From contig JBAZBR010000002.1 in NCBI GenBank assembly GCA_041671325.1, positions 73,978 to 137,977 of the forward strand: a stretch of 64,000 bases of DNA, written 5' to 3'. Source of the stretch: Patescibacteria group bacterium (GTDB lineage Bacteria > Patescibacteriota > Patescibacteriia > PEXW01). This document shows, one piece after another, positions 1 through 64,000 of the stretch (the stretch's first letter is position 1; each line of letters opens with the position of its first letter). The notes under the pieces were generated by a model that did no database searches, had not been told where the DNA came from, and saw nothing but the letters and a program-made list of their open reading frames with translations. The translations under genes were made by a program, and so were the position numbers.

Positions 1-1274
1 AAGGAGAAAAGCCCACAGGCCTTTTTGGCATACCGGTAGCCATAAAAGACAATCTTTGTCTTTTAGGTTCGAAGACTACTGCCGCTTCAAAAATCCTGGA
101 AAATTATGTCTCACCCTACACCGCTACTGCTGTTGAAAAATTATTAGGTGCGGGTGCTGTAATCTTGGGCAAAACTAATTTGGATGAATTTGCCATGGGT
201 TCTTCAACTGAGAATTCGGCTTATAAACCAACAAAGAATCCTTGGAACCTGGAAAGAGTTCCCGGCGGTTCTTCTGGCGGTTCAGCTGCGGCCGTGGCAA
301 GTCAGGAAGCCTTGGTTGCATTGGGCTCTGACACTGGCGGCTCTATCCGCCAGCCAGCCAGTTTTTGCGGACTCGTGGGCTTTAAACCAACCTATGGCCG
401 GGTTTCGCGTTATGGCTTGATTGCCCTGGCTTCTTCTTTAGATCAGATTGGTCCTTTTGCCAGGAACGTCAAAGATGCTTTTAAAGTTTATTCAACCATT
501 ACAGGTCCAGATCCCAATGATCGAACTACGGTTAAAGCACCGCTTTATGATGAAGAAATTTTAAATAAAGGTTTTAAAAATTTGAAAATCGGAATGTTAA
601 GAGACACCTTTATTGAAGGCATGGATGAAGAGGTAACCAAAAAAACCCAAGAAGCCATTAAACTCATGAAAGAAAATAGCGCGGAAATTGTGGAAATTGA
701 AGTGCCACGTGCCAAATTAAGCCTGGCGGTTTACTATATTATCGTCACCAGTGAAGTTTCCTCGAACCTGGCCAGGTATGATGGCATCCGTTACGGTTTG
801 GGCAAGGAATTCAAGGAAGCAGAAAACTTTTTTGACTATACCAAAAGGGTTAGGGCCCAGGGTTTGGGCTTAGAAGCCCAAAGGCGGATTTTATTGGGAA
901 CTTACACCTTGTCAAAAGGTTATGCGGATAAGTATTATCACAAAGCAATTTTGCTCCAAAAAGCCATTGCCAAAGATTTTGCGCAAGCCTTTAAAAAAGT
1001 TGATGTGATTTTTGGACCAACCTCGCCGACGGTAGCCTTTAAGCTTGGAGAAAAATTTGAAGACCCCTTGACCATGTATTTGTCGGATATTTTCACGGAT
1101 CCAGCGAATATCGCCAACCTGCCGGCAATTTCCCTGCCCATTGGCTTTGCCCACCAATTGCCAGTGGGCGGCCAGTTTATGGGGCCCAGATTCAGGGACG
1201 ATTTGGTTTTCCAAGCTGCGGCAGCTTATGAAAACCTCAGCGGGATCGCAAATTTAAGCGCCCCAAAAGTTTAA
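1..1274 (+). CDS. gatA: Glutamyl-tRNA(Gln) amidotransferase subunit A, 5'-truncated by window edge
   Basis: Reading frame is open from position 3 (GEKPTGLFGIPVAIKDNLCL...) and runs into the amidase signature GGSSGGSAAAVAS; GKTNLDEFAMGSS motif; stop at 1274. Confidence 0.9.
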   Translation, partial: GEKPTGLFGIPVAIKDNLCLLGSKTTAASKILENYVSPYTATAVEKLLGAGAVILGKTNLDEFAMGSSTENSAYKPTKNPWNLERVPGGSSGGSAAAVASQEALVALGSDTGGSIRQPASFCGLVGFKPTYGRVSRYGLIALASSLDQIGPFARNVKDAFKVYSTITGPDPNDRTTVKAPLYDEEILNKGFKNLKIGMLRDTFIEGMDEEVTKKTQEAIKLMKENSAEIVEIEVPRAKLSLAVYYIIVTSEVSSNLARYDGIRYGLGKEFKEAENFFDYTKRVRAQGLGLEAQRRILLGTYTLSKGYADKYYHKAILLQKAIAKDFAQAFKKVDVIFGPTSPTVAFKLGEKFEDPLTMYLSDIFTDPANIANLPAISLPIGFAHQLPVGGQFMGPRFRDDLVFQAAAAYENLSGIANLSAPKV

Positions 1275-1279
1275 GAAAT

Positions 1280-1308
1280 TTGCGGGAATGCCTTGAATTA
1301 TGATAAGT
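1280..1308 (+). promoter_or_regulatory. Putative sigma70-like promoter, TTGCGG-N17-ATAAGT with TG upstream (shared ATTATGATAAGTT motif)
   Basis: Same extended -10 string ATTATGATAAGTT recurs at 55806 and 59066 upstream of other genes. Confidence 0.4.
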
Positions 1309-1335
1309 TTTAAGAGTTAGATTAACAAAACATTT

Positions 1336-1713
1336 ATGCCAAAAAGTAAATCCGTGGTTGTCTTGATTGAAGACGACCAAATGATCCGTGAAATGTACCA
1401 AGCCAAGTTTACCAAAGCTGGTTACGAGATCCATGATGCAGCAGATGGGGCTGCGGGTTTGGAACTAGTCAAAAAAATAAAACCCGATATTATCCTGTTG
1501 GATATCATCATGCCGAAAATGGATGGCTTCCAGGTCTTGAAGCAGCTGCGCGAAAATCCGGACTTTCAAAAAACCCCAATCGTCATGCTGACCAACCTTG
1601 GCCAAGAAGAAGACGTGAAAAAGGGCCAGGAGCTGGGTTCAACTGATTATTTCATAAAAACCAACTTTACTCCCTCGGCAATTGTTGATAAAGTCAAATC
1701 CCTTTTAAAATAA
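1336..1713 (+). CDS. Single-domain response regulator (CheY-like receiver)
   Basis: VVLIEDD...DIIMPKMDG...K receiver motifs; 125 aa, no output domain. Confidence 0.85.
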   Translation: MPKSKSVVVLIEDDQMIREMYQAKFTKAGYEIHDAADGAAGLELVKKIKPDIILLDIIMPKMDGFQVLKQLRENPDFQKTPIVMLTNLGQEEDVKKGQELGSTDYFIKTNFTPSAIVDKVKSLLK

Positions 1714-1731
1714 TTAATTTTTTGTAAAGAT

Positions 1732-2328
1732 ATGTCTACACCCCATCCACGCGAAGAGCGAACTTTAGTTTTGGTTAAGCCAGACGGTGTCAAGCGCGGT
1801 TTGATTGGCGAAATCATGCACCGCATTGAACAGCGCGGCCTGAAAATCATTGCTTTAAAAATGATTTGGGCAACCAAACCGGAAATGGACAAGCATTATC
1901 CAAAAGACGAGGCCTGGATCACCCGTTTAGGCGAAAAAACCAAAAAGACCTATGAAAAATACGGCTATGATTTGAAAGGTGAGCTGGGCACTGAAGACTT
2001 GTTGGAAATCGGCAAAATGGTGCGTTCTTGGCTTTTAGATTTTATGACCAGCGGGCCAGTGGTGAAAATGGTAGTCCAGGGCGTGCATGCCGTGGATATG
2101 ATCAGGAAAATAGCTGGGAATACCATGCCGTATTTGGCAGATATGGGTACGGTCAGGGGTGACTATTCCGTTGATTCAGCCGCCGCAGCCAATAAGGAAA
2201 AACGTTCAGTCCATAACATTATGCATGCTTCAGAAACCCCAGAAGAAGCCAAACATGAAATTGCTAACTGGTTTGTGGAAGAGGAAATTCATGCTTATAA
2301 ACGGATTGAAGAAGATATCCAGTTTTAA
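1732..2328 (+). CDS. ndk: Nucleoside diphosphate kinase (long form with insertion)
   Basis: ERTLVLVKPDGVKRGLIGEIMHRIEQRGLKIIALK matches the NDK N-terminus; 198 aa. Confidence 0.8.
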   Translation: MSTPHPREERTLVLVKPDGVKRGLIGEIMHRIEQRGLKIIALKMIWATKPEMDKHYPKDEAWITRLGEKTKKTYEKYGYDLKGELGTEDLLEIGKMVRSWLLDFMTSGPVVKMVVQGVHAVDMIRKIAGNTMPYLADMGTVRGDYSVDSAAAANKEKRSVHNIMHASETPEEAKHEIANWFVEEEIHAYKRIEEDIQF

Positions 2329-2352
2329 ATAATAGATTCAAAAAAGCGCCAT

Positions 2353-2386
2353 TCTCTCAAAAGTGGCGCTTTTTTAATTAGAAATG
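2353..2386 (+). terminator. Rho-independent terminator after ndk
   Basis: AGCGCCA...TGGCGCT hairpin followed by TTTTT. Confidence 0.7.
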
Positions 2387-2448
2387 TAAGTTTAAAAAGG
2401 TTGAAATATTCTCAGGTTTTTTTCAGTATATAAGAGTATCTTATAAAT

Positions 2449-3123
2449 ATGCGTATTTTAGTCATTGAAGACGACCATAAAATTGCCAATGCTATTAAAA
2501 AGGGCTTGGAACAAGAACGCTTTGCCGTGGATGTTTCTTATGATGGTAGGGAAAAGTTGGGTTCAGTATTGCTGAATAAATATGATTTAATTATCTTGGA
2601 TCGGATGTTGCCTGGCACTGATGGTATCAAGATTTGCCAAATGTTAAGGCAGGAAAAGAACAACATTCCAATATTGATTTTGACGGCTAAGGATAAATTA
2701 CGAGATAAAATCGAAGGCTTAAATGCCGGAGCTGATGATTATTTAATTAAGCCTTTTGCTTTTGAGGAGCTTTTAGCCAGGGTTCGGGCTTTGTTAAGAC
2801 GGCCAGAAAAAGCCCTTGATAATATTTTGAAAATCAGTGATTTGGAGCTGAATCGATTGACCTTTGAAGTGAAAAGAAACGGAAGAAAAATTGAATTATC
2901 CAGTAAGGAATTTGCTTTATTGGAATATTTAATGAGGAATCCCGGCCGGATATTGACCAAAGATAATATAATTTCCCATGTTTGGGATTATGATGCGGAT
3001 ATTTTGCCAAATACCGTTGAGGTCTACATTGGCTATTTACGGAATAAAATTGATAAGCCCTTTCCTGACCTTCCGCAATTAATTAAAACCAGCCGAGGTT
3101 TTGGCTATAAGCTTGAAAATTGA
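2449..3123 (+). CDS. OmpR-family two-component response regulator
   Basis: Receiver domain (ILVIEDD, DLIILDRMLPGTDG) plus winged-helix C-terminus (GYKLEN end typical of OmpR family). Confidence 0.9.
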   Translation: MRILVIEDDHKIANAIKKGLEQERFAVDVSYDGREKLGSVLLNKYDLIILDRMLPGTDGIKICQMLRQEKNNIPILILTAKDKLRDKIEGLNAGADDYLIKPFAFEELLARVRALLRRPEKALDNILKISDLELNRLTFEVKRNGRKIELSSKEFALLEYLMRNPGRILTKDNIISHVWDYDADILPNTVEVYIGYLRNKIDKPFPDLPQLIKTSRGFGYKLEN

Positions 3124-3127
3124 AAAT

Positions 3128-4162
3128 ATGCATTTCTACAAGATGAAAATTAATTTAACTTATTTAAAGTTATCCTCATTTTACGTTTTGATTATCATGT
3201 TAATCAGCGCGTCTTTTAGTCTTGCGATTTTTAAAATATCATCAAATGAGCTAAATCGCGGTTTGGATCGGCAAGCTGGAGTATTTAGAGGTTTGCCACC
3301 AGGCAGCTTTTTAACAAACCCCTTCCAAGACATGGAAAATATTCGTATCCAACAATTGCACGAAAGCAACGATAAATTAAAGCTTAATTTATTATATTTT
3401 AACCTGTTAATTTTAGCCCTTTCTTCTGGTCTAAGTTATTTTTGGGCCAGACGAACCATGAGACCAATTGAAGAGGCTATGGAATCGCAAAACCGTTTTA
3501 CAGCTGATGCTTCACATGAATTGCGGACGCCTTTAACTGCCATGCGCACGGAAATTGAAGTCAATCTTCGTAATGGCGAACTCAGCTCTCACGAGGCTAA
3601 AAAGTTATTAGCTAGCAACTTAGAGGAAATCAGTAAGCTTGAGACCCTTTCCAGTGCACTTTTAAAACTTGCCAACCAAAATGGGCAAGTCAATTTTGAG
3701 TTTGGCAAGGTGTCTGTGGAAGAAGTTATTGCCGAAGCATATTCGAAGATTGAAAGTTTAGCCAAGAAAAAGTTAATTGAGTTTGAAAATAGCTTTCAGA
3801 ATTTATTTGTGAGGGGTGATAAAGCAGGATTAACTGAATTATTTATCATTTTATTAGATAACGCCATTAAATATAGTCAGGAAAAATCAAAAATTTTTAT
3901 TATAATAGAAGAGGAAAAAGACCAAGCAATAATCAAAATTAAAGACCAAGGTATTGGCATCAAGGCTTCTGATTTGCCATATATTTTTAACCGTTTTTAC
4001 CGAGCTGATACTTCGCGCTCAAAGAATAAAGTAGACGGTTATGGCCTAGGGCTTTCTATCGCTAAAAGAATTGCGGAAATGCATAAAGGAAAAATTTCAG
4101 TTGAGAGCCAGGTTGGCCAAGGTTCGACTTTTACCATAGAAATTCCTTTAGTACACAATTAA
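3128..4162 (+). CDS. Sensor histidine kinase (two TM segments, short extracytoplasmic loop, HisKA + HATPase_c)
   Basis: H-box FTADASHELRTPLTAM; G-boxes DQGIGI, GYGLGLSIAKRI; start chosen at ATG 3128 just after the RR stop (the track ORF starts at 3101 overlapping the RR). Confidence 0.85.
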   Translation: MHFYKMKINLTYLKLSSFYVLIIMLISASFSLAIFKISSNELNRGLDRQAGVFRGLPPGSFLTNPFQDMENIRIQQLHESNDKLKLNLLYFNLLILALSSGLSYFWARRTMRPIEEAMESQNRFTADASHELRTPLTAMRTEIEVNLRNGELSSHEAKKLLASNLEEISKLETLSSALLKLANQNGQVNFEFGKVSVEEVIAEAYSKIESLAKKKLIEFENSFQNLFVRGDKAGLTELFIILLDNAIKYSQEKSKIFIIIEEEKDQAIIKIKDQGIGIKASDLPYIFNRFYRADTSRSKNKVDGYGLGLSIAKRIAEMHKGKISVESQVGQGSTFTIEIPLVHN

Positions 4163-4225
4163 GCTTATTCTAAGCTAAAAGATTTAAAATTTAATTAGTA
4201 TTGAATTGTTAATTAGTATCAAAAT

Positions 4226-5557
4226 ATGAGTGTATTAAATCGGGGTATAAAAAACGCTTTTAGAAACAACATCCGAACAGCTTCAATAACTTTGATTTTG
4301 GGCATTGCTATTGCTTTAAGTTTAATCATGTTGTTATCTCTAAAAACCGTTCAAGCTAGGATTGAAAATGTGAAAAGCAGTATAGGGAATACAATCGCGG
4401 TTACGCCTGCCGGGATTCGTGGTTTTGAGGGTGGCGGAGAATTATTATCTAAAACAGACGTAGAAAATTTAGCTTCAATACCAAATATCAAGAAAATTTC
4501 ACAGACCCTAAGTGACCGTTTGGAAAGTCAAAATACCAATCTTAAGTCAGCTATTGAGGCCGGAACTTTTGGCAGGCGAATTCAGCAAGAAGCTAATGAT
4601 TTACCTGAACTCCCCAGGGAAATTACCATGCCAATCATGGTCACTGGCACAAATGATTTAACCTCAACTTCAAGTTTGAATGTCAGTAAATTAGACATCA
4701 CTTCTGGGTCCGTCTTTGATGTAAATACCGATCAAAATATTGCGCTTATAGGTACGGATTTAGCTACAAAGAACAACTTAAAAGTTGATTCTACTTTTAA
4801 AGCTTACAATAAAGACATCAAGGTCGTGGGTATTTTTGATGGGGGAAATACTTTTGCCAATGCAACCCTATTTATGCCTCTGAAAGCTCTACAAAATTTA
4901 ACTAGCCAAACTGACCAAATTTCTAACCTAATTGTCCAAACGGATTCGATTGAAAGCGTTGCCAGCGTTGAAACTGCCCTAAAGTCAAAATTGGGCGATA
5001 AAGTTGATATTGTCTCCCAACAAGATTCTTCCGTCCAAGCCATTGAACCTCTACAAAATATTAAAACCATTTCCACCTATAGCCTTATTGGCGCTTTGAT
5101 TGCTGGTTCAGTAATCATTTTTCTAGCTATGTTAATGATTGTCAGAGAAAGACGGAGAGAGATCGGGGTATTAAAAGCCATTGGCTCATCAAATATCAAA
5201 ATTGTTTCGCAGTTTACTGTCGAGGCAATGGTTTTAACCTTAATGAGCAGTGTTATAGGCGTGATTTTGGGTTTTATTTTCAGTAATCCAGTCTTGAATA
5301 TGTTGGTGACAAATAGTCAAAGCAATCCTACTTCAGTAAGCGCTTCAGGTCGTGGATTTGGCGGTGCCGTAATGAGGATAGGGGGAGGCGTAATGCCAGG
5401 AATCCAAAATACCCTAAGGGACATTCATGCGGTAGTTGGTTATGACATAATCCTTTATGGTTTACTAGCGGCGATTTTGATTGCCATAATTGGCAGCGCA
5501 ATTCCAGCCTTTTTTATCGCCAAAATCCGGCCAGCCGAAGTAATGCGTTCTGAATAA
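4226..5557 (+). CDS. ABC transporter permease, FtsX/MacB-type (N-terminal TM, large extracytoplasmic domain, 3 C-terminal TM)
   Basis: FtsX-like region IGVLKAIGSSNIKIVSQFTVEAM; topology by hydrophobicity. Confidence 0.8.
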   Translation: MSVLNRGIKNAFRNNIRTASITLILGIAIALSLIMLLSLKTVQARIENVKSSIGNTIAVTPAGIRGFEGGGELLSKTDVENLASIPNIKKISQTLSDRLESQNTNLKSAIEAGTFGRRIQQEANDLPELPREITMPIMVTGTNDLTSTSSLNVSKLDITSGSVFDVNTDQNIALIGTDLATKNNLKVDSTFKAYNKDIKVVGIFDGGNTFANATLFMPLKALQNLTSQTDQISNLIVQTDSIESVASVETALKSKLGDKVDIVSQQDSSVQAIEPLQNIKTISTYSLIGALIAGSVIIFLAMLMIVRERRREIGVLKAIGSSNIKIVSQFTVEAMVLTLMSSVIGVILGFIFSNPVLNMLVTNSQSNPTSVSASGRGFGGAVMRIGGGVMPGIQNTLRDIHAVVGYDIILYGLLAAILIAIIGSAIPAFFIAKIRPAEVMRSE

Positions 5558-5569
5558 TTAATTATCCAT

Positions 5570-6238
5570 ATGCTAAAAGTCAAAAATATTTCAAAAATTT
5601 TCCAAAGTGGCGATCGTCAAGTTAAGGCGGTGGCCGGAGTCAGTTTAGAGGTCCCGGGTGGAATTTTTTCTGTGATTATCGGCAAAAGCGGGAGCGGGAA
5701 AAGCACTCTACTTTCGTTGTTAGGTGCTTTGGATAAGCCAAGTTCTGGGGAAATAGAGGTAGAAGGAGAAAATATCACCAAAATGGGCGACCGGAAATTA
5801 ATTCAATACCGACGCGAAAAGATTGGTTTTATTTTTCAAAATTACAACCTAATTCCCAATTTAAGCGCTTTAGAAAACGTCATGTTACCAATGGAATTTT
5901 CCGGAATTGATCATAAACACCGGAAAAATCGTGCTGCTAAGTTGCTGGAGCAAGTCGGTATAACCAAGGATAAATTCCACCGTAAACCCAGCCGTTTATC
6001 CGGGGGTGAGCAGCAGCGAGTGGCCATAGCCCGGGCATTAGCAAACAAACCAAAGTTAATTTTAGCAGATGAGCCTACTGGTAATTTAGACAGCGCCACG
6101 GGTAAGATTATCGTTGGTTTACTCAAGCATTTGGCCCAAACCGAAGACGCCACAATTATTGCGGTTACCCACGATGATGGAATTGCGAATGAAGCAAAAC
6201 TTACTTTCCATTTAAAAGACGGTAAGTTAGCTGCTTAA
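5570..6238 (+). CDS. ABC transporter ATP-binding protein (MacB/LolD-like)
   Basis: Walker [10 protein letters not shown], signature [15 protein letters not shown], Walker [12 protein letters not shown]. Confidence 0.9.
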
Positions 6239-6239
6239 T

Positions 6240-6316
6240 TGGTCGGGGTAGTGGGACTTGAACCCACGACCTCATGCACCCCATGCATGCGCGCTAGCCA
6301 ACTGCGCCATACCCCG
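6240..6316 (-). tRNA. tRNA-Pro (anticodon GGG)
   Basis: Manual cloverleaf on the minus strand: acceptor CGGGGTA/TACCCCG, D-arm GCGC, anticodon stem CATGC/GCATG with loop ATGGGGT, T-arm GTGGG-TTCAAGT-CCCAC, 3' ACCA encoded. Confidence 0.7.
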
Positions 6317-6349
6317 ATAATGGATACAGTTTAACAACTTTAAGAAAAA

Positions 6350-6384
6350 TAACAAAAGCACTGGGTTAACTCCAGTGCTTTTGA
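6350..6384. terminator. Bidirectional rho-independent terminator
   Basis: AAAAGCACTGG-GTTAACT-CCAGTGCTTTT flanked by A and T tracts. Confidence 0.7.
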
Positions 6385-6385
6385 A

Positions 6386-6958
6386 TTAGCAATAACCTTT
6401 CAGTTTGGATGCCACGAAGGCCAAGGTGTCCCAAAGGCAAAAGGTTATAAAATGATCAAGTTGTTTTTGCGAGCCGCTACCGTATTCAGAAGGTGCTTTG
6501 ATGACATAAATCTTTATGCCAGTGTTTGCCCAGCGTTTCTTAAAAGTTGCCCTCACGCGGCGGGCGTGCCATTGCTGGGCAACAATAATTGCGCTATGCC
6601 AGCCATGTTCTTGGAGAATCTGTAGGGTCAAATCAGCGTTAAGGTAGGTCTGTTTGCTTTGAGTTTCCAAAAACACTTTTTCAGGATCCAAAACCTGTCT
6701 AGCAATCAGAGCATGCATTAACTCAGCTTCAGTTAAACCTTGATTTAAACGATAGCCTCCGCATAAAAGAATGTTTTTAGCTTTATCGTCGTTGAATATT
6801 TCCAAGGCTTTTTGCGCTACTGAAGCTGAATATGGACTGGCATTTTTGCCATCCTTGCTAACATCGATACCTACCGCAATTACCACATCAGCTTGGGCTG
6901 GCAAATCATCGTCTTTGGTAAGGAATTTTCCCTCAAAACATTTCCAAAATTTGTTCAA
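6386..6958 (-). CDS. DUF218/YdcF-family protein
   Basis: VVIAVG...ILLCGGY...TEAELM pattern typical of DUF218 (ElyC/SanA/YdcF). Confidence 0.6.
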   Translation of the reverse strand: MNKFWKCFEGKFLTKDDDLPAQADVVIAVGIDVSKDGKNASPYSASVAQKALEIFNDDKAKNILLCGGYRLNQGLTEAELMHALIARQVLDPEKVFLETQSKQTYLNADLTLQILQEHGWHSAIIVAQQWHARRVRATFKKRWANTGIKIYVIKAPSEYGSGSQKQLDHFITFCLWDTLAFVASKLKGYC

Positions 6959-7081
6959 TTTTCAACCCCCATTTTAGTTTTTTGTTTTATAGAACTTTAT
7001 ATCAATATCCTAAAAAGTCAAGATATATCATTTTTGATTCTTTGGATTAATGGTGGATAAAACAATAGTTCTTGACATAAA

Positions 7082-7110
7082 CAATAAACCATTCTAAGGT
7101 ATTGTATTAA
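7082..7110 (+). promoter_or_regulatory. Putative promoter TTGACA-N17-TAAGGT
   Basis: Consensus -35, 17-nt spacer, -10 resembling the recurrent ATAAGT/TAAGTT element. Confidence 0.4.
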
Positions 7111-7158
7111 AAATAAATGTAAAAAACCGAGACTTTAACAGTCAGTTTGGAGGTAAAA

Positions 7159-7536
7159 ATGGATATTGAGAATTTAAAAGAATTCTTTGCTGGAATTACT
7201 CTCAAGGAATCAAAGCAGGCAATGTCAGAACTTCATCGAAGATTGGACCAGATAATTGTGGAGTTAGTGAGTGCGCTACCCAAAGAGCTGCAGGATAAAT
7301 ACGGAAACTGGGATGCGGTATCTAATCTGGTGTACAATGGTGGCTGCGAATTTTGGATTTTTGAGGATGTCGGCTTGGATATTTCTCCAGCGACGAAGAA
7401 AGAATGGTTTCAAAAGGCTCGAATACTGTTACAACCAGTATTGGACGCCTGGCAACCATTCGGTATCAAGCTTGAAAAAATCAACTTTCTTCAAGCTAAC
7501 GATGGCCTGATTATTGCCCATTTGGTTGTGAAATAG
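7159..7536 (+). CDS. Hypothetical protein
   Basis: ATG 7159 preceded by GGAGG at 5 nt (the track ORF starts at a TTG 12 nt upstream); no recognizable motifs. Confidence 0.6.
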   Translation: MDIENLKEFFAGITLKESKQAMSELHRRLDQIIVELVSALPKELQDKYGNWDAVSNLVYNGGCEFWIFEDVGLDISPATKKEWFQKARILLQPVLDAWQPFGIKLEKINFLQANDGLIIAHLVVK

Positions 7537-7562
7537 ACCAGTAGACAAAGAGCCTTTATATA

Positions 7563-7598
7563 AACCTGTTAGGAATGGATATTCTTAGCAGGTTTTTT
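7563..7598 (+). terminator. Rho-independent terminator
   Basis: AACCTGTTAGG...CTTAGCAGGTT hairpin (2 G-U pairs) followed by TTTTTT. Confidence 0.65.
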
Positions 7599-7704
7599 AA
7601 TTTTGTATAAAAAAGCGACCAAGGTCGCCTTTACATCCTTATATTGTTTTTGTTAAGATGTTTTGAAAGTTCATTAACAAACCCTTTAACCTCGGGAGAA
7701 AACT

Positions 7705-8445
7705 GTGGAAGACAAGAAAGAAATTGAAAGTCCGCCTGGACGGTGCTTACTCACACGGGATAAGGCAATAGAGCATTGGAAGGCTGGCAATATCGTAATT
7801 TACCCCTACAATCTGCTCAACCACCAGACTACTTCCTATGACGCACGGCTTGGGAAATGGTATTTCCGGGAACAGCGTTTTCGAGGTTCCCGTGCCGTTT
7901 TAAATCCATTCAGCAAAGCCGACGTCGAGAAGTATTGGGGCGAAGCCCAACAGGCTGTCAGAGCGGCTGAGTGGATGGAAGAAAACGGCAAACTTGAAAA
8001 AATCCATCCAGATGACTTAATTATCGTGATTGGTCCGGGTGAGACAATTCTTGCTCATACCTTTGAATTCATTGGCGGACGCAACTGCGTTTCCACGGAA
8101 ATGCGAGCTAGAAGCTCCATTGGCCGAGTTGGTACGACAGTATGTAAATGCGCCGGTTGGGGCGACTTGGGTTATGTAAACCGCTGGACCATGGAAATGA
8201 CCAATCACTTGACTGAACTTTCAATTGTTTTGCCGGTCGGCATGCGTATAGCCCAAATGATTTTTTATCAGGTCGATCCAATTGAAGGGCTGACATACGC
8301 AACCGAAGGGGGGAAATATCAATCGACGGATGATGTCAAGGAAATGATTAGGTCTTGGAAACCAGAGGATATGATCCCCAAGTTATACAAGGATCGAGAC
8401 ATTGATCACTTTAGAGAGTACATTGACGTTCCTTTGCCAGAATAA
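7705..8445 (+). CDS. dcd: dCTP deaminase (Dcd/dUTPase fold) with ~60-aa C-terminal extension
   Basis: Collinear with E. coli Dcd: LLTRDKAIEHW / SYDARLG / HPDDLIIVIGPGETILAHTFEFI / ARSSIGRVG / GWGDLGY. Confidence 0.7.
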   Translation: MEDKKEIESPPGRCLLTRDKAIEHWKAGNIVIYPYNLLNHQTTSYDARLGKWYFREQRFRGSRAVLNPFSKADVEKYWGEAQQAVRAAEWMEENGKLEKIHPDDLIIVIGPGETILAHTFEFIGGRNCVSTEMRARSSIGRVGTTVCKCAGWGDLGYVNRWTMEMTNHLTELSIVLPVGMRIAQMIFYQVDPIEGLTYATEGGKYQSTDDVKEMIRSWKPEDMIPKLYKDRDIDHFREYIDVPLPE

Positions 8446-8455
8446 TCAGTAAATC

Positions 8456-8487
8456 AAAAAGGACGGGTCGAAATCCGCCCTTTTTTT
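8456..8487. terminator. Bidirectional terminator between dcd and the Nudix gene
   Basis: AAAAA-GGACGGG...CCGCCC-TTTTTTT. Confidence 0.6.
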
Positions 8488-8950
8488 AATTACTTTGACT
8501 TTTAATTTCATGTTTAAGAATAGTATCCTTATCCTTAAACAAAAATTTTCCTTCCACATTCTTACCTTCCAAAACTAAAGGTAACCAATATGGATCATCC
8601 GGCCACATATCAGTAAAGGGAATTTGGTTATGTTTGAACCATTGGGGTTTCATTTCCTCAGTTTCTTTAGGTTCGCCAAGATATTTATCACTACTAAACA
8701 AATGCACCTCCAAAATATCTGTTTGACCCTCGAATTCAAAAGTTAAGATACCTCGAAATTTTAAATCCAAAATTTGGATATTGGCTTCTTCAAACATTTC
8801 ACGCTTGGCCGCTTCCATAATTGTTTCACCAGGGCGGACCTTGCCGCCAAAACCATTCCAGCGATTAACACCAAAGCCGCGCTTCTTCATGCCCAAAAGG
8901 ATTTGATCGGGGCTATAGATCAAGCATAAGGTTTGTAGAATGGCGGCCAT
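8486..8950 (-). CDS. Nudix hydrolase (MutT-like)
   Basis: Nudix box GGKVRPGETIMEAAKREMFEEANI. Confidence 0.85.
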   Translation of the reverse strand: MAAILQTLCLIYSPDQILLGMKKRGFGVNRWNGFGGKVRPGETIMEAAKREMFEEANIQILDLKFRGILTFEFEGQTDILEVHLFSSDKYLGEPKETEEMKPQWFKHNQIPFTDMWPDDPYWLPLVLEGKNVEGKFLFKDKDTILKHEIKSQSN

Positions 8951-8959
8951 ATTTAAAGA

Positions 8960-9145
8960 TTATTTTGCTTTGACCGCCTTTTTCATTTCATTCTTAATGC
9001 AGGAAGTGCAGGCCACAACTCTTTTGCCGTCTTTAAATAAGGTTTGCAAATTAATCTTTTGGCGTTTTATTGATTTTTTCTTGGAATAGCAGACTTGGTT
9101 TGCCTTTAACGAACCGCGGCCGCAAATGGAACAATTCTTTGTCAT
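8960..9145 (-). CDS. rpmB: 50S ribosomal protein L28
   Basis: MTKNCSICGRGSLKANQV...NLQ...KRVVACTSCIK matches the bL28 zinc-ribbon pattern; start taken at the internal ATG (the track ORF starts at a TTG at 9202). Confidence 0.7.
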   Translation of the reverse strand: MTKNCSICGRGSLKANQVCYSKKKSIKRQKINLQTLFKDGKRVVACTSCIKNEMKKAVKAK

Positions 9146-9205
9146 AAGGTATGATATTAGTGTAGTGTAAGAAAAGTTAACATATAATTCTATTATTGAC
9201 AAGAT

Positions 9206-9841
9206 ATGCTCCCTCTTAATTATTTTATGTCTGGTCAGCCGCTTGAAGCCTTGGCGTCATTGCTGGCTATTATCATTGCCATTACCATCCATGAATTCAG
9301 CCATGCTTTTTCTTCCTTGCTCCAAGGCGATAGCACAGCAGAAATTGAAGGCCGAGTGACTTTAAATCCCGTCTCCCATGTGGACATTTGGGGTTTGTTG
9401 GCTTTAATTTTTCTGGGTTTTGGCTGGGGCAAGCCAGTGCCTTTTAATCCTTATAATTTGAAGTTTAAAAAATGGGGTCCGGCCTTAGTCTCTCTGGCTG
9501 GGCCATTTTCTAATTTACTGGGGGTAATTATATTTGGGCTTGCGCTTAGGCTGGTTTTGCAATTTGCGCATTTGCCGACCGATAACCTTTTAATCACCTT
9601 TTTATTCTTGTTGGTAATTTTCAATATTATCTTAATGCTTTTCAATTTATTGCCCATCCCGCCCCTTGACGGTTCCAAACTTTTGAATTTATTGCCCAAG
9701 CAATTTGATGGTTTAGTCCAGTTTTTCAACAAGTACGGTTTTGTAATCCTGATTGCCATAATTCTGTTCGGCCAGAAATATTTGGGCGCAATTTTTGGCT
9801 ATATTGAAAGGGGAATTTTGTCTTTAATCATCCCGGCATAA
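9206..9841 (+). CDS. Site-2 protease family zinc metallopeptidase (M50), short form
   Basis: HEFSHAF (HExxH) in TM, NLLPIPPLDGSKLL motif. Confidence 0.8.
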   Translation: MLPLNYFMSGQPLEALASLLAIIIAITIHEFSHAFSSLLQGDSTAEIEGRVTLNPVSHVDIWGLLALIFLGFGWGKPVPFNPYNLKFKKWGPALVSLAGPFSNLLGVIIFGLALRLVLQFAHLPTDNLLITFLFLLVIFNIILMLFNLLPIPPLDGSKLLNLLPKQFDGLVQFFNKYGFVILIAIILFGQKYLGAIFGYIERGILSLIIPA

Positions 9842-9858
9842 GCTAAACAGCTAAAAGA

Positions 9859-9977
9859 GTTGACCCCGCACCACTTTCTAAAACAATCCAAATTTTTAAA
9901 TAAATAAAGAGATCAATTCTGGATAAGTATTCAATTAATAATAGGTAAATTTGTATGGAAAGTGGTGCGGGGTTGAC
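9859..9977. repeat. Element with perfect 20-bp terminal inverted repeats (GTTGACCCCGCACCACTTTC ... GAAAGTGGTGCGGGGTTGAC) around an AT-rich 79-nt core; MITE-like or structured RNA
   Basis: Exact reverse-complement arms at 9859-9878 and 9958-9977; a second copy with near-identical arms at 29115-29229. Confidence 0.7.
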
Positions 9978-10001
9978 AGGCGCGGGCTTCCGTGTTATTT
10001 T
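9973..10001 (+). promoter_or_regulatory. Candidate str-operon promoter TTGACA-N17-TATTTT embedded in the right arm of the IR element
   Basis: TTGACA at 9973 with a 17-nt spacer, ~90 nt upstream of rpsL. Confidence 0.35.
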
Positions 10002-10092
10002 TTCAATTACTGAAAACACTTTAATTCCCCATGTCGATTCTTGCGAAAGTGGGGCTAAGAATCTCCACTTCGGCTTTTTATACTTAAAAAAC

Positions 10093-10506
10093 ATGCCAAC
10101 AGTCAACCAATTAGTCAGAAAAGGCAGAAAATCCAATAAAATCAAGTCTAAAACTCCGGCCTTACAGCCAGTTTTGAATGCTATGAAGCGCTTTCGCCAT
10201 GAGTTGCCAGAAGGCAGCCCATTTAAGCGCGGAGTTTGCGTCAAGGTGACTACCACCACCCCTAAAAAACCAAATTCGGCTTTGAGAAAAATTGCCAGAG
10301 TTCGGTTGTCCAATGGCATGGAAGTAACTGCTTATATCCCAGGCATTGGCCATAATTTACAGGAACACTCAATCGTTTTAATACGTGGCGGTCGGGTTAA
10401 GGATTTGCCAGGCGTCAGGTACCACATTGTCAGGGGAGTCTATGATACCCAAGGCGTGGCCAACCGCAAACAAGGCCGCAGTCTATACGGCGCCAAGAAA
10501 CAATAA
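10093..10506 (+). CDS. rpsL: 30S ribosomal protein S12
   Basis: [13 protein letters not shown]... start; the track ORF 9955.. is an upstream extension through the repeat. Confidence 0.95.
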
Positions 10507-10509
10507 TAT

Positions 10510-10974
10510 ATGCACGGAAAGCAAGCTAAAAAAAGAATAATCAAACCGGATACCAAGTATAAAAGCGTGGCGATTGCAAAGTTTATCAATTACGTTATGG
10601 AGCGTGGTAAAAAATCAGTTGCCCAGAAAATCGTTTACAGCGCTTTGGATTTGGTGGCTGAAAAGACCGGCAAAAAGCCTTTGGATGCTTTTGAATTAGC
10701 CATCAGGAATGTTTCTCCAGTGGTGGAAGTCAAGTCCCGCCGGGTGGGCGGTGCCAATTACCAGGTGCCAATTGAGGTTCGGGGCGAAAGGAAAATGGCC
10801 TTGGCTTATCGCTGGCTTTTGGAAGCCGCCCGGAACAAAAAGGGCAAACCCATGCATGAAAAATTAGCGACGGAAATTATCGGTTCAATCAATAACGAAG
10901 GCGATGCGATCAAGAAAAAACAGGATGTCCATCGCATGGCAGAGGCAAATAGGGCTTTTGCACACTTCGCTTAG
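10510..10974 (+). CDS. rpsG: 30S ribosomal protein S7
   Basis: Conserved S7 sequence, position in the str operon. Confidence 0.95.
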
Positions 10975-10997
10975 ACCTTGGATTACGAAATACGAAT

Positions 10998-11426
10998 TTG
11001 AGTACGAATGTGCGAAATACGAATAAATCAAAGTCAAAGCTCTGGCGAAAGGATCTTGTTTACCCAGAACTAAGTTATCAGATCGTTGGCATTCTTTTTG
11101 AAGTTTATAATCAACTAGGATCAGGTTTCCCCGAAAAAGTATATCAGCGGGCAGTTGCTCAGAGGTTGCGGCAGATTCGCATATCATTCTCTGAACAAGT
11201 GCCGGCAAATGTACTTGATCAAGGTGAAGTTCTCGGTCGCTATTTCCTTGATTTCCTGATTGAATACAAATTAGTTTTAGAACTAAAACGCAATAGCCGC
11301 GCACCACTAAAAGATATGCAACAAGTTTTAGGTTATTTAAAAGCGACTGGATTGCAACTAGGAATTCTTGCTGATTTTACCAGTCATGGCGTTCAGTATA
11401 GACGTATTTTGAATCTTCATTCGTAA
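10998..11426 (+). CDS. GxxExxY-family protein (PD-(D/E)xK-like), inserted between rpsG and fusA
   Basis: LSYQIVGILFEVYNQLGSGFPEKVYQRAVAQRL...LDFLIEYKLVLELK...QVLGYLKATGLQLGILADF matches the GxxExxY family; the N-terminal ~15 aa are encoded by the TACGAA repeat and the true start may be internal. Confidence 0.7.
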   Translation: MSTNVRNTNKSKSKLWRKDLVYPELSYQIVGILFEVYNQLGSGFPEKVYQRAVAQRLRQIRISFSEQVPANVLDQGEVLGRYFLDFLIEYKLVLELKRNSRAPLKDMQQVLGYLKATGLQLGILADFTSHGVQYRRILNLHS

Positions 11427-11463
11427 TTAGTATTTTCGTATCCTTTTTCGTAATTCGTAATTT

Positions 11464-13539
11464 ATGCCAAGAGAGTATTCATTAGAAGATACCAGAAATA
11501 TTGGGATTATTGCCCATATTGATGCGGGAAAAACCACTGTTTCCGAGCGGATTTTGTTTTATACCGGCAAAAAGCACAAGATTGGCGAAGTTCATGAAGG
11601 GGAAGCGGAAATGGATTGGATGGAGCAAGAAAAGGAACGCGGTATTACCATCACCGCAGCGGCCACTACTTGTTTTTGGAAAAACAAGCGCATCAACCTT
11701 ATTGACACCCCAGGCCACATAGATTTTACGGTTGAGGTCCAGCGCTCTTTGCGGGTTCTCGACGGCGGTGTAGTAGTTTTTGACGGCGTGGCCGGCGTGG
11801 AATCTCAGTCCGAAACTGTTTGGCACCAGGCTGAAAAATTCGGCGTGCCCAGAATTTGTTTTATTAATAAAATGGACCGCATGGGTGCAGATTTTTACTA
11901 TGACATTAAAAGCATTCACGAACGTTTAACTACCCGCGCGCATCCTCTGCAACTGCCAATTGGTGCGGCCGAGACTTTCAAAGGCATAATTGATTTGTTT
12001 GAACGCAAAGCTTTTATTTATAACGATGATCTGGGCAAAGAACTTCAGGTCATTGAAGTGCCAGCAGACATGAAAGAAAAAGTTGAAGACTATCGGCACC
12101 AATTAATTGAAGCCATTGTCGAACAGGATGAAAAACTCCTGAATCAATACTTAGAAGGCAAAGAGCCTTCATTGGAAGACTTGAAAAAAGTTTTAAGGCA
12201 AGCCTGCATCAAGAATGAAATTGTGCCAATTCTTTGCGGTTCGGCTTTGAAAAATAAAGGCGTGCAGTTTTTACTCGATGCGGTTGTTGAATATTTGCCA
12301 AATCCATTGGAAATCCCTCCGACTAAAGGCAAAGACCCAAAAACCGAAGCTGAAATTATTTGCGAACCAAGCGATGAACAACCTTTTGCCGCTTTAGTCT
12401 TCAAAATAGCCGCTGATCCTTTTGTTGGTAAACTGGCCTTTTTCCGGGTTTACTCCGGATCTTTAAACGCTGGTTCTTACGTGATTAACACCTCGACTGG
12501 TGAAAAAGAGCGTATTGGCAGAATTATCCGTTTGCATGCCAACCACCGAGAAGACATGGAAGCAGTTTATGCTGGAGAAATTGCTGCAGCCGTAGGCTTG
12601 AAAAGCACTTTCACCGGCCAGACAATTTGCGATCCAGCCAGGCCGATTGTTTTGGAAAGCATTACCTTCCCAGCGCCAGTCATTGACCTGGCCATTGAAC
12701 CAAAAACCAAGGCTGACCAGGAAAAGATGGGTTTTGCCATCCAAAGATTAGCAGAAGAAGACCCGACTTTCCGGGTTAAATTTGATGATGAAACCAACCA
12801 GACTATAATTTCCGGCATGGGTGAATTACATTTGGATATTATTGTTGATCGGATGAAACGAGAATTTAAAGTTGAAGCTAATGTCGGCAAACCCCAAGTC
12901 GCTTATAAAGAGACCATTACCGGCGAAGCGGAAGGCGAAGGCAAATACATTCGCCAGACTGGTGGCCGCGGTCAATATGGGCATTGCTGGGTCAAAGTGA
13001 AACCCCAGGAGCGCGGCAAGGGCTACGAATTTGTGGATGAAGTGAAAGGCGGCGCCATCCCGCGTGAATTCATCCAACCAATCAACAAAGGCATAAAAGA
13101 AGCTTTAGACAAAGGCATAATTGCCGGCTACCCCGTAATCGATATGCAGGTTACGGTATATGACGGCACTTACCACGATGTTGATTCTTCGGAAATGGCT
13201 TTTAAAATTGCCGGTTCCATGGCTGTGCAAGCCGCGGTAAAAAGGGCTAAGCCGGTTTTACTTGAACCAATCATGAAAATAGAAGTTGTTACCCCTGAAT
13301 TATTTATGGGGGATGTAATTGGGGATTTGAATTCCAAGCGGGCGCAAATTAAAGAAATGCGGGATCGGGGCAATATGAAAGTAATCGATGCAACCGTACC
13401 TTTGGCGGAGATGTTTGGCTACGCAACTGCCTTAAGATCCATGACCCAGGGCCGAGCCTCATATTCCATGGAATTTTCGAATTATGCGGAAGTGCCTAGG
13501 AATGTGACTGAAGGCATTATCGCCAAAGCTAAAGAGTAA
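11464..13539 (+). CDS. fusA: Elongation factor G
   Basis: [17 protein letters not shown], full-length EF-G. Confidence 0.97.
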
Positions 13540-13652
13540 GAACCTTCGGGTTTGACGAAAAATTAATGTTCTGTTATACTCGCATTTGCACTTCAGTCAA
13601 CTTTTTCAAACTAATTTCAATTATTTTTTCAATTAATTAACCTAATAAGACA

Positions 13653-14837
13653 ATGGCAGAAAACTTTGACCGTTCAAAACCGCACGTCAATGTCGGAACT
13701 ATTGGCCACGTTGACCACGGCAAGACCACTTTGACTGCGGCTATCTTAAAAACCCTGGCTGAGAGGGGTTTTATCGCTCAGCAAAAAGGCGTTGACCAGA
13801 TTGATAACGCTCCTGAAGAAAAAGCCCGGGGTATCACTATTGCCACTGCTCACGTGGAATATGAATCAGAAAAGCGCCACTATGCCCACGTTGACTGTCC
13901 GGGCCATGCCGATTATGTCAAAAACATGATTACTGGCGCAGCCCAGATGGACGGCGCAATCCTAGTAGTTTCCGCAGCTGATGGCCCTATGCCTCAGACC
14001 CGCGAACACATTTTATTGGCTCGCCAAGTTGGCGTGCCATACATTATCGTCTTTTTGAATAAAGTCGATATGGTCAATGATCCGGAATTGATTGATTTGG
14101 TGGAAGTTGAAATCAGGGATCTTTTGAAAAAATACGAATTTCCTGGCGATACCACCCCGATCATTCGTGGTTCAGCCTTAAAGGCTCTGGAAGGTGATAA
14201 AGCCAACCAGGATGCCGTCATGCAGTTGATCAAAACCTTGGATGAATATATTCCAGAGCCTAAGCGTGACTTAGACAAGCCTTTCTTAATGCCAGTTGAA
14301 GATATTTTTTCAATCGAAGGTCGCGGCACCGTGGCCACTGGCAGGATCGAAAGAGGCGTCGTTAAGATTAATGATGAAGTGGAAATTGTCGGCCTTCATG
14401 CAACCAAAAAAACCGTGGTTACCGGCATTGAAATGTTCAATAAGTCTTTAGCCCAAGGCCAGGCAGGCGATAATGCTGGTCTTTTGCTCAGAGGCACCAA
14501 AAAGGAAGAAGTTGAAAGAGGCCAGGTAATGGCCAAACCCGGCACAATCACGCCTCATACCGAATTTGAATCAGAATGCGTGATTTTGACCAAAGAAGAA
14601 GGCGGCCGGCATACCCCGTTCATGAAGGGTTATAAACCACAATTTTATATTCGGACTACTGATGTTACTGGCGAAGTAATCTTGCCTGAAGGTACGGAAA
14701 TGGTCATGCCAGGCGATACCGTAAAATTAAACGTAATCTTAGTAGCCCCAGTTGCTTTGGAAGAAAAACAGAGGTTTGCCATTCGGGAAGGCGGCCACAC
14801 TGTTGGCGCGGGAGTTGTAACCAAAATTACTAAATAA
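13653..14837 (+). CDS. tuf: Elongation factor Tu
   Basis: [21 protein letters not shown], 394 aa. Confidence 0.97.
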
Positions 14838-14849
14838 TGCATACAATTG

Positions 14850-14877
14850 CCCCAGCCCCGCGAACGCGGGGCTGGGG
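14850..14877 (+). promoter_or_regulatory. GC-rich hairpin (13-bp stem) between tuf and rpsJ, no clear U-tract
   Basis: CCCCAGCCCCGCG-AA-CGCGGGGCTGGGG. Confidence 0.4.
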
Positions 14878-14920
14878 CACAGCTGTAACTTTAAGCTCTT
14901 TTGCCCTTTAATATCAACCA

Positions 14921-15280
14921 ATGAACGCAGACGAAACCAAACTTAATAATCAAGTCCCCAAAACAGAAGAAGAAATCCACCAGAGGATTCGCATCCGCAT
15001 CCGTGGCTATGACCATAAAATTATTGATCAATCAATAGTCACAATCATAGATACTGCCAAACGGACCGGAGCCCAAGTCAAGGGGCCAATTCCATTACCA
15101 ACTGAAAAAAATCGCTTTACCGTGATTCGCTCTTCGTTTGCCCATAAAAATTCCCGCGAGCAGTATGAAATGCGTACCCACAAGCGCCTGCTGGATATTT
15201 TAGACCCAACCCCTAAGACGGTTGACGCCTTGATGAACTTAAATTTACCAGCCGGGGTTGACGTGGAAATAAAAATGTAG
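14921..15280 (+). CDS. rpsJ: 30S ribosomal protein S10 (with ~17-aa N-terminal extension)
   Basis: [18 protein letters not shown] core. Confidence 0.9.
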
Positions 15281-15491
15281 TTAAATGTTGTAAGGCTAAG
15301 TAAAGTTGAAAAACTCAGCTTAACCTTAAAACATTTATTAAACCTATCGGCAGATAGGTTCTCGGGCTGAAAATATAAGTTTAAAGCAGCCTTAAGCCCA
15401 GAGATAACGATTTGCCCATTCTTTCAATAGTCAAAACTATTGAAAGTAATCTGGCATATCAATTCAGCCAGATTTTATTTATTCAGAAATT
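15281..15491 (+). promoter_or_regulatory. Structured 210-nt spacer between rpsJ and rplC with several perfect hairpins and a terminator-like hairpin + U-tract at 15448-15480
   Basis: CCTATC/GATAGG; CTTTCAATAGT/ACTATTGAAAG (11 bp); AATCTGGC/GCCAGATT followed by TTTTATTT. Confidence 0.5.
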
Positions 15492-16115
15492 ATGCCGTTT
15501 ATTTTAGCCAAAAAAATTGGTTTAAGCCAAAGATTCAAGGAAAACGGGAATGTCGTTCCGGTTACTTTGGTACAAGCTGGTCCCTGCGTTATTACTCAGG
15601 TTAAAACCTCGGAAAAAGATGGTTATTTGGCGGTGCAGCTGGGTTTTGAGGAAACTAAAAAAACCCTGCATAAAGCTAAGGCTGGACATTTAAAAAATTT
15701 GAAGATGTTAAAATTTTTAAAAGAATTCAAGGTTAAAGAAAAAGGTGATTTTGAAAGAGGTAAAGAAATTGACGCATCGGTATTTAAACCAGGTGATAAG
15801 GTGAAAGTAACTGGAACCTCCAAAGGCAAAGGTTTTCAAGGTGTGGTTAGGCGCCATCATTTCGCCGGCGGTCCGGCCAGCCACGGCCATAAGGATAATC
15901 TGCGCATGCCTGGTTCAATTGGCGCCACTTTCCCCCAGCACGTCATGAAAGGTTTAAGAATGGCTGGCCATATGGGTTCGGAAAAAGTAAGCGTTAGGAA
16001 TTTGGAAATTATTGAAGTAGATTTAAAAGAAAATTTACTTGTCATAAAAGGCGCAGTGCCAGGAGTCAGGAATTCTTTATTAATGATCCAGACCGTACAA
16101 AAATATGGACGCTAA
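15492..16115 (+). CDS. rplC: 50S ribosomal protein L3
   Basis: Homology, operon order. Confidence 0.95.
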   Translation: MPFILAKKIGLSQRFKENGNVVPVTLVQAGPCVITQVKTSEKDGYLAVQLGFEETKKTLHKAKAGHLKNLKMLKFLKEFKVKEKGDFERGKEIDASVFKPGDKVKVTGTSKGKGFQGVVRRHHFAGGPASHGHKDNLRMPGSIGATFPQHVMKGLRMAGHMGSEKVSVRNLEIIEVDLKENLLVIKGAVPGVRNSLLMIQTVQKYGR

Positions 16116-16755
16116 GATTTTAAAAATATCAGTGTTCAACAGCGAAGGCAAAGCCTTGAAAGAAGTCCAATTAGACAAGGAGATTTTTGGCGTTAAACCC
16201 GATTTAGAATTGTTACATTTTGTCGTTAATGCGTATCTTGCAAACAAGAGACTGGGCTTGGCCCACACCAAAACCAAATCTGAAGTCAGGGGTGGCGGTC
16301 GCAAGCCCTGGCGCCAAAAAGGCACAGGCCGGGCTCGCCAAGGCTCAATTCGCAGTCCTCAATGGCGCGGTGGCGGTATAACTTTTGGTCCGCGTTCAGA
16401 TCGGAATTGGTCAGTTAAAGTCAACCAAAAAGTTAAGACCAAAGCCTTGGGCATGTCTTTATCAGCTAAAGCCCAAGACGCAAAGATTACCTTGATAGAT
16501 GTTTTGCCCGTAGACGGGAAAACCAACTCAATCGTTAAGTTATTAAAAGCCATCAAGGTTCGAAGATCACCCCTGATCATTCCATCAAAAACTACCCCTG
16601 AAATTTTAAGGGCTTGCCGCAATATAAAAGATTTACAGGTTTTGCGTGCGGATAGTTTGAATGCACACGACGTATTAAAAGCCAAGCATTTGGTTATATT
16701 GGTAGATAGTTTGGAAGTAATTAAAAAAACCTTTTTCAAGAAAGCTAGTAAATAA
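16105..16755 (+). CDS. rplD: 50S ribosomal protein L4
   Basis: Homology, operon order. Confidence 0.95.
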   Translation: MDAKILKISVFNSEGKALKEVQLDKEIFGVKPDLELLHFVVNAYLANKRLGLAHTKTKSEVRGGGRKPWRQKGTGRARQGSIRSPQWRGGGITFGPRSDRNWSVKVNQKVKTKALGMSLSAKAQDAKITLIDVLPVDGKTNSIVKLLKAIKVRRSPLIIPSKTTPEILRACRNIKDLQVLRADSLNAHDVLKAKHLVILVDSLEVIKKTFFKKASK

Positions 16756-16760
16756 ATTAT

Positions 16761-17204
16761 ATGGGACTTTTTGATCGAATTAAGAAAAAGCATGAAAATG
16801 TCGGCAAAGATAAAAAACCGATCAATGTTACTGATGCAAAAAAATCAGAGAAAAAGCCAGAATCAGAAAAGAAAGAAAAACCCATTCATAAATCAGAAAA
16901 AATCAAGGTGGTTAAACAAAACACCCGTGAAGCGTATCGGATTTTATCCGGCCATATTCAAACCGAGAAAGCCTCCCGAGTCGGCAAGCTTAACCAATAT
17001 GTTTTTGCGGCTCCAGCCAACGTGACGAAAATTGAAATTGCCCAGGCAGTCGTCGCTTTATACGGCGTTAAACCCATTAAAATAACAACCGTTAAAGTCC
17101 ATGGCAAGGCTGTCAGGTTCGGCCGGACTAAGGGTAATCAGAAATCCTGGAAAAAAGTTTTTGTGAAACTCAAAACTGGCGAAACAATTGATACTTCCAA
17201 TTAA
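16761..17204 (+). CDS. rplW: 50S ribosomal protein L23 with ~50-aa Lys-rich N-terminal extension
   Basis: C-terminal L23 core; N-terminal KK-rich low-complexity region. Confidence 0.9.
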   Translation: MGLFDRIKKKHENVGKDKKPINVTDAKKSEKKPESEKKEKPIHKSEKIKVVKQNTREAYRILSGHIQTEKASRVGKLNQYVFAAPANVTKIEIAQAVVALYGVKPIKITTVKVHGKAVRFGRTKGNQKSWKKVFVKLKTGETIDTSN

Positions 17205-17207
17205 TCT

Positions 17208-18047
17208 ATGGCAATAAAAGCTTACAAACCAACAACCCCAGGCCGAAGATTTGCATCTGTCAGCGACTGGAAGCACGAAGTCACTAAAAGTGAACCTGAA
17301 AAATCATTATTGGTTGAAAAAAGACGCAAAGCCGGCCGGAACAACCAAGGCAAGATTACCATGCGGCATCGGGGCGGCGGCGCTAAACGTAAAATCAGGT
17401 TAGTTGATTTTTTACAAAATAAGTTGGATATTCCAGGCAAGGTCATTGGTATTGAATATGATCCAAACCGTTCAGCCCGTATTGCTTTATTGCAATATCC
17501 AGATGGCGAAAAAAAGTACATTTTAGCTTCAGCGGATTTAAAGCCAGGCATGGAAGTCGTCAGCTCCAACAAACGTACGGAAATAAACCCAAGCAACCGC
17601 ATGCCGCTTAAGGAAATTCCTGTCGGCATGCAAATTTACAATCTTGAATTGGTCCCGGGTCATGGCGGTATTGCCGTCCGTTCAGCTGGATCTTGGGGAA
17701 CAGTTATGGCCGTGGAGGGCAATATGGCTCAAGTGAAAATGTCTTCAGGCGAAATCAGGTCAATTCCTGGCAATGCCAAAGCTTCACTCGGCCAAGTATC
17801 AAATATTGAACACAGAAATGTTAGGTTGGGGACAGCCGGCCGACGCCGGCATATGGGTTTCCGGCCAACCGTCAGGGGTAAAGTCATGAATCCAGTAGAT
17901 CACCCGCATGGTGGTGGTGAAGGCAACCAGCCAATTGGCATGAAACATCCCAAAACTCCTTGGGGCAAGCCAGCCCTGGGCGTCAAAACCCGCAAAAAAG
18001 GCAAATATTCCAGCCGTTTTATCTTAAAAACCAGAAAGTCTAAATAA
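17208..18047 (+). CDS. rplB: 50S ribosomal protein L2
   Basis: Homology. Confidence 0.97.
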
Positions 18048-18051
18048 TCAT

Positions 18052-18393
18052 ATGTCTAGATCTCTAAAAAAAGGACCATTTACCGACCCAAAATTATTAA
18101 AAAAAGTTGGCAAGCTTAGGGTTGGAGACAAAACCATTATTAAAACTTGGTCCAGAGATTCGGTGATTACTCCGGAAATGGTCGGTTTCACTTTTGGCGT
18201 GCATAATGGTAAAAATCATATCTCAGTTTTAGTATCAGAAAATATGGTCGGCCATCGTTTGGGTGAATTTTCCCCCACCCGAAAATTCGTAAGACATGGC
18301 GGTCGCATGCAAAGGGATGCCGAAATAGCCGCGGCTGCAACAACAAAGACCGACATTTCAGCTACGCCTTCAAAAACCCCAGAAAAGAAATAA
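18052..18393 (+). CDS. rpsS: 30S ribosomal protein S19 (C-terminal extension)
   Basis: Homology. Confidence 0.95.
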
Positions 18394-18396
18394 TAT

Positions 18397-18870
18397 ATGG
18401 ACAGTAAAGCCATTTTAAAAAACATCAGGATTTCTCCAAGAAAAGTCAGATTAGTGGCTGATTTATTGCGGGGCAAGCCAGTCGACCAAGCCACGCAAAT
18501 TTTACAGAATCTTTCCAAAGGCAGCGCCCGGCCATTGTTAAAATTGTTAAAATCGGCCGTGGCCAATGCCAAGCAAAAATTGTCAGTTTCTGATGATAAG
18601 CTGATCATTAGTTCGATTACGGTTGATATGGCTCCCAGATTAAAGCGCTATAAACAAAAAGCCATGGGCAAGGCTGATATTATTTTGAAACATGCCTCGC
18701 ATATCACTTTAAACTTAAAATCAGTCATTGATGATAAAATTTCAAAAAATGAAAAAACCGAAAAATCCGGCAAAACCGGAAAAGAGGTTAAGGTTGAGAA
18801 TGCAAAAAAAGAAAAAACCGAAAAAGATGCCAAAAAAGTTTCAAAATCAATAAAGCCAGAAAGCAAATAG
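18397..18870 (+). CDS. rplV: 50S ribosomal protein L22 (Lys-rich C-terminal extension)
   Basis: Homology. Confidence 0.95.
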   Translation: MDSKAILKNIRISPRKVRLVADLLRGKPVDQATQILQNLSKGSARPLLKLLKSAVANAKQKLSVSDDKLIISSITVDMAPRLKRYKQKAMGKADIILKHASHITLNLKSVIDDKISKNEKTEKSGKTGKEVKVENAKKEKTEKDAKKVSKSIKPESK

Positions 18871-18873
18871 CAT

Positions 18874-19530
18874 ATGGGACAAAAAACACATCCAATTGGT
18901 TTTCGCCTCGGGATTACTACAGAATGGAGTTCAAAGTGGTTTATTAAGCGCGGCTTTCATCAACTTTTAAAACAGGATGTTGAAGTAAAAAAATATATCA
19001 GGAACAAACTGCGCGCTGCTGGCATAGCTCGAGTGGAAGTGGAAAGGTCTGGCAGTACCGTGACAGTCACTATCGTCACCGCAAAACCTGGCATTGTTAT
19101 TGGCCGTGGCGGCGCCGGGGTTGAAGATTTGAAAAAATCCTTGGCAAAATTTTTCCCAGGCGACAATAAATTCCGGGTGAATATCCAGGAAGTTGCCAAT
19201 CCGGCCGTGGTAGCGCAACTAGTCGTCCAGAATATGATTGAACAGCTGGAAAAACGTCTGCCTTTCCGCCGGATATTAAAGCAATCGATTGAACAGGTAA
19301 AAAAAGGCGGCGGCCAAGGCGTTAAAGTCATGGTGGCCGGCAGATTGAATGGCGCTGATATTGCCCGGACCGAATCCTTAAGCTGGGGAAAATTGCCTTT
19401 GCAGACCTTACGGGCGGATGTGGATTTTGCCAGGGGAGTGGCCTTTACAACCTATGGCGCAATTGGCGTGAAAGCTTGGGTTTATCGCGGTGAAATTTTT
19501 AATAAAAAATCCGAAGAGAAAAAAGATTAA
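18874..19530 (+). CDS. rpsC: 30S ribosomal protein S3
   Basis: Homology. Confidence 0.97.
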   Translation: MGQKTHPIGFRLGITTEWSSKWFIKRGFHQLLKQDVEVKKYIRNKLRAAGIARVEVERSGSTVTVTIVTAKPGIVIGRGGAGVEDLKKSLAKFFPGDNKFRVNIQEVANPAVVAQLVVQNMIEQLEKRLPFRRILKQSIEQVKKGGGQGVKVMVAGRLNGADIARTESLSWGKLPLQTLRADVDFARGVAFTTYGAIGVKAWVYRGEIFNKKSEEKKD

Positions 19531-19533
19531 CTT

Positions 19534-19950
19534 ATGTTTACACCTAGAAAAGTCAAACACCGAAAACACCACCGTGGACGAATCCGCGGCAATGCCACTC
19601 AAAAGATCAATTTGAGCTTCGGGTCTTATGGCTTGAAATCTTTGGAGCCTGGCTGGATTTCTTCCCGCCAGCTTGAAGCCGCACGCCGGGCGATTACCAG
19701 ATTGTTGCATAAGGGCGGTAAAGTTTGGATAAGAATATTCCCAGATAAAGCCGTAACCATAAAAGGCTCGGAAATACGCATGGGTGGAGGTAAAGGTCCG
19801 GTTGACCATTATGTGGCCGTGGTCAAACCTGGAACCATGCTTTTTGAACTTGATGGCATTACCCAGGAATTAGCTAAAGAAGCCATGAATTTAGCTGCTT
19901 ATAAATTGTCAGTAAAAACCAAATTTGTGACTAAAGCTGATACCCAATAA
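19534..19950 (+). CDS. rplP: 50S ribosomal protein L16
   Basis: Homology. Confidence 0.97.
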   Translation: MFTPRKVKHRKHHRGRIRGNATQKINLSFGSYGLKSLEPGWISSRQLEAARRAITRLLHKGGKVWIRIFPDKAVTIKGSEIRMGGGKGPVDHYVAVVKPGTMLFELDGITQELAKEAMNLAAYKLSVKTKFVTKADTQ

Positions 19951-19953
19951 GCT

Positions 19954-20154
19954 ATGAACTTAAAAGAATTAAAACTTAAGAATATCCAGGAACTAAAGAG
20001 CTTATTGGCTGAAATGCGGGAGAAACTGCGGGATTTGCATTTTAAACTTGCCCAGGATTCCCATAAGGACGTTAGAGAAGTCAGGGAAACCAGGAAAACT
20101 ATTGCTAAAATTTTGACTCTGATAAAAGAGCAAGAGAAGAAGCCAATAAAGTAA
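19954..20154 (+). CDS. rpmC: 50S ribosomal protein L29
   Basis: Homology, position. Confidence 0.9.
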   Translation: MNLKELKLKNIQELKSLLAEMREKLRDLHFKLAQDSHKDVREVRETRKTIAKILTLIKEQEKKPIK

Positions 20155-20160
20155 ATTTTT

Positions 20161-20418
20161 ATGAATACCCAAACAAGCAATAATAAAAGAATTCTGGCCG
20201 GCACGGTTGTTTCAACAAAAATGGATAAGACTATTGCAGTTAAGGTTGATCGGGTTTTAGTCCATCCGAAATACGGCAAACGCTACAATACCAGCAAAAA
20301 ATATTTAGTCGCAGCGCCAAACAAGGAATACAAAGAAGGTGATAAGGTTGAATTTGTTGAATGCCGGCCGTTATCAAAATTAAAGCGCTGGCGCGTAATT
20401 ACCAAACCTAAGAAATAA
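20161..20418 (+). CDS. rpsQ: 30S ribosomal protein S17
   Basis: Homology. Confidence 0.95.
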   Translation: MNTQTSNNKRILAGTVVSTKMDKTIAVKVDRVLVHPKYGKRYNTSKKYLVAAPNKEYKEGDKVEFVECRPLSKLKRWRVITKPKK

Positions 20419-20424
20419 TATTTT

Positions 20425-20796
20425 ATGGTTCAACTTAGATCAAGATTAGTTTCCGCCGACAACACTGGCGCTAGGGACCTGGCCGTCATTACGAATTTAG
20501 GCGGTTATAAAAAACGTTACGCGCAAATTGGCGATATTGTCCGTGTGGTGGTTAAAGAAGCTATTCCCCATTCCAGCGTGAAAAAAAGCGAAATGTACCA
20601 TGCGGTGATTGTTAGGCAACGCAAGGAATACCGGCGAATTGACGGCACTTACATCCGTTTTGATGATAATGCAGCGGTGATTATTGATCCAAAGTCCAAA
20701 GAACCCAAAGGCACCCGGATTTTCGGGCCGGTTGCCCGAGAATTGAAAAGCAAAGGCTATGCAAAATTAATCTCTTTAGCTCCGGAAGTTTTATAA
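20425..20796 (+). CDS. rplN: 50S ribosomal protein L14
   Basis: Homology. Confidence 0.97.
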
Positions 20797-20802
20797 AAAT
20801 AT

Positions 20803-21117
20803 ATGAATTTTAAAACAGGCGATCAAGTCTACGTTACTAAAGGCCAAAGCAACGGGAAAAAAGGCAAAATTATCCAAATTTTTCCAAAAAAGAATTTGGT
20901 TGTTGTTGAAGGTGTCAATGAAAGAACGCGGCATATCCGCAACCGCCGGGGCAAAGATAAGGGTCAAAAAATTTCTTTTTTTGCGCCGCTTAATGCCGCT
21001 AATGTCATGCTGTACTGTTCCAAGTGCGGCAAACCCCGAAGAAGCAAAATTTTTATTTCTAATGACGCAAAAAAACAAAGAATTTGCGTAAAATGTAAAG
21101 GCGTGTTTGGCATATGA
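20803..21117 (+). CDS. rplX: 50S ribosomal protein L24 (C-terminal CxxC...CxxC zinc ribbon)
   Basis: KOW motif N-terminus; CSKCGK...CVKCKG. Confidence 0.9.
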   Translation: MNFKTGDQVYVTKGQSNGKKGKIIQIFPKKNLVVVEGVNERTRHIRNRRGKDKGQKISFFAPLNAANVMLYCSKCGKPRRSKIFISNDAKKQRICVKCKGVFGI

Positions 21118-21731
21118 AAGCATCTACCCCAAGATTATTAGAAAAATATCGGAAGGAAATTGCCCCTAAACTGGCAAAAGATTTGGGTTTGGAAAATATC
21201 AATGCCGTTCCTAAAATCAGCAAGATTATTTTGAATTCAGGTTTCGGCAACGGCATTAAAGATCCGAAACTCCAGGAAGCCGTAGTTTCGACTTTAACCA
21301 GAATAAGCGGTCAAAAACCGATCTTAACAAAATCCAAGAAATCAATTTCTGCCTTTAAGATCCGTTCAGGCATGGCTATTGGCGCGATGGTTACGCTCCG
21401 AGGCAAAAGAATGTATGACTTTTTAGATAAACTTGTTAACGTTGCCCTGCCCCGTATCCGGGACTTCCGCGGGCTTTCCACATCGGCTTTTGACAAGCAG
21501 GGGAATTATGCTTTGGGTTTTAAAGAACATTTAGCTTTTCCAGAAATCAGGTCGGATGAAGTTGAAAAAATCCACGGCCTGGAAGTGATATTTTCAACCA
21601 CCGCCAAAGATCCCCTAGCCGGTAAAGCTCTTTTGGAGGCCTTAGGCTTTCCATTCAGAGAAGGAATTGAAAAGACCGAAGAGGAATCCAAAAAATTAAA
21701 AAAATCAGACTTAAAGAAGAAAAAGGAATAA
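21114..21731 (+). CDS. rplE: 50S ribosomal protein L5
   Basis: Homology. Confidence 0.95.
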   Translation: MKASTPRLLEKYRKEIAPKLAKDLGLENINAVPKISKIILNSGFGNGIKDPKLQEAVVSTLTRISGQKPILTKSKKSISAFKIRSGMAIGAMVTLRGKRMYDFLDKLVNVALPRIRDFRGLSTSAFDKQGNYALGFKEHLAFPEIRSDEVEKIHGLEVIFSTTAKDPLAGKALLEALGFPFREGIEKTEEESKKLKKSDLKKKKE

Positions 21732-21734
21732 ATT

Positions 21735-21920
21735 ATGTCTACCCAAGCTCTTCAAGCAAAAGCTAAGCGTAAGCCAAAATATTCAACCCGGATCATACGG
21801 CGCTGCTGGCGCTGTGGTCGAGGCCGAGGTTATATGCGTAAATTTGATATGTGCCGAATCTGTGTTCGAGAATTGGCTAACCGAGGCGAAATTCCAGGTT
21901 TACGAAAAGCCAGCTGGTAA
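21735..21920 (+). CDS. rpsN: 30S ribosomal protein S14 type Z (zinc-binding)
   Basis: 61 aa, CWRCGR...CRIC. Confidence 0.95.
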
Positions 21921-21936
21921 ATAATTAATTAACCCT

Positions 21937-22320
21937 ATGGACTCAATTGCCGACATGTTAACTCGGATCCGCAACGCGGGTTTAGCCCGCCAACGGACCG
22001 TAGTCATCCCTTATTCAAAAATGCGGTTTGCTATCGCCACGGTTTTGGTGCGGGAAACATATTTAGCCGCTGCTCTGCCTTCACCTGACAAGAAAACTTT
22101 TACCATAACCTTGAAATTCAATCCTGACGGCACCACTTTTATCCAGGAGCTGACTAGGCAATCCAAGCCAGGCAGGCGTTTGTATATTTCGGTTGGCGCC
22201 ATCCCCCGGGTGAAAAATGGCTTGGGTATTGCCATTATTTCCACGCCCCAAGGCTTGTTAACTGATAAGCAGGCAAGGAAAAAACATGTTGGCGGGGAAT
22301 TAATTTGTACAATAGCTTAA
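21937..22320 (+). CDS. rpsH: 30S ribosomal protein S8
   Basis: Homology. Confidence 0.95.
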   Translation: MDSIADMLTRIRNAGLARQRTVVIPYSKMRFAIATVLVRETYLAAALPSPDKKTFTITLKFNPDGTTFIQELTRQSKPGRRLYISVGAIPRVKNGLGIAIISTPQGLLTDKQARKKHVGGELICTIA

Positions 22321-22324
22321 ATTT

Positions 22325-22876
22325 ATGTCTAGAATCGGTAAAATCCCAATTTCAATTCCAGAAGGCGTAAAGGTTCAGGTTGCTGGGCCAGAAGTCAAAG
22401 TAATCGGCCCCAAAGGCGAGATAAATTTGACATTAAACCAGCGAATATTAGTAAAGGTTGAAGATAAAATTATCAAGATTGACGTACCCAGCCATAATAA
22501 TAGAAACGATCGGGCATTATGGGGTCTTGGACGGCAGTTAGTTTCGAATGCTGTTGACGGTGTTTCCAAGGGATTTGAAAAACGTTTGGAAATCCAGGGG
22601 GTTGGCTTTAAAGCCGCCTTACAAGGCGTAAACCTCCAATTAAATATTGGGTTTTCCCATCCAGTTATTTTCACCCCGCCCCAAGGCATTAGCTTGGCTA
22701 TTGAAAAGAATGCCATTGTAATTTCTGGTGTCGACAAACAAGTGGTGGGTGAAACAGCCGCTGAAATCAGAAGATTAAAGCCCCCCGAACCTTACAAAGG
22801 CAAGGGCATAAAATATTCCGATGAGATTGTGCGCCGCAAAGCCGGCAAAGTTGTTAAAGCCGCAGGCGCTAAATAA
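22325..22876 (+). CDS. rplF: 50S ribosomal protein L6
   Basis: Homology. Confidence 0.95.
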   Translation: MSRIGKIPISIPEGVKVQVAGPEVKVIGPKGEINLTLNQRILVKVEDKIIKIDVPSHNNRNDRALWGLGRQLVSNAVDGVSKGFEKRLEIQGVGFKAALQGVNLQLNIGFSHPVIFTPPQGISLAIEKNAIVISGVDKQVVGETAAEIRRLKPPEPYKGKGIKYSDEIVRRKAGKVVKAAGAK

Positions 22877-22882
22877 GATTTT

Positions 22883-23254
22883 ATGAAAAATTTATCTAAA
22901 AAAATTAATCGACAACATAGGCACCATCGAGTGCGGGCTAAAGTTGAAGGCACGGAATTGCAGCCTCGTTTGGTGGTTTTCCGTTCTGCCAAGCATCTTG
23001 CCGCCCAGATTATTAATGATGCGACTAGTAAAACCTTATTGGGTTTGAGCGATAAGCATTTAGCCAAGGATTTTAAACCGAAAAAAGGCCAGAATGCTAA
23101 GATTGCAATTGCTGAAGCCTTGGGAAAATTAATGGCTGAAAAAGCCAAAACTAAAAAAATCGATAGGGTAATTTTTGATGTTGCCGGCTATAAATACCAT
23201 GGCCGCGTCAAGGCTTTTGCTGACGGTGCCCGGTCAGGCGGCTTAAAGTTTTAA
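22883..23254 (+). CDS. rplR: 50S ribosomal protein L18
   Basis: Homology. Confidence 0.93.
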   Translation: MKNLSKKINRQHRHHRVRAKVEGTELQPRLVVFRSAKHLAAQIINDATSKTLLGLSDKHLAKDFKPKKGQNAKIAIAEALGKLMAEKAKTKKIDRVIFDVAGYKYHGRVKAFADGARSGGLKF

Positions 23255-23265
23255 ATAAAAGTATT

Positions 23266-23778
23266 ATGAATCCACAATCACGTTCACAAGGCGGCCGCAG
23301 GCAGCCCAGACAAAGAGAAAAGTCTGAATTTGATCAGAAGACCATTGATTTAGCGCGGGTTACCCGCGTGGTAGCTGGAGGCAAGCGTATGCGTTTCCGC
23401 GCCTGCGTGGTTATTGGCGATCGGAAAGGCCGAGTCGGGGTCGGGGTGGCCAAGGGTACGGATGTGCAAATGGCTGTTGAAAAAGCTTCAACTTCAGCCA
23501 AGCGCCACCTTGTCCACGTAGTTTTGCATGGCAGTACCATTCCGCATGCCATTAATTTAAAATTTGGTGCCGCACGGGTTTTACTAAAGCCAGCACCAGC
23601 TGGGTCTGGAGTTATTGCTGGCGGCGCGGCTAGAGCCGTGCTTGATTTGGCAGGCATTCGGGATGTGGTCAGCAAAATGCTTGGTTCAAAAAATAAGATC
23701 AACAATGTTCGTGCGGTCATAATGGCATTAAGCCAGTTAAAGCCCCGGACAACTAAAGAAAAAACCGTAGTTGAATAA
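23266..23778 (+). CDS. rpsE: 30S ribosomal protein S5
   Basis: Homology. Confidence 0.95.
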   Translation: MNPQSRSQGGRRQPRQREKSEFDQKTIDLARVTRVVAGGKRMRFRACVVIGDRKGRVGVGVAKGTDVQMAVEKASTSAKRHLVHVVLHGSTIPHAINLKFGAARVLLKPAPAGSGVIAGGAARAVLDLAGIRDVVSKMLGSKNKINNVRAVIMALSQLKPRTTKEKTVVE

Positions 23779-23783
23779 ATTTT

Positions 23784-24284
23784 ATGTCTATTAACCTTTC
23801 TAATTTAAAACCTAGCGTTGGCAGCCGCAAAAAAAAGGTTCGGGTTGGCCGAGGCAATGCTTCGGGTCATGGGACCTTTTCTGGCCGGGGCATTAAAGGC
23901 CAGCGGGCCAGGTCTGGTGGCCGAAAAAAACTGCAAAGGCGCGGCCTGAAGCAGATGCTGATGCAGCTGCCAAAATCCCGAGGTTTTCAGAGCCAGTGGT
24001 CAAAATATTCAGTGGTTAATCTGGTGGAACTGGCTAAGCATTATAAAAATGGTGAAAAAGTGACACCAGAAAATTTAATCAAGGTAAAATTAATTAAACC
24101 AAAGACCTTGGTCAAAATCTTGGGTGGAGGTAAACTTACCCTGAATCTAAATGTTTGGGCTAATGCTTTTTCCAAGAGTGCAATAACCGCAATTGAAAAA
24201 GCTGGCGGAACGGTAAATAAAGTGATTATTCCAGAAGCTTTAAAGCCTAAAAGACAAGCTGAGAAATTAAAAGCTAATAAATAA
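23784..24284 (+). CDS. rplO: 50S ribosomal protein L15 (L30 gene absent between S5 and L15)
   Basis: GRGNASGHGTFSGRG motif. Confidence 0.93.
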   Translation: MSINLSNLKPSVGSRKKKVRVGRGNASGHGTFSGRGIKGQRARSGGRKKLQRRGLKQMLMQLPKSRGFQSQWSKYSVVNLVELAKHYKNGEKVTPENLIKVKLIKPKTLVKILGGGKLTLNLNVWANAFSKSAITAIEKAGGTVNKVIIPEALKPKRQAEKLKANK

Positions 24285-25567
24285 TGCTGGAAAAATTAAG
24301 CCAACTTTGGCGAGCCAAGGATTTACGAAAGACTTTGCTGTTCGTGCTTTTAATGTTGTTAATTTTTCGGATTTTAGCCCACATTCCAGTTCCCGGGATT
24401 GACCCGAGCGGTTTGAAGCAGGTTTTACAGGGCAACCCCTTGCTAGGGCTTTTGAATTTATTTTCTGGCGGCGGTTTACAGAATTTTTCAATTGTCATGT
24501 TGGGGGTTGGGCCCTATATCACAGCCTCAATTATCATGCAGTTGTTGACCATGATTATCCCAAAACTGGAAGCCATCCAGAAAGATGGGGAATCAGGCCA
24601 AGCCAGGATTAACCAATATACCAGGTATCTGACCGTACCCATGACGATATTGCAGGCTTTTAGCACTCTGACTTTCTTAAGGCAGCAAGGCGCTGGAAAA
24701 TTAATGGGAAATTTATCACCCTTGCAATTAGCAACCGCTATCATTTGTATTGTTGGCGGCACTATGTTATTGATGTGGATAGGTGAATTGATAACCGAAA
24801 AGAAAGTTGGGAATGGCATTTCCTTGCTTATTTTTGCAGGTATTGTGGCACAAATTCCCCAGTCCATCCAACAAACCTTAAGCGTGCTGGATAAAACTCA
24901 AATTTTCACCATTGCCATGTTCTTATTGGTGGGGATTATCACGATTGCTGGCGTCGTTTTTGTGACCGAAGGCCAGCGTAATATCCCCGTCACCTACGCT
25001 AAAAGGATTATGGGCTCGCAGTCTGCTGGCGGGGTGAATACCCATTTGCCCTTAAGAGTGAATCAAGCTGGCGTAATTCCCATTATCTTTGCTGTATCAA
25101 TTATTTTAGTCCCACCTTTAATTGCGCAGTTTTTCACCAAGAACCACCTCCCTTGGGTTGCGAATTTAGCCACTTGGGTTAACACGACTTTTCAAAATCA
25201 AACCTTTTATGGCATTTCCTATTTTGTTTTAGTGGTGGCCTTTACTTATTTTTATACAGCCGTAGTTTTTCAGCCCAATAACATTGCGGAAAATTTGCAA
25301 AAGCAAGGCGGTTTTATCCCCGGCATCAGGCCTGGACCACCAACCTCTCATTACTTAAGTTTTGTCTCTAACCGGATAATTTTAGGGGGCGCATTATTCT
25401 TGGGCGCTATCGCCGTTCTGCCAACAATTATTCAATCTGCCTCAAATGTAAAATCTTTGGCTATTGGCGGGACTAGCTTATTGATCGTCGTCAGCGTGGT
25501 TTTGGAAAGCGTCAAGCAAGTCCAGGCGCAATTGGTCATGCGGGATTACGAAGCCTTTTATAAATGA
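24284..25567 (+). CDS. secY: Preprotein translocase subunit SecY
   Basis: 10-TM SecY homology. Confidence 0.95.
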   Translation: MLEKLSQLWRAKDLRKTLLFVLLMLLIFRILAHIPVPGIDPSGLKQVLQGNPLLGLLNLFSGGGLQNFSIVMLGVGPYITASIIMQLLTMIIPKLEAIQKDGESGQARINQYTRYLTVPMTILQAFSTLTFLRQQGAGKLMGNLSPLQLATAIICIVGGTMLLMWIGELITEKKVGNGISLLIFAGIVAQIPQSIQQTLSVLDKTQIFTIAMFLLVGIITIAGVVFVTEGQRNIPVTYAKRIMGSQSAGGVNTHLPLRVNQAGVIPIIFAVSIILVPPLIAQFFTKNHLPWVANLATWVNTTFQNQTFYGISYFVLVVAFTYFYTAVVFQPNNIAENLQKQGGFIPGIRPGPPTSHYLSFVSNRIILGGALFLGAIAVLPTIIQSASNVKSLAIGGTSLLIVVSVVLESVKQVQAQLVMRDYEAFYK

Positions 25568-25659
25568 TAATAAATTTTAACTAAATCCAGTTCTATAGGA
25601 AAAACTTTGGATTTGGTTATTTATATTCCTTAGGGTATAGTTAAGGGGTCATAAAATAA

Positions 25660-26340
25660 ATGAGCACTTCTCACCCCCGACCATTTAACCTAGTAATACT
25701 GGGCCCACCCGGGTCTGGCAAAGGCACGCAAGCCCAAAGCCTAGCCGAGCGTTTTTCTTTATATCATTTATCATCCGGGGATCTTATTAGAAAAGTCATT
25801 GATTCAAAAGACGTTAACGATCCTTTAGTCGAAGAGGTTAAGGATAGGTATAACCAAGGCGTTCCCCAGCCTGACAATATTGCTTTGGAATTAGTAGAAA
25901 GGGAAATTAACCGTTTGCACCACAAGACGGGTTTTGTTTTTGATAGCTTTCCTTTATCTTTACCACAAGCCATTAGTCTGGAAAGGATAATGAAAGTTTA
26001 TGAAATTCGGGAGCCATATGTAATATTGATAAAAGTTTCAATGCAAGAAACTTTAGATAGATTGACTAAGCGGAAATACTGTCCGTTCGACCAGCACGTC
26101 TATCATCCCCAAGATATCAGCTATAAGAAAAATCTTTGCGAATTGTGCGGTCAGCAATTAATCACCCGGACAGATGATACGCCCGAGGTGGTAAGAAAAA
26201 GATATATAGCGTATGAGTCCAGAATGAAAGAACTGGCAGAGTTTTATCGGGAGAAAGGCCGGCTTTTGGAAATAAACGGCGAACAGTCAATACCTGAAGT
26301 CTTTCAGGAAATTATAAATGCTTTGGTTCCGCATTTATGA
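25660..26340 (+). CDS. adk: Adenylate kinase (zinc-LID type)
   Basis: P-loop GPPGSGKGTQ; CPFD...CELCG zinc LID. Confidence 0.9.
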   Translation: MSTSHPRPFNLVILGPPGSGKGTQAQSLAERFSLYHLSSGDLIRKVIDSKDVNDPLVEEVKDRYNQGVPQPDNIALELVEREINRLHHKTGFVFDSFPLSLPQAISLERIMKVYEIREPYVILIKVSMQETLDRLTKRKYCPFDQHVYHPQDISYKKNLCELCGQQLITRTDDTPEVVRKRYIAYESRMKELAEFYREKGRLLEINGEQSIPEVFQEIINALVPHL

Positions 26341-27083
26341 CTAAATTAAAAAGCCAAACGGAAATTAACGCCCTGAAAGAAGGTGGCAGGATTTTAGCCG
26401 AGGTGTTAAGAAAAATCAGCGAGGTCATTAAGCCTGGCACTAAAGCAGGCGAACTGGATGCTTTGGCTGAAAAATTAATCAGAAAAGCAGGTGCTGAACC
26501 GGCCTTTAAAGGCTACCAAGACTATCCAGCGACTTTGTGCGTTTCGGTAAATTCCGAAGTTGTTCACGGCATTCCGGGCCATAAAATTTTTAAAAACGGT
26601 GATATTGTCGGTTTGGATTGTGGCCTGAAGTATAAAAATTTATATACGGACGCGGCCTTAACCGTGGGGGTCGGAAAAATTTCAAAAGCCGCTGCCCGAC
26701 TTATTGAAGTTACTGAGGATTCTTTCTGGCAGGGCGTAAAAGCCATAAAAGCCGGCGTTACCACGGGTGATATTGGCCATGCCATCCAGGCCTATGCCGA
26801 AGCAAACGGTTTTAACGTGGTCAGGGCTTTAGTAGGCCATGGAGTGGGCAGGCAAGTCCATGAGGATCCTAAAATCCCTAATTATGGCGCTAAAGGTATG
26901 GGCGTAAAACTTGAAGCCGGTACAATCATAGCCGTAGAGCCAATGCTTACTGAAGGCGGTTATGAGGTTGCCACTGCGTCTGACCATTGGACTGTGGTTA
27001 CGGCTGATGGCGGTTTGGCCGCGCATTATGAACATACAATATTGGTCACTGAAAAAGGCAGTGAAATAATCACCAAATTATGA
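26337..27083 (+). CDS. map: Methionine aminopeptidase type I
   Basis: Homology. Confidence 0.93.
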   Translation: MTKLKSQTEINALKEGGRILAEVLRKISEVIKPGTKAGELDALAEKLIRKAGAEPAFKGYQDYPATLCVSVNSEVVHGIPGHKIFKNGDIVGLDCGLKYKNLYTDAALTVGVGKISKAAARLIEVTEDSFWQGVKAIKAGVTTGDIGHAIQAYAEANGFNVVRALVGHGVGRQVHEDPKIPNYGAKGMGVKLEAGTIIAVEPMLTEGGYEVATASDHWTVVTADGGLAAHYEHTILVTEKGSEIITKL

Positions 27084-27478
27084 AAATTCTGGGTATAGAT
27101 TGGGGAGAAAAAAGATTAGGCTTGGCAATCAGCCAGGATGAAGCCTGGGCCTTTCCTTGGAAAATTTTGGAAATCCAAAGTTTTACTCAAGGGATTGAGA
27201 TGTTGGCAAATATTGTTGAAGAGCAAAAAATTGAAAAGGTGGTGGTTGGCATGCCCATAGGCATGGACGGGAAAGATACCAAACAAACCAGCCGGGTGAG
27301 GGAAGTCGTGGCAGACTTGGGGCATGTTTTGAATATGCCGATTGAAATGATTGATGAGCGCTTGACTAGTGAAGCGGCAAAAAAATTACAATTTGAAAGC
27401 GGAAAAACCACTAAAAATATTGATGCCCAAGCCGCAACGCAAATTTTACAAACTTTTTTAGATCAGAGGAAAAAATGA
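27080..27478 (+). CDS. ruvX: Putative pre-16S rRNA nuclease / Holliday-junction resolvase-like YqgF
   Basis: MKILGIDWGEKRLGLAIS N-terminus. Confidence 0.85.
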   Translation: MKILGIDWGEKRLGLAISQDEAWAFPWKILEIQSFTQGIEMLANIVEEQKIEKVVVGMPIGMDGKDTKQTSRVREVVADLGHVLNMPIEMIDERLTSEAAKKLQFESGKTTKNIDAQAATQILQTFLDQRKK

Positions 27479-28566
27479 CTTATTTGTTTGCCGGCTTATC
27501 GGCTTTTGGTTTGTCCATAATCCTAACCGGGGCAGTTAGGAAATTCAGTCTGCAACGTCAAATTCTTGATACTCCGGCCCAGGCACCCAAACGCAAAATT
27601 CATCAAACCCCAATTCCCTTGTTAGGCGGCTGGGCGATTTTTTTAAGCTTTATCATTATCGCTTGGATAGTTGCCTTAACCACTACGCAATTATTCGGGG
27701 GTTTTTTCCTGCCTAAATATTTGATAGGCATGACTATTGCGGGTTTGGTTTTAATGCTGGGCGGTTATTTGGATGATAGAAACCACCTGAAGCCAAAACA
27801 ACAAATCTTATTTCCAATAATCTCGGCTTTGATAATTATTGCAGTTGGCATCGGCATACCATATATAACCAATCCTTTTGGCGGAGTAATGGAACTTAAC
27901 AAATTTTCTTGGACCATCTTTTCAATTAATGGCATTCCTTACCGGCTAATTTTGTTTGCGGATATCTTTGCTTTCTTATGGCTGATTGCCACGACTTATA
28001 CTACCAAAATATTAGATGGTTTAGACGGCCTGGTTTCCGGAATAACTGTCATAGGCGCGGTTATAATTGCTATCCTAAGCCTTTCCAAAGAAGTAACCCA
28101 GCCAGAAACTGCCATCTTGGCATCAATTTTAGCTGGATCAGCTTTGGGATTTTTAATTTGGAATTGGCATCCAGCCAAGATTTTCCTCGGTGAATCAGGT
28201 TCTACTTGGACTGGTTTTATGCTTGGAACATTAGCAATAATTGCGGGCGGTAAAATTGCCACAGCTTTGTTGATTTTAGGTATACCCGCTATAGATATTT
28301 TATGGGCGATTGGCCGTCGGGTGGTTGCCCATAAATCCGCATTTGTTTCTGACCGTGGGCATTTGCATTTCCGCCTGTTGGACGTAGGTTTTTCCCACCG
28401 CCAAGCCGTCTTACTTTTATATACCATTACCGCGGTTTTTGGCAGTGTCACTTTGGTTACCCGGGGGCAACAAAAATTTTATGCCTTGCTTAGTTTAGCA
28501 ATCGTTATGTTCATGCTGACCTTAGCCGTGGTTATTGCTTATCGCAGAAAAACCAGCAAAACATAA
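27475..28566 (+). CDS. Glycosyltransferase family 4 (WecA/TagO-like undecaprenyl-phosphate GlcNAc-1-phosphate transferase)
   Basis: DDRNHL, LDGLDGL, DRGHLHFRLL motifs; polytopic membrane protein. Confidence 0.8.
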   Translation: MTYLFAGLSAFGLSIILTGAVRKFSLQRQILDTPAQAPKRKIHQTPIPLLGGWAIFLSFIIIAWIVALTTTQLFGGFFLPKYLIGMTIAGLVLMLGGYLDDRNHLKPKQQILFPIISALIIIAVGIGIPYITNPFGGVMELNKFSWTIFSINGIPYRLILFADIFAFLWLIATTYTTKILDGLDGLVSGITVIGAVIIAILSLSKEVTQPETAILASILAGSALGFLIWNWHPAKIFLGESGSTWTGFMLGTLAIIAGGKIATALLILGIPAIDILWAIGRRVVAHKSAFVSDRGHLHFRLLDVGFSHRQAVLLLYTITAVFGSVTLVTRGQQKFYALLSLAIVMFMLTLAVVIAYRRKTSKT

Positions 28567-28596
28567 AACCCGCCTTGGCTTTGGCGGGTTTTAAAA
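28566..28596. terminator. Bidirectional rho-independent terminator
   Basis: AACCCGCC-TTGGCTTT-GGCGGGTT + TT, flanked by A-tract. Confidence 0.7.
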
Positions 28597-28609
28597 ATAG
28601 CTTTAGTTG

Positions 28610-29035
28610 TTATGTGCCGTAGATTCTGTTGAAGTAATATCTGCGGGCATGCTCTTTGTCTTTTTTTTCGTATTCCTTGCGAAGATTGATTCCCCGTTGA
28701 ATTGCGCGTTCGAATTGGCAGCCCATAATGGGCTTCACTTGCTTTGTCGATCCAACGGTTTCACAGCTGTTAAAAGCGGCGATGATCAATGACCATTTTA
28801 GTAGCCACTCTTTTTCATTTTCCAATCCATGGAAGGCGGTTTGGAAGGCGATGGCTCTAAGAAGGCAACGCTTTGTTTTGCCTTTGCAATGGTTTAGGGT
28901 CATCATCTTTTTCACGATTTGGAGAGCCTGGTTGGCATCAAAATTGGCTGCAAGCAGTTCGGTTTCTAGCATGCTAAGAAGCGAATGAGCCTCTTTTGTT
29001 TTTACTTGCTGTTCCGAAGACTCTTTGGTATTCAT
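28610..29035 (-). CDS. Hypothetical protein (141 aa)
   Basis: ATG at 29035 preceded by GGAAAGGA; the track ORF extension to 29137 is encoded by the repeat element. Confidence 0.6.
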   Translation of the reverse strand: MNTKESSEQQVKTKEAHSLLSMLETELLAANFDANQALQIVKKMMTLNHCKGKTKRCLLRAIAFQTAFHGLENEKEWLLKWSLIIAAFNSCETVGSTKQVKPIMGCQFERAIQRGINLRKEYEKKDKEHARRYYFNRIYGT

Positions 29036-29114
29036 GGAATCCTTTCCTGGGTGAGGGTTTTTAAACTTGCGGTTTTTGATTTTAAACTCTATTGTAGATT
29101 TAAGCTTTAAATTA

Positions 29115-29229
29115 GTCAACCCAGCACCACTTTTCACTAAAACGCCCTAAACATAGCCCCTGAGTTATTTTTGGATAACAAGTTACAGTATAAAGAAAGG
29201 CTGTTTATGAAAAGTGGTGCTGGGTCAAC
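29115..29229. repeat. Second copy of the terminal-inverted-repeat element (GTCAACCCAGCACCACTTTTCA ... TGAAAAGTGGTGCTGGGTCAAC)
   Basis: 22-bp perfect inverted arms; arm and loop-edge similarity (CTAAAAC...TGT.T) to the element at 9859-9977. Confidence 0.7.
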
Positions 29230-29241
29230 CCCCTTAATTTT

Positions 29242-29739
29242 ATGGGCAAAAGCATGGTTACTTTCCTGGCAGTCGGCATTCTGTTGATTGCTTTTGCTTG
29301 GGCAATAGGTGGCAATGAAATTACCGATTACACGTCTTATTATTTCAAGTGCCTAATTGGCCAAACTGCCAAGGTTGAGATAAAAAATCAAGTTATTAAA
29401 GCTGAAGTTGTCAAATCGACTAAAGCTAAAGCCAAAGGCTTGAGCCATCGGAGAAATCTGCCAAAAGATAAAGGCATGCTTTTTGTCTTTGACCAGGCGG
29501 ATAAATATGAGTTTTGGATGAAAGACATGAAAATTCCCTTGGATATTATCTGGATCAACGATGGTAAGGTGGTGGATATTTCTAGAGGTGTTTTTCCGCC
29601 AGTTGCAGGTTCAGAGCCGGTAAGAGTCAAACCCACTAAATCAGTTAAAGAGATTTTGGAAGTTTATTCTGGCGTTGGGCAAAATTGGCAAATAGGCGAC
29701 CAGGTAAATATTACATTTGGGAGAATTTTAGGTTTATGA
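29242..29739 (+). CDS. DUF192 domain protein (COG1430)
   Basis: KGLSHRRNLPKDKGMLFVF...YEFWMKDMKIPLDIIWI. Confidence 0.7.
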   Translation: MGKSMVTFLAVGILLIAFAWAIGGNEITDYTSYYFKCLIGQTAKVEIKNQVIKAEVVKSTKAKAKGLSHRRNLPKDKGMLFVFDQADKYEFWMKDMKIPLDIIWINDGKVVDISRGVFPPVAGSEPVRVKPTKSVKEILEVYSGVGQNWQIGDQVNITFGRILGL

Positions 29740-30470
29740 AAACAGAAGAGAAGACGTTAAAAACTGGTTGTTTACTAATTCATGGTTTTACTTCCTTTCG
29801 TACCAGTTTGGAAGCGGTAATACCTGAATTAGAAAAAAGGCAAATACCTTGGCATTATCCGATATTAGCCGGGCACAACACTCAGCCCGGAGATTTGCGA
29901 GGTAAAACTTGGGAGCACTGGCAAAATGATGTTCGGACTGGATTAGAGTACTTGTTACAAGAAACCGAGCAAGTGGTAATTATCGCTCTGTCTATGGGTA
30001 GCTTGCTAGCTTTGGAATTAGCCGCAGAATACCCCAATAAGGTTTCGGGGCTGGTTTTACTTTCCCCGGCTCTACGCTTTAAGTCGAGATTAGCCAGGCA
30101 CGCCCCAGTCATTTCAAAGTACTTAAAAATTTATCCAGGTGTAAACTTAGTAAGATTCAGCTCCATAAGCCTAGCTTTAAAGAATAAGGGCTATAATTGG
30201 TTTCCAGTTCAAACTTTTATGCATTATTGGCATAGAGCTCAAAATTTTGATGAAGTGTTGAAGAGGGTCCACCAATCGACTTTAATAATCCATTCCAAAA
30301 AAGACAGAATTGCCTTACCCTTGGGAGCTGAGCATGTTTTTAAAACTATTCCTAACCAGGAAAAAAAATTAGTTTGGCTGGAAAAATCTGGGCACGAAAT
30401 TTTATTGGACATGGAGACCGAAAAAGTGTTAGCGGAAATTTTTAAGTTTAAAGCCTTACAACCCCAGTAA
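29736..30470 (+). CDS. Alpha/beta-hydrolase fold esterase/lipase
   Basis: HGFTSF, nucleophile elbow LSMGS; start at internal ATG with GGGAGA RBS. Confidence 0.7.
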   Translation: MKTEEKTLKTGCLLIHGFTSFRTSLEAVIPELEKRQIPWHYPILAGHNTQPGDLRGKTWEHWQNDVRTGLEYLLQETEQVVIIALSMGSLLALELAAEYPNKVSGLVLLSPALRFKSRLARHAPVISKYLKIYPGVNLVRFSSISLALKNKGYNWFPVQTFMHYWHRAQNFDEVLKRVHQSTLIIHSKKDRIALPLGAEHVFKTIPNQEKKLVWLEKSGHEILLDMETEKVLAEIFKFKALQPQ

Positions 30471-30479
30471 TTTTAATTC

Positions 30480-30508
30480 TTGACTTAGTCTGAGTCCGGT
30501 GCTACTCT
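30480..30508 (+). promoter_or_regulatory. Putative promoter TTGACT-N17-TACTCT upstream of rplU
   Basis: Spacing and -35 consensus. Confidence 0.4.
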
Positions 30509-30538
30509 GCATGTACTTAGTTTTAAGCGGTAATTTTT

Positions 30539-30850
30539 ATGTCAAAATTCGCAGTTATTAAAACCGGCGGCAAGCAGTATTTGGTCAAAACTGGCCAAAC
30601 TTTGAAGGTGGAAAAGCTTGAAGGCAAGGAAAAAGGAAAAATAAGCTTTGACAAAGTTTTAATGGTTGCTGAAGATAATGAAGTCAAGATTGGCCAACCT
30701 TTGGTCAAGGGGGTTAAGGTTGAAGCGGAAATCATCAAACAAGGCTTGGGTCCAAAAATTTACGTAGAGACTTATAAAGCCAAAACCCGCAAGCACCGTA
30801 AAATTGGGCATCGGCAGTCTTTTACCGAAGTAAAAATAATCAAGATATAA
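30539..30850 (+). CDS. rplU: 50S ribosomal protein L21 (no rpmA downstream)
   Basis: MSKFAVIKTGGKQYLVKTGQ N-terminus. Confidence 0.93.
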   Translation: MSKFAVIKTGGKQYLVKTGQTLKVEKLEGKEKGKISFDKVLMVAEDNEVKIGQPLVKGVKVEAEIIKQGLGPKIYVETYKAKTRKHRKIGHRQSFTEVKIIKI

Positions 30851-30865
30851 ATTATCAAAAAATTT

Positions 30866-30896
30866 AAAAAATCAGGAAAATATCCTGATTTTTTAT
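30866..30896. terminator. Bidirectional terminator
   Basis: AAAAA-ATCAGGA-AAATA-TCCTGAT-TTTTT. Confidence 0.75.
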
Positions 30897-31942
30897 TTCT
30901 TCTTATTTACCATAGCCCAATAAGCATCAATTTCTGCTGGTGAGGTCAAAAATTTGCGCATGGCTTGGTGGAAGAGCGTCCATTTAGTTCCAGCCCGCCA
31001 AGCCTTGTCCGGTCCACCCGGAGTTTTTTTGGCTTCCCAGCGATTTTGAAAGAACGTGAAATCTCGACCACTCATTTTTATTAAAGCTCGAATAACATCG
31101 GGCTCGGTTCCTGCATAACGATTTTTTATTTTTTGCAATTGTGAGCTTTTAAACCAAATTTTTTCTGGACTATCATTTACCGTAAACTGGATGTCAATTT
31201 CCTTACTGGCATGGGGGTCTTCTTTTACAATAAATTCCTGTAAATGTTTAACATTAGCAATAATAAAATCAACATATTCTCTGACGTCTTGATTAGCGTT
31301 TGTATCATATACGTCAAAACCCGCTTTGACCCCGGCTTTTTTAAAGAAATTTTTTACAGCCAATTCAATTTTTTCACCAAAATGAAATATACCATTTTCC
31401 ATATCAGCCAGCATTCTTTCATAAGCTCCATGTGTATTTTCATGTAATCTAGGATTCTCTATTTGTTGCAATAATAAAGCCTTTTTGTAATCTAAGTTCA
31501 TTTCACTCCTGGTTTGGGCGTGTAAATAGGCCAGACGGATATCCCTGGAAACGCTTTTATCAAAATAATACCTCAAGCCCCAGTCAACATCAGTAGTTAT
31601 ATCCATTAAATCAATCTCTGCCCTTTCATCATTATCATCACGGTAAAAAAGCTGATCGCCTTCCTGTTCAATTTTCCAAACATCACGCTCTTGCTCAGGC
31701 CGGGTTTCCAAGCTTTCCAAATTGTTTGCTTGGATTTTAGCCTCTTCATATTTTTTCTGCATGCTTTCTTGTAAGGCTTCAATTTTCTGTTGGGTTTCTG
31801 CTGGTATTTCAAAATCCGTTTCAGGTAAGTCGAATTCACTCAAATCAAAAAGCCCTTCAGGGCATTCTTCTACTTCCGAAACGCTGATTCTTTGCTGGTC
31901 TTGGCTAATTTCTGGCAGAGTTTGGGTTTCGATTGGGGGCAT
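30893..31942 (-). CDS. Hypothetical protein (349 aa, acidic N-terminal half), last gene of dnaB-ybaB-recR operon
   Basis: Long ORF, 14-nt gap to recR; no recognizable motif. Confidence 0.6.
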   Translation of the reverse strand: MPPIETQTLPEISQDQQRISVSEVEECPEGLFDLSEFDLPETDFEIPAETQQKIEALQESMQKKYEEAKIQANNLESLETRPEQERDVWKIEQEGDQLFYRDDNDERAEIDLMDITTDVDWGLRYYFDKSVSRDIRLAYLHAQTRSEMNLDYKKALLLQQIENPRLHENTHGAYERMLADMENGIFHFGEKIELAVKNFFKKAGVKAGFDVYDTNANQDVREYVDFIIANVKHLQEFIVKEDPHASKEIDIQFTVNDSPEKIWFKSSQLQKIKNRYAGTEPDVIRALIKMSGRDFTFFQNRWEAKKTPGGPDKAWRAGTKWTLFHQAMRKFLTSPAEIDAYWAMVNKKK

Positions 31943-31955
31943 TAGAGTGGAAAAA

Positions 31956-32561
31956 TTAAAGCGTTTTCCGGCCTTTTAAGGCATCGCCCAGGGTCACCTC
32001 ATCAGCGTATTCCAAATCTGCGCCTAAAGGCAAACCCCTGGCTAAACGGCTTAATTTGACGTTTAAAGGCCGTAAAGTTTTGGTTAAGTATAAAATCGTG
32101 GTTTCACCTTCAACATCAGGGTTAAGGGCAAAAATCACTTCTTTGATTTGGGGCTTGGTTTTTTGCAGTTTAGCAACCAAACTCTTGATGTTCAAATCCT
32201 CGGCAGTAATCCCGGTTATGGGGTTTAAAGTCCCGCCCAGTACGTGGTAGACCCCGTGGAATTCATTAGTCCTTTCTACGGCGACTAAATCTTGGGTTTC
32301 GGCTACCACGCAGAGCATTGCGTGGTCCCTTTTTTCATCCTTGCAGATTTTGCAGGGGGAATTGGAATTCCACTGGCCACAGAAAGCGCATTGTTTGATG
32401 CCGTCTTTAACACTAGCTAAAGCTTTGATTAATTGCTGGCGGTCGTCATCCCGGATTTTTACCAAATAAAAAGCCAAGCGCTCTGCAGACTTGGGGCCGA
32501 TCCCCGGCAAGCGGTTTAATAAATCAATCAAATTTTGGAGGCTGTCTGCGTATAAAGCCAT
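31956..32561 (-). CDS. recR: Recombination protein RecR
   Basis: C4 zinc finger CAFCGQ...CKIC, Toprim. Confidence 0.93.
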   Translation of the reverse strand: MALYADSLQNLIDLLNRLPGIGPKSAERLAFYLVKIRDDDRQQLIKALASVKDGIKQCAFCGQWNSNSPCKICKDEKRDHAMLCVVAETQDLVAVERTNEFHGVYHVLGGTLNPITGITAEDLNIKSLVAKLQKTKPQIKEVIFALNPDVEGETTILYLTKTLRPLNVKLSRLARGLPLGADLEYADEVTLGDALKGRKTL

Positions 32562-32570
32562 GGACTAATA

Positions 32571-32864
32571 TTAACCCAAATTCGGCAAGCCGCCCATGTC
32601 TTTGACCTTTTTAGCCATTTTATGCTGAGCTTTTTTAATGGCATCATTCACTGCCTCTTGCACGCCTTTTTGGACGTCGCTTTGCTTGCTGGGTGAAAGC
32701 AAGTCCGGATCGATTTTCACTTCTTCGACATTTTGGTTGCCATCCATGGAGATTTTGACCTTGCCCCAGGCGCCGCTGCCTTCGACGCTTTCTTCTTTTA
32801 AAGCGCCTTGGATTTTTTTGGCTTGGGTGCGGTAATCTTTGATTTGCTTGAGTTTTTCAAACAT
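32571..32864 (-). CDS. ybaB: Nucleoid-associated protein YbaB/EbfC
   Basis: Homology. Confidence 0.9.
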   Translation of the reverse strand: MFEKLKQIKDYRTQAKKIQGALKEESVEGSGAWGKVKISMDGNQNVEEVKIDPDLLSPSKQSDVQKGVQEAVNDAIKKAQHKMAKKVKDMGGLPNLG

Positions 32865-32890
32865 ATTAGTAAATTATTAGTTTTAAAATT

Positions 32891-34273
32891 TTAAGCTGGG
32901 GGCAGGCCGACAATGCTTTCGTCAGCCTTGCTTTCAAACCTGACCTTGTTTTCGTTGAAAATCATATCCACATGCCCGGTCGGGCCATTGCGGTGCTTAG
33001 CCACATGGATTTCAGCAATATTCTTTTTCAAGGGGTCAATATCCCGGTCATACATGGCTGGCCGGTAAATAAACATGACCACATCCGCGTCTTGTTCAAT
33101 AGAGCCGGATTCTCGCAAGTCAGCTAATTGCGGAATTTTTCGTTCCCGGTTTTCAACCGCACGGGACAATTGGGACAAGGCAATAACTGGGATATTCAAT
33201 TCCCGGGCAATAGCCTTTAAACCCCGGGTGATTTCCGCCACTTCTTGCACGCGGTTTTCAATGCCACTGCGGCCTTCCATCAGCTGTAAATAATCCACGA
33301 CAATCATGCCTAAGCCGTGTTCAGCTTGTAAGCGCCGGGCTTTGGTCCGCATCATCATGACATTGCTGGTGGCTGAATCATCAATAAAAATCGGGGCTTC
33401 GGATAAGACGCCCATGGCATGGCCAATTTTTGGAAAATCATTATCTTCCGGGCTATCTGATAACCGGCCAGTCCGCATTTTCCATAAGTCCACGCCGGCT
33501 TCAGCACAGAGCATCCTGTCTACTAATTGTTCTTTGGACATTTCTAAAGAAAACAAGCCAACGGGTATGCCGGATTTTATGGCTGCGTGCCTGGCAAAAT
33601 CCAAAGCCAAAGTAGTTTTGCCCATACTCGGCCTGGCCGCGACAATAATCAAATCGCTTTTTTGGAAACCGGCTAACAGCCTGTCAATATCCGGAAAGCC
33701 GCTGGTCACGCCGCGTAATTTGCCTGCGCCTTTATGCAATTCATCAATCCGGTCAAAGGCTTCGGAGAGGACCGAACGGATAGGAATGAAATTTTGCTTT
33801 AAATACCTTTGGGAAACGGAGAAAATGGATTGTTCGGCTTCATCAAGGATTTTTTCAACGTCTTCCTCCTCTTGATAACCGATACTGCTGATTTCGGTGG
33901 CTGCGGAAAGCAAGCGCCTAAGCGTGGCTTTTCTTTGGACGATATTGGCGTAATTAACCACGTTGCTGGCCGTCGGCACGGTATTGGCCAAAGAGGTGAG
34001 CGCGCTTAAACCCCCGATTTTTTCCAACTGTTTCTTGTCTTCTAAACGGTTGGAAAGGCTGACGACATCAATTGGCTCATGCGCTTCATATAAATCCTGC
34101 ATGGCTTCGTAAATCCAGCCATGGATATCGCGGTAAAAATCTTCGGTTCTTAAGATGTCCGCAACCTTTATAATCGCGTCTTTATCGATTAAAAGCGAGC
34201 CTAAAAGCGCTTGTTCGGCTTCCAGGTTTTGGGGCGGGATTTTATCAACGGGATTTAGTTGTTTTTCGGGCAT
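32891..34273 (-). CDS. dnaB: Replicative DNA helicase DnaB
   Basis: Walker A GARPSMGKTT; DnaB N- and C-domains. Confidence 0.95.
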   Translation of the reverse strand: MPEKQLNPVDKIPPQNLEAEQALLGSLLIDKDAIIKVADILRTEDFYRDIHGWIYEAMQDLYEAHEPIDVVSLSNRLEDKKQLEKIGGLSALTSLANTVPTASNVVNYANIVQRKATLRRLLSAATEISSIGYQEEEDVEKILDEAEQSIFSVSQRYLKQNFIPIRSVLSEAFDRIDELHKGAGKLRGVTSGFPDIDRLLAGFQKSDLIIVAARPSMGKTTLALDFARHAAIKSGIPVGLFSLEMSKEQLVDRMLCAEAGVDLWKMRTGRLSDSPEDNDFPKIGHAMGVLSEAPIFIDDSATSNVMMMRTKARRLQAEHGLGMIVVDYLQLMEGRSGIENRVQEVAEITRGLKAIARELNIPVIALSQLSRAVENRERKIPQLADLRESGSIEQDADVVMFIYRPAMYDRDIDPLKKNIAEIHVAKHRNGPTGHVDMIFNENKVRFESKADESIVGLPPA

Positions 34274-34372
34274 AGGGTTTACTCATCTTACCTAGCTTAT
34301 TTGACCAAAGCAAGGCTTAAAATCTCCCCAGTTTTTCCACTTTTTATGGGTTTTATGTTATGCTGGTTGCCT

Positions 34373-34900
34373 ATGATAGACCAGCAACCAATCTTAGTGG
34401 TTTTAGATGTGGAAACCACGGGCCTGAATCCAGAAGAGGGCCATGAAGTAATCGAAGTTGCGGCGCAAAAAATCCAAGGCAAGAAAGTGGTAGGGGAATA
34501 TGTCAGTTTGGTGGCAACTAGCCGGATTATTGATTCGGCAACGGAAAAAATCCATGGGATTTCTAATGCCCTTCTGGCCGTCGAAGGCCGGCCTGGTTCG
34601 GAAGTTTTTCCAGAGTTAGTAAATTATATCGGCCAGGCGCCCATTATCGGCCACAACATCAGCTTTGATATGGCTTTTATCAATGCACATCTTAAAAGAC
34701 TGGGCTTGCCAATTTTGACAAACCCAACGCTGGATACCATTGCCCATGCCAAGCGGTATTTATTAATTCCTAGTTACAGTTTGGAAAAAGTTGCCGCTTA
34801 CTTAAAAGTGCCTCAGCCCAAAGCCCACCGGGCCAAGGCCGACGTGGAAACGACCCGGGAAGTTTTTTGGAAGTTGGTAGAACGGGCGAAAGGAAAGTAG
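34373..34900 (+). CDS. DnaQ-like 3'-5' exonuclease (DEDDh, pol III epsilon family)
   Basis: ILVVLDVETTGLNP, GHNISFDMAF, HRAKADV; start ambiguous (ATGs at 34346/34355/34373). Confidence 0.8.
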   Translation: MIDQQPILVVLDVETTGLNPEEGHEVIEVAAQKIQGKKVVGEYVSLVATSRIIDSATEKIHGISNALLAVEGRPGSEVFPELVNYIGQAPIIGHNISFDMAFINAHLKRLGLPILTNPTLDTIAHAKRYLLIPSYSLEKVAAYLKVPQPKAHRAKADVETTREVFWKLVERAKGK

Positions 34901-35069
34901 GCCTAAAAATGCTTGCGAGTAGCAAAGTAAATTACGCCCAGCACTACAACCAATAAAATTACGACGATGATTTGTCCTCCAGACATATGTTTTTAGTATA
35001 GGTGGTTTGTTTTTTAAAATAAAGCATGCGATACTTTGTATATCAAGATCTTAATTTTTCACTAATTAT

Positions 35070-35609
35070 ATGGATAATCCACCACAAAACCAAGCAAATC
35101 CCGAAGTAAAAGAAACAAAGAAACCGCTATGGTTTAAGATTATTATAACTTTTGTCATTATCTTAATCGCGGCTATAATTTTTTATGTGTTTGTTTATTT
35201 CACCCAAGGGAATATAACATTTAGCAGGTTGGCAGCACCAATAATTGGTATTTCCCAATTAGAATGTAAATTAAATAAAGGTATTCACTATGTTAATTTA
35301 AATGGAGTCCAGAACATTTGCTTAAAAAAATCCGTTAATGCCGGGAAAGTTTGTACTCATGACAGAGATTGCCAGGGCGGAGGTTGCATGCCATCTGCTA
35401 CAAGGAGTAATGAGACGGGCCCATTTTCAAATTGGCAAGGTACCCCAAAATTTAATGATAAGGGCGAGTTAACGGGTATTTGTAGTGATCTTGATTATTC
35501 AGATTGGCCAACTAAAGATGCGGATAAAATAAACTCTGGCGGATGCAATTTTCCAATCGGGACAATTGATAATCAAACGTATGGAGATAGCGGGTGTTTA
35601 ATTTTTTAG
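35070..35609 (+). CDS. Membrane-anchored Cys-rich hypothetical protein
   Basis: N-terminal TM, about a dozen Cys in the ectodomain. Confidence 0.6.
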   Translation: MDNPPQNQANPEVKETKKPLWFKIIITFVIILIAAIIFYVFVYFTQGNITFSRLAAPIIGISQLECKLNKGIHYVNLNGVQNICLKKSVNAGKVCTHDRDCQGGGCMPSATRSNETGPFSNWQGTPKFNDKGELTGICSDLDYSDWPTKDADKINSGGCNFPIGTIDNQTYGDSGCLIF

Positions 35610-35626
35610 TTAAGTAAAAAATTTTC

Positions 35627-35786
35627 GGAAAGTGGTGCGCTTGCAGAACATAAAATACCGCAGAAACGAGGAACGGACTGAGCGAAGTGAAGGAGTACGC
35701 GTTTCTGCGGAAAAGCGGCGCGTTTGTGAAACCCGAAGTAGCCTCGCAAATGCGGGGATACGCAGGGTGTAACAAACGATGACGCG
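35627..35786. repeat. Solo half of the IR element (GGAAAGTGGTGCG) followed by a GC-rich structured element (11-bp perfect stem CCGCAGAAACG/CGTTTCTGCGG) related to 56190-56330
   Basis: Shared blocks GCA(G)AAACGAGGA ... ACGCGTTT..GC..GAAAAGCG with the element after cspA. Confidence 0.5.
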
Positions 35787-35862
35787 TGGTGCGCCCAGGA
35801 GGAATCGAACCTCCAACCTTGGGCTTAAAAGGCCCCTGCTCTGCCAATTGAGCTATAGGCGC
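35787..35862 (-). tRNA. tRNA-Lys (anticodon TTT)
   Basis: Cloverleaf: acceptor GCGCCTA/TGGGCGC, D-arm GCTC..GAGC, anticodon loop CTTTTAA, T-arm GGAGG-TTCGATT-CCTCC, CCA encoded. Confidence 0.8.
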
Positions 35863-35959
35863 ATGGCAAATCATAATGTTCGTATTGTGCCTTATATTTA
35901 AAATTATTTCAAGTCCAATTAATTAAGACTCCCCAAAATTAACATGCTAAAATATAGGC

Positions 35960-38623
35960 ATGGAGTTTTGTCGCGCCACCAACCTAAAAATTGACGAGGT
36001 TTTGCATAAATTTGACGCTTCCAGCAAGGGTTTGAATGGTTTGGAAGTTGATGAGCGTTTGAAGAATTATGGGGAAAACAAGCTGCCCAATAAGGAAGGC
36101 GTAAATTCCTTAAGAACCCTGGTCAGGCAATTTGAAAGCAGTCTGGTTATCATCCTTCTAGTTGCGGCAGTTATTAGTTTTGCCTTGGGCGATAAATTAG
36201 ACGGTTCAGTGATTTTGGCGGCTATTGCCTTGAACGTGGTCGTTGGGTTTTTCCAGGAGTACCGGGCAGAAAGGGCCTTATCAGCTTTGCAAAAAGTCGC
36301 CACTTTCACAGCCACGGTTTTGCGCGACGGCCGGGAGCGGGATATTGACGCCTCGAAAATCGTACCCGGTGATATTTTAGTTTTACACGCTGGCCAGAAA
36401 GTGGCGGCAGATTCCAGGCTTTTGGAACTGAATGAATTAGAAATAAATGAAGCGTCTTTGACCGGTGAATCAGAACCGGTCAACAAAACCACTCATATCT
36501 TGCCAGAGGCGGTGACCATATCTGAGCAAACCAATATGGTTTTTGCTGGCACGGTTATTGTCCGTGGTCGGGGTTTGGCCGTGGTTTGCCAAACCGGCTT
36601 AAACACTGAATTGGGGAAAATCGCCTCAATGCTCCAAACCACAATCACCGAAAAAACCCCCCTACAGAGGAAGCTGATAAAATTGAGTTGGGACATAACT
36701 GTGGTGATTTTAGCTGTGGCGCTTCTGGTATTCCTTTTCGGGATTTTTAAGCTATATGATGTTGAAGCCATGTTCACTACTTCGGTGGCCGTGGCCGTGG
36801 CTGCCATTCCCGAAGGTTTAGCAGTTGTTGTTACGGTAATTTTAGCTATCGGCATGCAACACATGTTAAAGCGCAGAGCATTAGCCAGATCCCTTTTAGC
36901 GGCAGAAGCTTTAGGCTCGATTACTATAATCGCCACAGATAAGACGGGTACTGTAACCGAAGGTTATATGCGGGTGGTGAAAATCCTGACGCACGACAAG
37001 CAAATAATCCATCCACGCCAGGATCCGGGCGAACCAGACCCCAGCGCCTTGATGGTCTTGAAAATTGCGGCTTTGGCTTCTGATGCCAGTATCGAGAATC
37101 CTGATCGGCCATTGGAAGAATGGGATATTCGGGGGAATTTGACCGAAAGGGCTTTGGTCAGGGCTGCGGCAGAAGTCGGTTTCAACTTATTAGCCTTGAG
37201 AAAGCAATACCCGCGCTTGGCTGACGTGCCTTTTGATTCCAGTCGAAGATTCATGGCGGTTTTGTGTGAAAAATCCGGTGATGGATATTTTGTTTTTGTA
37301 AAAGGCGCACCAGAAGTCTTGGTTGCCCATGCAAAATTCATTGATGAAAACGGCAAGCCAGTTTTATTGACTGCCGAAAGGAAAAAAGCTTTTGAAAACC
37401 AGGTTAAAGACATGAGTAGCCAGGGCTTGCGAGCCTTGGCTGTGGGTTTTCGCAAGCTTGACCATAAATATGAAGGAGGTTTTGATGAGGGGTATGCACT
37501 GGATAATTTAAGTTTGGTGGGCGTAGTTGGCATCCAAGATCCTTTACGTAAAGATGCTGCAGAAACTATTGAAACTTTAAAAAGGGCTGGCATTAAAACC
37601 GTCATGCTCACCGGTGATAATCAAGCCACAGCCCAAACCATTTCCGAGGGTTTAGGTTTGCTGAAAGATGGTGGTGAAGTCATGGACGGCAGGGAACTGG
37701 AAAAATATGACGAGGAGCATTTGAAAGATAGAGTTAAAGACGTAAAAGTTTTTGCCCGTGTCAGTCCTCGGGATAAGTTAAGGATTGTTGACGCCTGGCA
37801 AGCTCGCGGTGAAGTCGTGGCCATGACTGGCGATGGCGTCAATGATGCACCAGCCCTGAAAGCCGCCAATATTGGCGTGGCATTGGGTTCAGGTACGGAC
37901 GTGGCCAAGGAAGCAGCAGATTTAGTTTTACTGGATAACAGCCTTTCCACCATTGCTAATGCGGTTTTTGAAGGTCGGGTCATTTACCGCAACATGAAGC
38001 GGGTAATTTTATATTTAGTTGCCGGGTCTTTTGTGGAGTTGACGGTGGTAGTTGGCGCTTTGGTCATCGGCTGGCCCTTGCCTATGAGTGCCGCCCAAAT
38101 CCTCTGGATAAATTTGGTCACTGATTCTTTGCCGACCATAAGCATGACCCAAGAGCCGGCTGATCCTGGAATATTGGAAGAGCCACCGGTCAAACCGACC
38201 CGGCCGATTATCGGCAATTTCACCCGGTTTATGATGTTGTTATTAGCCTTAACTGTCGGTGGCGGCAGTCTTTTGCTTTTCTGGCTTGGCTGGTCAGATG
38301 GCCAAGCCCTGGCTTATGGCCGAACCATGGTTTTTACTTCCATCAGCGTCGTGCATTTAATGGTTGTTTTTACCACCCGAACCTTGAGGCGGCCAATGTA
38401 TTACACTTCGCCGTTTCATAATCCCTCCTTAATCTTTGCAGTTTTTATCTCCTTGGCTCTGCAATTAGTGGCAGTGTATACATCTTTTGGCCAAAGGGTT
38501 TTTGGGACTATACCTTTAGGCATAAGTGATTGGGCGTTAATTCTCTTGCTTGGTGTGATAACCATCGTCATTTGTGAATTTAGCAAGATTTGGTTTAGGC
38601 GGAGACAAATAGCCGAAGCTTAA
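35960..38623 (+). CDS. P-type cation-transporting ATPase (type II, Ca/Mg-like)
   Basis: DKTGTVTE phosphorylation site, MLTGDN, GDGVNDAPAL. Confidence 0.9.
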   Translation: MEFCRATNLKIDEVLHKFDASSKGLNGLEVDERLKNYGENKLPNKEGVNSLRTLVRQFESSLVIILLVAAVISFALGDKLDGSVILAAIALNVVVGFFQEYRAERALSALQKVATFTATVLRDGRERDIDASKIVPGDILVLHAGQKVAADSRLLELNELEINEASLTGESEPVNKTTHILPEAVTISEQTNMVFAGTVIVRGRGLAVVCQTGLNTELGKIASMLQTTITEKTPLQRKLIKLSWDITVVILAVALLVFLFGIFKLYDVEAMFTTSVAVAVAAIPEGLAVVVTVILAIGMQHMLKRRALARSLLAAEALGSITIIATDKTGTVTEGYMRVVKILTHDKQIIHPRQDPGEPDPSALMVLKIAALASDASIENPDRPLEEWDIRGNLTERALVRAAAEVGFNLLALRKQYPRLADVPFDSSRRFMAVLCEKSGDGYFVFVKGAPEVLVAHAKFIDENGKPVLLTAERKKAFENQVKDMSSQGLRALAVGFRKLDHKYEGGFDEGYALDNLSLVGVVGIQDPLRKDAAETIETLKRAGIKTVMLTGDNQATAQTISEGLGLLKDGGEVMDGRELEKYDEEHLKDRVKDVKVFARVSPRDKLRIVDAWQARGEVVAMTGDGVNDAPALKAANIGVALGSGTDVAKEAADLVLLDNSLSTIANAVFEGRVIYRNMKRVILYLVAGSFVELTVVVGALVIGWPLPMSAAQILWINLVTDSLPTISMTQEPADPGILEEPPVKPTRPIIGNFTRFMMLLLALTVGGGSLLLFWLGWSDGQALAYGRTMVFTSISVVHLMVVFTTRTLRRPMYYTSPFHNPSLIFAVFISLALQLVAVYTSFGQRVFGTIPLGISDWALILLLGVITIVICEFSKIWFRRRQIAEA

Positions 38624-38689
38624 GAAAAATTTCGCCACTTAACAACAACGTAGGGCAGTTTTTGTTAAGCTAAGGTCTAGTAGTAAATT

Positions 38690-38830
38690 AATTATTTTCC
38701 CCTCTCATATAAAGGAGAGGGTGGCCGGAGGCCGGGTGAGGTTGGCTAAAATTAATTACTATTATTCCGATATTCCGAGTACCCTCACCCCCTTCCCTCT
38801 CCCAGTGGGAGAGGGGGTGGTTTTATAACA
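38690..38830 (+). promoter_or_regulatory. Cluster of GC-rich hairpins in the asnS upstream region
   Basis: CCCTCTC/GAGAGGG; GGGTGAGG/CCTCACCC; CCTCTCCC/GGGAGAGG followed by GGTGGTTTTAT. Confidence 0.45.
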
Positions 38831-38904
38831 TATTCATATATTTTTGTATTTGCCAAAAAGCCTAAAAATTAGTATAGTTAAGGGGCAATTATTTATTAAT
38901 TCCC

Positions 38905-40200
38905 ATGACAGTTAAAATTTCCGAGATTGCCAAATATGTCGGTAAGGAGGTAACCATCCAAGGCTGGATTGCTAATCTTCGCTCATCAGGCAAGATTGTT
39001 TTTTTGCAATTGCGAGATGGCTCTACTGGGATTTTGCAAACCGTAATTGCTGCAGATTCAATCAGCCAAACTGATTTTGAAGCAGCTAAAGCCTTGACAA
39101 CAGAATCCTCGGTTGAAGTCAACGGAAAAGTTATTGCTGAACCGCGTTCGTCAGGTGGATTTGAAATGCAGGCTAAAGCCATTAAAATAATCCAAAAATC
39201 AGAAGAATACCCAATTGGTAAAAAAGAACACGGGCCGGAATTTTTACTAGACAATCGGCATTTGTGGCTGCGAGCCCAAAGGCAAGTAGCCATTTTGCGG
39301 GTTCGGGATTCAATCATCTGGGCTTTGCGGGAGTTTTTCCGCCAGGAAGGCTTTGTCATGACTGATACGCCAATTTTAACCCCAACCTCTTGCGAAGGCA
39401 CTACCACTTTGTTTGGAACTGAATATTTTGGTGAAAAAGCCTACCTTTCCCAATCTGGCCAATTGTATTTAGAGGCCTTATGTATGGCTCTGGGCAAGGT
39501 TTATGATTTTGGCCCGACTTTTCGGGCGGAAAAATCCAAGACCCGCCGGCATTTGACTGAATTCTGGATGCTGGATGCGGAAATGGCTTATATGGATTTA
39601 AATCAAAGCATTGATCTGCAAGAACGCATGGTGGTTTATGTCATTAAAAAAGTTTTACTTGAAAGGAAAAAGGAACTGGAAATTTTGGAAAGGGACACTA
39701 AGCCATTGGAAAAAGTTGCTGAAGGCGGGTTTATTAAAATGACTTATGATGAAACTTTGGTTGAATTGAAAAAACTTGGTTCAGACATCAAATGGGGGAC
39801 AGATTTGGGCAATGACGATGAAACCATTTTGACCCAAGCTCATGACAAGCCTATTTTTGTCACCAATTATCCGCTGGAGATAAAAGCTTTTTACATGAAA
39901 CCGGATCCCAAAAATCCCAAAACCGCCTTGTGTGCTGACATGCTGGCGCCCGAAGGCTATGGGGAAGTTATCGGCGGCTCGCAGAGAATTGACGATTTGA
40001 AATTGCTGGAGCAAAGGTTGAAGGAGCACAAACTGCCAAAAAAGGATTTTGAGTGGTATTTAGATTTGCGCAGATATGGCTCAGTGCCGCATTCGGGTTT
40101 TGGCATTGGCTTGGAGCGGACTGTGACCTGGCTTTGCGGATTGAAACATGTTCGTGAGGCGATTCCTTTTCCCAGACTGATAAACCGGTTAACGCCTTAA
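38905..40200 (+). CDS. asnS: Asparaginyl-tRNA synthetase
   Basis: Class IIb; FRAEKSKTRRHLTEFWMLDAEMAY matches the AsnRS motif 2 region. Confidence 0.85.
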   Translation: MTVKISEIAKYVGKEVTIQGWIANLRSSGKIVFLQLRDGSTGILQTVIAADSISQTDFEAAKALTTESSVEVNGKVIAEPRSSGGFEMQAKAIKIIQKSEEYPIGKKEHGPEFLLDNRHLWLRAQRQVAILRVRDSIIWALREFFRQEGFVMTDTPILTPTSCEGTTTLFGTEYFGEKAYLSQSGQLYLEALCMALGKVYDFGPTFRAEKSKTRRHLTEFWMLDAEMAYMDLNQSIDLQERMVVYVIKKVLLERKKELEILERDTKPLEKVAEGGFIKMTYDETLVELKKLGSDIKWGTDLGNDDETILTQAHDKPIFVTNYPLEIKAFYMKPDPKNPKTALCADMLAPEGYGEVIGGSQRIDDLKLLEQRLKEHKLPKKDFEWYLDLRRYGSVPHSGFGIGLERTVTWLCGLKHVREAIPFPRLINRLTP

Positions 40201-40202
40201 AT

Positions 40203-40634
40203 ATGTCAAAAAAGAAAATAATTTTTTTAGTTATCATCTCATTGATACTTATTGGAATTATATTAATTTGGTTCTTTATAATAAATAATAGAAATTTAAA
40301 TAATAAAACTTCTTCTTGCCCTCATAATTTTGGTTGGAGCAATAGTCCATGTACCTATATTCATGTTTTACCAAAACAGGAAGTTATTGATTCAATAAAT
40401 AGTTGTCAGGTTTATTATTTTGATTCTGATATTGGTATTATTTTCACCGCGAATAATGGTTGTAAAAAGGGAAGTAAGTTTTTAAATGCGGATTCGGGTG
40501 TTACTTATTTTAACGCATACGGCCAATACATTACTGAATGTAATGCTTTTGCAGAAGGTCCTTTTCCTAGCGATAAATGCACTTGGTTAGAGAAGTTAAC
40601 AGGAAAAACCCTTAGCACAAAAGTAGGCGAATAA
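40203..40634 (+). CDS. Membrane-anchored Cys-rich small protein
   Basis: N-terminal TM then Cys-rich 100-aa domain. Confidence 0.6.
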   Translation: MSKKKIIFLVIISLILIGIILIWFFIINNRNLNNKTSSCPHNFGWSNSPCTYIHVLPKQEVIDSINSCQVYYFDSDIGIIFTANNGCKKGSKFLNADSGVTYFNAYGQYITECNAFAEGPFPSDKCTWLEKLTGKTLSTKVGE

Positions 40635-40653
40635 AAATTAATTTTTTAAACAC

Positions 40654-42060
40654 ATGAAAAATCCCAAAGGTTTTCTCCCCATCGCCGCAATTATTATTAT
40701 CATAGTGGTTGCTGCCCTCGCCGCAGGCGGTTCGTATTATTACACCAAGACCCTGAATAAAAACACCAATTCCGTATTAAATACCAACATTGCAGTTGTG
40801 GATGAAAATACTAATGCAGTCGTTAACACAAATACAACAGTTGTAAATGGGAATACAAACGTAACCGTAAATTCAAACGGCAATTTGAATACCAATACTG
40901 TGGTCTTAAATACCAATACCGCCGTGAATTTAAATACCAATACGAGTACCATCAAATATCCTGGGCAAGAATGGCCAGGGTTGACTGATAACTCGGTTTT
41001 ATATCAAAAATACTCGAGCACAGCATCTGACGAGAAGGTCTATACTGTCCAACCTGGGCAGCAACCCAGCGTATATTTTACAATTCCAACGGGTTATTCA
41101 TTGGTTTCAAATGAGAGCGGCCGGCTTATTTGGTTGGAGAAAGATAATTATTTATATATTTATGATATTCAAAAAGGGAGCACCAGAAAAACTTCTTTGC
41201 CCGCTTTAATCGCTGGTGAGGTGCGTTTTGAATCTGCAAGACCCACTGTTTACTCAACAGATGGCGTAGAGGTGATTATTCAGTACAGTCTCTTTGATAA
41301 GAATTCCGCCGCATATAATAGTGAATTTGCGGGGCCTAATCCAATTTCCACTAAACGTTACCGTTATAATATTACTACCAACACCTATACCCCTGGAGAA
41401 AACATGAGCGGGATATTTTATTCTTTATGGGATCGTAAATTAAATATTGGCTATAACCATTTAGCCGGTGAAGGGGTTGGTTCCAAGGCCCCTATCGAAA
41501 AGACTTTCTTTGATACCGGAAACACGGAAGACTCTGCGGATTATGGGAATAATTCTACTCCTGCTTTTTCACAAGATGGAAAGTGGGTTGCCGTACCTGA
41601 ACCATCTAAGGCGCCACTGAAAATATATATATTTTCTCTCCCAGATATAAAAAATCCGGTTAAAACCCTCACCTTACCTACCGTGAAAGATACGCCGCCA
41701 GTCACAAATACCTTAGGGTATATTTACGACTTCGAATGGACAACGGATGATCAAAATTTAATCCTTTCATTTAACCACTCTATTTTCGTAATCAATGTGC
41801 AAACAGAAAAAGCCACAAAGGTTTTCGATAATACCCAAAATGATTCAAGTTATACTGGATGGAGTTATTATCCAGAGATATCCGGATCAAATAGGTATAT
41901 TTATTTTGTTGATTACAGCAATTCTAATCCAGCAACCCTCAAACCAGAAAATAACATCGATGAATTAAAGGCGTATGACATCACAACCGGGAAAACTACA
42001 ATTCTATTAAAAACAACTGGAGAAACAAATATTCAATTAATAGGATTTGATAATTTCTAG
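40654..42060 (+). CDS. Paralog 1 of membrane-anchored surface protein family (conserved N-terminal TM + N/T-rich linker, divergent C-terminus)
   Basis: MKNPKGFLPIAAIIIIIVVAALAAGGSYYYTK + NTN repeats shared with 42097 and 43392 genes. Confidence 0.75.
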   Translation: MKNPKGFLPIAAIIIIIVVAALAAGGSYYYTKTLNKNTNSVLNTNIAVVDENTNAVVNTNTTVVNGNTNVTVNSNGNLNTNTVVLNTNTAVNLNTNTSTIKYPGQEWPGLTDNSVLYQKYSSTASDEKVYTVQPGQQPSVYFTIPTGYSLVSNESGRLIWLEKDNYLYIYDIQKGSTRKTSLPALIAGEVRFESARPTVYSTDGVEVIIQYSLFDKNSAAYNSEFAGPNPISTKRYRYNITTNTYTPGENMSGIFYSLWDRKLNIGYNHLAGEGVGSKAPIEKTFFDTGNTEDSADYGNNSTPAFSQDGKWVAVPEPSKAPLKIYIFSLPDIKNPVKTLTLPTVKDTPPVTNTLGYIYDFEWTTDDQNLILSFNHSIFVINVQTEKATKVFDNTQNDSSYTGWSYYPEISGSNRYIYFVDYSNSNPATLKPENNIDELKAYDITTGKTTILLKTTGETNIQLIGFDNF

Positions 42061-42096
42061 TAAAATTTTATTAAGCAAATTTTTAAAATTATAATT

Positions 42097-43287
42097 ATGA
42101 AAAATCCCACAGGTTTTCTCCCCATCGCCGCTATTATAATAATCGTAGTAGTTGCCGCTGTTGTGGCAGGCGGTTCGTATTATTACACCAAATCCTTAAA
42201 TAAAAACACGAATACGGTTGTAAATACAAATGTTGCGATGGTGAATGAAAATACTAATGCGGTTGTTAATACAAACACAACAGTTGTAAATGGGAATACA
42301 AACGTAACCGTAAATTCAAACGGCAATTTGAATACCAATACAGTAATCGTTAACTCAAATACAAATACCGTGGTTAATTCAAATACTAATTCTGATGCAA
42401 CCGCTGGGTGGAAGACGTATACAAATGCAAAACAGGGTTACTCCGTGAAGTATCCAAGTAATTGGGTTACGCAGGTTCAAAACACAAATGGTGGTGAGGT
42501 AGCAAATGGCAATATAACAACCTTTTGGAGTAAGCCAAACTACAAAGATCTTATACCAGAAGGTACTGAGTGGGTACCAACAGATACACTTTATTATTTT
42601 CGTGTCCATTACCAAGACGAAAGTAGTGCAGCAAATGCGGTAGATCCGAACACCAAGAAACTCTCTAGTGAAGCAATAACCGTTGGTGGGATCTCTGGTT
42701 TAAAAGAGGCATATCAGGGTGCGTATGGAAAATGGACGGTTGTTTATGTAACCAAAAATGGCATAAAGTATGGTTTATATTTACCAGACAAAACCGCCGA
42801 ACAACAAGCACATGCATCAACCATCCTTTCCACCTTCACCTTCCTCGACCAAACCGTCGGGTGGAAGACGTATACGAATACAGAATATGGTTTTTCATTT
42901 AAGTACCCTGCTTCTTGGAAAGAGACAGATTACACCGCTTCGGCTGATTCTCCACTGAACAGCGATGGTGTGAAATTTGAGGATTCAGCTGGGAAAGCTG
43001 GTTCGTTTTACTGGATGCAGGGCGGATATGTACCAACCCAAGACGGTCAGTGGGATTCGACGACAACATCATTGACGGTTGGTGGTCGAACAGCTTCACA
43101 AGTCAGAATGACACCTAAAGCCGGTCAACAGTGGGCAGGTGGAGAACCAAAGCCTCGTGCGGTGGTGAGTCTAACTAGTAATCCGACAACTTGGGGGAGT
43201 AATGCAAGTATGGGTTTAGTGCAAGGCTCTGAAAAGTCTTGGGTAACAGTAGATACTATTTTGTCCACCTTCACTTTTACGAAATAA
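42097..43287 (+). CDS. Paralog 2; C-terminal region has two WKTYTN-x-YGFS-x-KYP-x-W repeats
   Basis: N-terminal ~88 aa near-identical to paralogs; ILSTFTF C-terminal motif. Confidence 0.75.
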   Translation: MKNPTGFLPIAAIIIIVVVAAVVAGGSYYYTKSLNKNTNTVVNTNVAMVNENTNAVVNTNTTVVNGNTNVTVNSNGNLNTNTVIVNSNTNTVVNSNTNSDATAGWKTYTNAKQGYSVKYPSNWVTQVQNTNGGEVANGNITTFWSKPNYKDLIPEGTEWVPTDTLYYFRVHYQDESSAANAVDPNTKKLSSEAITVGGISGLKEAYQGAYGKWTVVYVTKNGIKYGLYLPDKTAEQQAHASTILSTFTFLDQTVGWKTYTNTEYGFSFKYPASWKETDYTASADSPLNSDGVKFEDSAGKAGSFYWMQGGYVPTQDGQWDSTTTSLTVGGRTASQVRMTPKAGQQWAGGEPKPRAVVSLTSNPTTWGSNASMGLVQGSEKSWVTVDTILSTFTFTK

Positions 43288-43294
43288 ATTTTTA

Positions 43295-43351
43295 ATGAGC
43301 CGTATTTTAGTCAAAGACGCAACAAAAAGAATTAACGAACCAATCTTGTAA
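43295..43351 (+). pseudogene. Duplicated remnant of the aspS 5' end (MSRILVKDATKRINEPIL*)
   Basis: ~75% nt identity to aspS start (44487: MKRILVKDTVNKINEPVLL). Confidence 0.6.
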
Positions 43352-43391
43352 ATTGGATGACAAAATTTTAGTTAAATTAATATTAAAGAAT

Positions 43392-44477
43392 ATGAAAAAC
43401 CCCAAAGGTTTTCTCCCCATCGCCGCAATTATTATAATCATAGTGGTTGCTGCCCTCGCCGCAGGCGGTTCTTACTATTACACAAAGACCCTGAATAAAA
43501 ACACTAATACCGTGTTAAATACCAATATTGCGGTGGTGAATGAAAATACTAATGCGGTTGTTAATACAAATACAACAGTTGTAAATGGAAATACAAACGT
43601 AACCATGAATTCAAACGGCAATTTGAATACCAATACTGTGGTCGTCAACTCAAACACTAATGTCGTGGTTAATTCAAATACAAATTCTGATGTAACCGCT
43701 GGGTGGAAGACATATACAAGCACAAAATATGGTTTTTCTCTGAAATATCCTCTAACCATGCGTGTTTTAGAGGTAAACGAAACGAGTGGAATAATCCTTA
43801 GGGTAGGTGTTGAGGGGTCGGCAAATGGGGATAATGTTTTGGTTTATAATAAAAGTTCAAATGCTGGAATTCCTTATAGCACAGTTAAATCAGAAAGTGG
43901 TAAGTCTTTCGTTATTTCTCATGTTGGCGTTGAGGCCGATCAAATTCTTTCCACCTTTGTTTTCCTCGATCAAACCGCTGGGTGGAAGACGTATACAAAT
44001 TCTGAATATGGTTGGACTATGAAATATCCGAATGATTGGACGGTCAATAATTCTTATCAGACAACAGATCCGAATGACATTTTTGAAACCCCGATTCGCA
44101 CAACGACTTTCACAAATCCCAACAAGTATTACAGGTTGCTTGTCGGGATAAAAAAGAAAACCGATTCCGGTAGTATTGTCCCACGGACTGGGATTGGAGC
44201 GGGAGAATTTATAAAAGGCGATACAGTTTTAATTGGTAGCACTTCAATGACTTTATGGAATTTAAATTATAATAATTTGACTTCTGAGATTTTTAATTAC
44301 AATCCAAGTACAAATTCCAATTTTGAAATTAGCAATTTTCAATTTATTGCATATTTCGATTGTGGTACAGCAGCAACCATAGAAACAATAAAGCGTTGCG
44401 ATCAAACAAATTTATCAGTAATACCAGAATATAAAACTTTTAAACTTATTCTTGGTTCATTAGTATTGCCTAATTAA
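43392..44477 (+). CDS. Paralog 3; two WKTYT-x-YG-x-KYP repeats
   Basis: Start at MKNPKGF (the track ORF begins 39 nt upstream). Confidence 0.75.
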   Translation: MKNPKGFLPIAAIIIIIVVAALAAGGSYYYTKTLNKNTNTVLNTNIAVVNENTNAVVNTNTTVVNGNTNVTMNSNGNLNTNTVVVNSNTNVVVNSNTNSDVTAGWKTYTSTKYGFSLKYPLTMRVLEVNETSGIILRVGVEGSANGDNVLVYNKSSNAGIPYSTVKSESGKSFVISHVGVEADQILSTFVFLDQTAGWKTYTNSEYGWTMKYPNDWTVNNSYQTTDPNDIFETPIRTTTFTNPNKYYRLLVGIKKKTDSGSIVPRTGIGAGEFIKGDTVLIGSTSMTLWNLNYNNLTSEIFNYNPSTNSNFEISNFQFIAYFDCGTAATIETIKRCDQTNLSVIPEYKTFKLILGSLVLPN

Positions 44478-44486
44478 AAACGTTAA

Positions 44487-45878
44487 ATGAAACGAATTCT
44501 CGTAAAAGACACCGTCAATAAAATCAATGAACCAGTCTTGTTAAAAGGCTGGGTGCATAATCATCGGCGTTTGGGCAAGATGGTCTTTGTGGATTTGCGG
44601 GATCGTTCTGGGATTATCCAAGTTTTGTTTATGGATAAAATGGTGGAAAAGGCCAATCAGATTCGGCCAGAGTGGGTGGTAGAAATTACAGGAAAGGTGG
44701 TGGAACGTGGTGGCAAGAATAAAAATCAAAGCTCGCCCACCGGGGGAGTGGAAATCCATGCCACGGATTTGAAAGTCTTATCAGAAGCCTTAACCCCGCC
44801 ATTCCCCGTAAATGATGAAACCAAAGCCCAGGAGACTTCTGAAGATCTGCGCATGAAATATCGTTATGTGGATTTACGCCGACCCAGCATGCGGCAAAAT
44901 TTAGTCTTGCGGGCGAAGGTTAACTATTTCATCAGGAATTTTTTGACGAGCGAGGATTTTTTGGAAATCGAAACTCCTTTCTTGACCAAGGGTACGCCTG
45001 AAGGCGCCAGGGAATATATTGTACCAGCCAGGAATTTTCCAGGTAAATTTTATGTCTTGCCACAAAGCCCGCAACAGTTCAAACAATTATTGATGGTATC
45101 TGGCATTGAAAAATACTTCCAATTGGCCAAATGCTTCCGGGATGAAGACCAAAGAGCTGACCGCCAGCCGGAATTCACCCAGTTGGATTTGGAAATAAGT
45201 TTTACGGATCGGGAAGAAGTTTTGGCTTTAATTGAGAAAATGATCATTAATTTAGTCAAAGAAGTTTGTCCAGAAAAACATATTACCCAAACCCCTTTCC
45301 CCAGGATCACCTATAAAGAGGCCATGGAAAAATATAAAAGCGATAAGCCGGATATTCGAAAAGACAAAAACGAAAAAAATGAATTAGGCTTTGCTTTTAT
45401 TATTGATTTTCCCTTGTTCGAATATTCAGAAGCTGAAAAAAAATTAGTCCCTAGCCATCATCTTTTCACTTCACCTCAAGACCCTGAAGCTTTTTTAAAG
45501 GGCGAGGTTAAACCCGAAAATGCAATATCAAAGCAATATGATCTGGCTTTGAATGGTTTTGAAGTGGCTGGGGGCAGTATTCGGATCCATGATTGGAAAT
45601 TACAGGAAAAGATTTTTGAAATCTTGAAAATCGGCAAGGAAGAAGCGGAAAAACGGTTTGGCCACATGCAAAAAGCCTTCAGTTATGGCGTTCCTCCGCA
45701 TGGCGGCATTGCCATGGGTATGGATAGGTTAGTTGCCATTTTGGCCGGGGAAAGCAATATCCGCGAAATCATGGCTTTTCCCAAAACTAATGACGCCAAA
45801 GATCTGATGATGGAAGCGCCTACCGAATTGCCTAAAAAACAACTGGATGAGGCGCATATCCAGATTAAAAAGAAATAA
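44487..45878 (+). CDS. aspS: Aspartyl-tRNA synthetase (short form lacking GAD insertion)
   Basis: CFRDEDQRADRQPEFTQLDLEISF motif 2; GGSIRIH; 463 aa. Confidence 0.88.
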   Translation: MKRILVKDTVNKINEPVLLKGWVHNHRRLGKMVFVDLRDRSGIIQVLFMDKMVEKANQIRPEWVVEITGKVVERGGKNKNQSSPTGGVEIHATDLKVLSEALTPPFPVNDETKAQETSEDLRMKYRYVDLRRPSMRQNLVLRAKVNYFIRNFLTSEDFLEIETPFLTKGTPEGAREYIVPARNFPGKFYVLPQSPQQFKQLLMVSGIEKYFQLAKCFRDEDQRADRQPEFTQLDLEISFTDREEVLALIEKMIINLVKEVCPEKHITQTPFPRITYKEAMEKYKSDKPDIRKDKNEKNELGFAFIIDFPLFEYSEAEKKLVPSHHLFTSPQDPEAFLKGEVKPENAISKQYDLALNGFEVAGGSIRIHDWKLQEKIFEILKIGKEEAEKRFGHMQKAFSYGVPPHGGIAMGMDRLVAILAGESNIREIMAFPKTNDAKDLMMEAPTELPKKQLDEAHIQIKKK

Positions 45879-45879
45879 G

Positions 45880-46170
45880 ATGCTTTCCCCTTTGCAAAAA
45901 TTCATAATTAAAGAATGCCAAGGCGTGAAAGTCACCAAAAGAGTTTTATTTAAGAAGTTTTATACCAAATCCGCCAAAGTTCCCAATGCCGACGACCAGC
46001 AAAATGCTATTACTAAATCCTTGGAGCGGATTATTGATAAGGGTTTGATGATCGGTTATGGCCGAAGGACCCCGAAAAAATGGTATATTGAAGGGGTAAA
46101 ACTCACGCCCAAAGGCAGGAAAATTGTTAAAACCTTGCTTGGCAAACAGCAAAAATTCCCTTTTAAATAA
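45880..46170 (+). CDS. Small basic hypothetical protein (96 aa)
   Basis: ATG 2 nt after aspS stop; Lys/Arg-rich. Confidence 0.5.
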   Translation: MLSPLQKFIIKECQGVKVTKRVLFKKFYTKSAKVPNADDQQNAITKSLERIIDKGLMIGYGRRTPKKWYIEGVKLTPKGRKIVKTLLGKQQKFPFK

Positions 46171-46193
46171 TTAATTATTTTTTATTAAACCCT

Positions 46194-48074
46194 ATGTTAA
46201 AAAAACCGTTTAAAGCAATTGTCGCCCTTTTTTCGGTTTTGGTTTTGGTATTGCCCATGGTGACTAAAGCCGATGGCATGATGGTAGTCCCGCCAAATTA
46301 CTGGATGCGGGAAGACACCCAAAAAGCCGTGGTTTTTTATGATAAAGGTGTTGAGTCTTTGATCCTTTCCATAACCTTCCAGGGCAATGCCAATGACTTT
46401 GGTTGGATTGTACCAACCCCAACCAAGCCAACGGTAACCAAAGGTTCGGATGAAATATTTACCAATTTACAAAAATTAACCAGCACACGTTCAGATTATC
46501 CTGTGTCTGCTTTTGATTTAGGCTTTAGTGGCAGTGAAAAACAAACCAGCGGCGTATCGGTTATTGAAACCAAACAAGTTGATTATTATGATGTGACAAT
46601 TTTAACCGCTACAGATAAAGACGCCTTAACCAAATGGTTTGCGGATAACAAGTATAATTACCCGGAATCTGCCTCTTATATTTTAAACACTTATATCCAG
46701 AATAACTGGTATTTTGTGGCCATGAAGATCAATCCGCAGAGTTTGGAATGGAGCAATGTTACCAGCAGTTTACGGACTGGCCATGCCACGCCCGTGGTCA
46801 TGCAGTTTGCCACTGAAAATATAGTTTATCCTTTAAAAATTTCCACGGTTGTCAGCCAGGCGAATACCAATACTAATGCAAACGCCAACAGCAACACTAA
46901 TACCCCGGTAATTGTTTATGATGCCTCAAATTTCACTTTTGGGCCTGGGAAATTTGGCAAGGCTATAAATATTTCAGGCAGTAAGAATTTATCATATACT
47001 GCTGGAACTGAATTTCCTTATAATAGCGGGACGATTGAAGCCCAAATCAATATCCAGCCCTGGGAAAGCGGAGGTTACCGAAATATTTTGTCAGTCGGGG
47101 ATAGCAAGGGTTCAAATGTTTTTCAATTACGTTTGGCTAAAGCCTATTCTTCTGATACTACAGCAAATCCAGAAGAAACCATTCAGTTTGTTTGGTATAA
47201 AAGTACTGGAAGTAGCTTGATTTGGCGGACTACAGCGTCAACCCCTGTTACGCCAAACACTTGGCATCATGTGGCGGTCACCTGGACAAGCGGCCAAAAA
47301 CCCCAGATTTATTTAGATGGGGTGGCTATGGCAACTAGCGCTGCTTATAATGCAACCACCTGGTTAGGGCAAAGCATCAGCAATGGTTCATTCCAGGTAA
47401 TTGGCAGCCGTTTGGGCAAGTATGAATATTTAAACGGTTATCTAGATGAATACATAGTCCGAAACCAAGCGATAACCGCTACTGAAATTGCAGAAGATGC
47501 CAAGACAGTTATGCCGACTAACCCGACAGTCTCGGCGAAATATGACTCTAACGTGGTCTATTACGCGAATTTTGATGACAATATCAAACTGGAAGATGCC
47601 GCTGGTGTTGAATACAGCCAAAAAGCCGTAGTTATCGTCCAACCAAAGACAATCACCCTTCCTGATTATTATTCAAAATCCCAATACATAACCCTTTATG
47701 TGATTGCTAATGAGCGCAAGGATGCTACGGGTTTTTCCACGACTTATGCCAATTGGTTCAGCAAAAAATCTTTAGAAGATTTAGCTTTTTCTTCAACAGG
47801 TTCGCCCTTACTGGCCGTGAGTGGTAAAAAAATGTTTGTGACAGTCATGAACCGGACAATATCCTCTGGTCAGAACTTGGATGATGTTTTTTTCCGGACG
47901 GCCAGTAGCCAAAGCCTTTTGGGTACTGCTCCAGATTATACGGAAAATGGGACTTTAGCTTTTTGGATATTTTTGGGTGCGGTTTCATTAATTTCAATTG
48001 TTTTAATCTTAATTTTGATTTTGTGGAACCGTCGAACCGTAGCGCCACCAACCAGCCCCCTACCAAAGCTTTAA
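46194..48074 (+). CDS. Secreted/membrane-anchored protein: DUF2330-like N-terminal domain with embedded LamG/concanavalin-like domain, C-terminal TM
   Basis: Signal peptide; VVPP...DFGWIVPTP (DUF2330 signature); WHHVAVTW...IYLDGV (LamG-like); C-terminal hydrophobic helix. Confidence 0.65.
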   Translation: MLKKPFKAIVALFSVLVLVLPMVTKADGMMVVPPNYWMREDTQKAVVFYDKGVESLILSITFQGNANDFGWIVPTPTKPTVTKGSDEIFTNLQKLTSTRSDYPVSAFDLGFSGSEKQTSGVSVIETKQVDYYDVTILTATDKDALTKWFADNKYNYPESASYILNTYIQNNWYFVAMKINPQSLEWSNVTSSLRTGHATPVVMQFATENIVYPLKISTVVSQANTNTNANANSNTNTPVIVYDASNFTFGPGKFGKAINISGSKNLSYTAGTEFPYNSGTIEAQINIQPWESGGYRNILSVGDSKGSNVFQLRLAKAYSSDTTANPEETIQFVWYKSTGSSLIWRTTASTPVTPNTWHHVAVTWTSGQKPQIYLDGVAMATSAAYNATTWLGQSISNGSFQVIGSRLGKYEYLNGYLDEYIVRNQAITATEIAEDAKTVMPTNPTVSAKYDSNVVYYANFDDNIKLEDAAGVEYSQKAVVIVQPKTITLPDYYSKSQYITLYVIANERKDATGFSTTYANWFSKKSLEDLAFSSTGSPLLAVSGKKMFVTVMNRTISSGQNLDDVFFRTASSQSLLGTAPDYTENGTLAFWIFLGAVSLISIVLILILILWNRRTVAPPTSPLPKL

Positions 48075-48097
48075 ATTTATTTATTTAATTTAAAAAT

Positions 48098-48625
48098 ATG
48101 GACAATATAAATATTTTGCCCACCACCCCAGCACCAATGCCGCCAAAGAAAAAGTCTGTGCATAGCCCGCTTTCAATTTTGTTCATGATTATCTTGACTG
48201 GTGTTTTGATAATCTTGGTGGAAAAAGTCATGCACGATGTGAATCGTTCATTTAACCCGTATTCCGCTTATTCAGTCAGCAAGACTTCTACGACTTACCG
48301 GGCTTATTCCCAGGACAAATACGAAGCTGGCCGGCTATTGATCCATACGGGCATAACCTTGCCAATCCTTTTGGGCGCTTTATTATTTTACCTTTTGCAT
48401 GAAAGAAAATCCGGCAGTGGCGCACATGTGGTTTCCTGGTCTTTTTTTGCCACAGCCTTTTGGCTTTGCATCCGGCTTTTAGGTGAAATGTTCTATTTCC
48501 TAATCAGAAAATACGAAAGCTTGGGAGTTTACGTGGTTTTAATTGTCTTGGCGGCCGTCTTAATCTGGTTGGTAGTGGCCTTGCAAAAGCGTTATGCCCA
48601 CCAAAGGGAGATGCACTTGAATTAA
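48098..48625 (+). CDS. Hypothetical 4-TM membrane protein
   Basis: Hydrophobicity. Confidence 0.6.
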   Translation: MDNINILPTTPAPMPPKKKSVHSPLSILFMIILTGVLIILVEKVMHDVNRSFNPYSAYSVSKTSTTYRAYSQDKYEAGRLLIHTGITLPILLGALLFYLLHERKSGSGAHVVSWSFFATAFWLCIRLLGEMFYFLIRKYESLGVYVVLIVLAAVLIWLVVALQKRYAHQREMHLN

Positions 48626-48626
48626 T

Positions 48627-48974
48627 ATGTACACTGTTCAAAGAGTTTATATTTGGAATTGGGCCAAACTTTGCGCCTTGTTTAATATTATTGGCATCTT
48701 AATATACGCCGTGATATTTGTATTTATTGGATTTTTGGGAGGTAATTTTGACTTAGCAGTATTTGGGCACGGTTCTTTAAGCGGATTTGGAGTCATATTA
48801 GCCATGGTTCTGCTTATTGGAATATTGTCGGGTTTGGGTTTTGGCGCTTTAATTGCCGCCATCTACAACGGGCTTTCTAAAGTTTTTGGCCCTATTGAGG
48901 TTGAAATTAGTTTTGAGCCGGAAAACATTCCAGAAGCGGCGCCTGAAGTTAATTCACAAATCCAACAAACTTAA
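48627..48974 (+). CDS. Small membrane protein with YNxLSxxFGxI motif
   Basis: ALIAAIYNGLSKVFGPIEVEI. Confidence 0.6.
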   Translation: MYTVQRVYIWNWAKLCALFNIIGILIYAVIFVFIGFLGGNFDLAVFGHGSLSGFGVILAMVLLIGILSGLGFGALIAAIYNGLSKVFGPIEVEISFEPENIPEAAPEVNSQIQQT

Positions 48975-48976
48975 AT

Positions 48977-49618
48977 ATGTACTCTCTTGATAGGTTTAAA
49001 GTTTTGTCAGTTGGTAAGGCTTTTGCAATAGTCGGTTTGGTCGGCGGGATTTTTGGAGGGCTATGGGTGTTTTTGACTTTTTCTAATGTGGCCTGCATGC
49101 AAGTTGATGTCCAACCCTACCAGACAAGCGGATTGACTTTGGCCCCAGACTATTGTTCAACACCGGGTTTGGCCACCAGATTGCTGGTCTTGTTTATTGC
49201 TTGGCTGGCCTGCATTGCCTTGGCCTTTGTTATGGGGATTATTTATGCCGCTTTGTATAATTGGTTGTCCGAATATTTTGGGAAAATTAAGGTAAGGTTG
49301 AATTTAAACCAAAAAGGCGCTTACGAAATAACCCATTTCCAGGTTTGGTCAGTGGTTAAGAACCTGGCCATCATTTGGCTGATAGTCGGTTTAATTGTTA
49401 ACGTGCTTGTGATTATTTTTTCTATTAATTTCTTTGGTGCATTCTTAAGTTTCGGAAGCTCAAATGTCTTTTATGAGTCAAGTTTATTTGCTTTTTTAAT
49501 TGGTTGGTTAGGTTCGGCAATCGCATTTGTAGGCTTAACCGCCTTAATTACCTGGCTTTATAATTTACTCAGCCGATTTGTCGGCCATATTACCATTCAT
49601 TTAGGCGTAAAATCTTAA
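48977..49618 (+). CDS. Membrane protein, internal duplication of the preceding unit (two YNxLSxxFGxI motifs)
   Basis: IIYAALYNWLSEYFGKIKVRL and ALITWLYNLLSRFVGHITIHL. Confidence 0.6.
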   Translation: MYSLDRFKVLSVGKAFAIVGLVGGIFGGLWVFLTFSNVACMQVDVQPYQTSGLTLAPDYCSTPGLATRLLVLFIAWLACIALAFVMGIIYAALYNWLSEYFGKIKVRLNLNQKGAYEITHFQVWSVVKNLAIIWLIVGLIVNVLVIIFSINFFGAFLSFGSSNVFYESSLFAFLIGWLGSAIAFVGLTALITWLYNLLSRFVGHITIHLGVKS

Positions 49619-49635
49619 TCTTAATTTAAAAAATT

Positions 49636-50199
49636 ATGTCCATATCCAAAGCCGTTGAAAAGTATTTAAAAAATTCAAAAATAAAATATCAAATCATTCC
49701 GCATAAGACGGTTTTTACGGTTTATGACTTGGCGCAAACCTTGAAAACCAAATTAGACCAGGTAGTCAAAACCCTTTTAGTCAAAGTCGACCAAAAATAC
49801 GTGTTGGTAGTCATGCCCGCGCATTACCGGATGGATTTTGGCAAACTGAAAAAATTATTAAAAGCCAAGAAAGTGGATATTGCTAAAGAAAAAGACATGC
49901 AAACCAAATTTAAGACCAAGCCCGGCGCCATGACTGCCTTTGGCCCTTTGCACAAATTGGAAGTGGTGGCGGATAAGTCTTTGAATAAAACCAAAGAAGC
50001 CCTGTTTTCCGCAGGAAGTTTTACGGATAGTGTCAGGTTAAAAGTTAAGGATTATATTGGCATGGTTGAGCCAACAATAGCGGATATTGGCAAAAAATTC
50101 CCAATTAAGCTCCAGATCGTTAAGAAATCTAAGCCGAAGAAGATCCATCATAAAGGCAAAGGGAAGCCAAAGGCGCGGAAGTCCAAACGCAAAAAGTAG
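49636..50199 (+). CDS. YbaK/ProX-like aminoacyl-tRNA deacylase with Lys-rich C-terminal tail
   Basis: YbaK-domain similarity; C-terminal KKSKPKKIHHKGKGKPKARKSKRKK. Confidence 0.6.
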   Translation: MSISKAVEKYLKNSKIKYQIIPHKTVFTVYDLAQTLKTKLDQVVKTLLVKVDQKYVLVVMPAHYRMDFGKLKKLLKAKKVDIAKEKDMQTKFKTKPGAMTAFGPLHKLEVVADKSLNKTKEALFSAGSFTDSVRLKVKDYIGMVEPTIADIGKKFPIKLQIVKKSKPKKIHHKGKGKPKARKSKRKK

Positions 50200-50220
50200 C
50201 ATTCCGGTAAAAAAGTAAGC

Positions 50221-50955
50221 ATGAGGAAAATTAAAATCGAAAAATTTGAAGGCCCTTTAGACCTCCTGCTCCAGCTGATAGAGCAGGAAGAATTGGATAT
50301 TTCGCAAGTAGCTTTAGCCCAGGTTACGGAACAGTATTTGCAGGCCTTGGATAATGCCGAAGTCTTTTCTGCGGAAGAATTGGCGGATTTCCTGGTGGTT
50401 GCGGCCAAACTATTGTTAATAAAATCAAGGATTCTTTTGCCTGAACTGGCTATAGAAGGGGCGGAAGAAGCTCTGGATCTGGAAAAACAGCTGAAAATTT
50501 TTAAGGAATATTTGGAAGCCTCCAAAAATATCGCTAAAATAATCCATAAGCGGAGGTTCACTTTTGGCCGCGGCAAGCCCGCCGTGGTAATTGAAAAGAA
50601 GTTTTCCCCACCGGAAAAAGTCACGGGTGAAAAGCTAAAAGCGCTATTTCTTGGAGTGCTTAAGGAAATTGAATTAGTGGTCAGCCTGCCCAAAGCCATG
50701 GTGGAAAAGACTGTTTCAATTTCGGAAAAAATTGAGATAATCCGTGCTATAATTTTGGATAAGGCTTTGGTTTCTTTCAAATCGATTATCAAGGATGCCA
50801 AAACTAAAACTGACGTGATTGTTTCTTTCCTAGCGCTTTTAGAATTAGTTAAGCAAAGGACTATTTTAGTCAAACAGTCAAAAATGTTCCAGGATATTGA
50901 GATTGTCAGGATAGATAATTCGAATAATAATTCAAATACTCATGTTGAAGAATAA
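50221..50955 (+). CDS. scpA: Segregation and condensation protein A
   Basis: FEGPLDLLLQLIEQEELDI N-terminus. Confidence 0.88.
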   Translation: MRKIKIEKFEGPLDLLLQLIEQEELDISQVALAQVTEQYLQALDNAEVFSAEELADFLVVAAKLLLIKSRILLPELAIEGAEEALDLEKQLKIFKEYLEASKNIAKIIHKRRFTFGRGKPAVVIEKKFSPPEKVTGEKLKALFLGVLKEIELVVSLPKAMVEKTVSISEKIEIIRAIILDKALVSFKSIIKDAKTKTDVIVSFLALLELVKQRTILVKQSKMFQDIEIVRIDNSNNNSNTHVEE

Positions 50956-51508
50956 AATTGAAACCTTGTTATTTTTGGCCGGCCGGCCAATGTCGGTGAA
51001 AAAAATTGCGGAAATTACTAAAGCTTCGAACGCTGAAGTCAAACAGGCTATGGATGAATTAATCAAGGATTATGAAGATAAAAAGGGCGGGCTCTTAATC
51101 CAAAAAGCCGGTGACAGTTACCAGATGGTTTCACATCCAGACTTAAAAAGTTTAGCCCAAGCTTTTGTAAAAGAAGAAGTTTCTGGCGAATTGACCAAAC
51201 CCAGCTTGGAAGCTTTGACTATCGTAGCCTATCGCGGTCCGGTTTCCAAGGCGGAATTGGAGCAAATCCGGGGCGTGAATTGCAGTTTGATCTTGAGGAA
51301 CTTAATGATTCGCGGCTTAGTTGAAGCTGACTATGATAAGATCCGGGCGGTGACAGTCTATAATGTCACTTTGGATTTTGTCAGGTTTTTAGGCTTGGCC
51401 AGGGTAGAAGAATTGCCTGATTACGCTAAACTCCATGATCATGAAACTTTGTTAAAATTATTAAATCCAGATGCCGCCCAAGAAGAAACCAAAATCGAAA
51501 GTGTCTAA
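50942..51508 (+). CDS. scpB: Segregation and condensation protein B
   Basis: Winged-helix ScpB homology. Confidence 0.85.
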   Translation: MLKNKIETLLFLAGRPMSVKKIAEITKASNAEVKQAMDELIKDYEDKKGGLLIQKAGDSYQMVSHPDLKSLAQAFVKEEVSGELTKPSLEALTIVAYRGPVSKAELEQIRGVNCSLILRNLMIRGLVEADYDKIRAVTVYNVTLDFVRFLGLARVEELPDYAKLHDHETLLKLLNPDAAQEETKIESV

Positions 51509-52490
51509 AACCAAAAAAACCAGCAGAAAAAATTGGATTTTAGCTAGTGCCATGTTTTTTATTTATGGCGGCGCAATCATCGCCTGTGTGGCCATGACAT
51601 TTTTTTACTATACCTATCCGGCCGCAAAAAATTCCAGACAAGCCTTGGTAGCCGGGGAAAACTCAGTGCTTTGGTATAAGCCGGTTTTAAAAAGCAGCAC
51701 TTTTTTGAATCCCCAAGTTTCGGCTGAAGCAGGGATTTTGATTGACGCAGATTCGGCAGAAATTTTGTGGGCTAAAAACCAAAACCAACCCAGGCCCGTA
51801 GCCAGTTTAACTAAGCTAGTCACAGCCTTGGCTTTTTTAAAAACCAATCCCAACCTCCAGGAATTTTTCAAAGTCCCAAGTAATTTCAATAATGATGGCA
51901 AAGAACTGGTCGAACCAGGGGATAGCATCAGTACTTTGAAATTAATGCCTGGCGATAAAATTACATACAAGGATTTATTGTTCAGCGCCTTGATAAGTTC
52001 AGCTAATAATTCGGCCTTGGCTCTGGCCAACAAGGTCGGTGAGGGAAATTATTTAGCAAACCAACTTACAGCATTTGCCCAGAATTCTGGCGCGATCAAC
52101 GCAAATTTTAATGAAGGTTCTGGTTTAGATTCAGGCGATATCGCCTCAGCCATGGACATGGCAATCCTTTTGAACGTTGCCTTAAAAAATGAAATTATCA
52201 GCCAGGCCTTAAGCTTGCCGACTTATTCTTTTCAAACCCAAAATGGTCAGAGGAAAACCGCGGTCAATACCGATAAATTATTGAATTCTGATGGTTACCA
52301 GGTTCTTGGCGGTAAAACCGGTTATTTAGAAGAGGCCGGTTATAATTTGGCAATCAAGGCAGAGAAAAACGGCCATAATCTAATTTTGGTCTTACTCGGT
52401 TGCCCGACCTCTGATGACCGTTTTGCCGGGGCAGATAGTTTGTTAAAGTGGGGATTTGATGGCCACAACTGGCTTGCCCAAAGGCAGTAA
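51471..52490 (+). CDS. D-alanyl-D-alanine carboxypeptidase (S11 peptidase, PBP5/6-like)
   Basis: SxxK ASLTKL, SAN (SGN-equivalent) and KTG motifs; start may be the internal ATG 51552. Confidence 0.8.
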   Translation: MPPKKKPKSKVSKTKKTSRKNWILASAMFFIYGGAIIACVAMTFFYYTYPAAKNSRQALVAGENSVLWYKPVLKSSTFLNPQVSAEAGILIDADSAEILWAKNQNQPRPVASLTKLVTALAFLKTNPNLQEFFKVPSNFNNDGKELVEPGDSISTLKLMPGDKITYKDLLFSALISSANNSALALANKVGEGNYLANQLTAFAQNSGAINANFNEGSGLDSGDIASAMDMAILLNVALKNEIISQALSLPTYSFQTQNGQRKTAVNTDKLLNSDGYQVLGGKTGYLEEAGYNLAIKAEKNGHNLILVLLGCPTSDDRFAGADSLLKWGFDGHNWLAQRQ

Positions 52491-52531
52491 AATCAATGGT
52501 AAAATAAGCAATTTTGCAGTATGCTAAAAGC

Positions 52532-53281
52532 ATGAAGCCTATTGTAATTGCAAACTGGAAAATGAATTTGACCGGCCATGAGGCTTTGGCTTTTCTTGAA
52601 GTTTTTTTGAAAAAGCAAGAGGTTTTAAAACTGGCTGAAGTGGTAATTTGCCCGGCCGCCCCAGTTTTGGAGGTTGTGGCAAAAAGATTAAAAAATACCT
52701 CAATTTACTGGGGGGCCCAAAACGCCCATTGGGAAGAGCATGGAGCTTTCACCGGTGAAATTTCCATGGAAATGTTAGCGGATTTGGAATGCCGCCTGGT
52801 CCTTTGCGGACATTCGGAAAGAAGAAAATGGTTTAAGGAAACAGATTTTGAAATTGCCAGGAAAGTTGAACAGGCTTTGGCTCATGGCTTAACCCCAGTA
52901 TTATGCGTGGGCGAAACTTTTGATGAAAGGCAGAAACAAAAACAGGAAGTGGTGGTTATGGAACAAGTCAGGAAAGGCACGGAATTGTTAAAAGCTTTTC
53001 CTTCCTTGTCTTTAATCATCGCTTATGAACCAAGATGGGCTATTGGCACAGGTCAAGCTATTGAACCAGAACAGGCTTGGGGCATGGCCAGGGTAATTCG
53101 CAGCACTTTGAGGGAAGTCTTGCCCACTGGCGCAGAAAGCATACCCATCATCTATGGCGGCAGCGTGAACGAGCTGAATGTGGCAAATTTTGTGGATAAT
53201 GAAATCATTTCTGGGGTTTTGGTTGGCGGGGCTAGTTTAGATCCGGAAAAATTTCACCAATTAATCGCGCAATTAATTTAA
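52532..53281 (+). CDS. tpiA: Triosephosphate isomerase
   Basis: IANWKMN, AYEPRWAIGTGQ; the track ORF begins 18 nt upstream. Confidence 0.92.
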   Translation: MKPIVIANWKMNLTGHEALAFLEVFLKKQEVLKLAEVVICPAAPVLEVVAKRLKNTSIYWGAQNAHWEEHGAFTGEISMEMLADLECRLVLCGHSERRKWFKETDFEIARKVEQALAHGLTPVLCVGETFDERQKQKQEVVVMEQVRKGTELLKAFPSLSLIIAYEPRWAIGTGQAIEPEQAWGMARVIRSTLREVLPTGAESIPIIYGGSVNELNVANFVDNEIISGVLVGGASLDPEKFHQLIAQLI

Positions 53282-53286
53282 AAAAT

Positions 53287-54159
53287 ATGCTTACTCATAT
53301 CCGTGAATTAATGAAAGATGCCATTGAAAAAAATTATGCTATTGGCGCCTTCAATGTCGAAAATCTGGAAACTACCCTGGGTATAGTCCGGGCGGCAGTC
53401 AAGGAAAAGTCGCCCATTATCTTGCAAGTTTCAGAAAGGACAATTGAATATGCAGGCTTAAAAGCCATAACGACAATTGTGGAATGTATTGCCAGGGATG
53501 AAGCTGGCAACATCCCCATTGCCCTGCATCTGGATCATGGCCGATCCTTCCGGTCGGTTGCCGAATGCATTGGGGCCGGGTTTTCCTCTATTATGATTGA
53601 CGCTTCGGAAATGCCTTTGCAGGAAAATATAATTTTGACCAAGCAGGCGGTTGATTATGCACACCGGAAAGATGTTTGGGCCCAAGGCGAGCTTGGCACG
53701 GTGAAAGCTTTGGAAGAGGCCATGACTATGGAACAAAGAAAGCCTTTCATGACTAAGCCAGAGGAAGCCAAAGAATTTGTCCAAAAGACCGGGGTAGACA
53801 CTTTGGCGGTGGCAGTGGGCAACATCCATGGCGTGGTCAAAATGCGCAAAGGCACCAGCCAAGAGTTGGATTTAGAAAGACTCGGGGAAATACACCTGGC
53901 TTTGCCGAATATACCTTTGGTTTTGCATGGCGCTTCGGGTTTAGGCCAGACCCAACTGGATAAGGGTATGGAAAATGGGATTAGGATTATTAATATGAAT
54001 ACCGAGCTTAAATTAGCCTTTGTCGGGGCTTTGCGCACGCATTTGTTAGGGGATCCAGACGCTTATGATCCCAGGTTTGTCTTCAAGCCCGCCATAGAGG
54101 CTTTGTCAGAACTGGTGGCTAAAAAACTCAAAACCTTGGGCAGCAGTAAAAAAGCTTAA
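53287..54159 (+). CDS. fba: Fructose-bisphosphate aldolase class II
   Basis: LHLDHG; class II FBA/TBP family. Confidence 0.88.
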   Translation: MLTHIRELMKDAIEKNYAIGAFNVENLETTLGIVRAAVKEKSPIILQVSERTIEYAGLKAITTIVECIARDEAGNIPIALHLDHGRSFRSVAECIGAGFSSIMIDASEMPLQENIILTKQAVDYAHRKDVWAQGELGTVKALEEAMTMEQRKPFMTKPEEAKEFVQKTGVDTLAVAVGNIHGVVKMRKGTSQELDLERLGEIHLALPNIPLVLHGASGLGQTQLDKGMENGIRIINMNTELKLAFVGALRTHLLGDPDAYDPRFVFKPAIEALSELVAKKLKTLGSSKKA

Positions 54160-54185
54160 AATAACCAATTAATTTTATTAAAAAT

Positions 54186-55193
54186 ATGGCAGTAAAAATT
54201 GCAATCAACGGGTTTGGCCGCATCGGCCGCATGGCCGTAAGGGCGGGCTTAAACAACCCCAAAATTTCCTTTGTGGCAGTAAACGATCTGACTGATGTAA
54301 AGACTAATGCTCATTTGTTAAAATACGATTCTGTCCACGGGATCTTAAAAGAAGAGGTAAAGGTTGTTGGCAATACCATTCAAGTCGGCAAGCACACCAT
54401 GCAGGTTTTTGCCGAAAAGGATCCCAGTAAACTGCCGTGGAAACAATTAGGTGTGGATGTGGTCTTGGAATGCACCGGGGTGTTTACCAAAAAAGAACAG
54501 GCAAAAATCCATATTCAAGCGGGAGCGAAAAAGGTCATAATTTCCGCACCCGCCAATGATGCGGATGCCACCGTGGTTTTAGGGGTTAATGAGCAGGTTT
54601 TGAATGACAAATGCGAAGTGATTTCCAATGCTTCTTGTACTACTAATTCGCTTTCACCCGTGGCTTTGGTTATGGAAAAAACTTTTGGCATTGAACGGGG
54701 CATGATGAATACCATCCATTCTTATACCAACGACCAGAGGATTTTGGATTTGCCGCACAAAGATTTGCGCCGAGCTAGGTCTGCAGCCTTATCAATCATT
54801 CCAACCACCACCGGTGCTACCAAAGCAGCAGCAAAGACCGTGCCAGCCTTGAAAGACAAAATGCAAGGCGTTTCTTTGCGCGTACCCACGCCTTGCGGTT
54901 CCATAACGGATTTTGTTTTCATCGCCAAAAAATCCCCTAAAGATGAAGCTGAAGTTAATGCCGCTTTGAAAAAAGCCGCTGAAACTTATTTAAAAAATAT
55001 CCTAGAATATTCCGAAGAGCCTTTAGTTTCTCACGATATTATTGATAACCCGCATTCTTCAATAATCGATGGGCTTTCCACCCAGGTGAACGGCAACATG
55101 GTCAGGGTTTTGGCTTGGTATGACAATGAATGGGGTTATTCCTGCCGTTTGGTGGAATTAGCCGTGAAGTTAAAAAATATAGGCATTAAATAA
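54186..55193 (+). CDS. gap: Glyceraldehyde-3-phosphate dehydrogenase
   Basis: INGFGRIGR, SNASCTTNSLSP. Confidence 0.95.
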   Translation: MAVKIAINGFGRIGRMAVRAGLNNPKISFVAVNDLTDVKTNAHLLKYDSVHGILKEEVKVVGNTIQVGKHTMQVFAEKDPSKLPWKQLGVDVVLECTGVFTKKEQAKIHIQAGAKKVIISAPANDADATVVLGVNEQVLNDKCEVISNASCTTNSLSPVALVMEKTFGIERGMMNTIHSYTNDQRILDLPHKDLRRARSAALSIIPTTTGATKAAAKTVPALKDKMQGVSLRVPTPCGSITDFVFIAKKSPKDEAEVNAALKKAAETYLKNILEYSEEPLVSHDIIDNPHSSIIDGLSTQVNGNMVRVLAWYDNEWGYSCRLVELAVKLKNIGIK

Positions 55194-55200
55194 AATATAA

Positions 55201-55240
55201 CAGGGATCCTCTGTGAGGATCCCTGAGGGTTTAAAACCCT
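55201..55240. terminator. Palindromic hairpins between convergent gap and DUF4177 genes (weak U-tract)
   Basis: CAGGGATCCTC-TGTG-AGGATCCCTG; AGGGTTTAAAACCCT. Confidence 0.4.
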
Positions 55241-55248
55241 GGTCGCTA

Positions 55249-55419
55249 TTATTCGATCGGCCTTTTGAGGATAAGCGTATTAACGCGGTGCGTTTCCAGG
55301 CTTGTTCCCGTTATTGAGCCACAAACTTCCCAGCCTTGTTGCCCCAATTCATTTAGTTTCGTTAAGTCGTGATCTCTGTCGCTACCATACGCAAACACAT
55401 CGTATTGCCATTTTTGCAT
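55249..55419 (-). CDS. DUF4177 domain protein (56 aa)
   Basis: MQKWQYDV...LNELGQQGWEV matches the DUF4177 pattern; GAGGT RBS 5 nt upstream of ATG. Confidence 0.65.
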   Translation of the reverse strand: MQKWQYDVFAYGSDRDHDLTKLNELGQQGWEVCGSITGTSLETHRVNTLILKRPIE

Positions 55420-55500
55420 AATTACCTCGCGGTTAAAGGGTTTAAAAGTGCAATACATTATTGTACTTTTTCCAGAGTTTTTGTCAACTGATAAGAACTA

Positions 55501-55668
55501 CTATATTAAAAAAGCGCTTGGGTTTAAGCCAAGCACGACAGCACCAAACATGTCTATGTTTTCACGGATGTATGCCAGCCGCATGAAATATCCGGCGAGC
55601 AGCGTTGCCCCGATAAATAATATCCAAGAGCCAATAACGACCTTGTGGCACATAAACCAGGATTTCAT
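55501..55668 (-). CDS. Small membrane protein (55 aa), not in the ORF track
   Basis: AAGGAGAG RBS 5 nt before ATG; two hydrophobic helices; co-directional and just upstream of the DUF4177 gene. Confidence 0.55.
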   Translation of the reverse strand: MKSWFMCHKVVIGSWILFIGATLLAGYFMRLAYIRENIDMFGAVVLGLNPSAFLI

Positions 55669-55790
55669 GATTACTCTCCTTTGTATTGTTAAAACAGCAC
55701 CTTGTTTATTTTCGATGAAAATCTAAATAGACAGCATAGATTATTACAGATTAGTATAATTGTCAAGATAACAGGGTTTGCGTTACGAAC

Positions 55791-55818
55791 TTTACAAAAG
55801 TTTCATATTATGATAAGT
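55791..55818 (+). promoter_or_regulatory. Putative cspA promoter TTTACA-N16-ATAAGT (ATTATGATAAGTT motif), long 5' UTR with TTGTACA...TGTACAA palindrome
   Basis: Shared extended -10 string; ~100-nt leader typical of cold-shock genes. Confidence 0.45.
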
Positions 55819-55923
55819 TTCTTTTGTACAGAGGTAAACTCATGTACAAATATAGATCTAAAAAATATAGTCGAATTTTTTACAGATGCTATATACAATT
55901 AGATCAATTTCACAAATTCTTAT

Positions 55924-56121
55924 ATGCAAGGAAAAATTAAAAATTTGACTGACAAAAACTTTGGCTTTATCACGGCAGAAGGCCAGGATAAAGAATTGTT
56001 TTTTCATGCTAATGAGTTAGTGGGTGTAGCCTTCAGTGATTTACAAGTTGGCGATGCAGTCAGCTTTGAACTCACCGACACGCCTAAAGGCCCAGCAGCA
56101 GTCAAGGTCAGCAAAGTCTAA
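55924..56121 (+). CDS. cspA: Cold-shock protein (CspA family)
   Basis: GKIKNLTDKNFGFITAEGQDKELFFH (RNP1/RNP2 motifs). Confidence 0.93.
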   Translation: MQGKIKNLTDKNFGFITAEGQDKELFFHANELVGVAFSDLQVGDAVSFELTDTPKGPAAVKVSKV

Positions 56122-56136
56122 ATTCAGTATTTAGCC

Positions 56137-56169
56137 AAAAAGTACTCACTAAACCTGAGTGCTTTTTTA
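56137..56169 (+). terminator. Rho-independent terminator after cspA
   Basis: AGTACTCA...TGAGTGCT + TTTTTT. Confidence 0.7.
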
Positions 56170-56189
56170 GTTAAGTTTTTTCTATTAAG

Positions 56190-56330
56190 ATATCCAGCGC
56201 AAACGAGGAGCGCATCCCGAGTTTGCCGAGGGAGAGCACGCGTTTGCGCTGAAAAGCGAGGCTTCGCACGAAGAGCGGAGTTTTTCGTGTTTACGCGAAA
56301 ACGTAGCTCGAAGTGCGAAACGAGCTGGTA
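56190..56330. repeat. GC-rich structured element related to 35640-35786 (9-bp perfect stem GCGCAAACG/CGTTTGCGC plus further hairpins)
   Basis: Shared sequence blocks and the same stem position with compensatory changes relative to element at 35658-35710. Confidence 0.5.
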
Positions 56331-56472
56331 GCCCACTCCGGTCTTGGAACAAGACTCTAAGGGTATTGTAAGGCTTTCTCGGGCTACTTTAGATAGATTT
56401 AAGTCTCTCGGTCGGGGCTTTTTTTTAAGAATGAGACAAATGAGACACTACAAACCAGATTTGGTACCTGTC

Positions 56473-57027
56473 TCATTCTTCAATCATATTAGCGCTTCCG
56501 GACAATTTATAAGGGTCATTCGTTAACGCCCACCAGAGCGATGTATTGATAATATCAGGCTCACCATTTTCATCTAAATCTCGAATTTGTAGCGTGCGAT
56601 CAACCAACTCGACCCATTGCCACTTACCCGGGCTAAAAATATATCCAGCATAATCAAAATTGACACTGGAAGGTAGTTCTGCAAGCTTCACTTCACCATT
56701 TTCTTTATGCACCTCTGTCATGCCGAGAACTGAAATAATTCCGTTAGGATCATCCGGTTGCGTAAATGGATCACTCTCTGGAGCTAATTTTGAATATGCA
56801 TAGAATTTAAACATACCTGCGAATGCATCATTTACTTGGTAATAAACAGCTAGTACTCCAGTTACAAAACCAAAAAAAGCGAACAAAGAAATAACCGCAA
56901 GCGTTATTCGCCTCCAAGGAGTTGTCTTCATTTTTACGAAAAACCAAATTAACCCTACTAATCCAATCACGATAAGTGGGATAATAAAGTAAAAGGTTGT
57001 CGTGTTAATATCAAATTGTGGATCCAT
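56473..57027 (-). CDS. Hypothetical membrane protein (2 N-terminal TM, extracytoplasmic domain)
   Basis: Hydrophobicity; no motif. Confidence 0.6.
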   Translation of the reverse strand: MDPQFDINTTTFYFIIPLIVIGLVGLIWFFVKMKTTPWRRITLAVISLFAFFGFVTGVLAVYYQVNDAFAGMFKFYAYSKLAPESDPFTQPDDPNGIISVLGMTEVHKENGEVKLAELPSSVNFDYAGYIFSPGKWQWVELVDRTLQIRDLDENGEPDIINTSLWWALTNDPYKLSGSANMIEE

Positions 57028-57053
57028 AGAAAGTTTCTTAATATTTATATTAT

Positions 57054-57094
57054 ATCAAAAAAAGAAGCTCTGGCAAGAGAGTCGCCAGAGCTTT
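57054..57094 (-). terminator. Rho-independent terminator for the lipoprotein gene
   Basis: AAGCTCTGGC...GCCAGAGCTT then T-run on the minus strand. Confidence 0.7.
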
Positions 57095-57112
57095 ATTGCG
57101 TCAGATTACCAG

Positions 57113-57601
57113 CTACGGGCAGCTACCCTGCCAAGGCGAGGGTTCGCCTACGCTGTTGAACTGGAGACAACCCAGGTGCGTCGATCCACTGATACATTTC
57201 GACGGCCAGGTATGCGATTGAATACCCACAAAATTGTTCCATACATTTGCGATGTATCCGCAACCGGCAGGCAGTCCGCTAATGGAGACATATCTGTACC
57301 CGCCAGGCAAGGTCATGGTAGTGCTCTGCCACCAGACATAGCCATTCTGCTGAACCTGGAAGGTCCAGTAGCCCAGGTTGGACGGACCCCGGACCGAAAA
57401 AGTTGCGGTCGCGGTAGAAAGCGCCATATTCGGTGATCCCTTTTCGTCGCCAGTAATGGTCACAACGAGCGTATCGCCCTTCACCGCCGTTGTATACGAC
57501 GAAGTCGGATTGGACTGCTGGTCAGCATTCTCGGAACAGCCGATGAAGGCGAGAACCAAGAAAAGCGACAGCAAGGTGAGAAGAGTTTTCTTCAAAGTCA
57601 C
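57113..57601 (-). CDS. Putative lipoprotein (signal peptide + lipobox FIGC)
   Basis: MTLKKTLLTLLSLFLVLAFIGC; locally GC-enriched. Confidence 0.65.
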   Translation of the reverse strand: MTLKKTLLTLLSLFLVLAFIGCSENADQQSNPTSSYTTAVKGDTLVVTITGDEKGSPNMALSTATATFSVRGPSNLGYWTFQVQQNGYVWWQSTTMTLPGGYRYVSISGLPAGCGYIANVWNNFVGIQSHTWPSKCISGSTHLGCLQFNSVGEPSPWQGSCP

Positions 57602-58210
57602 TTTGTGACTCCTTTTTTGAGGTTTTAGATTAACAACTGTCTAAAAAGGTTACTTATCGATAAGACCCCCTTTCATTTTGAAGGAACAATAATACCCAAT
57701 TGGTAAATTGGGGCAAAAAACAATGAGCTTTGGCTCATCTAGCTCAAGTATACATACCTATGAAAATATTGCAAGGCTCAAGAGGTATCCAATGAGTCTG
57801 AAATTAATATTCGAAAGTATGCAAAACATCTTCTCAGAGAGAGAAGCATCACAGAAAAAAGAAAACTACTCGCGAATTTACGGAGTAGGTTGGTGTATCA
57901 GGATAAGAAAATTATGTTAGTATAAATTAATTTTTTAAACTGGTACCTCAATTACGCCTAGGGATGAATCTTGAGTTCGAACTACACTCTGCTCACAGGC
58001 AAAACTGGAGAATGACAATAAGAGCGTGAATGTAAAACGCGGACTGCGGACTAGGTGCGAAAAAGGTCGCGGCCAAAGAAATCTTTGGCTCGAACCTCGT
58101 TCTGGCTTTCGGGAAAGTCCGCCCTGTTCTAAATTTTCGCCCACAAAGACACTGGTTTGCCATACCCAGCGCCAGAGAAAAAATCGGTCAAATTTCTGAT
58201 TGTCAGATGT

Positions 58211-58288
58211 TGGTACCGCCACCGGGATTTGAACCCGGGTTACCAGGATGAGAACCTGGCGTCCTAGACCGAACTAGACGATAGCGGC
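58211..58288 (-). tRNA. tRNA-Glu (anticodon CTC)
   Basis: Cloverleaf: acceptor GCCGCTA/TGGCGGT (two G-U), anticodon stem CCAGG/CCTGG with loop TTCTCAT, T-arm CCGGG-TTCAAAT-CCCGG, CCA encoded. Confidence 0.75.
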
Positions 58289-58521
58289 ATGGTCTTTAAT
58301 GAGTTTTCTAAGTAATCCTGATTTCTTGATTTGTATTTCCCTTTTTAGAGCTTGGATTTTTAAAGCTAATGTTCAGTTTTGATAATACCATAAGGAATGT
58401 ACGCTTTTGTTGATTTAACTTTTCCTTTATTGTGTTCATTAAAGCGCCTTTGGATATTATCAGTAACGCCAATGTACAATCTGTTAAATTTCGGACTTCT
58501 CAAAATGTAAAGATAAAACAT
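58289..58521 (-). pseudogene. GIY-YIG nuclease (UPF0213-like), frameshifted; intact N-terminal 51 codons (58366..58521) then continuation in another frame abutting tRNA-Glu
   Basis: MFYLYILRSPKFNRLYIGVTDNIQRRFNEHNKG...PYGIIKTE then stop; +2 frame continues ALKREIQIKKSGLLRKLIK matching the family C-terminus. Confidence 0.6.
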
Positions 58522-58773
58522 AGGTTTGAATGATACCCGGCAGAGCCGGGTCCGGCTTTGCCGGAAGAACCAAGTGTCCTAGCCGCTTCAGGCATAGCTT
58601 GATCCGGCACTGCCGGAAGACGATGGCGCCATAAGTTTAAGTTATATTTTGTTTGTATCCATGTCAATTTTTTACCCTATTGACAGATAATTGCTGGGGT
58701 ATTAGTCAAGTGTTATTCTAAGCAACAGTTGGTTTTTTGTTTTAAACATTAGCTTTAGGAAAGGCAGGCCAAA

Positions 58774-58947
58774 ATGTCTGATGGAAAAAAGACAAAAAAG
58801 GCTCCTTCTGAAGCATTTCCGATTCAGTTGCCCGTGGTGGATTTTTCAATCTTGGGTCCGCCCTGCCAAATGTGTGGCGACACTGGGGCTAATGCCTTGA
58901 ATAATGGCGAACCATGTGTCTGTCAAATCGGCAGAAAGAAAGACTGA
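58774..58947 (+). CDS. Small Cys-containing protein (57 aa), not in the ORF track
   Basis: AGGAAAGG RBS; CQMCGD...CVCQIG; followed by terminator. Confidence 0.45.
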   Translation: MSDGKKTKKAPSEAFPIQLPVVDFSILGPPCQMCGDTGANALNNGEPCVCQIGRKKD

Positions 58948-58964
58948 ATCCAGGAAAAAGAAAT

Positions 58965-58991
58965 GAGCGTTCTGTAAAGGGGCGCTCTTTT
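58965..58991 (+). terminator. Rho-independent terminator
   Basis: GAGCG...CGCTC + TTTT. Confidence 0.55.
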
Positions 58992-58995
58992 CCTC

Positions 58996-59020
58996 AATTA
59001 AAAACTGACCCCCGTGAAAA
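58996..59020 (+). repeat. 25-bp direct repeat copy 1 (AATTAAAAACTGACCCCCGTGAAAA)
   Basis: Identical copy at 60074-60098. Confidence 0.8.
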
Positions 59021-59049
59021 ATCATCGGAATATTTTTATTTAATAGTGC

Positions 59050-59077
59050 TTGACAATAATATTTGATTATGATAAGT
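59050..59077 (+). promoter_or_regulatory. Putative promoter TTGACA-N16-ATAAGT (ATTATGATAAGTT motif)
   Basis: Consensus -35; shared extended -10. Confidence 0.45.
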
Positions 59078-59157
59078 TGCGTGGTCGAGTTTGGGTCTTT
59101 TACAATTTGAAAACATTAACGTAAACATAAACAAAACGCAAAGAAAGCGAGGCAAAG

Positions 59158-60015
59158 ATGCAACTTTTAGGAGGAAATGTCCGTTGGGATAAGGGCGATT
59201 GGCAGGAAAGCGCCGGGAATAGGTCTTTGGACCAGAAAGTCGAAGTCAATGGAGTCATTTGGCGGGTTAAAATCCAGAGTCTTACCGGACGGGGTGGCGT
59301 AGTCGGGTGTACATCCGAATGTTATTATGCCAATGTCGGTACGGACCAGATTTCGGTGGTTATTAAGATGGGAAAAGAGGGCTTTGGCGAGCCGCCTATT
59401 TATACCGTACAGATAGGTTGGAGCAATACGGATAAGCACGAACAAGCCACATACCGCTATTGCTTCAATACTGCCTATGACGAAGCAAACGTCATTGATT
59501 GGGAGATTTTACCAGCCGACAAGCCCGATTTGTTGGAAAAGATTTTCGATATCCAGCAAATACTGTCGGTGTTTGATCACAGCAAGACCTTCGACTATGC
59601 CCTGAAGCATTTGCGGCATAAGCTGGACCACCCCGAGAAATCAACAACCTACATTTTGTTTAGGGACGTTACTATGAGTCCGAACAAAATCACTGGATCA
59701 TTTTTATTGCTGGGTCCCCGGCGTACGCTGCTAGGGTTTGATGGGAGTGAAAAAGGGTTTTTGTATGGCGGATTCCAGCTTTTTAGTCGTTCGGGCGAGG
59801 ATATCTCCTCCAGGAGCGGCAGTCTAAGTTTGTCTCTAAAGGATGGGTATTATGAAATATTTATCCTTAATCCGGCCAATTGTGGTAATAGCACCTGGAT
59901 TAAAGTCTTCAGTGCTGATGACAGCAAAAATCTGGTACCCGAAACCGTAGAAATCCCAGGCGACGTTTCCCAGTTCATCCTGTCCTTGGCATCGCCAGTT
60001 ACGGCTGCTGAATAA
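59158..60015 (+). CDS. Hypothetical protein (285 aa), sole ORF of the direct-repeat-flanked cassette
   Basis: GAGG RBS; no recognizable motifs. Confidence 0.6.
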   Translation: MQLLGGNVRWDKGDWQESAGNRSLDQKVEVNGVIWRVKIQSLTGRGGVVGCTSECYYANVGTDQISVVIKMGKEGFGEPPIYTVQIGWSNTDKHEQATYRYCFNTAYDEANVIDWEILPADKPDLLEKIFDIQQILSVFDHSKTFDYALKHLRHKLDHPEKSTTYILFRDVTMSPNKITGSFLLLGPRRTLLGFDGSEKGFLYGGFQLFSRSGEDISSRSGSLSLSLKDGYYEIFILNPANCGNSTWIKVFSADDSKNLVPETVEIPGDVSQFILSLASPVTAAE

Positions 60016-60023
60016 GCCGACCA

Positions 60024-60074
60024 AAGACCGTTTGGGTAGTGGCATTTGTCCATTGCCAAACGGTCTTTATTTAT
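60024..60074 (+). terminator. Rho-independent terminator (12-bp stem)
   Basis: AAGACCGTTTGG...CCAAACGGTCTT + TATTTAT. Confidence 0.65.
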
Positions 60075-60098
60075 AATTAAAAACTGACCCCCGTGAAA
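60074..60098 (+). repeat. 25-bp direct repeat copy 2
   Basis: Identical to 58996-59020. Confidence 0.8.
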
Positions 60099-60122
60099 AT
60101 TCACAGGGGTGAAGACCTAACA

Positions 60123-60368
60123 TCAATTGAAGTTTTTCATAACTCCATAAATCACGAGGGTCAGTCCGCCGAAAAAGAACAGGGTTTCAATCAATAAGCC
60201 AATGACGGCTAAATGATTTTTGCGATTGCTTCGGCGCCGCCTCTTTTTCTTGGTGGCAAATACAAATAGGACTGCGCCAGTTAAAATCGCATCAAGCCCA
60301 TGTGGAATAAACATAGGTTTAATTCTAATTAAGGCGAAATCTTGGCCTTGGCTTTGACTAAAGCCCAT
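60123..60368 (-). CDS. Small 2-TM membrane protein with KKKRRRRSNRK loop
   Basis: Hydrophobicity; start uncertain (60368 or 60314). Confidence 0.45.
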   Translation of the reverse strand: MGFSQSQGQDFALIRIKPMFIPHGLDAILTGAVLFVFATKKKRRRRSNRKNHLAVIGLLIETLFFFGGLTLVIYGVMKNFN

Positions 60369-60564
60369 GGCCTGCTCGTGTTTTATGAAGTTTTCAAAGG
60401 ACTTTTTAGCATTAAAATATAGCGCAGGAATAAATACTTGTCAAAGTTCGTTTATTATCATCCTGAACGTAAGTAAGGATCTTCATAGGGGTATTAATAT
60501 TTATAAAGATTCTTCCCCCGCGACTGCGGGGTCAGAATGACAGAAAAGAAATTTTTCCAAACAA

Positions 60565-60600
60565 AAAACACCCCGGAAATTAATCCGAGGTGTTTTTTTA
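60565..60600. terminator. Bidirectional terminator-like hairpin in a 490-nt ORF-free region
   Basis: AACACCCCGG...CCGAGGTGTT flanked by A and T runs. Confidence 0.5.
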
Positions 60601-60854
60601 TAGTTAATAAATCATGTATTTATTCCTCCCTGCCAGCAGAAGCTTTGACAAAAGTCGAAGCGAAGGCTGGCTATTTTTTATTAATTATTAGCCCTCCATA
60701 ATTCAGTTGATGATAATTAATTATCCCCAACTGAAGAAGAGAAGGGATGAATTTGCATCCCTTAGCTGGATTTCAGGGCAGCTACCCCGATGAACAATGT
60801 CACATAATTATGCTCCTGTTCCCAAAAGATTTTTGTTTAGGATACAAGACCAGC

Positions 60855-61481
60855 CTAAGCCGGCAAGGTATTCAAAGTTTTTGGCTTGGAAAATTTTTCG
60901 GCTATTGGGTCTTTGCCAATGACCCAATAATAATAAAGGATGCCGAGCCAGCCGTGGGATATCCCAAGCAGTAGCAGATTTGGCTCTTGCTGGAAAAATA
61001 ACGAGAAGCAAAAGCCAAGCAACAGAGTCGCGGGCATGAGCCATTTATCTGGCACATGTAAAGACATGAACGCCAGACCGGTTATGAGCGCTATTATCAT
61101 CGGGGGCAAGCCAAATCCCACCAGCCTTATATTGATGTATGAGAGGATGAGGAATTGCTGGGCACAACCCCAAAGCGGGTATAGGAACAAAGAAATGGTC
61201 ATGTTTTTGTTCCACTTTAGTTTCTCGCGAATGGCGCCTATGATAAACATAATGAAAGCCAGTGTCAGCGAGAAGATAAGAATACCGAGCCAATTCGCAG
61301 ACCAGTTATCAGTCCGAATTCCAATTTGAATCAGGGAATAACCGGCTGTAGCTTGCGAATGAATAATCCAGATGCCAGCTGGCAATAAAATCGCCAGGTT
61401 TACCCAGAAAATCTTTTTAAGTTTACTGGGCAAAAGCGCATATACGGCCAAAGCACAGAAAACCAAAACCAGTTCTAACAT
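60855..61481 (-). CDS. Polytopic membrane protein (hypothetical)
   Basis: 6-7 predicted TM helices. Confidence 0.6.
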   Translation of the reverse strand: MLELVLVFCALAVYALLPSKLKKIFWVNLAILLPAGIWIIHSQATAGYSLIQIGIRTDNWSANWLGILIFSLTLAFIMFIIGAIREKLKWNKNMTISLFLYPLWGCAQQFLILSYINIRLVGFGLPPMIIALITGLAFMSLHVPDKWLMPATLLLGFCFSLFFQQEPNLLLLGISHGWLGILYYYWVIGKDPIAEKFSKPKTLNTLPA

Positions 61482-61612
61482 TATGCTCTACCTCGTTTTT
61501 GTGTTTATTTGTTAGTATTTAGCCACTCTGACAAGCGCGCTGGTTTTTTCAGTGCACTTGATAAGAGCCAGGAACCAAACCAGGTGGTTCGGTTCCTGCT
61601 TTTTTAAAGAAT

Positions 61613-62425
61613 CTAGAAAGCGAAGGTGAATTCCGCAATCCATTTCGACACATCGTCGTAATAGATCTTAATAAATCCACCGTTCTTGTTATAAACATAG
61701 GTCAGTCCCGCCAGGGTGCTAACCTTGTCATTGTCCATGTCCGCGTCAGCCTGCGCATAGGCGCGCAGGTTGTTGCTCAGGTCAAACCTGAACATTTCGG
61801 TTACCATGGGTCCATGGTGATTATAGGCGGAGAAACCCATGGTAAAGGTTGGATACCACGCAATTTCATCGGGTTTGTTTATGGTGGTATTCAGGCCGAA
61901 TCCCACTATATCTTCCCAATAGAACCACGTACTGCCGTAATTAACAGCGACACTTGTGCCGCTGTTGTAGTTGGCAGCAATCAGGCAAAATCCTGCCTTT
62001 TGCACCGTAACTTTGAGTCCGGTTGAAAGGCAAGAAAATCCCATGGTAGTTCCAGGCCATCTTGTCTGTTCCAACATCTTGGGTCCGGGCCAGACATGCC
62101 AGACCGGGTTTAAAAACCAGCCGGCAATAATTGTGGACTTGAATCCAGCCACGGTATCGACAAACCCCCCAAAAGCCGTATGCACACAGCTTTTGTAGGC
62201 GTTCCAATCCAGGTTCCCGACAAAAGAACCCCGATTGGCATCCACCCCAATCCTTATTCGAGAGAAAGAGTAGTCCTGGCTTTTTTCGGTCGGGATATAA
62301 ATCCCGCCAAAAATATAGGGTTTCAGGTTGTAGTCCGAAAGCACCTCGGACTTGGTTTCACCCAAGAGAATCGCCGCCAGGATCGTAGCGATAATAACGA
62401 CCAGGATCAGATTAAACTTCTTCAC
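61613..62425 (-). CDS. Secreted beta-strand-rich protein with OMP-like C-terminal signature (…AEFTFAF), candidate beta-barrel
   Basis: GTG start 6 nt after AAGGAGG; signal peptide MKKFNLILVVIIATILAAILLG; alternating hydrophobic dyads; terminal Phe. Confidence 0.6.
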   Translation of the reverse strand: MKKFNLILVVIIATILAAILLGETKSEVLSDYNLKPYIFGGIYIPTEKSQDYSFSRIRIGVDANRGSFVGNLDWNAYKSCVHTAFGGFVDTVAGFKSTIIAGWFLNPVWHVWPGPKMLEQTRWPGTTMGFSCLSTGLKVTVQKAGFCLIAANYNSGTSVAVNYGSTWFYWEDIVGFGLNTTINKPDEIAWYPTFTMGFSAYNHHGPMVTEMFRFDLSNNLRAYAQADADMDNDKVSTLAGLTYVYNKNGGFIKIYYDDVSKWIAEFTFAF

Positions 62426-62765
62426 GTTTTCCTCCTTGCCCACTGAAGCCTGAAAGGCGTAGGTGGGCTGTTGGTTTTTTAGTTTTATTTTCTGTTTTCA
62501 AGTCAGGCCAGGGGAGAGAGTGTTCTCGTTTTAATAATTAACTCATTATCCAAAATTTAAAATTTTGTTTAAAAGTTAATTACCCGTCCTTCGTCCTCGC
62601 CAATAGCGGGACTTCGGAGGGCAAGAATTCCTGACCTGGCTTGAAAACAGATTTGTTAATCCTCCGTAGCCTAGGCGCAGGAGGACTTCACAACAAACCC
62701 ACGAATGGATCATGAGTTTGAGAATGAAGGGGACCAGCAGATGCCAGTCCCACTTCGAAACAGCT

Positions 62766-63251
62766 TTAGATTCCAAGTGGTTCGCACTTGGTCATTTTGC
62801 CTCCATCGTAGGTAGCCTTGGCCAGCGGCACGCCAAAGATGTTTGTTGGTAATCCCTGAAAAGAACAACCAACCTCAATTTTAAAAGTTGTATGCCAGCC
62901 CCAAAGGTAGAGTTTGTTTTGAGCAACTACCTTCCAATGGAAAGTGGAGTCAGCAAAAAGTGAGTCTTTGACATACAATCTTCCAGATATCTCGCTTTCA
63001 CCAAAAGCGATTTTAGTGGCGCCAGCGTTGTAGTAAATCTCAACGCTGTCTTTCTGCATAAGCCAGCCACCGTAATTAATGCCCCCAAAATAAATCATGG
63101 TTCCGTCAGTTCCTTCCGCCACAGTAAATGGGGCTCTTTCGGCAAAATGGATATCGTTGCAATATAAGAACAAGTAGCCTATAAAGCCAATTAAACCAGT
63201 CATAAAGACTACGATCAACCTGATGAAAAGTTTTGTTCCTAACGATGACAT
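62766..63251 (-). CDS. Membrane-anchored hypothetical protein
   Basis: N-terminal TM; SD GGTAAGGAGA upstream. Confidence 0.6.
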   Translation of the reverse strand: MSSLGTKLFIRLIVVFMTGLIGFIGYLFLYCNDIHFAERAPFTVAEGTDGTMIYFGGINYGGWLMQKDSVEIYYNAGATKIAFGESEISGRLYVKDSLFADSTFHWKVVAQNKLYLWGWHTTFKIEVGCSFQGLPTNIFGVPLAKATYDGGKMTKCEPLGI

Positions 63252-63371
63252 ACAATCTCCTTACCACATCCGTGGTTGTTTTTTATTTATTTTTTCACTC
63301 TTAAGTTTGTGAAAGTTCGTAAACTTAAGAGTGAAGGGGAGCGAGCAAATATATGCACGTTCCCCCGAAAG

Positions 63372-63974
63372 TCATAATGGACTAGCAAAAATTCTGGATA
63401 CCCGCCAACCAGCAGGGTTGTACCACGGGATGTTTTTGTCCCGTGACCAGTAAATCATACTAGTTTTGCCAATGACTTTTGCTTTGGGTACGCAGCCCCA
63501 ATAGCGAGAATCATAGCTATTGTCGCGGTTATCACCCATGACAAAATATTGATTTTTCGGAACCACTATTGGTCCCATGTTATCCCGAGGCTCCTCCTCG
63601 ATTGAATAGATTCGAGCGTCAATGCGCTGGAATAATGGAGGTTCAGGGAGTATTTTGCTATTGATGAAGACAACCTTGTCGACAATCTTCAGGGTGTCGC
63701 CCGGCAAACCAACGACCCGCTTGATATAGCGCTTGGAAGGATCAAGTGGGAACTTAAAGACAATGACATCCCCACGCTTTGGCGCGCCACTTAAGTAGGC
63801 GAGCTTGTTGAAGAAGATTAAATCTCCGGTAAGCAAACTGCCTTCCATGGAACCGGAAACCACGTTATATGCGTCAACAATGAAGAAGCGCAGTAGGAAC
63901 GCAGCAATAAAAGATACTACTACCGTTTCCACAAGCAAAAGCCAAAACGGTTTTGGTTTTTTCAGCTTTTCCAT
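63372..63974 (-). CDS. lepB: Signal peptidase I
   Basis: SGSMEGSL (Ser box), KRVVGLPGD (Lys box), VMGDNRDNSYDSRYWG. Confidence 0.92.
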   Translation of the reverse strand: MEKLKKPKPFWLLLVETVVVSFIAAFLLRFFIVDAYNVVSGSMEGSLLTGDLIFFNKLAYLSGAPKRGDVIVFKFPLDPSKRYIKRVVGLPGDTLKIVDKVVFINSKILPEPPLFQRIDARIYSIEEEPRDNMGPIVVPKNQYFVMGDNRDNSYDSRYWGCVPKAKVIGKTSMIYWSRDKNIPWYNPAGWRVSRIFASPL

Positions 63975-64000
63975 CTCTTTATCCTCTAAATAAAATTTTC

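Follow-up and report, generated by a model that had tools for sequence, protein, structure and literature searches.

Comparison with related genomes shows that a 1,079-bp unit, comprising a putative promoter, a 285-aa orphan gene and a predicted terminator, was inserted into the hairpin loop of the predicted terminator of p81, a gene for a small membrane protein in a Patescibacteria metagenome-assembled genome. In the ancestral locus, p57 on the plus strand and p81 on the minus strand converged on about 90 bp of predicted back-to-back intrinsic terminators. The 25 nt that extend from the predicted loop to the end of the U-tract now stand on both sides of the insert. The copy beside p81 retains the 5′ arm, so that p81 would keep a working terminator, and the copy away from p81 is left as an apparently orphaned half-hairpin against the p57 terminator. 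The footprint of gene gain is clear but fairly ordinary. Roughly half of our confidence goes to its being a one-off insertion with long target duplication, in which incoming DNA was joined by illegitimate recombination and the repeat is the scar.

Positions refer to the window, the whole 64-kb stretch of DNA that was analysed. The features of the locus are as follows.

58211..58288, minus strand: tRNA-Glu(CUC), a conserved landmark closing the variable interval
58774..58947, plus strand: p57, gene for a small Cys-rich 57-aa protein
58965..58995, plus strand: T57, the p57 terminator (stem 58965-58987, then TTTTCCTC)
58996..59020, plus strand: direct repeat copy 1, 25 nt perfect, 29 nt to 59024 with one mismatch
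59021..60074, plus strand: unique interior of the insert, 1,054 bp
59050..59078, plus strand: promoter of the 285-aa gene, read from the sequence
59158..60015, plus strand: 285-aa ORF, NCBI WCT08_03505, with a GAGG ribosome-binding site
60023..60068 (about), plus strand: T285, the cassette's own intrinsic terminator (outer stem of ~13 bp, then TTTATTTAT)
60075..60099, plus strand: direct repeat copy 2, 25 nt perfect, to 60103 with one mismatch
60075..60110, minus strand: T81, the intrinsic terminator of p81, from a terminator scan and folding
60123..60368, minus strand: p81, gene for an 81-aa small membrane protein, called by NCBI in a 63-aa version

The direct repeat is half of a terminator

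The 25-mer AATTAAAAACTGACCCCCGTGAAAA occurs twice in the whole 64-kb window, both times on the plus strand (58996-59020 and 60075-60099). Its copies are identical at 25 of 25 positions, their start-to-start spacing is 1,079 bp, and the match reaches 29 nt with one mismatch. The perfect 25-bp direct repeats described in an earlier note on this DNA are therefore real; its coordinates are right for the first copy and one base off for the second, which it placed at 60074-60098. No further copy with up to three mismatches is present in the window, and none of 100 dinucleotide shuffles of the window contains the 25-mer, which agrees with the view taken there that the duplication is unlikely to be due to chance. 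With a count of two in ~70 kb of the source genome, the 25-mer is not a common terminator motif. Its 21-base core has no match in GTDB species-representative genomes or JGI metagenome contigs.

A plus-strand terminator directly precedes each copy, so that each begins right after a U-tract, as had been noticed. More important than these terminators, and absent from the earlier account, is that the repeat is itself half of a predicted minus-strand terminator. Read on the minus strand, copy 2 supplies the descending arm and U-tract of the intact p81 terminator, and copy 1 consists of the 3′ arm and U-tract of the same terminator, lacking the 5′ arm, so it would be a non-functional half-terminator. 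T81 begins 12 nt past the p81 stop codon and reads ACCCCTGTGAA-TTTT-CACGGGGGT (10-bp stem, 60110-60087), followed by CAGTTTTTAATT. It folds with -18.6 kcal/mol (z = -3.3); the context of copy 1 folds weakly (-10.7 kcal/mol, z = -1.6). A GC-rich hairpin and a U-tract past the stop codon, conserved in relatives, mark T81 as a Rho-independent terminator, and this predicted terminator is the insertion target.

The occupied junctions in the source genome run T57, 25-mer, ATCATCGG on one side and T285, 25-mer, TTCACAGGGG on the other, with T57 directly abutting copy 1. Each copy has kept the ancestral flank on its outer side, and the outer flank of copy 1 (GAGG...) continues into ancestral sequence common to the relatives. 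In the 11 nt past the repeat, 6 of 11 positions match between the copies (p about 0.06), which could be a degenerate core-type binding arm.

It is very improbable that the repeat is anything other than an insertion footprint, that is, a dispersed terminator-associated repeat, a chance match, or an assembly artefact. Terminators do recur in this genome: the lepB terminator (63278-63343) reappears 3.8 kb away with 81-89% identity, and a 60-nt hairpin described below is duplicated. However, the shuffles exclude chance, and the only two copies in ~70 kb bound precisely the DNA that relatives lack. Against an artefact, independent assemblies (ENA MEGAHIT with k = 141, and Logan) show the same arrangement at 99.99-100% identity, and it is also found in two NCBI MAGs; a 25-bp repeat is shorter than the assembly k-mers.

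Relatives carry the empty site

A search of related genomes recovered the empty site with a single copy of the terminator. It is covered by seven contigs of a sister species from six samples (L008 and L010-L014/L016, that is, L008 plus six of the L010-L016 contigs, L010 being L008 again). In these contigs a p81 homologue (85% identity) is accompanied by a terminator in single copy, the p57 terminator in reverse complement, and p57; the 285-aa gene is absent. Their p81 and p57 genes are convergent, and the stop codons lie 89 bp apart, compared with 1,175 bp in the window. After removal of one repeat copy and the insert interior, the window aligns colinearly with the sister-species contigs. A further relative, L003, whose p81 is 78% identical, likewise lacks the 285-aa gene and has only one hairpin. 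Since each empty site holds one terminator, the 1,079 bp entered the terminator loop; the comparison supports reading the segment between the repeats as an insertion and the repeat as a target duplication.

The genes and terminators on either side are conserved to varying degrees. Homologues of p81 range from 85% identity (L008/L010) through 78% (L003) to 40% (L006). The 30-nt core of T81 is identical in L003, and in L010 the hairpin at the same position differs in sequence, with several changes that keep the pairing. L010 also has a terminator homologous to T57 and a p57 homologue conserved in its C-terminal half (PPCxMCxDTGxNALNNGEPCVCQI); p57 is convergent with p81 in the ancestral arrangement.

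All empty sites were found outside the source species (79% nucleotide identity), not among its strains, so they could also have arisen in those lineages by loss through recombination between the repeats. Every contig of the source species is occupied, and no empty-site variant was found among them.

The p57 block was also considered as the insert in place of the 285-aa gene, since the window holds a 5′ remnant of tRNA-Glu as well. This reading is less parsimonious and was rejected: in the sister species the block has a colinear counterpart that has diverged about as far as p81 (76-81% against 79%), and the junction between the 285-aa gene and the half-terminator would still need an illegitimate event of its own. 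No matching tRNA 3′ fragment was found to the left of the locus.

The inserted segment is a self-contained gene unit

Counting one repeat copy, the insert measures 1,079 bp, with its precise limits lying anywhere within the repeat. The ends, ATCATCGGAAT... and ...GGTCTTTATTTAT, do not form inverted repeats. The 285-aa ORF is the only ORF of the cassette. Its product is acidic and soluble, without a transmembrane segment, and has no match in Pfam, PHROG, PADLOC, NCBIfam, or PDB sequences, in agreement with its earlier description as an ORF with no recognizable domain. A word-indexed search of 5.8 billion clusters returns only the protein itself. A full phmmer search of 1.84 billion representatives returns the protein and two repeat proteins; the latter were judged spurious, their scores being sums of about ten weak 38-aa matches. 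Apparent variants of the protein in the clusters are merely different start-codon calls. A single-sequence AlphaFold2 model cannot be used (pLDDT 36.7). Restriction enzymes frequently lack recognisable sequence relatives, so the 285-aa protein might be one, although the cassette contains no methyltransferase and no domain is detected in the protein.

The gene appears to be equipped with its own expression signals. The promoter consists of a perfect -35 element, TTGACA (59050-59055), a 17-nt spacer ending in TGA, and a weak, TG-extended -10 element, TAAGTT. Both elements had been recognized before, but the promoter had been called strong, which is an overstatement because the -10 is weak and a consensus promoter scan made no call at 59050..59078. 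The 13-mer ATTATGATAAGTT is common to this promoter and that of the cold-shock (csp) gene at 55790-55819, which has the same architecture. The presence of a terminator belonging to the cassette, also proposed earlier, is borne out by the fold of T285 (-26.5 kcal/mol, z = -5.0).

No mobility gene is found in the cassette with Pfam, PHROG, or NCBIfam, and the earlier statement that it carries no integrase holds, the orphan being its sole ORF. The GC content and codon usage of the cassette do not differ from those of neighbouring conserved genes, and a foreign origin on compositional grounds was rejected. Collections of phages, plasmids, and viruses contain no match to the cassette; four viral contigs matching a 17-mer were dismissed as chance because their flanks are unrelated. 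An integron, an IS element, a group II intron, and a known RNA were each rejected in the absence of an attC core, terminal inverted repeats, and an Rfam family; across 57.9-60.2 kb, Rfam reports no family except the tRNA.

Illegitimate joining, transfer from a donor strain, or site-specific integration

In the favored explanation, the segment would have entered in a single event independent of a transposase or integrase. The incoming DNA was probably acquired by natural transformation and may have been attached where the hairpin loop was broken or offered microhomology, through recombination that was either illegitimate or facilitated by homology. The duplication could derive from an overlap or stagger of about 25 nt that was filled in, or from a related donor's copy of the same terminator serving as a homologous anchor. 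The repeat would then be a scar instead of a site at which recombination still takes place, and the gene would be ordinary cargo and not a mobile element; nothing in the analysis indicates that the gene is actively mobile. Genes for competence are conserved throughout Patescibacteria, where transformation has also been shown to occur (PMC10633639). Genes that lack mobility functions and are bordered by long direct repeats, of which the empty site has one copy, have been described, mostly in naturally competent bacteria (PMC2853133). The duplicated 60-nt hairpin described below is a second case in the same genome.

The second source of the duplication can be drawn out as a more specific event, a sub-mechanism of the favored explanation that is unlikely to be correct in this exact form. 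A donor strain with the order p285, T285, T81, p81 would have recombined into a p57-type chromosome, using p81/T81 homology as the anchor; the far end would have been joined illegitimately in the resident terminator loop, and 25 nt of the resident T81 would have been kept beside the donor copy. The left edge of the repeat coincides exactly with the end of T81 and the start of the alternative neighbour, T57 or T285, and the T285/T81 junction resembles a native back-to-back terminator pair. Even L003, with its p81 at 78% identity, has the same T81 core, which would allow donor and recipient to have carried identical copies. The host-like promoter and codon usage of the cassette also fit a related donor, as do the natural competence known in the phylum (PMC10633639) and an interval between p81 and tRNA-Glu that is different in every relative examined. 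However, the proposed donor arrangement was not encountered in any genome, and homology-facilitated illegitimate recombination usually deletes resident DNA instead of duplicating it.

Site-specific integration is a rather unlikely competitor to a one-off illegitimate join. Here the 25-mer would be the identity block, or core, of attL and attR, left by a circular 1,079-bp attP cassette and a tyrosine recombinase encoded elsewhere. The attP copy would have restored the 3′ end of the p81 unit, as in tRNA-targeting elements, and the cassette would be capable of excision, with mobilisation in trans. The repeat copies agree perfectly over an att-like length, and the target is dyad-symmetric, with inverted arms of 8-10 bp around a 4-6-nt centre and a central breakpoint, a layout typical of tyrosine-recombinase core sites. 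The identity block stops exactly at the end of the U-tract, and the weak likeness (6/11) lies just past the breakpoint. A tRNA gene lies 0.7 kb from the insertion locus, together with a recombinase remnant and other insertions, and a second terminator duplication flanks a single gene ~8.5 kb away. The length, the extent of the duplicated block and the likeness past the breakpoint also weigh against the favored explanation. A length of 25 bp is within the typical range of integrase att cores, and the duplicated block, exactly from loop to transcription-unit end, resembles that of elements restoring the 3′ end of their target gene. No feature at this locus appears to separate an illegitimate from a site-specific join.

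Against an integrase, none was found in the cassette, in the neighbouring genes of the surrounding 15-kb region, or among the 20 larger ORFs of the window that were scanned, where neither a transposase nor a tyrosine recombinase was detected. The only recombinase trace nearby is the remnant of a large serine recombinase at 58056-58210, and enzymes of this class leave a 2-bp crossover, not a 25-bp repeat. The collections searched contain the cassette, its protein, and the core nowhere else, and all assemblies of the species are occupied. The second duplication, 60 nt long and different in sequence, takes in an entire hairpin, and a single sequence-specific enzyme could therefore not account for both. 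The earlier note had proposed insertion with an att-like duplication, possibly mobilised in trans; insertion with target duplication is upheld by the empty site, whereas the att site and mobilisation in trans are not supported.

Comparison with known systems

Insertion with long target duplication has been described for restriction-modification genes (Nobusato et al. 2000, Gene 259:99; Furuta, Abe and Kobayashi 2010, PMC2853133); its mechanism is not known (PMC2853133). The locus described here shares with it a gene unit that lacks a transposase or integrase, direct repeats far longer than transposon target duplications, and a repeat of which a related genome has one copy, at its empty site, and which is absent elsewhere. 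It differs in its cargo, an orphan with no detected domain where the described cases carry restriction-modification genes, and in its target and host, the loop of an intrinsic terminator in a Patescibacteria MAG. The published cases measure 43-47 bp and longer, with a cut-off of >30 bp (PMC2853133), which the present 25 bp (29 with one mismatch) does not reach.

Att-core integration that restores the 3′ end of its target, as in tRNA islands and satellites, offers a second parallel. Perfect direct repeats of tens of bp, a breakpoint central in a dyad-symmetric hairpin, a tRNA-proximal variable region, and a duplicated block reaching to the 3′ end of a target transcription unit that stays functional are common to both. 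In contrast to such elements, the target here is the terminator of a protein gene instead of a tRNA, no integrase lies in or near the element, no arm-type sites are recognised, and neither another copy nor an empty/occupied polymorphism within the species is seen.

Integron cassettes are likewise discrete units with a single small orphan ORF and a hairpin-forming sequence, found in runs of orphan genes. However, the boundary hairpin here is a terminator with a U-tract and has no attC architecture or GTTRRRY core, no IntI or attI was found, the unit has its own promoter and terminator, in contrast to the promoterless ORFs of integrons, which are expressed from Pc, and its boundaries share 25 bp rather than the ~7 bp of integrons. 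In the minimal mobile elements of Neisseria, different gene cassettes lie between the same conserved flanking genes and are swapped by transformation. The interval between p81 and tRNA-Glu similarly differs in content between relatives, in a phylum that is competent, but homologous recombination in the flanks of Neisseria elements leaves no target duplication.

Among insertion sequences, IS1397 inserts in REP loops and Mycoplasma IS1630 duplicates 19-26 bp (PMC2853133). Insertion into a hairpin loop and a duplication within the 19-26-bp range are shared with these elements, but the present segment is single-copy and has no transposase. Without terminal inverted repeats, and with a duplication of 25 bp as opposed to 2-14 bp, it does not classify as an IS element, transposon, or MITE.

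By itself the locus is a single footprint. It is nevertheless a cleanly resolved case of an orphan gene entering a very small, streamlined genome. The gene arrived as a self-contained promoter-gene-terminator unit between convergent genes, disrupting nothing, and the duplication regenerates the neighbour's terminator. If the pattern recurs, as hinted by the second terminator duplication in the genome, new genes would preferentially enter naturally competent Patescibacteria at terminator hairpins, and insertion with long target duplication would extend beyond restriction-modification genes.

A variable island with a second terminator duplication

Judged from sequence, the locus between p81 and tRNA-Glu is hypervariable. 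About 8.5 kb downstream of the insertion lies the second terminator duplication, in which the same 60-nt hairpin stands behind two unrelated adjacent small genes. Its copies are 97% identical, with 42 nt perfect, and flank a single gene. Both duplications, of 25 nt and 60 nt, are located in one 15-kb orphan-rich island beside tRNA-Glu.

A broader reading, quite improbable at present, is that Patescibacteria recruit gene cassettes without an integrase in cis. Terminator hairpins would be targeted by their structure, orphan genes would be inserted in the loop or just past the hairpin, duplication would regenerate the terminator, and arrays of orphan genes would be built up. The basis of this reading is the occurrence of two independent terminator duplications, each flanking a single unrelated gene.

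A direct repeat that forms half of a terminator

Exactly two copies of the 25-mer AATTAAAAACTGACCCCCGTGAAAA lie in the window, both on the plus strand, at 58996–59020 (copy 1) and 60075–60099 (copy 2), and allowing up to three mismatches adds none. The match reaches 29 nt with one mismatch, and the start-to-start spacing is 1,079 bp. An earlier note had recognized the two identical copies and located the first correctly, with the coordinate of the second one base off. Its view that a 25-bp duplication is unlikely to arise by chance agrees with the absence of any such pair in 100 dinucleotide-preserving shuffles of the window. Neither the JGI metagenome contigs nor 596 Gb of species-representative genomes contain a match to a 21-base core of the repeat; with two copies in the window and the core unmatched elsewhere, the 25-mer is not a common motif. 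The same structure is present in independent assemblies (an ENA MEGAHIT k141 contig and a Logan contig, 99.99–100% identity), and the same proteins are listed in two NCBI MAGs. The repeat is not an assembly artefact, since 25 bp is shorter than the assemblers' k-mers.

Features of the cassette and its immediate flanks
58774–58947, plus strand: p57, a 57-aa gene
58965–58995, plus strand: p57 terminator, which copy 1 directly adjoins
59050–59055, plus strand: TTGACA of the cassette promoter, followed by a 17-nt spacer and TAAGTT, with TG one base upstream of the −10
59158–60015, plus strand: 285-aa ORF (NCBI WCT08_03505), the sole long ORF between the copies, with a GAGG ribosome-binding site upstream
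~60023–60068, plus strand: cassette terminator, a strong hairpin (−26.5 kcal/mol, z = −5.0)
60110–60075, minus strand: T81, the intrinsic terminator of p81, canonical, ACCCCTGTGAA-TTTT-CACGGGGGT then CAGTTTTTAATT, beginning 12 nt past the p81 end
60123–60368, minus strand: p81, encoding a small membrane protein of 81 aa

The earlier account of the repeat overlooked the minus strand, where the repeat is part of the p81 terminator. T81 folds at −18.6 kcal/mol (z = −3.3), and copy 2 corresponds precisely to its loop-proximal part, 3′ arm, and U-tract. Copy 1 is the same sequence without the matching 5′ arm, and the fold of its surroundings reaches only −10.7 kcal/mol (z = −1.6).

The empty site in related species

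Because the 285-aa protein lacks relatives, its neighbours, a 208-aa CPBP-like protein and p81, were used as queries, and their homologues led to contigs of related species. One group comprises L008, L010–L014, and L016; L010 is L008, giving six distinct contigs from six samples. Another contig, L015, ends at position 1492, inside the p81 terminator hairpin. In the L008 group (p81 85% identical at the amino-acid level), the p81 stop codon is followed by one terminator hairpin, the reverse-complemented p57 terminator, a p57 homologue, a tRNA promoter, and tRNA-Glu. In contig L003 (p81 78% identical in amino acids), p81 is followed by an identical 30-nt hairpin core (CCCCTGTGAATTTTCACGGGGGTCAGTTTT) with tRNA-Glu ~50 bp on, and both p57 and the 285-aa gene are absent. 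The empty sites that the earlier note proposed to look for thus exist in both lineages; they belong to other species, at ~79% nucleotide identity.

From stop codon to stop codon, p81 and p57 are 89 bp apart in the L008 group versus 1,175 bp in the window, and removing the interior and one repeat copy from the window yields a colinear alignment with the L008-group contigs. Ancestral sequence lies outside each copy, the 5′ hairpin arm by copy 2 and the p57 terminator by copy 1, a pattern that marks a target duplication. Empty-site spacing, colinearity, and these outer flanks together show, as judged from the aligned loci, that the p81 terminator received a 1,079-bp unit in its loop and that 25 nt were duplicated in the process; by the same comparison, the duplication is shown to have left p81 with an intact terminator. 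Secondary loss in the relatives could in principle account for the empty sites, but the orphaned half-terminator can only come from duplication at an insertion.

Content of the cassette

The single 285-aa orphan ORF and the terminator hairpin between the copies are found as first described; the protein's host is an uncultured Patescibacteria (CPR) bacterium. The promoter had been called strong: TTGACA and a TG-extended −10 are present, but its strength is unproven and the −10 matches the consensus at only 3 of 6 positions, which is why a promoter scanner made no call at this gene. The 13-mer ATTATGATAAGTT serves as the −10 region in both the 285-aa gene promoter (59049–59078) and the cold-shock gene promoter (55790–55819), which share the same architecture, and the cassette promoter is therefore host-style. 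The tRNA promoters here read TTGACA-N17-TAACTT, and the sequences suggest TAAnTT as the −10 consensus of this organism. The 285-aa gene matches neighbouring conserved genes in both GC content and codon usage.

The orphan protein is all that the cassette encodes, in line with the earlier statement that it carries no integrase. The claim that this protein has no recognizable domain also holds, with no match in Pfam, PHROG, PADLOC, NCBIfam, or PDB. Among 5.8 billion protein clusters it matches only itself. Against 1.84 billion representatives, exhaustive phmmer searching recovered the protein itself and two repeat proteins, which were rejected as relatives because weak 38-aa matches add up to their scores. 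Phage, plasmid, and viral sequences gave no match, the cassette ends are not inverted repeats, and no integrase or transposase is among the 20 larger window ORFs scanned, which are housekeeping genes. In the ~70 kb of genome viewed there is no sign of a cognate recombinase or of an element that proliferates.

Duplicated terminators elsewhere in the genome

A second case lies outside the window, ~4.5 kb past its end and ~8.5 kb from the cassette, where a 60-nt hairpin is directly repeated with 97% identity, 42 nt of it perfect. The copies, at 19369–19428 and 19780–19838 of L001 (this genome's locus, including sequence past the window end), flank a single 91-aa membrane-protein gene, and each forms the 3′ hairpin of one of two adjacent, unrelated minus-strand small membrane-protein genes. 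Likewise, the long hairpin terminator of lepB (63278–63343; TTCACTCTTAAGTTTGTGAA / TTCGTAAACTTAAGAGTGAA) recurs 3.8 kb away (L001 17942–18008, 81–89% identity), following an unrelated 68-aa gene. Terminator duplication beside single genes thus recurs in this genome.

Mechanism of insertion

The reading we favour, with about evenly balanced confidence, is that incoming DNA was joined at the terminator hairpin in one recombination event, illegitimate or facilitated by homology; the 25-nt repeat would then represent a filled-in stagger or overlap. In an attractive variant, the donor would be a related strain in which the 285-aa gene and p81 already converged. T81 ends, and the alternative neighbours start, exactly at the repeat's left edge.

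The main rival, put forward in the earlier note, is site-specific integration with the 25-mer as an att-like core. The 25-bp identity block, a breakpoint central in a dyad-symmetric site, the restored 3′ end of the target transcription unit, and agreement at 6 of the 11 positions immediately beyond the breakpoint (p ~0.06) all fit such integration. It is nevertheless unlikely: no integrase was found in the cassette, in the surrounding 15 kb, or among the 20 larger window ORFs scanned; no second copy was found in the collections searched; the site is not polymorphic, each of the four contigs with this species' p81 being occupied; and the 60-nt duplication differs in sequence, length, and relation to the hairpin. 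Present data cannot separate the two explanations. That orphan-gene cassettes are recruited into terminator hairpins by a structure-directed mechanism is improbable.

Among documented phenomena, insertion with long target duplication comes closest; there, units without mobility genes are bounded by long direct repeats that are single-copy at the related genome's empty site (PMC2853133, citing Nobusato et al. 2000). Such insertions are found mostly in naturally competent bacteria, and their mechanism is unresolved (PMC2853133). In Patescibacteria, competence genes are conserved across the group and natural transformation has been demonstrated (PMC10633639). The window insert works the same way, but its 25-bp repeat is shorter than the operational threshold of the class (>30 bp) and its cargo is not recognizable as a restriction-modification gene. 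An integron cassette was rejected (no attC core; own promoter and terminator present), as was an IS or MITE (terminal inverted repeats absent; duplication of 25 bp). Within what could be examined, neither the integrase nor the recurrence expected of the att-site class was found. The cassette represents a single, well-resolved gene-gain footprint in a CPR genome.

A variable island beside tRNA-Glu

The interval from p81 to tRNA-Glu differs in every relative. In L003 the two are directly adjacent, the L008 group has p57 only, and in another contig p81 is directly followed by an intact 82-aa GIY-YIG gene. Besides the cassette and p57, the window has a GIY-YIG gene in decay and two pieces of tRNA-Glu.

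Remnants in the island
58056–58210: 3′ end (~150 bp) of a large serine recombinase gene, in the tRNA-Glu downstream flank
58211–58288, minus strand: intact tRNA-Glu, divergent from relatives in the acceptor, D, and T arms
58289–58521, minus strand: GIY-YIG (URI-domain) pseudogene, just upstream of the intact tRNA-Glu
58537–58549, 58552–58564, and 58604–58616, minus strand: CCGGC-N3-GCCGG hairpins, after the tRNA-Glu remnant
~58612–58690 within 58525–58690, minus strand: native promoter and first ~26 nt of the ancestral tRNA-Glu, by the p57 promoter

The tRNA-Glu remnant is broken by a 30-nt insertion; the three hairpins after the remnant are perfect and occur nowhere else in the window or fetched loci. 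The pseudogene ORF ends after 51 aa, with the rest in frame through three stop codons. The recombinase (Recombinase and Zn_ribbon_recom domains) is full-length in L003 (3492–4415), its frame running antisense into the tRNA. With these remnants and differing intervals, the p81/tRNA-Glu region is an island near a tRNA gene that is prone to recombination.

A 162-aa orphan (57113–57601, minus strand), flanked by the recombinase remnant and a further orphan, has a lipoprotein signal (LAFIGC) and an unusually high GC content of 54% (GC3 64%) versus 42% for the genome; it may belong to an integrated element that has decayed. In L015, from one sister-species sample, a 325-aa HTH_38-domain protein (105–1082) replaces the 208-aa gene upstream of p81. 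The HTH_38 domain is found in IS30-type transposases.

Other features of the locus

Beyond the window, a ~90-nt element occurs three times on the minus strand (L001 19095–19200, 20060–20165, and 20225–20330), at least two of them upstream of a small membrane-protein gene. Within it are a GGCTTCGGCC hairpin and a segment, CTCACCTCCAGAT, that is complementary to the ribosome-binding site. No Rfam family matches the element, which may act as a cis-regulatory leader. At 56170–56430 on the plus strand, the cold-shock gene is followed by ~250 nt that are GC-rich, poor in ORFs, and closed by a terminator. This stretch folds more stably than its shuffled versions (−94.5 kcal/mol, z = −3.2), is likewise unmatched in Rfam, and may represent a non-coding RNA not yet characterised. 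Large paralogous genes cluster at 40653–48074, with internal repeats (300-nt units, 80–87% identity; Asn/Thr-rich AATACNAAT repeats), and their products are probably variable surface proteins.

Follow-up and report, generated by a model that had tools for sequence, protein, structure and literature searches.

The closest described counterparts of the protein reported here are the general porins (1PRN; OmpF, OmpC, OmpK36 and OmpU), with which it shares, as far as its predicted structure goes, 16 antiparallel strands, an N-terminal Sec signal, a C-terminal strand that ends in Phe and, between strands 5 and 6, a long loop that is partly helical and sits exactly at the position of the constriction loop L3. 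The likeness is one of structure (Foldseek E 2e-6 to 1e-4, TM ∼0.6), and in several respects the protein stands apart from this group: it has no detectable sequence similarity to general porins, with only 10-14% identity in the structural alignments; its loops are nearly all 2-10 residues long; its mature chain, of ∼245 residues, is shorter than even the 289-residue porin of Rhodobacter blasticus, the shortest close structural match; and it is encoded in the Candidate Phyla Radiation (CPR), a lineage believed to be without an outer membrane. The new element is a minimal porin-like family found mainly in a lineage believed to have no place for porins, while the general-porin architecture itself is already known.

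A second relevant group are the OmpM proteins and other SLH-porins, which are found in diderm Terrabacteria, the supergroup to which the CPR is assigned. The ancestral porin of the Terrabacteria has been proposed to be OmpM (PMC10628300; 10.1101/2021.05.31.446380), and published work describes the loss of porins and SLH domains in the Chloroflexi/CPR clade. Veillonella OmpM1 (8BYS) is likewise a 16-strand porin barrel and appears among our structural matches (Foldseek rank 37, E 1.7e-4); in contrast to OmpM, the CPR protein consists of the barrel only, with neither an SLH domain nor a periplasmic extension, and shows no sequence similarity to it. A looser analogy is offered by MspA of mycobacteria and by the toga of Thermotoga, where barrel channels are found in an outer layer other than the classical LPS membrane, a likeness to the CPR protein that is functional only and does not imply homology. 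MspA is an octameric goblet whose fold differs from that of 16-strand porins, and the Thermotogae possess BamA. The barrels of the Thermotoga toga form two-dimensional arrays (PMC10160955).

The gene lies on the minus strand at positions 61613-62425 of the 64,000-nucleotide stretch analysed here (the window), with its stop codon at 61613-61615, and encodes 270 amino acids within the longest open frame at the locus (61613-62443, 276 aa, minus strand). The preliminary description had placed its start at a GTG preceded by a perfect AAGGAGG, and the sequence bears this out: the Shine-Dalgarno motif occupies 62437-62431 on the minus strand and is separated by a 5-nt spacer from the GTG at 62425-62423. 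In a close relative (locus L002), the frame ahead of the called start (1229) reads ...QQGGN, then V-KKF, which, as judged from the translated frame, is compatible with a GGAGG-type site and a GTG start there as well. The product has the N-terminus VKKFNLILVVIIATILAAILLG..., its first residues being read as VKKFNLILVVIIATILAAILLGETK, and ends in ...KWIAEFTFAF. A protein identical over all 270 residues is present in NCBI as the MAG hypothetical protein WCT08_03520 (Patescibacteria group bacterium), on a contig of 229,691 bp.

Immediately upstream, at 62766-63251 (minus strand), is the gene of a 161-aa membrane-anchored protein of unassigned function with no Pfam or NCBIfam match, which is 56% identical to the product of positions 418-918 of L002 (E 3e-58), where the adjacency to the porin-like gene is kept. 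We considered this protein as a family-wide operon partner and rejected the idea, as it is kept only in L002 and is unrelated to the upstream protein in Komeilibacteria. Two genes upstream, at 63372-63974 (minus), lies lepB, encoding signal peptidase I (Pfam Peptidase_S26, E 7.9e-50), and downstream, at 60855-61481 (minus), a 208-aa polytopic membrane protein that is weakly Rce1/CAAX-protease-like (PF02517, E 3.1e-4, below the curated cutoff). The porin-like gene may be transcribed on its own, because a terminator-like site follows the 161-aa gene (62751-62730, from the terminator scan), a sigma-70-like promoter match (TTTAAA-17-GATAAT, 62545-62573, minus) lies 5' of the porin-like gene, and a strong hairpin (AGGAACC...GGTTCCT, 61570-61597), flanked by an A-run and a T-run, stands directly past its stop codon. 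The promoter is a consensus match only, and the count of such matches in the region is not above chance expectation; the hairpin, which was read from the sequence and is missing from the output of the terminator scan, is possibly a bidirectional terminator. The wider surroundings are a block of hypothetical genes with a tRNA-Glu gene and an IS1595 transposase nearby, and other proteins encoded in the window include surface proteins anchored by single transmembrane helices.

The host is firmly placed in the CPR, as the preliminary description had presumed. The SecY encoded on the same contig is 92% identical to that of Candidatus Kerfeldbacteria, and among its top 120 matches every named one with a lineage assignment is CPR, two others being labelled only as 'bacterium'. 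L18, S5 and L15 are encoded one directly after the other, S5 and L15 lying 5 bp apart and leaving no place for an L30 gene; the absence of ribosomal protein L30 is a CPR ribosomal signature, and the NCBI label, Patescibacteria group, agrees. The porin-like gene is located 36 kb from secY, the gene with which the ribosomal protein operon of this 229-kb contig ends. Of the original wording, a monoderm CPR host, the CPR part is therefore confirmed, whereas the single membrane of the Kerfeldbacteria lineage stays presumed from the CPR literature. In that literature, the CPR are described as having no outer membrane (PMC6744442, PMC7906910, PMC12102498) and their genomes as lacking PilQ and TonB-ExbBD (PMC6744442), so that there is no known machinery for barrel insertion.

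Relatives of the protein are few. A word-indexed search returned two homologues, at 63% and 60% identity, and only five proteins when the query was a 48-sequence family alignment. When 1.84 billion cluster representatives were searched exhaustively by HMMER with a three-sequence profile (cut-off E ≤ 1e-3), 61 relatives came to light, 23 of them at E ≤ 1e-10; nearly all have 250-290 residues, align end to end and share the same architecture. Scanning metagenomes with the close-clade alignment added nothing new, and the same alignment found no family relative in viral contigs. In the comparison of the 270-aa gene with its two close homologues, dN/dS is 0.10-0.19, with synonymous sites near saturation. 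Given these two homologues at 60-63% identity, the 61 relatives and the dN/dS values, the porin-like gene is real, not a chance open frame, and is under purifying selection. A match to an established outer-membrane protein family, for which the preliminary description had suggested a search, did not materialise: none of 48 family members matches any Pfam model at E ≤ 0.01, the only Pfam match of the 270-aa protein being a sub-threshold one to DUF3963; the protein and three other members have no NCBIfam match; and a sequence search of the PDB with the family profile found no solved structure. Our literature search likewise found no published description of porins or of BamA in the CPR. The family is, by sequence, a previously undescribed and small one that lies outside all porin families tested and, because of its rarity (61 clusters), it cannot be a general component of the CPR envelope.

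The outer-membrane-type β-barrel proposed at the outset is upheld by structure prediction, which gives no sandwich or lectin fold. With the 48-sequence family alignment as input, AlphaFold2 returns a model with mean pLDDT 94.3 and pTM 0.83 (all five models ≥93.3), in which a helix at residues 2-23 is followed by 16 β-strands in an all-antiparallel up-down meander (DSSP), the first strand beginning ∼10 residues past the signal sequence. In a Foldseek comparison with the PDB, the best 50 matches are all 16- to 18-stranded porins, with identities in the low range given above; among them are the 16-stranded porin of Rhodobacter blasticus (1PRN family; E 2e-6, TM ∼0.6), OmpF/OmpC, OmpU, OmpK36 and Veillonella OmpM1. 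In BFVD there are two significant structural matches (E 7e-6 to 1e-5), one from Siphoviridae that bears the annotation 'phosphate-selective porin O and P', and the other unnamed; to these phage-encoded proteins the similarity is at the level of the fold only. The alternating hydrophobic pattern that had been pointed out in the protein finds its counterpart in the model as well, with a mean Kyte-Doolittle value over the 16 predicted strands of +1.74 on one face and -0.93 on the opposite one. The 270-aa protein is, as predicted with high confidence, a 16-stranded porin-like barrel, with its putative closure, its pore radius and a possible in-folding of loop 5-6 judged from the DSSP assignment together with the Foldseek alignments.

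The connections between strands are 2-10 residues long, with one exception: strands 5 and 6 are joined by a loop of 27 residues (residues 106-132, NPVWHVWPGPKMLEQTRWPG..., encoded at 62030-62110, minus), at the position of porin loop L3. According to the DSSP assignment of the model, this loop lies between the strands at 95-105 and 133-143 and contains short helices at 107-111, 115-117 and 125-127. It carries the best-conserved motif of the family (consensus FLxPxxxxYPGPKxLxLTRWP), and of the columns in the 48-sequence alignment only two are invariant, one of them being G102, at the end of strand 5 just before this loop.

A soluble β-sandwich, lectin or lipocalin-like binding protein at the cell surface, with no membrane barrel at all, is hardly credible against this background. 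It would accommodate the absence of sequence matches to porin families or solved structures, and the first AlphaFold2 run, with only three close homologues, was uninformative (pLDDT 39.9) and was discarded; but the deeper alignment gives a confident 16-strand meander whose best 50 PDB matches are porins only, and every strand has a hydrophobic face, with no buried core possible in a barrel so wide. Since a barrel that is hydrophobic on the outside cannot be soluble, the predicted one must sit in lipid or in an otherwise hydrophobic layer.

Both ends of the protein resemble those of exported outer-membrane proteins, as had been noted in advance. The N-terminal signal sequence (residues ∼1-22, 62360-62425, minus) consists of KK followed by a 19-residue hydrophobic stretch and coincides with the helix 2-23 of the AlphaFold2 model. 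A simple signal-peptide heuristic is passed by 52 of 63 family members, many of which have AxA-type cleavage sites (VNA, VSA or AQA). In the clade of the window's protein, the hydrophobic core is unusually long (∼19 residues) and the cleavage site weak; while Sec export and signal cleavage appear probable from the sequence, the signal could in this clade be retained as a membrane anchor. That LepB is encoded two genes upstream is no proof of either step. At the other end, the last strand carries the β-signal-like motif KWIAEFTFAF (61616-61645, minus), in which hydrophobic residues alternate and the last residue is aromatic, in line with the C-terminal family consensus E-x-T-F-[AST]-F. The terminal Phe is found in 36 of 63 members, and a hydrophobic-x-hydrophobic-x-aromatic pattern within three residues of the C-terminal end in 48 of 63. 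When signal peptide and β-signal-like end were combined into a heuristic and applied to the window and nine related loci, only the porin-like family, SecY and one overlapping ORF were retrieved, and there are no paralogues of the family in the window or in the CPR loci.

All family members with a named organism belong to the CPR: Candidatus Jacksonbacteria, Candidatus Komeilibacteria (on a 487-kb contig), Parcubacteria GW2011_GWA2_43_13, Parcubacteria FeB_17 and Pacebacteria/Paceibacterota. In a further survey, one genome per species was scanned with a degenerate DNA pattern built on the C-terminal motif (SF.K.[FY][YW][DE].{10}TF.F); the pattern, which by design misses the clade of the window itself, gave 77 matches. 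Five of these were confirmed by hmmsearch, all in CPR MAGs (Parcubacteria GW2011_GWA2_43_13, Paceibacterota DeMMO6_41, Paceibacter sp., Parcubacteria LiPW_41 and a Saccharibacteria-labelled genome); in a sixth, Parcubacteria FeB_17, the gene is cut at the edge of the locus, and the remaining 71 have no family ORF by hmmsearch, one of them with a marginal, sub-threshold score. The flanks of the other family members are mostly occupied by housekeeping genes (DnaN, FtsH, GyrA, RF1, PolIII alpha, ribosomal proteins, ScpAB, and RecR-DnaB with a P-type ATPase). Other signal-peptide-bearing, β-rich proteins are encoded near two family members, at 6921-7502 of locus L089 and 10922-11611 of locus L003. 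In a neighbour-joining tree the family is star-like and deep, with the CPR-labelled members scattered throughout, and the named relatives are deeply diverged (20-30% identity).

Two members are found in contexts that do not look like CPR: P0081, with LysR, UbiD, a SurA_N-like protein and a serpin in its surroundings, and P0064, on a 150-kb contig that encodes a TonB-dependent receptor two genes away. P0064 is a true, distant member, scoring 184 bits over its full length against an HMM that was built without it and P0034 and comprised named-CPR, CPR-context and unassigned close members only. A true member with a TonB-dependent receptor nearby means that the family is also present in a diderm genome, where an outer membrane certainly exists. 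The distribution is nevertheless dominated by the CPR, and the family is mainly one of CPR chromosomes.

The gene and its neighbourhood had been described as GC-enriched, with a hint at horizontal origin. The enrichment is there, if modest: the gene has a GC content of 0.483 against 0.420 for the window, in the 98th percentile of windows of the same size, and its GC3 of 0.594 is the highest among 63 ORFs (z = 2.5). The four ORFs of least typical codon usage are all located at 59-64 kb, and the housekeeping gene lepB is one of them. As a hint at horizontal origin this is weak, since the family is deeply diverged and scattered over many CPR lineages, which also disfavours a recent one-off import from a Gram-negative bacterium. 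Recent horizontal transfer was rejected as the main story on the grounds of the star-like tree, of lepB sharing the atypical codon usage and of the dN/dS of 0.10-0.19.

We accordingly regard as very improbable that the gene is a recent Gram-negative import, a contaminant or a product of mis-assembly that plays no part in the CPR cell. The highest GC3 of the window, the local block of atypical codon usage and the nearby tRNA gene and IS element are what such an origin would lead one to expect; against it, the gene has CPR genes on both flanks and shares its contig with the ribosomal operon, the block lepB-161aa-270aa-208aa recurs on contigs of at least four different assemblies, purifying selection acts on the gene, the named relatives are deeply diverged and without exception CPR, lepB has the same atypical composition, and viral contigs hold no relatives. 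Chimerism, mis-binning and contamination in particular are largely refuted by the recurrence of the block in at least four assemblies and by the CPR flanks.

Taken together, we consider it probable that the protein is a Sec-exported 16-stranded barrel of the general-porin type, selectively maintained and belonging to a small, undescribed family that resides mainly in CPR chromosomes. Its precursor would be exported by SecYEG and its signal sequence removed by signal peptidase I; the mature chain, of the length given above, would then form a very compact barrel with a hydrophobic outer surface in a lipid or other hydrophobic layer and act as a water-filled passive channel, with the conserved, partly helical loop 5-6 (NP..YxYPGPK.L.LTRW) as the constriction, as in the classical porin L3. 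On the model, the function is most likely that of a minimal diffusion pore, and its loops, being unusually short, would speak for an insertion that needs no BAM machine.

An open porin in the cytoplasmic membrane would be harmful, and this, together with the hydrophobic exterior of the barrel, led us to weigh placements of the pore outside that membrane. Our tentative first choice is a surface layer on the outside of the CPR cell, containing lipid or made up of a barrel lattice, and the envelope of an attached host a possible but doubtful one; placements other than these two are unlikely, and what remains falls to a protein with no current function or to error. We are inclined, by a modest balance of the evidence, to think that either some CPR lineages have an unseen outer hydrophobic layer with a minimal porin in it, or the porin is planted in the host envelope as a feeding channel. 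The lineages meant by an unseen layer are Kerfeldbacteria, Jacksonbacteria, Komeilibacteria and Paceibacterota, and the layer could be either a vestige of a diderm Terrabacteria ancestor or a barrel lattice built without BAM.

The strongest version of a placement in the outer layer of the CPR cell is that these CPR lineages are bounded by a genuine outer membrane, equipped with a divergent BAM machine, and that the 270-aa protein is their porin, which could then be a relic of the diderm Terrabacteria ancestor, for instance a barrel of the OmpM type that has lost its SLH domain. A BAM substrate would be expected to have such a Sec signal and a conserved, aromatic β-signal-like motif at its C-terminus, Veillonella OmpM1 is found among the structural matches, the star-like, deep tree with its scattered CPR members is as in old inheritance, and the β-rich proteins with signal peptides in L089 and L003 agree with such an envelope; for most CPR lineages, envelope data are missing (PMC8871954). 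We nevertheless judge this version rather improbable. Outer-membrane-linked families are absent from the CPR in surveys (PMC6744442; 10.1101/2021.05.31.446380), and cryo-TEM of ultrasmall groundwater cells attached to Gram-negative hosts shows a periodic outer layer and no outer membrane (PMC7906910). In our own data, the Pfam-annotated genes of the 64-kb window with ∼10 kb beyond it, and of the ±10 kb flanks elsewhere, include no outer-membrane biogenesis domains, and the annotated flanks that were read, a minority of each genome, contain no Omp85, LptD, TolC, OmpA or SLH domains; the β-signal heuristic, on the window and nine loci, yields essentially this porin-like family alone. Finally, a second membrane would be costly for genomes of ∼1 Mb without fatty-acid synthesis.

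For a barrel that the episymbiont would export and that would enter either the outer or the cytoplasmic membrane of its attached host, leaking nutrients to the parasite, there is a precedent in PorB of Neisseria, which transfers into target-cell membranes. Several observations are consistent with this doubtful but possible use: the minimal loops on both sides of the barrel should ease spontaneous insertion; the family is sporadic over CPR lineages; the gene stands in a hypothetical block of atypical codon usage, near tRNA-Glu and the IS1595 transposase; the family member in a diderm genome indicates that a Gram-negative outer membrane can accommodate the fold; and CPR have been reported as episymbionts on Gram-negative hosts, without an outer membrane of their own (PMC7906910). 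On the other hand, we see no delivery domain, toxin domain or linkage to a secretion system, the low dN/dS is unlike that of many fast-evolving effectors, and the gene has housekeeping contexts in most other genomes. It also counts against a host-directed pore that we know of no established mechanism by which a monomeric barrel would enter from outside through the LPS leaflet.

The CPR, or Patescibacteria, make up a large share of bacterial diversity, and models of the gain and loss of the outer membrane treat them as single-membrane cells. A maintained porin-fold protein with a Sec signal and a β-signal-like end, present in several CPR lineages, conflicts with this single-membrane picture: either there is an unrecognised outer layer on CPR cells, or the pore is used on another membrane. 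The family thereby provides a handle on the composition of the periodic outer layer of the CPR and on the movement of solutes between minimal episymbionts and their hosts, and, being a compact porin with short loops and without detectable sequence relatives in the families tested, it would be useful for studies of BAM-free barrel folding. If true, an unseen outer layer of CPR cells or a porin planted in the host would be new CPR cell biology.

The host carries a ribosomal signature that has been reported for CPR bacteria, the absence of L30 between S5 and L15: at positions 23,266-24,284 of the window these two genes are separated by only 5 bp, and no L30 gene lies there. Two other sites in the window encode proteins with a membrane anchor. 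The first holds three tandem paralogues of 468, 396 and 374 residues (40,654-44,477), flanked by two genes for class II (D/K/N-type) aminoacyl-tRNA synthetases. The three paralogues have nearly the same membrane anchor at the N-terminus and a common repeat rich in Asn, Thr and Val (…NTNTVVNGNTN…), after which come C-terminal domains that differ from one another; one of these is weakly PsbP-like. The second encodes a single 626-residue protein (46,194-48,074), which has one DUF2330 and one laminin-G/concanavalin-like domain as well as a transmembrane anchor at its C-terminus, and looks like a typical anchored surface protein in monoderm style.

Further observations concern other contigs. In a Komeilibacteria contig (locus L005, 18,250-20,634), 8 kb from its member of the porin-like family, a 794-residue protein matches Por_Secre_tail, the C-terminal sorting domain of type IX secretion, here in a CPR genome. 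A CPR-like contig (L091, 3,655-7,239) encodes an isoleucyl-tRNA synthetase-like protein of 1,194 residues with an inserted histidine-phosphatase (His_Phos_1) domain. The family member P0030 lies among more than 20 consecutive small genes on one strand, none of which matches Pfam (L087, 7,100-20,700); this series adjoins a glycosyltransferase cluster and may represent a prophage or a hypervariable island.

The 270-residue family member of the window is itself located in an island-like block of about 15 kb (window 58,214-64,000 together with positions 1-10,000 of L089, a locus on the same contig), whose genes are mostly hypothetical, slightly enriched in GC and atypical in their codon usage. The block starts at a tRNA-Glu (58,214-58,288) and ends near QueH, an IS1595-family transposase (L089, 652-1,449) and a Peptidase_C39-like gene.

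Two other β-rich proteins, each with a signal peptide, are encoded close to family genes. Immediately downstream of the member in L003 (10,922-11,611) lies a 229-residue protein with a signal peptide and the C-terminal end GISTTIKIF, which has no match in Pfam or NCBIfam. About 2.5-3 kb past the right end of the window (L089, 6,921-7,502), a 193-residue protein without Pfam match has a typical signal peptide (…TFAQ|T), and its C-terminus shows an alternating pattern (RLNVNVNI). This may be another exported protein of barrel type, smaller than the 270-residue one and encoded in the same genome.
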